DNA of 33,868 nt from Oculatellaceae cyanobacterium bins.114. Lineage in GTDB: Bacteria; Cyanobacteriota; Cyanobacteriia; Elainellales; Elainellaceae. The translations under genes were made by a program, and so were the position numbers. Shown here piece by piece: positions 1 to 33,868 of this stretch. Each line of letters starts with the position of its first letter. The stretch's first letter is position 1. The notes beneath the pieces were generated by a model. It made no database searches. It was not told the origin of the DNA and worked only from the letters and a program-made list of their open reading frames with translations. The stretch is taken from the NCBI GenBank assembly GCA_033764315.1, contig JANRJA010000133.1, forward strand, positions 1 to 33,868, in the 5' to 3' direction.

Positions 1-1
1 A

Positions 2-583
2 TCTCGAGAATTTATCAACTTAGGGGCAGGGACAGCCGTTGGTGGGGTGCTATCTCTGGCACTGGCACGAGAACTTGCCCCTGTATTAACCGCAGTAGTT
101 GTGACAGGGCGGGTTGGTTCGGCATTTGCGGCTGAGTTAGGCACGATGGAAGTAACAGAGCAGATTGATGCCCTCCAAATGCTCAAAACGGATCCCATTG
201 ATTATTTGGTTATTCCCAGATTGCTCGCTTGCTGTGCTATGTTGCCAATTCTCACGATTCTGTCATTTGTAACGGGTATGGCAGGTGGGGTGCTGATTGC
301 TGACTCACTCTATGGCATCTCTCAAACTGTGTTTCTTGACTCAGCCCGGACATTTTTGAGTGTGTGGGATCTCATCAGTGGCAGCATTAAAGGAGTCGTA
401 TTTGGGGCATTGATTGCAATTATTGGCACAAGCTGGGGGTTAACCACTACTGGAGGGGCTAAAGGGGTGGGTCAATCCACAACAACAGCCGTAGTCACAG
501 CCCTTTTAGCGATCTTTATTACTAATTTCTTTTTATCCTGGTTGATGTTTCAAGGGCCGGGTAGAGCTGGGTTGAATTTTTAG
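2..583 (+). CDS. mlaE: MlaE/TGD1-family lipid ABC transporter permease (5' end lies before the window)
   Basis: Frame open from base 2 (SREFINLGAGTAVGGVLSLALARELAPV...). Signature RELAPVLTAVVVTGRVGSAFAAELGTMEVTEQIDAL and C-terminal GGAKGVGQSTTTAVV. Confidence 0.92.
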   Translation, partial: SREFINLGAGTAVGGVLSLALARELAPVLTAVVVTGRVGSAFAAELGTMEVTEQIDALQMLKTDPIDYLVIPRLLACCAMLPILTILSFVTGMAGGVLIADSLYGISQTVFLDSARTFLSVWDLISGSIKGVVFGALIAIIGTSWGLTTTGGAKGVGQSTTTAVVTALLAIFITNFFLSWLMFQGPGRAGLNF

Positions 584-679
584 GATTATGCTCTGATCTA
601 CTCCATCCTGTCGCCTCTGATTGCTCATCCCTTATAGAATGGGAAGTGCATTCTGCTGTTTGCTGAGAGGCTAGCGATC

Positions 680-1069
680 GTGACTACAACTTCTACTCCG
701 GCTCCTGTTTCAGAAAGCGTACAACTTGCCCCTAGCTACAATTTACCCCTTGCTCTGGTTTTGATTGGGGTTTTGGTGTTTTTGTGGCAACCTTGGGTGG
801 GCGGTGCGATCGCCCTCTTTGCGGTGTTTCTTCTGCTTCAAGCAGTGACATTGCGACTGATTTTTACAGCAACGGCTCTAGACATCTTTAGGGGAGAAAC
901 TCTCATTCGCCGTTTCCCGTATCAAGAGTGGCAAAACTGGCGAATTTTCTGGTCGCCTGTCCCCATTTTGTTTTATTTCAAAGAGGTTAAAAGTATCCAC
1001 TTTTTACCAATTCTGTTTGATCCCAAAGTTTTGAGACAATGTTTAGAGCAACGCTGTCCCTCTGTATAG
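680..1069 (+). CDS. Conserved cyanobacterial membrane protein (DUF3119-like)
   Basis: Two TM helices then RRFPYQEWQNWRIFW...ILFYFKEVKSIHFLPILFD. Family recalled; usual neighbour of mlaE and DUF3086. Confidence 0.8.
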   Translation: MTTTSTPAPVSESVQLAPSYNLPLALVLIGVLVFLWQPWVGGAIALFAVFLLLQAVTLRLIFTATALDIFRGETLIRRFPYQEWQNWRIFWSPVPILFYFKEVKSIHFLPILFDPKVLRQCLEQRCPSV

Positions 1070-1107
1070 TGGCCTTACTGTATAGTTGCTCTACTGTATA
1101 GTTGCTT
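1062..1107. repeat. Three tandem ~16-bp repeats (CTGTATAGTKGC...)
   Basis: CTGTATAGTGGCCTTA (1062), CTGTATAGTTGCTCTA (1078), CTGTATAGTTGCTT (1094). The first copy overlaps the upstream stop codon. Confidence 0.8.
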
Positions 1108-1172
1108 GCCTTTAATAAGTCCTTTGCATCCACCCGCTGTTACGCCTAAATCTTTTGACACGAGTTTTGCCC

Positions 1173-2366
1173 ATGATGCCTGAAGACCCTCAATACTCAG
1201 AGCAATCTAATAATTCTGAACCCTCAATTCCATTAGATAGTGCTGCGTCCTCTGACACCAGTGAGGGGGTGACGCCTAATTCAATCAGTTATTCCGGTGC
1301 TATCGGTTCGACTACCCCAGAAGGGGAGCCACTGCGAACCCCCTTTTTGGCTCAACCTCCGGTTGCCTCACCTGCTGGAACTGAGTTGAGGACGTTAGAG
1401 CAGCGAGTAGCAGAGCTACGCCAGGAAGAACAACGGCTCAAACAAGAAATTGCGACGTTGCAGACGTCTTATAATGCCATGTTGCGGCAGCAAGTGACCG
1501 AGGCTCAAATGGCGATCGGGCGTTTGGTCAAAGATGGGTTAAGCGAACTTGAGCAACGCAAGCAAACTTTACAGATTGCGGTAGAACAGCTTGAACGCCG
1601 ACAAGAGCGCGTTCGGGCTGAGATGCGGACTACCTTTGCCGGAGCCTCGCAAGATCTGGCCATTCGAGTGCAGGGGTTTAAGGATTATCTGGTGGGCAGT
1701 TTACAAGATTTGGCAACTGCCGCAGAGCAATTGCAGCTAGCACCCAAAGCAGAACCTCCTCGACGCACAGCGGCTAATGAGCCTCAAGAGGCGACTCGTT
1801 CTACCTCTGCTCCTGTTGCTCCCAAGTTTGCTGAGCAGAGCTTTGAAGAACAGACCAAACGGATTCGGCGATCGCTTGACCAATACCGCAACTCCCCCGA
1901 TTACTACGGTCCTCCCTGGCAACTGCGCCGGACTTTTGAACCGGTTCATGCCGAGCGAGTTTCCAACTGGTTCTTTACCCAAGGCGGACGGGGTGCTCTG
2001 CGATCGATGGGGTCACGATTACAAAACATTTTGATTGCGTCTGCGATCATTTCTGTGTTGCGAGATATATATGGCGATCGCGCTCGTACTTTAATCCTGG
2101 CAGACTCACCTGAACGGTTAGGTGAATGGCGACGGGGATTGCAAGACTGCCTGGGTATCTCACGGGCTGACTTTGGAGCTGACCAAGGGATTGTGTTGTT
2201 TGAGGCTCCAGAGCCACTCGCGCAACGCGCCGACCGATTGGTCAAACAAAAACAATTGCCCCTGATCATCATGGATGAGTCTGAAGAGGTAATAAATCTA
2301 TCGCTATTGCAATTTCCGTTGTGGTTAGCGTTTGCCGCTGATCCCAATAATCCGGTGATGTATTAG
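1173..2366 (+). CDS. Conserved cyanobacterial coiled-coil protein (DUF3086-like)
   Basis: Disordered N-terminus, coiled coil, FAGASQDLAIRVQGFKDYLVGSLQDL and PDYYGPPWQLRRTFE. ATG at 1173/1176 preferred over TTG at 1155. Confidence 0.82.
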   Translation: MMPEDPQYSEQSNNSEPSIPLDSAASSDTSEGVTPNSISYSGAIGSTTPEGEPLRTPFLAQPPVASPAGTELRTLEQRVAELRQEEQRLKQEIATLQTSYNAMLRQQVTEAQMAIGRLVKDGLSELEQRKQTLQIAVEQLERRQERVRAEMRTTFAGASQDLAIRVQGFKDYLVGSLQDLATAAEQLQLAPKAEPPRRTAANEPQEATRSTSAPVAPKFAEQSFEEQTKRIRRSLDQYRNSPDYYGPPWQLRRTFEPVHAERVSNWFFTQGGRGALRSMGSRLQNILIASAIISVLRDIYGDRARTLILADSPERLGEWRRGLQDCLGISRADFGADQGIVLFEAPEPLAQRADRLVKQKQLPLIIMDESEEVINLSLLQFPLWLAFAADPNNPVMY

Positions 2367-2373
2367 CCTTCTA

Positions 2374-2414
2374 GTTCAAATTCTTGCAAGGCTAAGCTCT
2401 ACAAGAATTTGAAC
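2374..2414. terminator. Inverted repeat between convergent genes, probable bidirectional terminator
   Basis: GTTCAAATTCTTG (2374-2386) / CAAGAATTTGAAC (2402-2414), a perfect 13-bp stem. Confidence 0.6.
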
Positions 2415-2427
2415 CTTTAAAGATGGC

Positions 2428-2802
2428 TTATCCCCATGAGTCGAGGTCGAGTGCCTGTGAGCCACCCCGCTCTAGTTGAATCAAGATTTTACCCAGTTGC
2501 CACCAGACCAGAAGCGATGTAAACACGGTGAGGGGCAAGGCAACTCCATAGGCCAAGTTATCAGGAAACCCAAAAATTTGTAGACCAGCCGAGAGAAAAA
2601 AGCTAATCCCTAGCGAGATCCCTAAAAAGGGAATTAAGAGTTGAGGTCCTTTTAGGTTTGCCAGTGTGCGCGTAGAACGATTTTTTGCCCACGCTTGCAC
2701 GGCTTGCTTTAGAGTGGCGTCAAAGGCGGCACCAGAAGCAGCTGCAATAAAAAGACCAAAGATCATTAAAAAATAGGGAGGATCTGGATAATAGTAGGGC
2801 AC
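2428..2802 (-). CDS. Hypothetical membrane protein (3 TM, cyanobacterial type)
   Basis: 124-aa ORF with three hydrophobic segments and C-terminal GGSQALDLD. Confidence 0.75.
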   Translation of the reverse strand: MPYYYPDPPYFLMIFGLFIAAASGAAFDATLKQAVQAWAKNRSTRTLANLKGPQLLIPFLGISLGISFFLSAGLQIFGFPDNLAYGVALPLTVFTSLLVWWQLGKILIQLERGGSQALDLDSWG

Positions 2803-2866
2803 AAAAAATTCCTAACTAACGTTACACATCTCAATATTGTCTACGATTTGGGCTTAAACGCGATCG

Positions 2867-4621
2867 CTAGTTGCTTTTAGAGGGTTGGAACTTATAGCCC
2901 TGAAACAGCGGTAACATCGCCACAGAGGGCAACAAAGCTGCGGCTCCTTCGGCTGAAAAATCTGCTAACGCTCCTAAAGCAGCATGAACCAGACGAGAAG
3001 GTTGCAAATCATCTTTGATCAGGTTCCAGAGCCGTTGAACCTCTTCGGTATGCAAGCGATCGTCCTCTACCAATGCCAAAATCACCTGACGCTGAAGAAA
3101 TCGTCCTTCATCAGATAAGAGATACTGCAACCCCAACTGAGCCGTTGGCAAAATATCGAAGTTTTGGTTATTAGAGCGGGCGATCGCAATTAGATTTTCC
3201 AGTCGCTGCCATTGGAACTTGCCATCTTTAAACAGCACCTCAATCAAGCGTCGCCGTAACTCTGGCGACTCCCCAGTTAGCAACCGCTGTGCCACATAAG
3301 GATAGGCAATTTCGACAATTTTGAACTTGGGATTGAGACTTAGTGCCAACCCTTCCTGGGTGACAAGCGATCGAATGATCAGTGCAAATTGGGCAGGAAC
3401 GCGGAACGGGTACTCGTACATCAACTCCGAAAACTGGTCAGTAATCGTCTTGAAGTTGAAATCTCCAACGCTCTCACCAATCGCATTTCCTAAAACTGTC
3501 TCTAAAGCAGGAATGATTGGAGTAATGTTGGTCGTTGGTGTCAAAAACCCTAACTTGACAAAATCTTTGGCCAGTTCACTATAGTCGCGGTTAATCAGGT
3601 GCACCACCGAGTCAACCAGAGTTTCTTTGGTAGCTTGGGTAAGCTGATCCATCATGCCAAAGTCGATGTATGCCATCCGTCCATCGGGCATAGCAAACAA
3701 ATTGCCAGGGTGAGGATCAGCATGGAAGAAACCGAACTCTAACAATTGTCGTAAACCAGAACGAACCCCTATTTCAATTAAAGTATTGGTGTCTAAGCCA
3801 GCTTCTTTGACTCGCTGAGTATCAGTCAATTTGAAGCCGTTGATCCACTCTAGGGTCAAGACGTGGGAATTGCTGTAACGCCAAAATATTGAAGGGACTT
3901 TAACCGTTGGATCATCCTGAAAATTGGCGGCAAATTTTTCTGCGTTGCGCCCCTCATTGAGATAATCGATCTCCTCAAATAGTTTAGTACCAAACTCATC
4001 CACAATTAGGGTGAGATCGTGCCCTAAGTTAAGAGGCAGCCAAGGCGCAATCCAGGTGGCAGCCCACCGCATCAGATATAAATCCAGCGTAATCGTAGGG
4101 CGCAGATTGGGTCGTTGCACCTTAACGGCTACATCTTCACCCGTCCGCAGCTTGGCTTGATAGACTTGCCCTAAACTAGCTGCCGCAACTGGCTCAGGCG
4201 ACATGTAACTAAAAATTTCATCAACCGAGCGATCGAGGTCTGACTCAATAATGGCGATCGCATGAGGGGTAGGAAACGGAGGAAGCTGGTCTTGAAGCTT
4301 GACTAGCTCTTCTAAAAAATCTTTGCGAATCAAGTCAGGGCGAGTAGACAGAGCCTGACCCACTTTAATAAAGGTGGGACCCAGTTGGGTCAATGTTTGC
4401 CGTAGTTGCACGGCCCGATCTGGGGTGTGACCGTTGGCCTGTCCCTGCCAGTCATCCCACTTTAGCCCTATCACAAAAACCGCAAATAACCAGACAATTC
4501 TAAGAGCACGCCATATAGCTCTCCAGGGGCGATAGCCATAGTATCGGGCGATCGCTGCTGCATCATAACGCCGCATCTGGCTCCACTTATCTTGACTCAC
4601 GCTGTTGTCTGCCTCTCTCAC
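2867..4621 (-). CDS. ABC1/AarF/UbiB-family atypical protein kinase
   Basis: LGPTFIKVGQALSTRPDL, AAASLGQVY, VAVKVQRP, FFHADPHPGN, YIDFGM motifs. Confidence 0.95.
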   Translation of the reverse strand: MREADNSVSQDKWSQMRRYDAAAIARYYGYRPWRAIWRALRIVWLFAVFVIGLKWDDWQGQANGHTPDRAVQLRQTLTQLGPTFIKVGQALSTRPDLIRKDFLEELVKLQDQLPPFPTPHAIAIIESDLDRSVDEIFSYMSPEPVAAASLGQVYQAKLRTGEDVAVKVQRPNLRPTITLDLYLMRWAATWIAPWLPLNLGHDLTLIVDEFGTKLFEEIDYLNEGRNAEKFAANFQDDPTVKVPSIFWRYSNSHVLTLEWINGFKLTDTQRVKEAGLDTNTLIEIGVRSGLRQLLEFGFFHADPHPGNLFAMPDGRMAYIDFGMMDQLTQATKETLVDSVVHLINRDYSELAKDFVKLGFLTPTTNITPIIPALETVLGNAIGESVGDFNFKTITDQFSELMYEYPFRVPAQFALIIRSLVTQEGLALSLNPKFKIVEIAYPYVAQRLLTGESPELRRRLIEVLFKDGKFQWQRLENLIAIARSNNQNFDILPTAQLGLQYLLSDEGRFLQRQVILALVEDDRLHTEEVQRLWNLIKDDLQPSRLVHAALGALADFSAEGAAALLPSVAMLPLFQGYKFQPSKSN

Positions 4622-5164
4622 GCACTAGTAGTAGTTATCTCAACCAGATCGAAACTGCTGCCAGCAGGGCGGCAATCGTTTTCCAGTTGGATGACTACCA
4701 TCTGCTAGCGTGTAACTTTAAACCCAATCAGCTGCCAATAAGGTTTTGCTACTATGTCTAACGGCGTTTAGCACCGTTAAGGAAAGCCTTATTCACTAAA
4801 TTGCAGCTTTAGCAAGCGAGATTATAGATTATGAAGTTTGTCATTTCTTTAAATATAGTATAAAAAACTACAAATTATCTCGCTTTTGGGTTAGGAAAAG
4901 TTAATCTTATTTCAAGTAAATATACCTAATAAAGGGGCACTTGTCGTCAAAAATTGATAAAACTCAGGGCACAAGTCATCTTTCTTGTATGAAGATATCT
5001 CAATTCAAGGTTAAGGAATATTAAGGAAAACTCTTGTCGTCTCATTCCTGCTAAAAAGGCTGACTTAAACGGATTTCTCACACAACTCTGGCTGAGGTGA
5101 AGCGGATCTCGATCAACCTTTCGGGCTACTAAGCACAGAGATCTACCCGATTTCCTCAAAGGAG

Positions 5165-5194
5165 CTTAATTTTACGATTACCCCTCCTTAAACC
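5165..5194 (+). promoter_or_regulatory. Candidate Pho box (SphR/PhoB site) upstream of phoX
   Basis: 8-mers at 11-bp spacing: CTTAATTT (5165), GATTACCC (5176, weak), CTTAAACC (5187). Resembles the cyanobacterial CTTAACCT x3 consensus and sits upstream of a phosphatase gene. Confidence 0.4.
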
Positions 5195-5402
5195 AACCTC
5201 GATACATTTTCTCTGTGGGCCGTTGTATGCTCGGCACCTCTCTTGAGTTAAACAAATTGTTTCATTTTGTTACTTTTTGGTTATCTGATGGCAGCTACTC
5301 AAACGGTTCGCCTTAAGAGAGGTGATTAAAGAGAGGTTCCCAACCACATCAGATCGATTTACAGATAGATCCATACAAGAGAAGAACTAGAAAGCGAGTG
5401 GT

Positions 5403-7631
5403 ATGACACTTAAACGTAGACACTTTTTGATGTTTTTAGGGGCAAGCGCTGGTTCGATGGCGTTGCAACCATTTGTGCAGGGGCAAAAGATTTCTATGCC
5501 CTTTCAAGGCTCCCCAGCTGCTGCACAAGAGGCTCCCAATGGTTTAAGCTTCCGCCCGGTTAAGAGTCCAATGCCATTAGAGACCGAGGGTCTATCACTC
5601 GAAAAACAACTCAGTGACTTTAGCCAATACACAGTTGTTGATGATATGGTGCTGCCTGAGGGCTATACCTATGATTTGATTGCTGCTTGGGGCGATCGCA
5701 TTGGTTCCAATGACCACTTTGGTTATAACAACGACTACCTTTCTTTTATTGAGACGGCTCCGGGTCAGGGTTATTTAGTGGTGAACCACGAATACATCAG
5801 TGCTAAACCCTGGATTCAAACCTATCAAGAAGTCATTGGTCGCTCACTCCCCTTTGAGGATGTGATTGCAGCTGTCAAAGCGGCTCCTGAAGAAGAGATT
5901 AATGCCTTTGCTCTGTCAGATGGAGACGCCTTGAAAGCCAAGATTAAGGAGATCTCAAAGGCATCTCAATATGACATGGGCTTGAGTGTGATCTCAATTC
6001 GCAAAGCGGCTAACGGTCGTTGGGAACGCACTAATTCCAGTGCTGACCGTCGCATCAGTGGTATTTCTGGTCTAGAAGATGGCAAATATCTGAAAGCAAC
6101 GGGGCCTGCGGTGGCGGTGTTCCGCAAGCAACGGGGCGTTGGTTACATTGATGGATTGGGCGATCGCATCATTGGCACCTTCAACAACTGCTCTGGTGGC
6201 ACGAGCCCTTGGGGAACCGTATTTAGTGCCGAAGAGAACTTCCAGGATTTCGTCCCTGAAGGTGTGAATGCGGATGGTACGTCCCTAGACCCCAGCAAAA
6301 AGCCCTTTACCTTAGCCGAAGATGACATCGCAGGTCTGGGTAACGTGTTTGGTCAAGCAGGAAACAAGTATGGCTGGATGGTCGAAGTTGACCCGGCTAA
6401 CCCCAACGACTACGGCACCAAGCACACCTGGTTAGGTCGCTTCCGTCATGAAGCCGTTGCCATTCGTGCTGAAGCGGGCAAGCAATTGGCAGTTTACTCT
6501 GGGTGCGATCGCCGGGGTGGACACCTCTATAAATTTGTTAGCACTGGCAGCATCACCAACCCCCAAAGCAAGACCAATTCTGGGTTGCTCTCAAACGGCA
6601 TGCTCTATGCCGCTAAATTTAACCCCGATGGCACAGGGCGTTGGATTGCACTGCAACCTAGCACTCCAGTTAATCCAGATATGCCTAGTGCTCACGTTGG
6701 TGGCATGATCACCCTACCTAAGCGTCCTGAAGGTGGAGTGGTCAAGGTCACTGATGACGCGGTTGCACAGGCATTCAAGAGCCGCTATGCCACATTGGGT
6801 AATCTCTATGTGGGAACCGATCGCGAGAAGCAAGGAGCCATCTTGATCGATGCTCACTACGCTGCCAACGCAGCAGGCGCAACTTGTACCGCTCGCCCTG
6901 AAGACACCGATTTGGGTGCCGATGGCTCGGTGTTTATCGCCTTTACTTCTGGCTCAGCTAGCAGCAGCGATGGTAGCCCCAACAAAGAGGTCTTTAAAGG
7001 GCCAAATGGCGAGTCACCCTACGAATATGGCTGGATCGTCAAGCTCGAAGAAGACAGCAACGATCCCGCTGCCATGACCTTTAAGTGGAGCACCTTCTCC
7101 ACAGGTGGTGAACCTGCGGCAGGGGGTCTGGGCTTTGCAAACCCTGACAACCTGGAGTTTGACAGCAGCGGCAACCTTTGGGTTGTTACTGACATGTCGA
7201 GTGAAGCCCTCAACATTGCCACTCCTAGCCGCATCAAGTCTGACGGCAGTGCCGTCAGTCAATCGGCCATGCGGGCAATTTACGGTAACAACTCTATCTG
7301 GTTCATTCCCACTTCTGGCCCCAATGCGGGTGAAGCATTCTTGTTTGGCTATGGCCCAATGGATGCTGAAATGACGGGTCCTTTCTTCACACGTGATCAG
7401 CAAACGCTGTTTTTAGCAGCACAGCACCCCGGTGAGGTAAATGGTCGTCGGGAAGAGATGAAGTCCGAGACACGTCAGTTTGCAATGAAGACGACAACGG
7501 GTGAAGAGTTTATCCAGACCCGTGAGGTGCCGATTGGCTCAAACTGGCCTGGTAAGGGGCGTAATGACCCTCCTAAGCCTGCTGTGATTGCGATCCGTCG
7601 AATTAACGGTGGCAGTATCACGGAGGTATAG
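5403..7631 (+). CDS. phoX: PhoX-family (DUF839) alkaline phosphatase with Tat signal
   Basis: Twin-arginine signal LKRRHFL; FGYNNDY, VNHEY, NCSGGTSPWGT..AEEN, LGRFRHEA, RPED, NPDN, AEMTG, QHPGE motifs. Confidence 0.92.
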   Translation: MTLKRRHFLMFLGASAGSMALQPFVQGQKISMPFQGSPAAAQEAPNGLSFRPVKSPMPLETEGLSLEKQLSDFSQYTVVDDMVLPEGYTYDLIAAWGDRIGSNDHFGYNNDYLSFIETAPGQGYLVVNHEYISAKPWIQTYQEVIGRSLPFEDVIAAVKAAPEEEINAFALSDGDALKAKIKEISKASQYDMGLSVISIRKAANGRWERTNSSADRRISGISGLEDGKYLKATGPAVAVFRKQRGVGYIDGLGDRIIGTFNNCSGGTSPWGTVFSAEENFQDFVPEGVNADGTSLDPSKKPFTLAEDDIAGLGNVFGQAGNKYGWMVEVDPANPNDYGTKHTWLGRFRHEAVAIRAEAGKQLAVYSGCDRRGGHLYKFVSTGSITNPQSKTNSGLLSNGMLYAAKFNPDGTGRWIALQPSTPVNPDMPSAHVGGMITLPKRPEGGVVKVTDDAVAQAFKSRYATLGNLYVGTDREKQGAILIDAHYAANAAGATCTARPEDTDLGADGSVFIAFTSGSASSSDGSPNKEVFKGPNGESPYEYGWIVKLEEDSNDPAAMTFKWSTFSTGGEPAAGGLGFANPDNLEFDSSGNLWVVTDMSSEALNIATPSRIKSDGSAVSQSAMRAIYGNNSIWFIPTSGPNAGEAFLFGYGPMDAEMTGPFFTRDQQTLFLAAQHPGEVNGRREEMKSETRQFAMKTTTGEEFIQTREVPIGSNWPGKGRNDPPKPAVIAIRRINGGSITEV

Positions 7632-7681
7632 GTTAGCGTAGGTCGTTCTCGTTTGACTATGACTATGACATAGAAGTTGTG

Positions 7682-7714
7682 TCCCCATTTCTACTCAGGA
7701 ATGGGGATTTTTTT
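7682..7714 (+). terminator. Rho-independent terminator of phoX
   Basis: TCCCCATT...AATGGGGA stem followed by a T-run. Confidence 0.8.
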
Positions 7715-7791
7715 GTGATACCCATTCAAGCGTCGTTATCTTGATAGATGTCGAAAAGCAAGCTTTGGGATGCTTCCCTAAGCTTTAATTG

Positions 7792-7935
7792 AACGTCAGT
7801 CGGTTAAGCAGCCCAGTGCATAAATTCGCGGCTACCAGAGCGAAGTCTGCGACTCGACTGAGCATCGCTAAACATCTGAGCTTACGCCGAGGTCAGCGGT
7901 TTCAACCGCCAAAATCCTTATCCCGAACTCAGGTT
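7792..7935. repeat. Small dispersed repeat / MITE-like element, family A copy 1
   Basis: Imperfect terminal IRs AACGTCAGTCGGTTAAG / CTTATCCCGAACTCAGGTT. Internal blocks (GCAGCCCAG..AATTCGCGGCTACC..CGAAGTC; AACCGC.AAAATCCT.ATCCCGA) are shared with 25942-26178. Confidence 0.8.
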
Positions 7936-7977
7936 ACTTTATTGAAAACGTGGAGATATTAAAGTAGAGAGACTTGA

Positions 7978-8775
7978 TTATGGCTTTAGGGAGCGATCGC
8001 CCTCATGGATAGACTGCATAAAAGTTTCTGTAATCTGCCGCAAAGGCGGATCAAGCCGTTCTAACACAGCTTGGGCGATCGCCTCTGGCACTTCTCCATA
8101 AAATGCTTCTGCGATTCCTCCAGTGATGCAGGTGAGGGTATCACTGTCTCCACCCAAGGACACAGCATTACGAATGGCATCTTCAAAATCGGTAGACTCT
8201 AGAAAAGCGATGATTGCCTCAGGCACCGTTTCTTGGCAAGACTCATTAAAGGTATAGACTGGCCGAATGTCGTTGAGACTGCGGTTCAAATCATAGCCAA
8301 ACTGCGTTTCAACAAACGATCGAATCTCATCTTTGCTATGCCCAGTTCGCCCTAAAAAGATAGCCACCGCTGTCGCTTGGGCACCTTTGACCCCTTCTGG
8401 GTGATTGTGAGTGACTTCGGCACTGCGCTGAGCCTCTTGCAGCACACTCTCTAAATCTTGACCTACCCATCCAATAGGGCTAACCCGCATCGCTGAGCCA
8501 TTTCCCCAACTGTTATAGGGTTCTGGGTGGGTTGAGGTCGCCCACTGAATAAATCTGGCTCCATAACTTCCCACAGGATTGGGATAGTGCTGGTAATAAC
8601 GCCTGAAGCTCGCTACATAATCTCCTTGATTAAGCACCACCTCAGCGACTGCAACCGTCAGAATCGTATCATCGGTAAAAGTGCTAGGTGGGCTAAAAAG
8701 TGGAAAGTCTTTGCTGCGGTGATTATTAAACTCATACACTGAGCCAATCATATCTCCAGCGATCGCTCCTAACAT
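7978..8775 (-). CDS. ADP-ribosylglycohydrolase (DraG/ARH family)
   Basis: GAIAGDMIG, FTDDT, SWGNGSAMR, VTHNHPEG, GGDSDT motifs. Confidence 0.93.
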   Translation of the reverse strand: MLGAIAGDMIGSVYEFNNHRSKDFPLFSPPSTFTDDTILTVAVAEVVLNQGDYVASFRRYYQHYPNPVGSYGARFIQWATSTHPEPYNSWGNGSAMRVSPIGWVGQDLESVLQEAQRSAEVTHNHPEGVKGAQATAVAIFLGRTGHSKDEIRSFVETQFGYDLNRSLNDIRPVYTFNESCQETVPEAIIAFLESTDFEDAIRNAVSLGGDSDTLTCITGGIAEAFYGEVPEAIAQAVLERLDPPLRQITETFMQSIHEGDRSLKP

Positions 8776-9434
8776 GGTTCATGCTCCAGGGGGTTGATAT
8801 CTAAGTCACAAAACTGACAAATCGCCTTCCAGATCTGGGGTTGCACATTGCTCAGAGCATGATCGCTCTCTAGCTCCACCAGTTTTACCCAGGGACGAGA
8901 TGCTGCATAGTCTCGGCTTGCTTGAACGGAAATAACTTCATCCTGATTGCCGTGAAGAATTAAAGTGGGAATGCTACGCTGCAATTGTTCATCGTGATAT
9001 TGCATAGCATCTTGCACAAACCCATAATGCAACGGTAGCGATCGCCCCTCTCCATAATGAAAAACTGACAAAAATTGCTCTGCTTGCCAGCGATGCAGTT
9101 GATTGATGCTGAGTTTTGGCAACCAGTGGCTCAAAAAATTAAAGGCAGGGGCAAGTAACACAAGTCGCTGCACCTGGAGATTGCGCTCAGCTAACCAGGC
9201 TGCTGTTAAGCCTCCCAGACTAGACCCAATCAACGTCACTGGCGTAGGCAATGGTGGAAACTCAGCCTCGACTTGTTGGAGTTGACGAGTAATGGTGAGA
9301 TGAGAAAAATCACCCTAGTTGAGATCAGGAATGAATAGGGGAATATTAAGGCTTTGAAAGCGATCGCTGAGGTTACGAGCTTTGACCGAACCAGGACTAG
9401 ATGCAAATCCATGTAAGTAGAGATAAGATGCCAT
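8769..9434 (-). pseudogene. YqiA/YcfP-like alpha/beta-hydrolase (esterase) with in-frame TAG at codon 40
   Basis: The reading frame from ATG 9434 gives MASYLYLHGFASSPGSVKA...IPDLN*GDFSHLTITRQL...LIGSSLGG...HGNQDEV...SDH. TAG at 9315-9317 (minus) separates the HGF oxyanion motif from the GSSLG nucleophile. Confidence 0.85.
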
Positions 9435-9591
9435 CGTGAAATCTAGATATATTTAAGTTTTAATTTCTATTTCTGGGTTCGATTATTGCCAATTTTTAGC
9501 GTTGCTGTGTTGGTGAGTGGGTGATTGCAGAACTGCGATCGCTATCACGGCTGACATACATTTATGGTTCTGCTGCTCTACAATCCCTAAG

Positions 9592-10497
9592 ATGTCTCAT
9601 CCTCTCGCTAAACAAGTCATTTTGATTACAGGGGCTTCCACTGGTATCGGAGCGGCCCTCGCTCGACTCTTAGCCCATCGTTATTCTGGCATTGGTCTGG
9701 CACTTGCTGCCCGCAACCCCCAAAAACTAGATGAAGTGGCACATGACTGCCGCCAAGCTGGAGCAAACGTGTTAAGTGTGCCGACTGATATTGCCCAACC
9801 CAATCAGGTGACAGCCCTGACTCAAGCTGTTTTAGATCAGTTTGGTCGGGTTGATGCCTTGGTCAACAATGCGGGTTACGGTCAACTGGGTGCGGTAGAG
9901 TTAATTCCCCCAGAGCGGGTGCAAAATCAGTTTGCCGTGAATGTGATTGGGGCGATCGCTCTGATTCAGTCGCTGATCCCTTACATGCGCGATCAGGGGG
10001 GCGGACGCATTATTAACATCAGTTCTTTAGGGGGACGCATGGCTTTTCCCTTTGGAGGATTGTATAGTGCTTCTAAGTTTGCTCTTGAAGGGTTGAGTGA
10101 TGCCCTGCGGATGGAGCTTGCTCCTTTTAATATTCGCGTGGTGGTGGTGGAACCGGGTCCCGTGCGGACAGAGTTCTTTGATGTGGTCAAACAAGGAGTA
10201 GACGCAATGGAGATTGATCCATTAAACACTCCTTATCATGCCGCTTATGAAAACCTAGAAGGCTTGCAGCAACAGGTTGATCGACAGGCATGGTCATCAG
10301 AGCAGGTGGCTGAAGTGATTATCAAAGCATTGGGCGATCGCCGTCCCCGTCCTCGCTATGTTGCAGCGACTGGTGGTAATATCCTAATTTTCCTGATGAC
10401 CAAACTCTTGCCTACCCGCATCACCGATCTCTTTTGGCAGCGATTCTATGCCATTCATCGCGTCGCTCAAGACTGGAAATACCATAAGCAATTGTAG
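9592..10497 (+). CDS. Short-chain dehydrogenase/reductase (SDR)
   Basis: TGASTGIG, NNAG, YSASK motifs. ATG 9592 preferred over GTG 9517. Confidence 0.93.
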   Translation: MSHPLAKQVILITGASTGIGAALARLLAHRYSGIGLALAARNPQKLDEVAHDCRQAGANVLSVPTDIAQPNQVTALTQAVLDQFGRVDALVNNAGYGQLGAVELIPPERVQNQFAVNVIGAIALIQSLIPYMRDQGGGRIINISSLGGRMAFPFGGLYSASKFALEGLSDALRMELAPFNIRVVVVEPGPVRTEFFDVVKQGVDAMEIDPLNTPYHAAYENLEGLQQQVDRQAWSSEQVAEVIIKALGDRRPRPRYVAATGGNILIFLMTKLLPTRITDLFWQRFYAIHRVAQDWKYHKQL

Positions 10498-10508
10498 GGT
10501 GCAGGTCA

Positions 10509-11669
10509 ATGGATTTACTGGAGTATCAAGCCAAAGAATTATTTAGTGAGATGGGCATTCCTGTATTGCCCTCTCAACGCATTGACCATCCCAAAGATTT
10601 AAAGGGTTTAAAGATCCCCTATCCTGTTGTCTTGAAATCACAGGTTTATACGGGTGGGCGCGGCAAAGCTGGAGGAATTCGCTTTGTGGCAAACACAATC
10701 GATGCTGTAGCCGCTGCCCAAGCCATTTTTAACTTACCCATCATGGGTCAATATCCAGAGGTGGTGTTGGCAGAAGCCAAATATGAGTCAGATCGAGAGT
10801 TATATCTCGCCATTGCGATCAGTCAATCGGCTCGTCGCCCCGTGTTGCTGGGGTCACAAGTGGGGGGGATCGAACTAGAGTCGGTGATTCAACAAATGCA
10901 ACAGGTGGTCGTTGATCAAGAATTTTCGCTATTTTATGCTCGCCGCTTGGTGCTCAAGATGGGTCTGACAGGCAACCTGATTGAGTCGGTTAGCCAGTTG
11001 ATCGAGAAGATGTATTACTTGTTTGTGCAAAATGATCTGGATTTAGTCGAGATTAATCCTTTAGCGGTCAGTCCCTCAGGTGAGTTAATGGCCCTCGATG
11101 GCAAAGTCATTGTGAATGATGATGGCTTGGGACGACATGCTGATTTGGCTGCATTAAAACCAAATACCCTGCGGCGGAGTCAAAACCGAGTGGCGATCGC
11201 CGCTTCCTCTGGGTTGCACCTGTTGGAGTTAGAGGGCACCATCGCCACCCTCTGTAGCGGTATGGGGTTAGCTATGACAACCCTCGATTTAATTACAGCA
11301 ACGGGTGGAAAAGTGGCTAACCTCCTTAATGTTGGCGATGAATCTCAGTTCAATGCCCTATCGAGCAGCTTGCCTGAACGGGTGGGTCAGGGTTTGGAAC
11401 TGATGCTGCAAAGCCGAGGAATTAAAGCCGTCTTGATTAATATTCTGACGAATACAATCTCATGTCACCAAATTGCTACCATCATTGCCAACTATGTGCA
11501 GCGACGAGCCTATGGACATGTAGTGCCCCCTATGGTGGTGCGACTGGTTGGCAAAGAATTAGAGCAAGCCAAAGAGATGTTAGCGGCTGTTGATGTGCCA
11601 CTGATTCAAGATTTAGACGAGGCGATCGCTCAGGTCGTCTTACTCAGCCAAGCCCGTACAACCGGATGA
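10509..11669 (+). CDS. sucC: Succinyl-CoA ligase beta subunit (divergent cyanobacterial type)
   Basis: MDLLEYQAKELF, KSQVYTGGRGKAGG, EINPL, ALDGKV; adjacent to sucD. Confidence 0.9.
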   Translation: MDLLEYQAKELFSEMGIPVLPSQRIDHPKDLKGLKIPYPVVLKSQVYTGGRGKAGGIRFVANTIDAVAAAQAIFNLPIMGQYPEVVLAEAKYESDRELYLAIAISQSARRPVLLGSQVGGIELESVIQQMQQVVVDQEFSLFYARRLVLKMGLTGNLIESVSQLIEKMYYLFVQNDLDLVEINPLAVSPSGELMALDGKVIVNDDGLGRHADLAALKPNTLRRSQNRVAIAASSGLHLLELEGTIATLCSGMGLAMTTLDLITATGGKVANLLNVGDESQFNALSSSLPERVGQGLELMLQSRGIKAVLINILTNTISCHQIATIIANYVQRRAYGHVVPPMVVRLVGKELEQAKEMLAAVDVPLIQDLDEAIAQVVLLSQARTTG

Positions 11670-11677
11670 AGAGATTT

Positions 11678-12571
11678 ATGAATTTCACCGCAGACAGCAG
11701 AGTACTGGTTCAAGGAATTACAGAACCGACTGGGGCAACCTATGCGCCCCTCATGCAGACCTATGGCACTCAAATCGTAGCGGGCATCTCCCCAGGACAT
11801 GGCGGAGAAACCCACCAGGGCATTCCCATTTTTGACATGGTTGAGCAAGCTCTGTTTCAAGTGGGTATGGTTGATACAAGCATCATTTTTTTGCCCCCTT
11901 ACCTCGTCTTGGATGCGGCGTTAGAGGCGATCGCAGCGGGTATTCGCCAAATCATTCTAATTACCGAAGGGGTTCCGCCATTGGATATGGTGCGGTTGAT
12001 TCGCAAAGCCGAAGCAACAGAGACACTGGTGGTGGGGCCAAATTCGGCAGGGGTCATCGTCCCCGGACACATTCTCTTAGGTACCCATCCTACTGATTTC
12101 TATATGCCAGGTTCTGTAGGGCTCATCAGCCGCAGTAGCACCCTTACTCATGAAGTTGCCTGGGAACTCACCCGGTCTGGGTTTGGGCAATCAATCGCTG
12201 TTGGAGTTGGGGGCGATCGCGTGGTGGGTTCTTCGTTTCAACAATGGCTGCAAATTCTAGAAGAAGACGATCAAACAGATGTGATTATCTTAATTGGTGG
12301 CATCGGTGGCGATAGCGAAGAAGTGGCGGCTCGATACATCATGGAGGCGATCGATAAACCTGTCATCGCTTATATTGCTGGGCGCAGTGCACCTAAAGAT
12401 TTGATGGGCTATACCGAGGCGATCATTGGGCTGCAACTGACTAATACTCATCTTGGTGATGCAGAGAGTAAATTAGCTGCTTTTAAGCAGGCTCAGGTGC
12501 TGATTGCCGATCGCCCTTCCCAGATTCCAGACCTGGTCAAGCAAGCGTTGACAACATCGGCGATCGCTTAG
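11678..12571 (+). CDS. sucD: Succinyl-CoA ligase alpha subunit (divergent; catalytic His motif altered)
   Basis: VLVQGIT, ITEGVP, GPNSAG, SRSSTLT, VGVGGD, KPVIAYIAG. The expected MGHAGA reads MGYTEA. Alternative start at 11666. Confidence 0.88.
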   Translation: MNFTADSRVLVQGITEPTGATYAPLMQTYGTQIVAGISPGHGGETHQGIPIFDMVEQALFQVGMVDTSIIFLPPYLVLDAALEAIAAGIRQIILITEGVPPLDMVRLIRKAEATETLVVGPNSAGVIVPGHILLGTHPTDFYMPGSVGLISRSSTLTHEVAWELTRSGFGQSIAVGVGGDRVVGSSFQQWLQILEEDDQTDVIILIGGIGGDSEEVAARYIMEAIDKPVIAYIAGRSAPKDLMGYTEAIIGLQLTNTHLGDAESKLAAFKQAQVLIADRPSQIPDLVKQALTTSAIA

Positions 12572-13062
12572 TGGTGAATGTCTAGGTTCAACACATAGTG
12601 ACCAAATCGGACTCGACCTGACCACAATTCATATTCCAGACGCAGATGATGGGGCGAAAACCCGTCTGCACCCGATTCTCCTTTGAGGTCTAGACTGCGC
12701 GTATAGTTTTGTAGCTGAACCTGTTCGCTGCTGGTTGCCTCTTCACCTTGCAACCAATAGCGACTGATCCCATACATCCCTCTTTGCCACACATGCCGAT
12801 AACTAAATCTGCCGTTGCCTTGCATTGTCATAATTACCCGATTGGATGAAAATTCTAACCATAGCAGACGAGGTGTTTCTGATCTGGACTCTGACTCATC
12901 GTCCCAATCAGGCATCTCTTGAATCAAAGGCTCTGTTAGCAATAGGTGAAAGCGATCAGTATCTCGTTGATAAAGCGTTGCAGCCGTTTCTAACGCTGAC
13001 CAAACAGGCATATCAAACGCAATGAGTGACAAACAAACAGGCTTGCAGTGATGAGTCAGCAT
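12568..13062 (-). CDS. Conserved hypothetical protein
   Basis: 164-aa ATG ORF with protein-like composition (PRLLWLEFS, YELWSG) overlapping the sucD stop convergently. Confidence 0.75.
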   Translation of the reverse strand: MLTHHCKPVCLSLIAFDMPVWSALETAATLYQRDTDRFHLLLTEPLIQEMPDWDDESESRSETPRLLWLEFSSNRVIMTMQGNGRFSYRHVWQRGMYGISRYWLQGEEATSSEQVQLQNYTRSLDLKGESGADGFSPHHLRLEYELWSGRVRFGHYVLNLDIHH

Positions 13063-13434
13063 GGGATGAAGACCGAAAGAAGGAAGATGGCGGAAAAAAA
13101 GATACCGAAAAAGTCAGCCAAACCAGAATTGAAGAATGAATCAGAAAAGCGTGAAACCGGGAAAAAGCAGCTTATCGATACTTTTAGAGAGATCAAGAAC
13201 GGTGTAAAGAACGAGAAACAGACTGGGTTAGGGGATCAATTAACGAGAGAGAGGGTTTCGCCGTGAGCGTCAATCAAACAATAGGTAGGGACGTGCGCTA
13301 TCACATCATCCTGTCATCGGGCTACTCCACTATACTTTTACTCAAGCCGCCCAACCGTTAACGATTGACCTTTAACCACTCAGCACTCCTTCATGCGGTA
13401 GGATGACTAAACGCCGCATTTTCAGTGTATCCCA

Positions 13435-14784
13435 ATGCTAAACGGTACTATTGTCCTGGAGAAAACTAAACATCATGATTCGTTGAAAATTCAGCCACCT
13501 TCATCAGGCTTGATTTTGCAAGGACAGGTACAAATTCCTGGGGATAAATCTATTTCACACCGTGCCTTAATGTTAGGCGCATTAGCAGAGGGTGAGACTC
13601 AGATTCAGGGATTGTTGTTAGGGGAAGATCCCCGCAGCACCGCTGCCTGTTTTCGAGCGATGGGGGCTAAAATCTCAGATCTCAACACGGAAAGCGTCAC
13701 GATTCAGGGAATCGGGTTAGGGCAACTCCAAGAACCAGCCGATGTGCTGAATGCAGGCAATTCTGGGACAACGATGCGGCTGATGCTAGGGATTTTGGCA
13801 TCCCATACAAACCGATTTTTTACCGTTACAGGGGACAGTTCATTGCGATCGCGCCCTATGTCTCGTGTCATTCAACCCTTACAACAAATGGGAGCCACAA
13901 TTTGGCATCGTCAAGGGGGTTTAGCCCCGATCGCTGTTCAGGGACAAGCCCTCAAACCGCTGCATTACCATTCCCCGATCGCTTCAGCTCAAGTTAAATC
14001 ATGCATCTTGCTAGCGGGATTATTAACAGAAGGGCAAACCACGGTGACTGAACCTGTGTTGTCTCGCGATCACAGCGAACGCATGTTAAAAGCCTTTGGA
14101 GCGGCGATCGCTGTTGATCCTGAAACCACCAGTGCAACCGTTACAGGGCCTGCTCGATTGCAAGGGCAAACAGTTATTGTTCCTGGAGACATTAGCTCAG
14201 CGGCGTTTTGGTTAGTGGCAGGGGCGATCGTTCCCGGTTCTGAGCTAGTCGTCCACAATGTGGGGGTGAATCCGACTCGTACAGGGGTGTTAGATGCGTT
14301 GATGCAGATGGAGGCAGATATCACCCTCGAAAATCAGCGAGAAGTTGCTGGGGAGCCAGTCGCCGATGTGCGAGTGCGTTATAGTGTGCTCAAAGCTTGC
14401 ACTATTGCTGGAGCTTTAATTCCCCGCTTGATTGATGAGATCCCCATTCTGGCAGTGGCAGCAGCCCATGCCAAAGGCACCACTATTATTCGTGATGCAG
14501 CGGAATTACGTGTCAAAGAGAGCGATCGCCTGACAGTGATGGCCACTCAACTCAATCGCATGGGAGCCAACATTACAGAACTGTCTGATGGGTTGGAGAT
14601 CGCAGGCGGAGCCTCACTTCAGGGAACTGAGGTTGATAGCTACACCGACCACCGTATTGCGATGAGTCTGGCGATCGCGGCATTAACGGCTCAAGGCATC
14701 ACCACCATTCATCGAGCGGAGGCTGCCGCTGTTTCTTACCCTGGTTTTATCGATACCCTCCAGCAGTTGATGCAGAACGGCTAA
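13435..14784 (+). CDS. aroA: 3-phosphoshikimate 1-carboxyvinyltransferase (EPSP synthase, class II)
   Basis: [46 protein letters not shown]. Confidence 0.97.
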
Positions 14785-14909
14785 GGAGTCAATGTTGGTT
14801 CATTACCAAATCGAACACGAAAATTTAAATTTTTGAAAGTATATCCAATAAATAGGATGGGAATACTGGAGAAGTCTCACAGTGGAGGCTCCTACGAGAT
14901 TTCTAAACA

Positions 14910-15359
14910 ATGTGGCACAGGCTCAAGAACCTTTTTCTTAGTGTTCAAACCTATAACATCCTGAGTCCTGACCTCGTAGCGCGACGGCAGGTCAACCAAG
15001 CACTCAGTCACCGTTCAGCCATCACTCAAGAGCAATGGTTTAGAGAATTTTGCCAACCGCTGGAGATCGACCCATCGATCGCAGCCTTTGCTTATACGCG
15101 CTTACAACATTATTCAGGGATCAAGTTTGCCCACGTGCTTCCGAGCGATCGCCTAATGGAAGATTTGCACTGGGTTGAAGTCTGCTGGGCTGACTGGGAA
15201 ACTGCTTTTTGTGAAGATTTCTGGCAGTCCTTTGGAGTCAACATCAGCGACCCATTTTTGAATTACCCGTTGTCAACCGTGGGAGAACTAGTTGTCTTCT
15301 TGAACACTCAACGACTGGCTCTAACCTCGACCAATGGGGATAGTGTGAATTCTAAATGA
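14910..15359 (+). CDS. Hypothetical protein
   Basis: 149-aa ATG ORF with a GGAGG upstream; no recognised domain. Confidence 0.7.
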   Translation: MWHRLKNLFLSVQTYNILSPDLVARRQVNQALSHRSAITQEQWFREFCQPLEIDPSIAAFAYTRLQHYSGIKFAHVLPSDRLMEDLHWVEVCWADWETAFCEDFWQSFGVNISDPFLNYPLSTVGELVVFLNTQRLALTSTNGDSVNSK

Positions 15360-15428
15360 GAATTGTTTGCAAATAGCTGCGTCCTAGAATATCCTTTAAA
15401 TAACACTTGTTGACTATCTTTCTCAATA
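15355..15428. promoter_or_regulatory. Two candidate Fur boxes
   Basis: AATGAGAATTGTTTGCAAAT (15355-15374) and TTGACTATCTTTCTCAATA (15410-15428; reverse TATTGAGAAAGATAGTCAA) resemble AT-rich Fur operators, upstream of a ferredoxin-like gene pair. Confidence 0.55.
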
Positions 15429-15583
15429 AACAAGTCCTTTCAGGATTCCACTAACACTGGATGTTAATGAAATCCACTCACGAGAGGATTCAGGAACCTG
15501 TTTGTCTGTAGCCCTTTGTTGGCATAAGACGCTCATGCTTGAAGTTGACAACGATTTGATAAACGGCTGCTTATTCTAAATTT

Positions 15584-15820
15584 ATGGATCGAATACGGTT
15601 TGCTTCTCATTCGGCTCAGTTGATTGAAATTCCTATAAGCGATCGCTGGCAAGTCTATTACCGTCTCCGAGAACTCGGCATTCCCTGTACTTGTCTCAAA
15701 GATGGAAGTCTCTGGGCAGAAATTAATACTCCTCTAGCCGCTGCCCAACTGTGGAGTATTACATTTCAACTCAAGGCATCTCGTTCACAGTTAGTAGATT
15801 GGTTAAACCGCTGCTGGTAA
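15584..15820 (+). CDS. Small conserved cyanobacterial protein (Asr1405/Asl0597-like)
   Basis: DRWQVYYRLRELGIPC.C...AAQLWS...LVDWLNRCW pattern (family recalled). Confidence 0.75.
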   Translation: MDRIRFASHSAQLIEIPISDRWQVYYRLRELGIPCTCLKDGSLWAEINTPLAAAQLWSITFQLKASRSQLVDWLNRCW

Positions 15821-15960
15821 TTTGCTTAAACTGGTAGAAAGAGCCTCAACGTTACCACTAATCCGATGCGAAGTAGTGTTTCTACGAGGGCTCATCACAT
15901 CTCAATTTCGCAACCCAGATCTAAACAGGGTGCAACACTTCACACCGTTTGGTTGACATC

Positions 15961-16560
15961 ATGAGCAAACACAAATTTGAGCCAGTGACCGATTTCACGC
16001 TAGAAGGGCGATTTTTAGGCTTTACCGCTAAAGAGAGCTATAAGCTCAAATACTTGCGATTGGTCACAGCCACGGGTGAATACACCATCAAAATTGACAA
16101 AGAGTTGCGCTCAACATTGTGGCGATCGCTGACTCCTGGAGAATGGATCAGAGTCTCAGGCTACCAAAAGCAGGGTGATAAACACGAGCCTAAGTTAAAG
16201 GCATATCAGGTTACGGTGACGGCTCCTGGCAATGGCATGCCCTTGATGCCTCTCATGCCCGCTGTCTCAGAGCCGCCTAACAGCCCATCTGTGCAATCAG
16301 AAACCGCTAAAGCCAAAATCTTGGTGTGTCAGAAGTCAGATTGTTGTCGTCGGGGTGGAACTGCCGTGACTCAAGCGTTACAAGATGCCTTGCGCGATCG
16401 TGAATTGACCGATCAGGTAGCGATCAAAGGAACAGGCTGCATGAAACGCTGCAAAGCTGGCCCCAATATCATCATGCCTGACAAAACCCGCTACAGTGGC
16501 ATCTCTCCAGAATTAATTCCTACCCTCATTGATCGACACTTGCCCAAGGAAGAGGGATAA
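15961..16560 (+). CDS. OB-fold-like N-terminus plus thioredoxin-like [2Fe-2S] ferredoxin domain protein
   Basis: ILVCQKSDCCRRGG ... TGCMKRCKAGPN Cys pattern. Confidence 0.85.
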   Translation: MSKHKFEPVTDFTLEGRFLGFTAKESYKLKYLRLVTATGEYTIKIDKELRSTLWRSLTPGEWIRVSGYQKQGDKHEPKLKAYQVTVTAPGNGMPLMPLMPAVSEPPNSPSVQSETAKAKILVCQKSDCCRRGGTAVTQALQDALRDRELTDQVAIKGTGCMKRCKAGPNIIMPDKTRYSGISPELIPTLIDRHLPKEEG

Positions 16561-16719
16561 AAGAATTTGAGTTAAAACATGACGTGATGCAACTTAGAGG
16601 TTTAGCTGCCCAGTTGCTCGTGGAGCATCCTCAAAGAGGTCTGACAAACCTCACCAGAAACCGGGATCTGGAGGAAATCGCATACCGAGTAACACGAGTT
16701 TGAAACATGAGTTTGAAAT

Positions 16720-16788
16720 AAGGGTAAAGCATTCGGTTAATGGTTAACCGTTGAATTAACAACTTCACTACCGAATGCCTCACCCCTA
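16720..16788. repeat. REP-like long hairpin between convergent genes
   Basis: AGGGTAAAGCATTCGG ... CCGAATGCCTCACCCCTA; resembles the GTAGGG...CCCTAC REP family seen at 26072 and 29671. Confidence 0.65.
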
Positions 16789-16804
16789 TAGAGAAGCAAT
16801 CTAT

Positions 16805-17494
16805 CTACGCCGCTTGAGGGGCAGCTAGCTCCTGACAATAGGCTTCATACACGCCATCCAAAAATCCCCATAGTGCATTAGCAGCCGTTTCTGCCGCTTG
16901 AGCTACTTCGGCTTGTTGCGCTTCGGTTGTGGCATGTGCCTCAATCAGTTGCAGAGTTGACTCTGCATGGTACACGTCAGCCACCTCATGCACACTAAAG
17001 AATTCATAATCGGCTGGATTGGTCATGCCATAAAAGCGTTGCAATCCATCGATTTTGACTTTGGCAACATCGGGAATCTGAGACTCGTAGACATGGAGTG
17101 CAGCCAACCCAGCATAGTAGGGAGATTGCAAACACACTTGGCGGAAGGTATCGATCAACGCTTGAGTTGACTCTAATTTGGGAGTTGCTTCTAGATCAGA
17201 GGCAGAGGCTCCAAGGGCGATCGCAAAGTTGCGCCACAAAGCGGGATGGTTTTTCTCACCCTGTTCTTCACTAATGAGATTTTCAAGCAACTCTTGACGC
17301 ACCGCCAGATGAGGGGTGTTGTAGTGAATCGCACTGATGTAAGTGGGAAACGCCAGTACATGATGGAAATATTGTTCGGCATAGTGCTGAAGCTGTTCAC
17401 GGGTCAATCTACCCTCAGTCCACGCGATGTAAAACGGGTGGGTAAGTAAGTGGCGTTGACTAACAATAGTGTGCAGTTTTTGGCGCAATGTCAT
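16805..17494 (-). CDS. CADD/TenA/PqqC-like heme-oxygenase-like diiron oxidase
   Basis: LLTHPFYIAW, ENLISEE...NHPALW, YESQIP..AKVKIDGL, FFSVHEVADVYH. Confidence 0.85.
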   Translation of the reverse strand: MTLRQKLHTIVSQRHLLTHPFYIAWTEGRLTREQLQHYAEQYFHHVLAFPTYISAIHYNTPHLAVRQELLENLISEEQGEKNHPALWRNFAIALGASASDLEATPKLESTQALIDTFRQVCLQSPYYAGLAALHVYESQIPDVAKVKIDGLQRFYGMTNPADYEFFSVHEVADVYHAESTLQLIEAHATTEAQQAEVAQAAETAANALWGFLDGVYEAYCQELAAPQAA

Positions 17495-17658
17495 GATAAT
17501 TGTCTTGATTCAAGTGAATAGAGCAAATTATCTCAGAATTGCAGGAAATTGGATAATCAGTTGAGTTAAAAACTACCTAACGTTGGATGGGATGGGTAGA
17601 GAATCTTAGCGATCGCCCTAATGATGCCCCACATTAAATTGAGAAATTGAGAACAGAT

Positions 17659-18021
17659 TTAGGGTTGCTTGAGGGGTTGATAGTGTAAACAGCGATCGCA
17701 CGGTCCATCTGGATTAACTGCACAGCGCAATAACTCAGACCGCGCATTATACAAGCACGTCATATCTCCAATGATCCAATGTCCATCCACGAGTCGTTTC
17801 TCAGAAGAAGCCTGAAATTTCTGAACATAGAGCGTTATTTGATGCAGTTGATATCGCCCTGACTTGAGAAGATAGCGATGTTTGCGCTCTAACACGATGT
17901 AAGACTGACCCTCAATCTCTAAATGAGCACCCGGCTCCGGGCTCCAGTCTAGACGCAAACGCCCTAGCGTCGAATGGGGATGGTTCAGGATGATGTCTGT
18001 GGGTGGAGGATTCAACTCCAT
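17659..18021 (-). CDS. Conserved cyanobacterial protein with C-terminal Cys motif (DUF6464-like)
   Basis: VLERKHRYLLKSGRYQL; IGDMTCLYNARSELLRCAVNPDGPCDRC. ATG 18021 preferred because the 18084 start overlaps the fusA terminator. Confidence 0.8.
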   Translation of the reverse strand: MELNPPPTDIILNHPHSTLGRLRLDWSPEPGAHLEIEGQSYIVLERKHRYLLKSGRYQLHQITLYVQKFQASSEKRLVDGHWIIGDMTCLYNARSELLRCAVNPDGPCDRCLHYQPLKQP

Positions 18022-18048
18022 AAACCTAATTGCAATAAATAGGAAGGC

Positions 18049-18081
18049 AAAAAGGTCGGAGTTCTTTAAGAACTCCGACCT
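18049..18081 (-). terminator. Rho-independent terminator of the EF-G gene
   Basis: AGGTCGGAGTTCT-TTA-AGAACTCCGACCT, a 13-bp stem followed by a T-run on the minus strand. Confidence 0.85.
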
Positions 18082-18098
18082 CATCAGTTTAGTGGTGG

Positions 18099-20189
18099 TT
18101 ATTTCGCAAGAGCCTCTTGACGCTCTTTCGCCTCCTTGATCACCGCTTCTGCCACGTTAGCGGGGCAAGGTGAGTAATGAGAGAACGACATCGAAAACTG
18201 ACCCCGACCAGATGTCATAGTCCGAAGATCACCGATGTAGCCAAACATCTCACTCAAAGGCACATCTGCCTTAATGCGAGCACCTGTTGGACCTGTTTCT
18301 TGAGATTTCATCATGCCTCGGCGACGGTTAAGGTCACCAATGACATCTCCCATGTAATCATCTGGGGTAAACACGTCCACATTCATAATTGGCTCTAACA
18401 ATTGAGGACCCGCTTTGGGAATCGATTGCCGATAAGCCGCTTTTGCCGCAATCTCAAACGCCATAGCTGACGAGTCAACAGGGTGGAAGCCACCTCCCAA
18501 CAGCGTGAATCTTAAATCCACACAGGGGAACCCAGCCAATACACCACGAACAATACTAGTCTCAAAGCCTTTTTCGACTGCTGGCCAATATTCTCTAGGA
18601 ACAGCACCACCAACCACTTTAGACTCATATTCAAAGCCAGTACCCGGTTCACCTGGCTCAACCACGTAATCGATTTTGGCGTATTGACCCGACCCACCCG
18701 ATTGCTTTTTGTGGGTGTAAGTATCTTCAATCCGCTTGGTGATCGATTCACGGTAAGCCACTTGAGGTTTACCCACTTCGACCTCAATGCCATGCGTCCG
18801 CTTGAGAATGTCAATCTTGATGTCAAGGTGCAACTCACCCATGCCCTTCAGGATCGTTTCACCACTTTCCTCATCAGTCACCATGTGGAAAGAGGGATCT
18901 TCTTGAACCATTTTGAGCAGTGCCATCGCCATTTTCTCGTCGCCACCTTTAGTCTTGGGTTTGACGGCGATCGAGATTACAGGGTCAGGGAATACCATCG
19001 GTTCTAGCGTGGCAGGATTTTTGGGATCACAGAGGGTGTGCCCAGTTTGGACATTCTTCATCCCCACAATCGCAATAATGTCACCCGCTTGAGCAGACTC
19101 GATTTCTTCCCGTGAGTTAGCGTGCATCTCAACCAGGCGGCTAATCCGGTCGGTTTTACCAGTGGCAGTGTTAAGAATGGTGTCACCTTTGCTCAAGGTT
19201 CCTGAATAGAGCCGTGTAAAGGTTAGAGCACCATAGCGATCGTCCATGATCTTAAATGCCAATGCACGCAATGGTTTTTCAGGGTCAACATAGGCAAAAT
19301 TACCAGTTTCGTTGCCTTCCAAATCCATCTCTGGCTGAGGATTAACTTCCATTGGGTTAGGCAGGTAATCAACCACCGCATCCAGCACCAACTGCACCCC
19401 TTTGTTTTTAAAGGAGGATCCACAATAGGTAGGGAAGAAAGACATGTCTCGCGTACCTTTGCGAATACATTGCTTGATCTCATCAATGGTTAGCTCTTCC
19501 CCTTCCAGGTATTTCTCCATCAGGGTGTCATCTTGCTCAACCGCAGTTTCGATCAATTGTTCACGGTATTTTTCAACCTGATCAACCATGTCAGCAGGAA
19601 CATCTTTGATCTCGTAGTTCATGGGATCACCTGAACCATCCCAGATCCAAGCTTTACGAGTGAGCAGATCGACCACACCCGTAAACTCATCTTCAACCCC
19701 AATGGGAAGCACCATCACCAGGGGCTTAGCGGCAAGAACAGTCTGGATTTGCTTGACAACACGGTAGAAATCGGCTCCAGTGCGATCGAGCTTGTTGATG
19801 TAGATAACACGAGCCACTTTGGAGTCGTTGGCGTAACGCCAGTTGGTTTCAGACTGCGGTTCAACACCCCCTGAGCCGCAGAAAACGCCGATCCCCCCGT
19901 CGAGAACCTTGAGGGAACGATAAACCTCAATGGTAAAGTCAACGTGTCCTGGAGTATCGATAATGTTGAGTTGGTAATCTTTCCAAAAACAGGTTGTTGC
20001 GGCAGATTGAATCGTAATACCACGCTCCTGCTCTTGTTCCATGAAGTCTGTTGTTGCAGCACCTTCATGTACCTCACCAATTTTGTGGATCTTACCAGTC
20101 AATTTTAGAATTCGTTCGGTTGTGGTTGTTTTACCTGCATCAACGTGAGCGAAGATGCCGATATTTCGATAGCGTGTGAGGTCTTTCAT
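18099..20189 (-). CDS. fusA: Elongation factor G, stand-alone paralogue (not in the rpsL-rpsG-fusA-tuf operon)
   Basis: [53 protein letters not shown]; 696 aa; no ribosomal protein neighbours. Confidence 0.96.
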
Positions 20190-20654
20190 ATCTGCTCTCT
20201 AAAGTTAAGTGCTACAAACCGCTGGTAACCACCTTTAAGTATTACTAACGGAGTTGGGGTGTTGCCAATCAGTAAATTTTCTGAATATGAAGGGTCAAAC
20301 CTACACATCCATAAATCACTTTAAGACCAGCACCACCAAAATTGGTTATCACCTTTCGATCAGAGAGATGACAGCCCAATCGCTCGAACCACGACCTAAA
20401 GTCTCCGTCTTATCCACTGCAAAAGTTCCAACTTCATACATCTTAATGTAAAGTTGGCAACAATCGAACAAAGAATTGAGGCGATCGCCCCCAAATTCCC
20501 GCTCTTAGAACTGTAGGGATCTCAACACTTGCAATGGTGATAATTTCAGCATATAGAAGACTACAACCACCCGGATTGAAATCATCGGAGTTTGAGCTAG
20601 GTTGCAGTTAATTTTAATTATATATCTTTTTCTTAATATATAGCAATCGAAGAG

Positions 20655-22808
20655 CTATCCTTTGACGATCGCCCCAAAATCTGCCAAGACGCGAGCATGA
20701 TTTCGCAAAACACCTAACAAGTTCAGGCGATTGCGGCGGATGTTGGGGTTTTCATCCATCACCAAGACGCTGTCAGGTCCGTCAAAAAAGTGGCTAACCA
20801 CAGGGGCGATCGCAGTCAACCCATCCACCAGTTTTTGATAGTCACGAGTAGCTTGCGCCTCTTGAGTTTGGGGCACGAGTTGCACCAGCGCATCGTAAAA
20901 GGCTGGCTCTGAGGGACTTTGGAATAAGTCGGGTTGAATCAGAGGTTGGGGGTCGAGTTGGATTTTATCTAAGTCACCTTGGGCTGCCAATCGGGTAGAA
21001 CGGTTGACCGTTTCATAGATGGCATCCAGAGCGCGATTATGGCGGATGGATTGCAGAAAAAGGGCGCGATCGCGCACATCTAATAAGTCTTTGAGGGCAC
21101 GTTCGGTATAGTCGGGGTCATTTTCACCCAACACGGCATTCACCAAATCGTAATCAATCTGGCGATCGTCTTGCAACAGAGTGCGGATGCGTTGCAGGAA
21201 AAACTCATGCAACTGAGATTGCAGTCGAGGGGTGTGTTCGTTTTCACCAAAAGTGGCGGTGACATCGGCGATCGCCCGATCTAACTGTTGCTCTAAGTTG
21301 AGGGATAGATTCGCCATCCAAATAATATTGACGATCGCATTGGCGGCGCGACGCAGCGCAAACGGGTCAGAGGAACCCGAAGGAATCATGCCCAGGCTAA
21401 AGATGCCCACCAGCGTATCGAGGCGATCGGCAATGCCAACGACTTGTCCCAGCAAGGTTTGCGGCAGTTGGTCGCCCGCCCCACGGGGCAGGTAGTGTTC
21501 ATAAATGGCGGTAGCGATCGCCTCTCCTTCACCGCTAGCGAGGGCATATTTTTGCCCCATGACGCCTTGCAGTTCAGGGAACTCTCCCACCATCTGGGTT
21601 ACTAAATCGGCTTTACACAACAGAGCCGCTCGTTCAATAGAGGAGCGATCGCCTTGATTTAGCTTAAGTTGATCACCAATTTGCCCTGCAATTTGAACAA
21701 TGCGATCGACTTTGGCCCGGACTGAACCCAGTTTTTCCTGAAAGGTGACGGTTTCGAGTTTGGACAAGTAACCCTCTAACGGAATCTTGCGATCGGCATC
21801 AAAAAAGAACTTGCCATCTGAAAGCCGCGCCCGAATCACCCGTTCGTTGCCTGCCGCGATGATTTCAGACTGAGCAGGATCACCATTTGAGATTGTGATG
21901 AAGTAGGGTAATAACTCCGCTGAGCCTTCAGCTTTGAGCACCGGAAAATAGCGTTGGTGGTCTTCCATCTCAGAGATAATCACTTCCGATGGTAATTCCA
22001 AAAATTCGGGATCAAACTTGCCAACGACCGCCGTGGGATATTCCACCAGGTCAACCACTTCTGCAAGCAAATCGGGATCAATCCGTGCAACCCCCCCAAC
22101 CGATTGGGCTGCCGACAGAGTTTGCTGCTGAATATCAACTTTGCGTTGAGCAGGATCAACTTGCACTGAGGCAGATTCTAATTGGGTGAGATAATCGGCA
22201 GCATGGGCGATCGCGATCGGCTCAGGGTGCAGCACACGGTGTCCTTGGGAGAGGCGATCGCTGACACACACTTCAGAACCATTTTCCAATCGAATCGGCA
22301 GAACGACATCATCCAACAACGTCACAAGCCAGCGAATCGGACGGGGAAAACGCAGATCACCATCTCCCCAACGCATAAACCGCTTACCTTCTAGACCAAA
22401 GATCCAACCAGGGATCAGTTCAGTCAGAATCTCAGTCGTGGGACGGCCAGGAATCTTTTGATTAACAAAAACAAAATCGCCTTTGTCAGTGCTGCGAATT
22501 TCAAAATCATCAATGGAGACTTGGCGCGATCGGGCAAATCCTTCCGCTGCTTTGGTGGGTTTACCATCTTTGAAGGCAGCTTGAGCAGAAGGGCCTTTAA
22601 CGTCTTCTTCTCGGTCGGGCTGTTGAGTCGGTAACCCGTGAAGCAAAATAGCAAGACGACGAGGAGTGCCGTAGTAGTCAATGGTTTCGGGAGTGAGGAA
22701 CTGTTCTTTTAAGCTGGCAGGAATGCGCGATCGCCACTGTTCTAACGCATCGGCCACAAAACTGGCAGGCAATTCCTCGGTTCCCACTTCCAACAAAAAC
22801 GTCACCAT
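20655..22808 (-). CDS. glyS: Glycine-tRNA ligase beta subunit
   Basis: [54 protein letters not shown]-type C-terminus. Confidence 0.97.
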
Positions 22809-22933
22809 ATTTTGCGTCCTAACCCTCAGCCAAGATAACTTGATTTTAAGTAGCAGTTACCCACTAAACTTTCTCAGTTTATCGTGACGGTGAGACGAAA
22901 GTGCCGTTTTCAGTCGATGCAGAGGAGGTTCAA

Positions 22934-23224
22934 TTAAAACTGTAAGGATGAAACGGGTTCCACGAGCAAGGTGATGTTGCGAACGCCGACGACTCGGACG
23001 ATTTCACCTTGCATTAATCGCAAATTCTTTTCACAGCGGGCGGGCCACCAGGAACCTTGAAACTTGACTCGTCCAGGGGCACCGGGTTGGATGGGTTGAT
23101 CGACCATCGCTTGCTTTTCTTTTTCAGTGGCATTCACACTAAAGAGAGAACCACCGAAGTTGGGGATGGTTTGAGTGTCACTAGATGAGAAGAGAGATTC
23201 AAGTGTTTTAAGAGGGTTGAACAT
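22934..23224 (-). CDS. Soluble NfeD-like C-terminal OB-fold protein
   Basis: GRVKFQGSWWPARC...GEIVRVVGVRNITLLVEP; no TM segment; GGAG RBS upstream. Confidence 0.82.
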   Translation of the reverse strand: MFNPLKTLESLFSSSDTQTIPNFGGSLFSVNATEKEKQAMVDQPIQPGAPGRVKFQGSWWPARCEKNLRLMQGEIVRVVGVRNITLLVEPVSSLQF

Positions 23225-23320
23225 GTCTCTATCGCTCCTGTGTACAATCTAGACTTTAGTGAAGGTTGTGTGAATCCTGTGCGGCTCACACCATAAAGAT
23301 GCCAAACCTGATAGAATCTG

Positions 23321-23403
23321 TCAGTTGGTTAAGGTCGGGGGTTTAACCCCTCACTAAAGGTCGGAAAAAGTCGGGTGCGTTTTGGCGAAGTCAAAAAAGT
23401 CGG
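23321..23403 (+). promoter_or_regulatory. Phased direct repeats AA(G/A)GTCGG in a divergent intergenic region
   Basis: AAGGTCGG at 23331 and 23357, AAAGTCGG at 23367 and 23396; degenerate TCAGTTGG at 23321 and GAAGTCAA at 23387. Three pairs at 9-10 bp spacing. Confidence 0.6.
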
Positions 23404-23479
23404 GTTAGAGTGTAGAGAACTTAAACAGTCCTACATTTCACGACTCAACCACTACCAAACATTGATGATCGGCTAATGC

Positions 23480-25891
23480 ATGGGTGCGGAAGAAGCCTTA
23501 GACCTGGCAGACAATTTAGTCTTTGAGGCAACAGGTGAACATTTAAGTGATCTAAAGCGAGCAGTCTTTAAGGGAGCCTGGGCGGGGCAGACCTACGAGA
23601 ATATTGCTTACGCTCTGGGATATAACGAGAGCTACATCAAGGAAGAAGGAGCAGGTTTGTGTCGTCTCCTCTCTCAGGTGTTGCAAGAGCGGGTCACTAA
23701 AACGAGTTTTCGAGCCGCTCTAGAGCGATTTTGGCGATCGCAAAACGAAGTCACAACTCAATCTCAGTCTTTCTTACCCCAACCTAACACCGTTCCTTCA
23801 GGTCAACCCCAACCACCGACTGTGGCCGATTTACGCGTTGAGCTAGAGGGCAACCCTACCCAATTGCTTCAACCCGACCCACGCTTTATTGGACGTGAAG
23901 GGGCGATCGCAGATCTCAATCGGTTAGTCAGTCAGGGTGCAAAAATCATTCTGATTCATGGAGAAGGGGGTCTGGGCAAAACTACCCTGGCACGCCGTTA
24001 CTTTAAAACTCAGGGCTTTGATTTTTACCTGGAATTATGGATGGCAACTGAGACGCAAAACGTTGCCCCCATTGAAAGTGTGGTCGAAGAATGGTTGCGC
24101 CGTGACTTAAATCAAGACCCCGGTCGAGAATTTGCCATCAACTTAGAAAGGTTGCGTCGCCACTTACGAGACGCCAACTGGCGAGTGGGTGTGTTTATCG
24201 ATAACCTGGAGCCTGCTTTGGATGGACAGGGTAAATTTGTGGAAGCGCATCGCTCTTACGTCGATCTGCTGAGAGTGTTGGCTGATCCTGCGGTGCAATC
24301 GGTCACGCTAATTACCAGTCGAGAACGGTTATATGAATCCAGTATTCATGCTCAACTCTATCCACTGGGCGGATTAGATGAGTCGGTGTGGCGACAGTTT
24401 TTTGACAGTCGAGATATTGACCCTAATTCCCCTGCCCTAAGTGAAATGTGGCGAGCCTATGGGGGCAACGCCAAAGCTATGCAGATTTTGAGTGGGGCGA
24501 TTCTCACTGATTTTTATGGAGATATCGATGCCTACTGGCATGAAAATAGCAACGACTTATTGATCGAGCGAGAGTTGCAAGATTTAGTCAGCAGTCAATT
24601 TAACCGACTGCAACAAGTGAATGAAGATGCCTATCGATTACTTCGGCGCATGGCCTGTTATCGCTATCAAGATGTTTCGTCAGTACCGATTGATGGACTG
24701 TTGTGTTTGTTATGGGATGTTCCGGAAGAACAACGCCGACAAATCATTCGTATTTTGCAAGATTTGTCTCTGATCGAAGCCCGTAAAGGGCAATATTGGT
24801 TGCACTCAGTGGTGCGATCAAAGGCGATCGCCGCATTGAGAAGTAGTGATGAGTGGGAAACCGTAAACCGTAAAGCGGCAGACTTTTGGACACAACAAGT
24901 GCCAATTGTAAAAGATGCCAGAGATGCATTGATTGCCCTGGAAGCCTATTATCACTACTTAGAAATTGAAGATTTTGAAGCAGCTTGTACTGTCATTATT
25001 CAAGGTCGGGGCAATCAAGATAAAGGTTTACCTTTAGGATCATCTTTTTATCAATTAGGGCTATTACAGAAAATCATTTCGGTGATTAATCGCATCTTAC
25101 CTAAAATCAGTTCTGATCAACGGAAGATGCGCCTTTATAACATTCTGGGCTACACCTATCGTTTGATGGGAAGTATTGCTAAAGCTTTGGAATGTCATCA
25201 AGAATCAAGCAAGATTTCAGAAATCTTTAAACTCGATCGGGCACGTCTTTCGACCTTGTTTAATATCGGTTTATGCAAGACAGAGCTATGGGAATTGGAG
25301 GATGCAAAGTCCCATTTTAATTTGGTATTAACCGTGGCCAACGAAACTCCAGATTGTGAGGAATATATCATTTATGCTCAGTGTTGTTTAGCCTTTATTG
25401 ATTCTTGTTTGAGCTTAGGTAAAGACGCTTTGGTAACGTTGCAAACGGCGGAACGTCTGGTTTCAATCAATCAACTCACCCCTTGGGGTAGGGGATATAG
25501 CCTATTGTTTTTGGGACTAACCCACAAAAATTTAGGGAATCTAGTTGAGGCAACAACATTTTGCAACCAGACCATTCACTATGCAGAAGAAAACCACTTT
25601 ACTCAAGTCAAAGCCAAAGCAACCAATTGTCTAGCTGAGCTATATCGCGAACAACAAGAGTTTGATCATGCTCTTGCTAATCATTTAACTGCGATCGAGT
25701 TGTTAGATGCAATTGGGGCTAAATGTGATCTGGCTGAAACCTATTATCAATTAGGTTTGACCTATCAACGAATGGGTAACTTAAATGAAGGTCATCTAAA
25801 CTTTCAAAAAGCAATTCAACTGTTTCAAGAGGTGCAAGCTCCTAAACAAGTTAAACGGGTTCAACATAGCATTCTCTTAAGAGAAGGGTGA
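23480..25891 (+). CDS. STAND (NB-ARC-like) NTPase with N-terminal wHTH-like domain and C-terminal TPRs
   Basis: N-terminal HLSDLKRAVFKGAWAGQTYENIA..GYNESYIK; FIGRE, Walker A GEGGLGKTT, Walker B VFIDNLE, ITSR, LHSVVR; TPR-like repeats at the C-terminus. Confidence 0.88.
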   Translation: MGAEEALDLADNLVFEATGEHLSDLKRAVFKGAWAGQTYENIAYALGYNESYIKEEGAGLCRLLSQVLQERVTKTSFRAALERFWRSQNEVTTQSQSFLPQPNTVPSGQPQPPTVADLRVELEGNPTQLLQPDPRFIGREGAIADLNRLVSQGAKIILIHGEGGLGKTTLARRYFKTQGFDFYLELWMATETQNVAPIESVVEEWLRRDLNQDPGREFAINLERLRRHLRDANWRVGVFIDNLEPALDGQGKFVEAHRSYVDLLRVLADPAVQSVTLITSRERLYESSIHAQLYPLGGLDESVWRQFFDSRDIDPNSPALSEMWRAYGGNAKAMQILSGAILTDFYGDIDAYWHENSNDLLIERELQDLVSSQFNRLQQVNEDAYRLLRRMACYRYQDVSSVPIDGLLCLLWDVPEEQRRQIIRILQDLSLIEARKGQYWLHSVVRSKAIAALRSSDEWETVNRKAADFWTQQVPIVKDARDALIALEAYYHYLEIEDFEAACTVIIQGRGNQDKGLPLGSSFYQLGLLQKIISVINRILPKISSDQRKMRLYNILGYTYRLMGSIAKALECHQESSKISEIFKLDRARLSTLFNIGLCKTELWELEDAKSHFNLVLTVANETPDCEEYIIYAQCCLAFIDSCLSLGKDALVTLQTAERLVSINQLTPWGRGYSLLFLGLTHKNLGNLVEATTFCNQTIHYAEENHFTQVKAKATNCLAELYREQQEFDHALANHLTAIELLDAIGAKCDLAETYYQLGLTYQRMGNLNEGHLNFQKAIQLFQEVQAPKQVKRVQHSILLREG

Positions 25892-25941
25892 AGCAGTTGG
25901 GTCAAGAATCAGGCTTGATCTACGTTCAACCAGAGGAGTGT

Positions 25942-26178
25942 AACAGTTCGGTTTCAGCAGCCCAGCGAATGAATTCGCGGCTACCAAAACGAAGTCCGCC
26001 GTCGCGGACTACTAAAATCAAAGGCTTAATGAACCGCTAAAATCCTGATCCCGACCTTACAGCGATTCCCGGTAGGGTGGGCATCGCCCACAAAGCTCTA
26101 TAGTCAAGGCTTTTGGGAAATGTGGGCGATGCCCACCCTACAATTTGTGGCTTATCCAAGCGGCAACCGCTGTAGGTT
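25942..26178. repeat. Small dispersed repeat family A copy 2, interrupted by a MITE
   Basis: Aligns in blocks with 7792-7935. Its right end CCCGACCT-TA-GGTT is split by the 26060-26172 insert. Confidence 0.75.
26060..26172. mobile_element. MITE/REPIN-like element with TA target duplication carrying a perfect REP doublet
   Basis: TA|CAGCGATTCCCG ... CGGCAACCGCTG|TA (10/12 TIR match). Internal perfect 20-bp IR GTAGGGTGGGCATCGCCCAC (26072-26091) / GTGGGCGATGCCCACCCTAC (26122-26141). Confidence 0.75.
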
Positions 26179-26246
26179 GAGTCAAGCCATTAGAGTTACC
26201 AAATACTACACCCCCCGTTGCCAACTACCACACTCATCAAAGATCT

Positions 26247-26387
26247 TTACCCAGTAGTTCGGCGGACATGGTCAAGAATCTGTTGTTTTCGGTCTGATGA
26301 GTCTGCGTAAGGATCTTTGCTAAAGGTTCCTTTGCTGCGAGCTACATGCTCCATAATGCGTTTCTTGCGATCGCTTGCTTCAGGCAT
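26247..26387 (-). CDS. Unannotated 46-aa microprotein with an internal duplication
   Basis: MPEASDRKKRIMEHVARSKGTFSKDPYADSSDRKQQILDHVRRTTG; GGAG RBS 4 nt before ATG; two copies of SDRKxxI(M/L)(E/D)HVxR. Confidence 0.75.
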   Translation of the reverse strand: MPEASDRKKRIMEHVARSKGTFSKDPYADSSDRKQQILDHVRRTTG

Positions 26388-26467
26388 AGTGCTCCAAGTG
26401 GTTTGTAACGGTGTGTATCTCTTCTATTTTGCTAAATTGTTACAATTCTGGCGATGTTAACCAATCC

Positions 26468-29098
26468 CTAACGTCCGCGAGTGACGCCCAACTGACGTTG
26501 CAGTTTGAGTTCGCGCCACACCTGCGATCCACTGATCTTGCCTTGTAAGAGCAGTTGATATTGCTGAATCGTATAAACAACCTGTTCTGGCGACTCGTTG
26601 ACAAACTCAATGCGAAATTGTCGTAGTCCCAGATTTTGTAAGTGTTGTGCGTACTCTGCTCCCGTTTGAGCGGTGCCATTAAAGACGGTGTTACGGCAAC
26701 CTGCATCTGCTTGCAACACATGTTCAACCCCGGTGCGATCGCGCAATGTCACCTGATGCGTCTCACACGGACGACCACAGTTGGTGAAATCGGTGCCCGT
26801 CGAGAGAAACGCACAAAAAACGCAGTGCTCCATATGAAACATGGGCATGTGTTGATGCACCGTCACCTCAAACCAATCGGGTGGGCAATGGGTTAACAGC
26901 GACTCTAACTGAGCGATGTTGAGATCGTAGGAAGCTGTCAATCGCTCTAACCCAAACTGTTTAAAGTGAACTGCCGTCAGTGGATTAGCCACATTCAGCG
27001 AAAAGTCACCAATGCAACGGCTGTCCTTAAAGAATTGCAGATGATCGTAGTTGCGAACGAGATAACCATCCGCCTCGCAGGAGCGCACTTGCTGCAAAAT
27101 CCAGTTCTCTCCGGGTTTGGTGATGCGTGGCGGAGCGACCCAGATAGAGTGTTCCTCACCCTGTTGCCGCACTAAACTAACCGCTTCTCGATAGGCACGT
27201 GGATCTTCAAATTCGCAGTACAGCGTTTGAATGCCAGATTGGAGGGCAGCGTGAAGTTGGGAGAGATTGCGGACGAGGGTGATCAGGTTAGCCGTTGGCA
27301 GAGACGCGATTAATCGCGTCTGTACGGGAGTGGGGAGTGGGGTTGAGGGGAGGTTGGGTGTTGGCAGAGATGCGATTAATCGTGTCTGTACGGGAGTGGG
27401 GAGTGGGGTTGAGGGAAGGAGGTTGGGCGTTGGCAGAGCCGCGATTAATCGCGTCTGTACGGAAGTAGGAAGGATTTCCGTCCAGGTAGCGGATGGTTGC
27501 AGTTGCCATCGTTTAGGGTGCGATCGCGCTTTTTCCAACTGTTCCACCAGATCTCGACGCAAACGGTTCAATTCCTTGACAGGTAACATGGCTGCATCAA
27601 CAAGGCCGTTGGTCAGCGTCTCTAGGCGAAAGGGAGTATTCCCCAAACGACCCAGTTGTTCCTGCAACCGCTCGGTGGTCAGGGGGTGAGTATGGGCTTC
27701 AACCAGAGGCATGGTCGAGTCTAGTTGAATGACATGCCCCAATTCATCTCGCGCGATCAGCGTCAGAGGATCGCCGATCGCCCCATGCACCTCAATCGAG
27801 ATCGGGCGTTGAAACTGGGGTATTTCTCCAGCAAAACTCTGGCGCAGTTGCCGATCGAGTTCGGGGTCACTGGTCTTCCAGAGGCGATCGCCCACTTGAA
27901 TGCGGTTCAAATCCAGATCGCCCCGTCCAAATTGCAACACAGCTTCAGTGCCCTGCACCTTAACCGAGTAAACCCGTCCTCCTTCTTCCTTTTCAGCAGG
28001 GTTTCCCCGATCAAACACCACCCCATCTCCAGCTTTGAGGGGAGCTTGCACCCGAACCGTAATCTGGTCTTTGTGAATGCGGATGACCTCACCGAGATAA
28101 ACGCCGCGTTTTTTGCCAAATCGCGCATGAACTAAGCTCTGGTTATCAATCCCTTGAAACCAGCCGGTGTGGAGTCCGCGTGAGAATGCCATTTCCAGGT
28201 CATACCGTTGTTGATCGCTCACCTGATGAGGCTGCGATCGCAGTCGGTCAAGGGCTTGACGATAAATGCGAGTGACATTTGCCACATATTCTGGTGCTTT
28301 CAGCCGACCTTCAATTTTCAGCGAGACGACTCCAGCTTGCACCAGGTCGGGCAACACGTCCAACCCGGCCAGATCTTGAGGGCTAAGCAGATAGTGGCGA
28401 TCGCCTAAATCGACAGGGTCGCCATCAACCATCAGGTCATAGGTCATGCGACACGCCTGAGCACACTCACCCCGATTTGCCGATCGCCCACCCAACGCTT
28501 CACTGGTCAGGCACTGCCCCGAATAGGCGACACACAATGCCCCATGCACAAACACCTCTAACGGCAGAGTAGTTCCTTGATCGATTAATTGGATTTGAAT
28601 TTTGTTGATTTCTTTAAGCGAACATTCTCGCGCCAACACCACTAACTGACAACCCAGCGATCGCACAAACTCCACACCCGCCACACTCGTGACAGTCATC
28701 TGAGTGGAAGCATGAATTGGAAAATCAGGTGATAGATGGCGAATCAAGCGACAGATGCCGACATCTTGCACAATGACAGCATCGACTCCCGCTGTGATGA
28801 TCTCACGCAAATACTGTTCGGCTTCGGGTAACTCGTCCGTAAAGACCAGAGTGTTGAGCGTGACGTATCCCTTTACCCCCCGTCGATGTAAAAACGCCAT
28901 TAGCTCTGGCAGATCCGCCGTAGTAAAGTTTTGTGCCCGCATTCGTGCATTAAAGCGATCTAGTCCGAAGTAAATCGCGTCTGCTCCGTTCTCTACCGCA
29001 GCTTTGGCGCATTCCCAGTTGCCTGCGGGAGCGAGTAACTCTGGCAGTGAGTGAATCGGAGCAGGTTGTGTAGATGCGTGGGATGGCTCAGAAATCAT
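26468..29098 (-). CDS. Peptidase U32-family Fe-S protein (RlhA-like RNA hydroxylase, DUF3656 type) with an in-frame repeat insertion
   Basis: ELLAPAG, GADAIYFG, HASTQ, HGALCVAYSGQC...NRGECAQAC, LKIEGR; C-terminal MEHC.FC...C...C. Confidence 0.9.
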   Translation of the reverse strand: MISEPSHASTQPAPIHSLPELLAPAGNWECAKAAVENGADAIYFGLDRFNARMRAQNFTTADLPELMAFLHRRGVKGYVTLNTLVFTDELPEAEQYLREIITAGVDAVIVQDVGICRLIRHLSPDFPIHASTQMTVTSVAGVEFVRSLGCQLVVLARECSLKEINKIQIQLIDQGTTLPLEVFVHGALCVAYSGQCLTSEALGGRSANRGECAQACRMTYDLMVDGDPVDLGDRHYLLSPQDLAGLDVLPDLVQAGVVSLKIEGRLKAPEYVANVTRIYRQALDRLRSQPHQVSDQQRYDLEMAFSRGLHTGWFQGIDNQSLVHARFGKKRGVYLGEVIRIHKDQITVRVQAPLKAGDGVVFDRGNPAEKEEGGRVYSVKVQGTEAVLQFGRGDLDLNRIQVGDRLWKTSDPELDRQLRQSFAGEIPQFQRPISIEVHGAIGDPLTLIARDELGHVIQLDSTMPLVEAHTHPLTTERLQEQLGRLGNTPFRLETLTNGLVDAAMLPVKELNRLRRDLVEQLEKARSHPKRWQLQPSATWTEILPTSVQTRLIAALPTPNLLPSTPLPTPVQTRLIASLPTPNLPSTPLPTPVQTRLIASLPTANLITLVRNLSQLHAALQSGIQTLYCEFEDPRAYREAVSLVRQQGEEHSIWVAPPRITKPGENWILQQVRSCEADGYLVRNYDHLQFFKDSRCIGDFSLNVANPLTAVHFKQFGLERLTASYDLNIAQLESLLTHCPPDWFEVTVHQHMPMFHMEHCVFCAFLSTGTDFTNCGRPCETHQVTLRDRTGVEHVLQADAGCRNTVFNGTAQTGAEYAQHLQNLGLRQFRIEFVNESPEQVVYTIQQYQLLLQGKISGSQVWRELKLQRQLGVTRGR
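27294..27462. repeat. Three tandem 66/69-bp units, each with a palindromic REP (AGACGCGATTAATCGCGTCT), separated by GGGAGTG-type short repeats, inside the U32 CDS
   Basis: Units start at 27294, 27360 and 27429; palindromes at 27302-27321, 27368-27387 and 27437-27456. Confidence 0.93.
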
Positions 29099-29325
29099 AG
29101 GACAGACGGCAGAAAGCGGAGATTAGTTCACCTCTACAACCCTAGCTTAAAGGGGATGGGGTGTGGGGGCTAGAGTGATCATGCGATCGCCAGCAAACCT
29201 CACGTGCTGAATTGACAGATGATGTGCGAATTTCAAGCGTGATTGAGGTTCACACGATCGAAACCATCACGAGAGAGTGCAAGCATCTTGCTCGCGATTT
29301 CATATTTCATTTGAGATATAGTTGC

Positions 29326-29604
29326 ATGTTTTACCTGATTTGCTATGACATCGTAGACGATCGACGGCGCACCAAAGTAGCACACCTGCTTGAAGGTTAT
29401 GGCTTGCGAGTGCAAAAGTCAGTGTTTGAAGCGGTGCTCACCCCTGACCAGCGGCAAATGCTGCATAAAAAACTCAATCGCTATCTCAACGCAGAAGAAG
29501 ATCAGGTGCGGTTTTACCCCATGTCGCCTCGCTATCGACAAAAGGTCGAGATTTTAGGATGGCAACCCGAACGAGAAGTAGACGACGTAGCGTTTATTGT
29601 TTAG
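29326..29604 (+). CDS. cas2: CRISPR-associated endoribonuclease Cas2
   Basis: MFYLICYDIVDDRRRTKVAHLLEGYGLRVQKSVFE...DQVRFY; 92 aa from ATG 29326. Confidence 0.95.
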   Translation: MFYLICYDIVDDRRRTKVAHLLEGYGLRVQKSVFEAVLTPDQRQMLHKKLNRYLNAEEDQVRFYPMSPRYRQKVEILGWQPEREVDDVAFIV

Positions 29605-29659
29605 GAGAGAGGGGGTAAATAAATTAGGACACAAGGGCCATTGCTTTATAAACGATAGG

Positions 29660-29882
29660 AGCCATTCTCGGTAGGATGGGCACTGCCCATCATTCGTTAA
29701 AACTAGCACGGTGAACAATGCTCACCCTACGGTTTGTGGGTGCTATGTAGCTGCATTTGCCCCCCAACCCCCCAAAAATGGGGGACTAGTAGCCATTCTC
29801 GGTAGGATGGGCACTGCCCATCATTCGTTAAAACTAGCATGGTGAGCAATGCTCACCCTACGGTTTGTGGGTGCTATGTAGC
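29660..29882. repeat. Direct duplication of a 92-bp REP-doublet unit (29660-29751 and 29791-29882)
   Basis: Each unit has GTAGGATGGGCACTGCCCA ... GGTGARCAATGCTCACCCTAC; the copies differ at 2 positions and are separated by a C/G-rich CCCCCA..TGGGGG hairpin. Confidence 0.9.
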
Positions 29883-30293
29883 AAAAGCTATGTTGCTGAA
29901 GACGAAGTGTAGGGGTTCCACCCCCTTCAGATCGAATATTGCCGGGTTAACGGGAGGAATTATGAGTCGGCAAAGTCGCAAGTACAAGAAACAATTTGAC
30001 TGTGGGCATAAAGGCTATGGGCAATATTGTCATCGCTGTGAAGGGGTCAAATCACAGCAAATCACTAGTCCTTCAAGACAAGAATCAACCTACCCTTTCT
30101 ACTCAAAACTCAAAACTGAGGCTTCGACAGGCTCAGCCAACTTAAAACTCAAAACTCAACGTAAAGACGCGATTAATCGCCTCTCTCCTCGTGGGAATCT
30201 GCTCAAAACTCAAAACTCAAACCTCAAACCTTCCAAAGATCAATGGCAGCAAAGCTTTTTGCAAGATTGCATCGATCTCTCATACTTGCCTAA

Positions 30294-31207
30294 GAGGGTG
30301 TTTGAGAAGTTATGAGAGGTCAACTTTTACGCCAAACGCCTCACCATAATCCGGATCATGGCTAGGTAGATGAAAGTTTCTGATGTTTCTGGCAACAATT
30401 CATAGTCTCGAACCAAACGTCTGCATTCCATCCACCATCCAAACGTCCGTTCCACCACCCATCGTTTTTTAAGCACCGAAAAGCCTTTAGTTTGGTGTGG
30501 TCTCAGGACAACTTGGACAATCCAACGGCAAACATCCATCACCCACATCATGAAGGGTGCGCCATCAAAGCCACCATCGGCCCAAATAGTCGTCAAACGA
30601 GATACTCAATGTCCCATCCGCTTGACCCGTTTGAGAACTCGCTTTCCCCCCGTTCGTTCTCCGACACTGGCAGCGGTGACCAACACCCGCAAGACAAGCC
30701 CCAGCGTATCGACCGTCAAAAACCGTTTGCCTCCTTTAATTCGTTTGCCCGCATCGAACCCCACCGCCTGAGCGACTCCGGCTGCACTCTTGACGCTCTG
30801 ACTATCGATGATGGCTTCTGATGGGCTCGGTTGACGCGCTGCCTCCATGCGAATCCACTCTCGCAGGTAATCGTGAATCCTGATCCAGGTTCCGTCTTTG
30901 CGCCAGTTGCGGAAATAGGTGTATACCGTCTGCCACGGGGGGAAATCCCCTGGCAATGATCGCCATCGCACCCCTTCCACTAGGACGTAAAGGATGGCGT
31001 TGAGGACGAGCCGCATATCGACTTCACGAGGACGACCACCCGGTTTTGCAGGGGGAATCAGGTCGCTCAAAAATTCATATTGGGCAAGGGTCAGGTTACT
31101 AGGGTACGCTTTATTCACGTAGCTCACTCAGTGCTGTGTATTTTGTTATTCGCAGCTTAATACTGAGTGAGCTTTCTTACGACGTGCCTGGCTTTTCAAA
31201 CACCCTC
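30294..31207 (-). mobile_element. IS5-family (IS1031-like) insertion sequence, 914 bp, TAA target duplication
   Basis: TIRs GAGGGTGTTTGAGAAG / CTTTTCAAACACCCTC; TAA at 30291-30293 and 31208-31210. Confidence 0.95.
30327..31127 (-). pseudogene. IS5-family DDE transposase with internal in-frame TGA
   Basis: AYPSNLT, GGRPR, WRSLPGDFPPWQTVY, IIDSQS, VDTLG, ADGGF, RWVVERTFGW. The two track ORFs share one frame and are separated by TGA at 30606-30608. Confidence 0.9.
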
Positions 31208-31433
31208 TAAGACAATTGTTTTAAAAGCTCGTCAGATTTTGGCTGATTTACAAAATGGAGTGAGTCTCTATCAGCTTCGAGGCAGGCGCATGAGCTTTGA
31301 CCGCAATCTCATTCGCATTCCCGTGACCTATCGCTATCGGTTGCTCTGCTATCAACAAATGACTCAAATTACGCCACTCAAAGTTATGTCTCACGAAACA
31401 TACAATTCCATTGCTCGTAATACGTTTCGTTAA

Positions 31434-31689
31434 GTGATAGCACAGCCGCTTGACTTTTTTGCTAACAAGCGAATATTGTGACGGCATGGCTTCGCTCTTG
31501 TGGGGGTCAGCCGCACCTCGAAAACCGCATAACTTCGTTGACCCTGGCAGATTGCTTGCCATGATTGGCTTTCAGGCTCTTTAGAAGAGTCTTTATTGAC
31601 AGCCATTTTCAATTATTTTGGCTTTGATCTGACCCCCACAAAATAAGGTACTTCAAACCCTTTTCTAGATTGAGTTCTAGATGGAGGGG
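31434..31689 (+). promoter_or_regulatory. CRISPR leader with candidate sigma70 promoter
   Basis: Non-coding region abutting repeat 1; TTGACT (31450-31455), 18-bp spacer, TATTGT (31474-31479). Confidence 0.6.
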
Positions 31690-32509
31690 GTTCAATTCCT
31701 ATTACCCCGCAAGGGGACGGAAACAATGGGGCGAAAAATTTACAAAATAGAAACACCTGTTCAATTCCTATTACCCCGCAAGGGGACGGAAACGATGAAA
31801 TCCATGAGTTCGTCCAGATGTCTTTCTCCATGTTCAATTCCTATTACCCCGCAAGGGGACGGAAACCAGTACCAGTACCAGTACCAGTTCCAGTTCCACC
31901 AGTTCAATCCCTATTACCCCGCAAGGGGACGGAAACACGAGGTTCTGCTGTAATTGCTCCCCCGTTTTTGCTGCAAGTTCAATTCCTATTACCCCGCAAG
32001 GGGACGGAAACCTGCAGGAAGTTGGATTGTTGTGCCAGCAAGCGAGCGTTCAATTCCTATTACCCCGCAAGGGGACGGAAACACGAAATTAGCCAGCAAT
32101 CAACTGACGGACGACTTCAAGTTCAATTCCTATTACCCCGCAAGGGGACGGAAACTTTATCCCCCATCCGATGATGGCTAGGATAAGGGTTCAATTCCTA
32201 TTACCCCGCAAGGGGACGGAAACGTTACGGGCAGCTTGAAGTGCTGCCTCGTCTTTTGTTCAATTCCTATTACCCCGCAAGGGGACGGAAACGAGAGTCC
32301 TGCTGGGTTGCACCAGCAAGATCAGTAATCGTTCAATTCCTATTACCCCGCAAGGGGACGGAAACGATTTGGCGGACCAGCCCTTGGATCCGGTAAAGGG
32401 TGTTCAATTCCTATTACCCCGCAAGGGGACGGAAACATTGAAAGCTTGAACTTCGCGCACCCAAGTGTCAATTGGTTCAATTCCTATTACCCCGCAAGGG
32501 GACGGAAAC
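31690..32509 (+). CRISPR. CRISPR array: 12 x 35-bp repeats GTTCAATTCCTATTACCCCGCAAGGGGACGGAAAC, 11 spacers of 33-40 bp; type III-like
   Basis: Repeats at 31690, 31759, 31832, 31902 (one T>C), 31977, 32048, 32121, 32189, 32258, 32331, 32402, 32475. CCCC-GCAA-GGGG hairpin plus 8-nt tag ACGGAAAC resembles the Synechocystis 6803 CRISPR2 (III-D) repeat as recalled. Confidence 0.98.
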
Positions 32510-32526
32510 GTGGTAGCAGATGAATC

Positions 32527-32990
32527 AAGAGGAAACGGATGGTTCTCTGATGGGAGGTTGAGGTTGGTAGGGGGCGATCGGTGAGGAACGGATGAGGAGT
32601 CTGTCAACGCCGAGAGTATGACTTAAGAGGAAACGGATGGTTCTCTGATGGGAAGTTGAGGTTGGTAGGGGGCGATCGGTGAGTAACGGATGAGGAGTCT
32701 GTCAACGCCGAGAGTGTGAATTAGGAGGAAACGGATGGTTCTCTGATGAGAGGTTGAGGTTGGTAGGGGGCGATCGCTCACGATAAAGATTTCTTGGATT
32801 GACCTACACTCATCTCCTAACCACTTGCCATCCACTACCCCACAAGACAGCCATCCGTTGCCAACTGATCCCTCGTTGGTAGAGTCAGTTGGCAACGGAT
32901 GAGCTATCTGTGAGGAGTGAGGTGTATGACTTAAGAGGAAACGGATGGTTCTCTGATGAGAGGTTGAGGTTGGTAGGGGGCGATCGCTCA
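32527..32990. repeat. Non-CRISPR tandem repeat: 52-bp core x4 (98-bp period for the first three) plus a 17-bp perfect inverted repeat
   Basis: GAGGAAACGGATGGTTCTCTGATGRGARGTTGAGGTTGGTAGGGGGCGATCG at 32529, 32627, 32725, 32935; CATCCGTTGCCAACTGA (32852-32868) / TCAGTTGGCAACGGATG (32885-32901). Confidence 0.93.
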
Positions 32991-33087
32991 GCTCTTGAGA
33001 AACTGTATAACAGTCAGTTGAGCGGACTATATGAGGGGTGAAGATAGCTGTGATTTGAGTAACAGATTGATGCTCTAATCGTTCTGA

Positions 33088-33549
33088 TTATTGGTATGGT
33101 TCTTTGGTTTTTTGATAAGGTCTCCAAAGATATTGCTCAATATCTCCTTGCCAATTTTGCACAGCTTTAGGGGGCAAGATGCGTTTATATTCCAAGCGCG
33201 ATCGCCCAAAATTGAGTAGTAACCCCACAGGGGCTTGAGTTGCGGCAAGATAGGTAATCACTTGGGCAAGTTCTTTGTCGCCCATGCGCCGAGAAACCGC
33301 TTTATCTTCAACCACGATACACTCGTTGACCCAGTGATCGAGGTAGAGCCGTCCCAGCCAAGTTTGCTCATTAAAAATTTCGAGGTGATACTCCTCTTCA
33401 ACGATCAACCCGTCCTGAAGCATGGCTGCGGTGAGTGCTCTTTGATAATGCTTTTCTTTTAATCCGCGTGGAGTGTCGCGATGAACTTGCATGGCAGCAC
33501 CTATGATGCGATAGGTGATGTCTTGATAGGGAATAACTATGTTGCTCAT
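33088..33549 (-). CDS. GxxExxY family protein (PD-(D/E)xK nuclease-like)
   Basis: TYRIIGAAMQVH..PRGLKEKHYQRAL (GxxExxY), YLDHWVNECIVVEDKAV, AQVITYL, GLLLNFG. Confidence 0.92.
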   Translation of the reverse strand: MSNIVIPYQDITYRIIGAAMQVHRDTPRGLKEKHYQRALTAAMLQDGLIVEEEYHLEIFNEQTWLGRLYLDHWVNECIVVEDKAVSRRMGDKELAQVITYLAATQAPVGLLLNFGRSRLEYKRILPPKAVQNWQGDIEQYLWRPYQKTKEPYQ

Positions 33550-33730
33550 TGTGAGGGTAGAAATGCGCCACCATTAGAGTGCCCATAAAGAACGATCGGT
33601 ATTTAGGGGGACAGTGGGTAACGGATGAGTTTTTTGTGGGGTGGCAATGGACAAGAAATGATACCAATTGAAACAGTCTTTACGACAGATCATCGCCCCG
33701 AACTGATCCCCCTCAGTCTCCCTTTTCAAG

Positions 33731-33868
33731 CAGGGTGGTTTCATTTATGGGGATAAAAATCAAAATGGATTGAGGTGCATTGGCTTCAACCATGACTCAA
33801 CCTCAAACCCTCAATCTCATCGAACACCTCAAACAAATTCCAGACTACCGCAAAGGCAAAGGCAAACG
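33731..33868 (+). mobile_element. Left end of an ISAs1-family IS (transposase starts at 33792, truncated by the window)
   Basis: CAGGGTGGTTTCATT terminus; ORF MTQPQTLNLIEHLKQIPDYRKGKGKR matches the ISAs1 (H-repeat) N-terminal L..IPD.R...GKR pattern. Confidence 0.72.

Follow-up and report, generated by a model that had tools for sequence, protein, structure and literature searches.

Short word arrays around a GxxExxY nuclease gene beside a cyanobacterial CRISPR array

In the draft genome of Oculatellaceae cyanobacterium bins.114, a CRISPR array runs directly into a second block of repeats, behind which lies a gene for a GxxExxY protein. To which of its neighbors does this block belong, the array or the gene? 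We addressed this question in the 33,868-base stretch that carries the locus (hereafter the window) and in homologous loci of other genomes. Sequence comparison makes it fairly probable that the block consists of the word arrays of a GxxExxY cassette, whose protein would recognize its own flanking words. Three observations underlie this reading: the word arrays accompany the gene family, which word is present depends on the protein clade rather than the host, and the arrays expand locally to higher-order tandems like the 98-bp one described here.

From the CRISPR array to the end of the contig

The CRISPR leader (31499..31689, + strand) is homologous to the 100-200 nt just upstream of the first repeat in arrays of the same family (76% over 117 nt in L152; also L080, L078, L115 and L049). 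This homology puts the leader on the left, and the array therefore reads from left to right. The array itself (31690..32509, + strand) comprises 12 repeats of 35 nt, GTTCAATTCC..GGGGACGGAAAC, of repeat family D1, separated by 11 unique spacers, and gives weak CRISPR-DR matches in Rfam at E <= 1. Its final repeat is intact and ends at 32509. A first, degenerate word, GGTAGCAGATG (32512..32522, + strand), begins 2 nt past this repeat, and the junction is common to relatives: an identical GGTAGCGGATG stands 2 nt after the last repeat in L042 and L066, the word lies 2-5 nt after it in L049 and L112, and the first word is found 2-5 nt past the last repeat in 5/5 array-adjacent loci.

A higher-order tandem array follows (32520..32776, + strand; 98 bp x 2.6), with two degenerate words per unit, GAGGAAACGGATGG and GTGAGGAACGGATGAG. 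TRF reports a period of 98, 2.6 copies and 94% matches, and the first two units occupy 32520-32617 and 32618-32715, with 96% identity between them, followed by a partial third at 32716-32776. A unique linker (32777..32834, + strand) leads into a long palindrome (32835..32920, no strand assigned), in which two consensus words stand inverted in TGGCAACGGATG arms around a perfect 17-bp core, and a fourth core copy of the unit comes next (32926..32986, + strand; 95% identity over 61 nt). The four copies of a 52-bp core noted in a preliminary description of this DNA (starts at 32529, 32627, 32725 and 32935) all fall inside the 98-bp units or this fourth copy. The two tandem copies differ at 4/98 positions and are thus not identical collapsed copies; the copies form two subtypes. 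The words in the units are degenerate at position -3, and the units may be decaying copies. No further copy of the unit was found in the genome or in 60 relatives, and an exact 22-mer had no match in the genome-contig or metagenome-contig collections.

Like CRISPR arrays, the block has regular repeats, and it directly abuts a genuine array. It differs from them in its 98-bp period, its two word-bearing sub-repeats, its linkers that are 96% alike and the lack of any CRISPR-DR match in 32510-33000 (Rfam, E <= 1). We rejected it as a CRISPR array, whole units repeating at 96% with their linkers included and no unique spacers. A coding repeat was also set aside: 98 is not a multiple of three, and the overlapping ORFs are short and cross CRISPR repeats. 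The suggestion of a repeat ncRNA of ~98 nt did not hold up either, since the four 98-nt units fold no better than shuffles on both strands (z -1.4 to +0.4) and match no Rfam family at E <= 1.

The motif AACGGATG occurs on the + strand at 32534, 32587, 32632, 32685, 32730, 32894, 32940 and 33620, and inverted at 32852. There are 267 copies in the genome on both strands; all nine in the window lie within 32534-33627, around the GxxExxY gene. The word consensus is kGGyAACGGATG (11 nt), and of the whole 6.6-Mb genome only the window has a cluster of at least three words. The start of the core, GAGGAAAC, had been read as an echo of the CRISPR repeat end. This reading was rejected: its A-rich prefix belongs to the word consensus, and the window has 7 further GGAAAC copies that lie in neither array.

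The perfect 17-bp inverted repeat (arms 32852-32868 and 32885-32901) was confirmed and extends into a palindrome of ~85 nt, which folds at -53 kcal/mol on the + strand (z -8.2) and at -62 on the - strand (z -11.4), with 0/200 shuffles as good. The gene is bracketed by a 36-nt inverted repeat (32837-32872 and 33607-33642) that matches at 28/36 positions; among 300 shuffles of the flanks 0 reach 28, the maximum being 23. Its right arm is the promoter-proximal consensus word, GGGTAACGGATG on the + strand (33607..33642, no strand assigned). MITEs and IS have terminal inverted repeats, a target-site duplication and multiple copies. The cassette is present in one copy, and neither a target-site duplication nor an empty site was found for it; where the contig ends, a MITE and an IS have destroyed its right flank. 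The linker and palindrome together align to positions 21059-21190 of contig C135, downstream of the genome's second array of the same family. This diverged hairpin, at ~21136, is the only gene-less relic in the genome, and the same base-pair changes in both of its arms have kept the stem.

A scan from the CRISPR array to the gene found no terminator-like or canonical terminator site; promoter-like sites numbered 6 against 2.6 expected, a scan that is not informative. From 33661 onward the sequence belongs to the end of a MITE that the genome contains 14 times; this MITE is cut at ~33728 by an IS; the same IS ends contigs C68, C135, C156 and C160. A candidate orphan CRISPR repeat at 33641-33674 was discarded: it scores 25.7 bits against CRISPR-DR60 (gathering score 45), and the MITE end begins at 33661.

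The nuclease gene

The GxxExxY/PDDEXK_3 nuclease gene (33088..33549, - strand) is intact, encodes 153 aa and is single-copy in the genome. Its product matches PF13366 (4.9e-27, 95.1 bits, cut-off 22) and TIGR04256 (3.9e-28, 98.1 bits, cut-off 35), a widespread protein family. The GxxExxY motif reads G29-L-K-E32-K-H-Y35, and D71, E81, K83, Q96 and Y100 (E81-x-K83, Q96-x-x-x-Y100) are invariant in 23 aligned sequences. Cas4 proteins are defined by RecB-type nuclease motifs, including QxxxY, together with a four-cysteine Fe-S cluster module. The RecB-type motifs, QxxxY included, are present in the GxxExxY protein as in Cas4; with one cysteine in 153 residues, the four-cysteine module is absent. 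The structure model (pLDDT 88.3) finds its best fold match in Cas4 SSO0001 (4ic1; Z 8.8 with an rmsd of 4.7 over 114 residues, Foldseek E 1.6e-5); further matches are BpuSI (Z 8.0) and Hjc (Z 7.0). On this model, the protein is predicted to be an intact RecB/Cas4-like PD-(D/E)xK nuclease fold without the Cas4 cysteines.

A Pfam scan at E <= 0.001 returned PDDEXK_3 and a sub-threshold SHOCT_2, with no Cas4 profile, and PADLOC and PHROGs gave 0 families. Solved structures searched by sequence yielded IntI4 only (E 0.1), and a plasmid collection 6 weak records, each with less than 80% of the protein covered. The sole entry on the function of the TIGR04256/PF13366 family in the searchable literature gives it as 'unknown' (PMC3424549). 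No description of the gene-plus-repeats package, which is present in many bacteria, was found there.

Upstream of the gene, a conserved box, TTATGGGCACTCTAATGG (33571..33588, - strand), lies 22-39 nt before the start codon and may be a promoter or an operator. The same TGGG(C/A)AC-N-CTA box is found at a similar distance from the start in L033, L042, L049, L066 and L196, that is, in the window's subclade only. In relatives 54-120 nt separate the last upstream word from the start codon. A promoter would fit into this space, so the upstream arrays are probably outside the gene's own mRNA.

Words and protein clades

In 34 homologue loci, the 7-mer ACGGATG/CATCCGT reaches 6.2 per kb in the 500-bp flanks of the gene against 0.38 elsewhere (200 copies in 32,288 nt of +-500-bp flanks versus 56 in the remaining 148,602 nt). 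At least one copy is present in the flanks of 32/34 loci and three or more in 25/34, and in a de novo count of the flanks an AACGGAT-type word is the commonest 7-mer in most of the 34. Across cyanobacterial families the arrays stand on both sides of the gene, direct and inverted. Most word-bearing loci are nowhere near a CRISPR array, and the word cluster is unique in the window's genome. The proposal that gene and repeats form a self-contained module is supported, and the three checks run on outcomes that would have spoken against it all favored the module.

In a protein tree of 39 rows, the words (ACGGAT, GCGGAT, CAGGAT or GCAGAT) sort by protein clade, irrespective of the host. Of these rows, 23 belong to the ACGGAT clade, whose sister is the GCGGAT clade; the CAGGAT clade unites Dehalococcoidia with three cyanobacteria (support 90/78), and the GCAGAT clade one cyanobacterium with Elusimicrobia and Planctomycetes (support 99/95). 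Even within the window's own family, three different words are found among the genomes. This covariation of word and protein follows the tree, and shared descent of the gene and its flanks would give the same picture without recognition. A close orthologue is present in 3/60 relatives, one of them a pseudogene. None was found in a same-genus genome (100% complete), in which synteny ends at window position 29166, before cas2. The Microcoleus loci resemble one another in their word maps and tandem-repeat tables, as would be expected of vertical descent more than of movement, and the single-copy gene with its one gene-less relic bears no sign of a recent proliferation.

Other homologue loci carry higher-order tandems with periods of 55-187 bp: 187 bp x 9.9 in L043, 55 bp x 18.7 in L050, 117 bp x 2.9 in L063 and 96 bp x 3.6 in L070. 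Overall, tandem periods of 9, 12, 17-18, 55, 98 and 187 bp were seen. Heptamer arrays also occur in L035, L037 and other loci, cyanobacterial genomes being rich in short tandem repeats.

The cassette can be described as a small RecB/Cas4-like PD-(D/E)xK gene with kGGyAACGGATG arrays on both sides, direct and inverted. We propose that its protein binds its own words, or the cruciforms or hairpins that they form, and perhaps also cuts them. The inverted arrays would promote local rearrangement and tandem amplification, and the gene has probably been inverted here between the 36-nt inverted repeats. The package would persist as an element that is selfish or semi-domesticated, in a way comparable to REP sequences and their RAYT gene. 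Private word arrays, covariation, tandem amplification and probably inversions together give the family a testable role, that of a nuclease recognizing its own flanks. Such cassettes would also account for one class of tandem arrays that look like CRISPR and that array-finding programs and people reading sequence will meet again and again.

Several known systems resemble the cassette in part. Iteron or centromere-like arrays, such as plasmid parC/ParR and replication iterons, are bound by the product of the neighboring gene. The word arrays share with them the short direct repeats just upstream of the promoter of the proposed binder's gene; they differ in that the binder has a nuclease fold and is not a ribbon-helix-helix or Rep protein, that the arrays lie on both sides in mirror image, and that the single-copy gene is chromosomal. 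Cas4 (SSO0001, Pcal_0546) is the best structural match, with D...ExK and QxxxY motifs and with a subclade near cas1-cas2 or arrays. Unlike Cas4, the protein has ~150 aa with one cysteine, no Fe-S cluster and no Cas4 Pfam match, most relatives are unlinked to CRISPR, and the private flanking words are absent from Cas4 genes. In REPIN-RAYT systems, as far as the available portions of the sources describe them, a single-copy gene is likewise flanked by its own short palindromic repeats, each gene lineage has its own repeat, and the system is inherited mainly vertically but in a patchy manner (PMC3116915, PMC3337134, bioRxiv 10.1101/2022.05.22.493013). Here, however, the fold is PD-(D/E)xK RecB/Cas4-like instead of a Y1 HUH (IS200/IS605-like) transposase, arrays of a 9-12-nt word replace one REP hairpin, and in place of a dispersed gene-less population there is one word cluster and one diverged relic. 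ORF-bearing intervening sequences (IVS) of 23S rRNA, such as that of Coxiella burnetii, which the accessible text of PMC4990558 presents as selfish, also enclose a small ORF in inverted repeats that can form a long stem. An IVS sits in a helix of the 23S rRNA and is excised by RNase III. The cassette has a CRISPR array on one side and a MITE/IS on the other, with no rRNA found there by Rfam, its ORF is of a different family, and its word arrays are both direct and inverted.

Contact with CRISPR arrays and competing explanations

The window's subclade (support 93/83, five rows) comprises five intact genes and three broken ones, all beside arrays or cas1, cas2 or cas6. Among the other ACGGAT-clade loci, 0/26 have Cas1, Cas2, Cas6 or an array within 3 kb. 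Conversely, of the 80 arrays sharing this repeat end among the matches listed, one has the gene no more than 1.5 kb away, ~53 of these 80 having 500 nt of trailer. The contact is no general property of the cassette or of the CRISPR repeat family. The idea that the module landed in the array appears too simple: the junction with the last repeat is common to five genomes and looks inherited. The contact would rather be an old juxtaposition passed down within one Leptolyngbya-type subclade, and it flags a clade in which the cassette stayed at the trailer end of the array through several rearrangements. It is distinctly unlikely that GxxExxY cassettes are a separate kind of self-recognizing element, in which a minimal RecB/Cas4-like nuclease reads an 11-nt word kept in mirror-image arrays around its gene, and that in this clade the element has been kept long-term as a fixed component of the CRISPR trailer end or adaptation module, where it would define or terminate the old end of the array, or supply an end-processing nuclease lacking in these Cas1-Cas2 modules.

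That the cassette is a working part of the CRISPR locus in this subclade is quite improbable in our view. Under this explanation, its nuclease would process ends for Cas1-Cas2 in the manner of Cas4, or the word arrays would serve as a marker or terminator where the trailer of the CRISPR array begins. The position of all five subclade rows and the three broken copies, the start of the first word 2-5 nt after the last repeat in the array-adjacent loci, the homologous hairpin downstream of the genome's second same-family array and the structural match to Cas4 all speak for it, as does a GxxExxY gene called cas4 by CRISPRone beside a CRISPR-associated reverse transcriptase (in the accessible part of bioRxiv 10.1101/2021.01.26.428298). 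The scarcity of such contacts in the rest of the clade (0/26) and among the listed arrays (1/80) argues against it; moreover, the single cysteine leaves no Cas4 Fe-S cluster, there is no Cas4 match in Pfam or PADLOC, the neighborhoods are full of other passengers, and three of the eight subclade copies are pseudogenes or fragments. We regard it as unlikely, too, that the element works at the level of RNA, with inverted word arrays forming RNA stems like those of the 23S rRNA intervening sequences cut by RNase III. Such stems would bring about termination, insulation or processing of transcripts heading into the gene, which here would be read-through from the CRISPR array, and no protein would read the words. 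The palindrome does fold very strongly (z -8.2 and -11.4), paired changes in the C135 hairpin keep its stem, no canonical terminator separates the CRISPR array from the gene, and ORF-bearing inverted-repeat elements processed by RNase III are described in the available text of PMC4990558. However, the direct 98-bp units show no more structure than shuffled sequences, and the specific word tracks the protein clade across phyla, for which stem formation alone has no need. The sense strand folds better in 9 and the antisense strand in 17 of 26 flanks (p = 0.17; upstream 7 versus 7), a count in which G+U content is a confounder. The promoter probably comes only after the upstream arrays.

Two further explanations do without any function of the repeats. 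Slippage and unequal recombination could have made the arrays as neutral minisatellites that hitch-hike with an unrelated gene. The periods and copy numbers that vary freely between loci, the degenerate words of the 98-bp units and the wealth of other short tandem repeats in cyanobacterial genomes would fit this, but the same word recurs in both orientations and on both sides of the gene across cyanobacterial families, distinct words stand beside distinct protein clades in other phyla, and slippage alone leaves the mirror-image arrays unexplained; we give this explanation little probability. That tandem copies were misassembled from short reads near a contig end is a very small chance. The genome is a 251-contig draft, and no more than 1.4 kb from the block the contig ends, broken by a repeated IS. 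Against this, the copies differ at 4/98 positions and form two subtypes, and the same architecture is found in many independent assemblies, including complete chromosomes.

The neighborhoods of the cassette contain ParE-like, HepT/MNT and 23S_rRNA_IVP genes, IS and MITEs, as well as an ORF that we take, from its sequence, to be Uma2-like. Genes of the IVS protein family PF05635 adjoin cas2 in L033, L049 and L062.

Layout of the repeat block and its gene

The window, contig C122, is one of 251 in a cyanobacterial draft genome in which HIP1 (GCGATCGC) occurs 10,682 times. Housekeeping genes (1-29098) are followed by cas2 (29212-29604), a DUF7682 ORF, a frameshifted IS5/IS4-type element (30286-31215; 24-nt terminal inverted repeats, 88%), a ParE-like ORF (31167-31433), a CRISPR leader (31499-31689), an array of 12 repeats (31690-32509) and, on the minus strand, a gene encoding a GxxExxY / PDDEXK_3 protein (33088-33549). 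The IS5-type element sits just upstream of the ParE-like ORF and overlaps its start; the transposase of the element is divided between the ORFs 30606-31127 and 30327-30596. The leader is homologous to sequence directly upstream of the first repeat in related arrays; since it lies on the left, the array is read left to right, and the repeat block that follows stands at its old, trailer end.

In this block, two full 98-bp units start at 32520 and 32618 and a partial one at 32716; a further copy of the core, the fourth, starts at 32926. The preliminary description had listed cores at a 98-bp period, a 17-bp inverted repeat and copies of AACGGATG, all of which we confirmed. It was also right in calling the block non-CRISPR: entire units recur, linkers included, so the block has no spacers, which rules out a CRISPR array. 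A coding repeat was likewise ruled out, the period not being a multiple of three. AACGGATG occurs in eight copies on the plus strand and one inverted, all within 32534-33627, with no copy elsewhere in the window. Each belongs to a longer shared unit, and the block is more regular than first described, reading (A B)(A B) A - linker - B' B - A - gene - B; here A and B stand for two divergent forms of a single unit that carries the word (we call the short motif with an ACGGATG core the word, and the gene with its word arrays the cassette). A 36-nt inverted repeat (28/36 matched) brackets the gene; none of 300 flank shuffles was as good. The gene is single-copy in its genome, and the block is the sole word cluster there.

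Residues D71, E81, K83, Q96 and Y100 of the protein are invariant across 23 sequences. The structure model is confident (pLDDT 88.3) and best matches Cas4 SSO0001 (Foldseek E 1.6e-5; VIA Z 8.8, rmsd 4.7 over 114 residues), followed by the BpuSI nuclease domain (Z 8.0), a second Cas4 (Z 7.0) and Hjc (Z 7.0). By the tool's own warning, Z values near 8 may reflect merely a common fold, and we therefore limit our reading of the model to a predicted RecB/Cas4-like PD-(D/E)xK core. With one cysteine, the protein is without the iron-sulfur module of Cas4. PMC3424549 gives the function of PDDEXK_3 as unknown.

Other repeats lie in the window. At its beginning, the long cas2 ORF has ~100 nt (29205-29305) with matches of 78-79% to more than 15 scattered sites of the same-genus genome and to none elsewhere in the window's own genome; the Pfam domain starts only at residue 39. 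This stretch is probably a dispersed repeat, with the true cas2 start further downstream. A 66-bp tandem repeat (27285-27466, 2.7 copies) within a U32 peptidase ORF (26468-29098, minus strand) is a member of a family scattered over 34 contigs (75 BLAST matches), and also matches many places in the same-genus genome. At the right end (33661-33868), a MITE end (14 genome copies) is cut at ~33728 by an IS whose first ORF starts at 33792. The contig stops at 33868 because this IS recurs at several contig ends (C68, C135, C156, C160).

Word arrays beside homologous genes

We fetched 39 loci encoding GxxExxY relatives and used the 34 of cyanobacterial type for word counts. In 500-bp flanks totalling 32.3 kb there are 200 copies of ACGGATG/CATCCGT, against 56 in the remaining 148.6 kb, and 41 of those 56 come from two long arrays extending past 500 bp. 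At least three copies are present in 25/34 loci and at least one in 32/34. With the gene on the plus strand, the usual map runs from direct words through inverted words to the gene, beyond which come either further inverted words or another set of direct words followed by inverted ones. The arrays are built from 9-, 12- or 17-18-bp tandems (GTAACGGAT, TGGTAACGGATG, CATCCGTTGCCAACCCCC), with a pooled consensus of kGGyAACGGATG (n=333 sites). Higher-order tandems in four loci (L043, 187 bp x 9.9; L050, 55 bp x 18.7; L063, 117 bp x 2.9; L070, 96 bp x 3.6) resemble the window's 98 bp x 2.6.

Distant homologues have the same layout with other words (GCGGAT, CAGGAT, GCAGAT, ACAGAT). A maximum-likelihood tree was built from 39 proteins, without the broken copies L066, L062 and L112. 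In it the CAGGAT clade (support 90/78) unites two Dehalococcoidia and three cyanobacteria, and the GCAGAT clade (99/95) groups one cyanobacterium with one genome each of Elusimicrobia and Planctomycetes. Within the window's taxonomic family, cassettes carry ACGGAT, CAGGAT or GCAGAT according to protein clade. Such a correspondence is what word recognition by the protein would predict and lends it support, not proof, because co-inheritance of the gene with its flanks predicts the same.

Contact with CRISPR loci

In L042, L049, L066 and L112, too, the gene comes after the trailer end of an array belonging to this repeat family, and in each of these four loci, as in the window, a word starts 2-5 nt past the last repeat (five of five). 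In L033, the closest relative (81%), cas1-cas2 lies 2 kb from the gene; in L062 cas1-cas2 comes after the gene, and in L196 cas6 directly follows the cassette. A single subclade holds the proteins of the window, L033, L196, L042 and L049 (support 93/83). Within 3 kb, no Cas1, Cas2, Cas6 or array is present in any of the 26 other loci of the ACGGAT clade. Among the matches listed for 80 sampled arrays with this repeat end, about 53 of which include 500 nt of trailer, only L112 has the gene within 1.5 kb.

The window, L042, L049 and L062 differ in how array, gene and cas2-DUF7682-ParE are arranged, and only in the window is the gene directed at the array; a putative inversion of the segment between the two 36-nt repeats would turn the L042 order into the window's. 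From these comparisons of sequence we conclude that the contact goes back to one old juxtaposition, later inherited and rearranged. A close orthologue is present in 3/60 relatives, and synteny with the same-genus genome stops at 29166, just ahead of cas2; on this evidence we regard word block and gene as accessory.

A second array of this repeat family in the genome (C135, 20391-20921) has a cas1 fragment upstream. Downstream of it come a truncated repeat, an insertion, and then a hairpin with its lead-in (~21059-21190; L072 2060-2215), which align to window 32778-32912; the hairpin is homologous to the window's palindrome. Both arms carry the word with a mutation at the same base pair (CATCTGTTGCTAAC / GTTAGCAACAG), and the GxxExxY gene is absent from this site, which we read as a relic without its gene.

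Candidate explanations

We take as established the gene-word association, the mirror-image layout, the word-protein correspondence, the intact active site and local amplification. Gene and words form a package in which the nuclease probably recognises the words. The protein would bind or cut its own words, or structures formed by them, and this activity may explain why the package persists and why its surroundings rearrange.

A stem acting at the RNA level is unlikely. In its favour, the 17-bp inverted repeat is perfect and lies within an ~85-nt palindrome (folding z -8.2 and -11.4); against it, the 98-bp units, for which a repeat ncRNA had been suggested, fold no better than shuffles and matched no Rfam family. 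We consider a CRISPR-specific function of the cassette improbable: words do start close behind the last repeat in five loci, but the 26 other ACGGAT-clade loci have no Cas1, Cas2, Cas6 or array nearby (3 kb). That the block is a neutral minisatellite seems equally improbable, the words following protein clade. An assembly artefact is very improbable, similar tandems being found in other loci.

As far as the accessible sources go, the cassette comes closest to two published kinds of system, REPIN-RAYT and the ORF-bearing intervening sequences of 23S rRNA; the searchable literature yielded no description of flanking repeats beside GxxExxY / PDDEXK_3 genes.

Two neighbouring features may be added. 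Between cas2 and the DUF7682 ORF, the window carries two 96-nt direct repeats (29656-29751 and 29787-29882; 97% identical), with a single weak further copy in the genome (C47). Their place is occupied in three loci by a gene of the 23S rRNA intervening-sequence protein family (23S_rRNA_IVP, PF05635), directly after cas2 (L033 3361-3813, L049 4136-4531, L062 4301-4699); this other small 'IVS-type' family shares neighbourhoods with the GxxExxY cassette. In L196 (G004:C79), the Cas6 encoded directly downstream of the cassette (286-1410) has a C-terminal sigma-70 region-4-like helix-turn-helix (PF08281, 1.6e-6).
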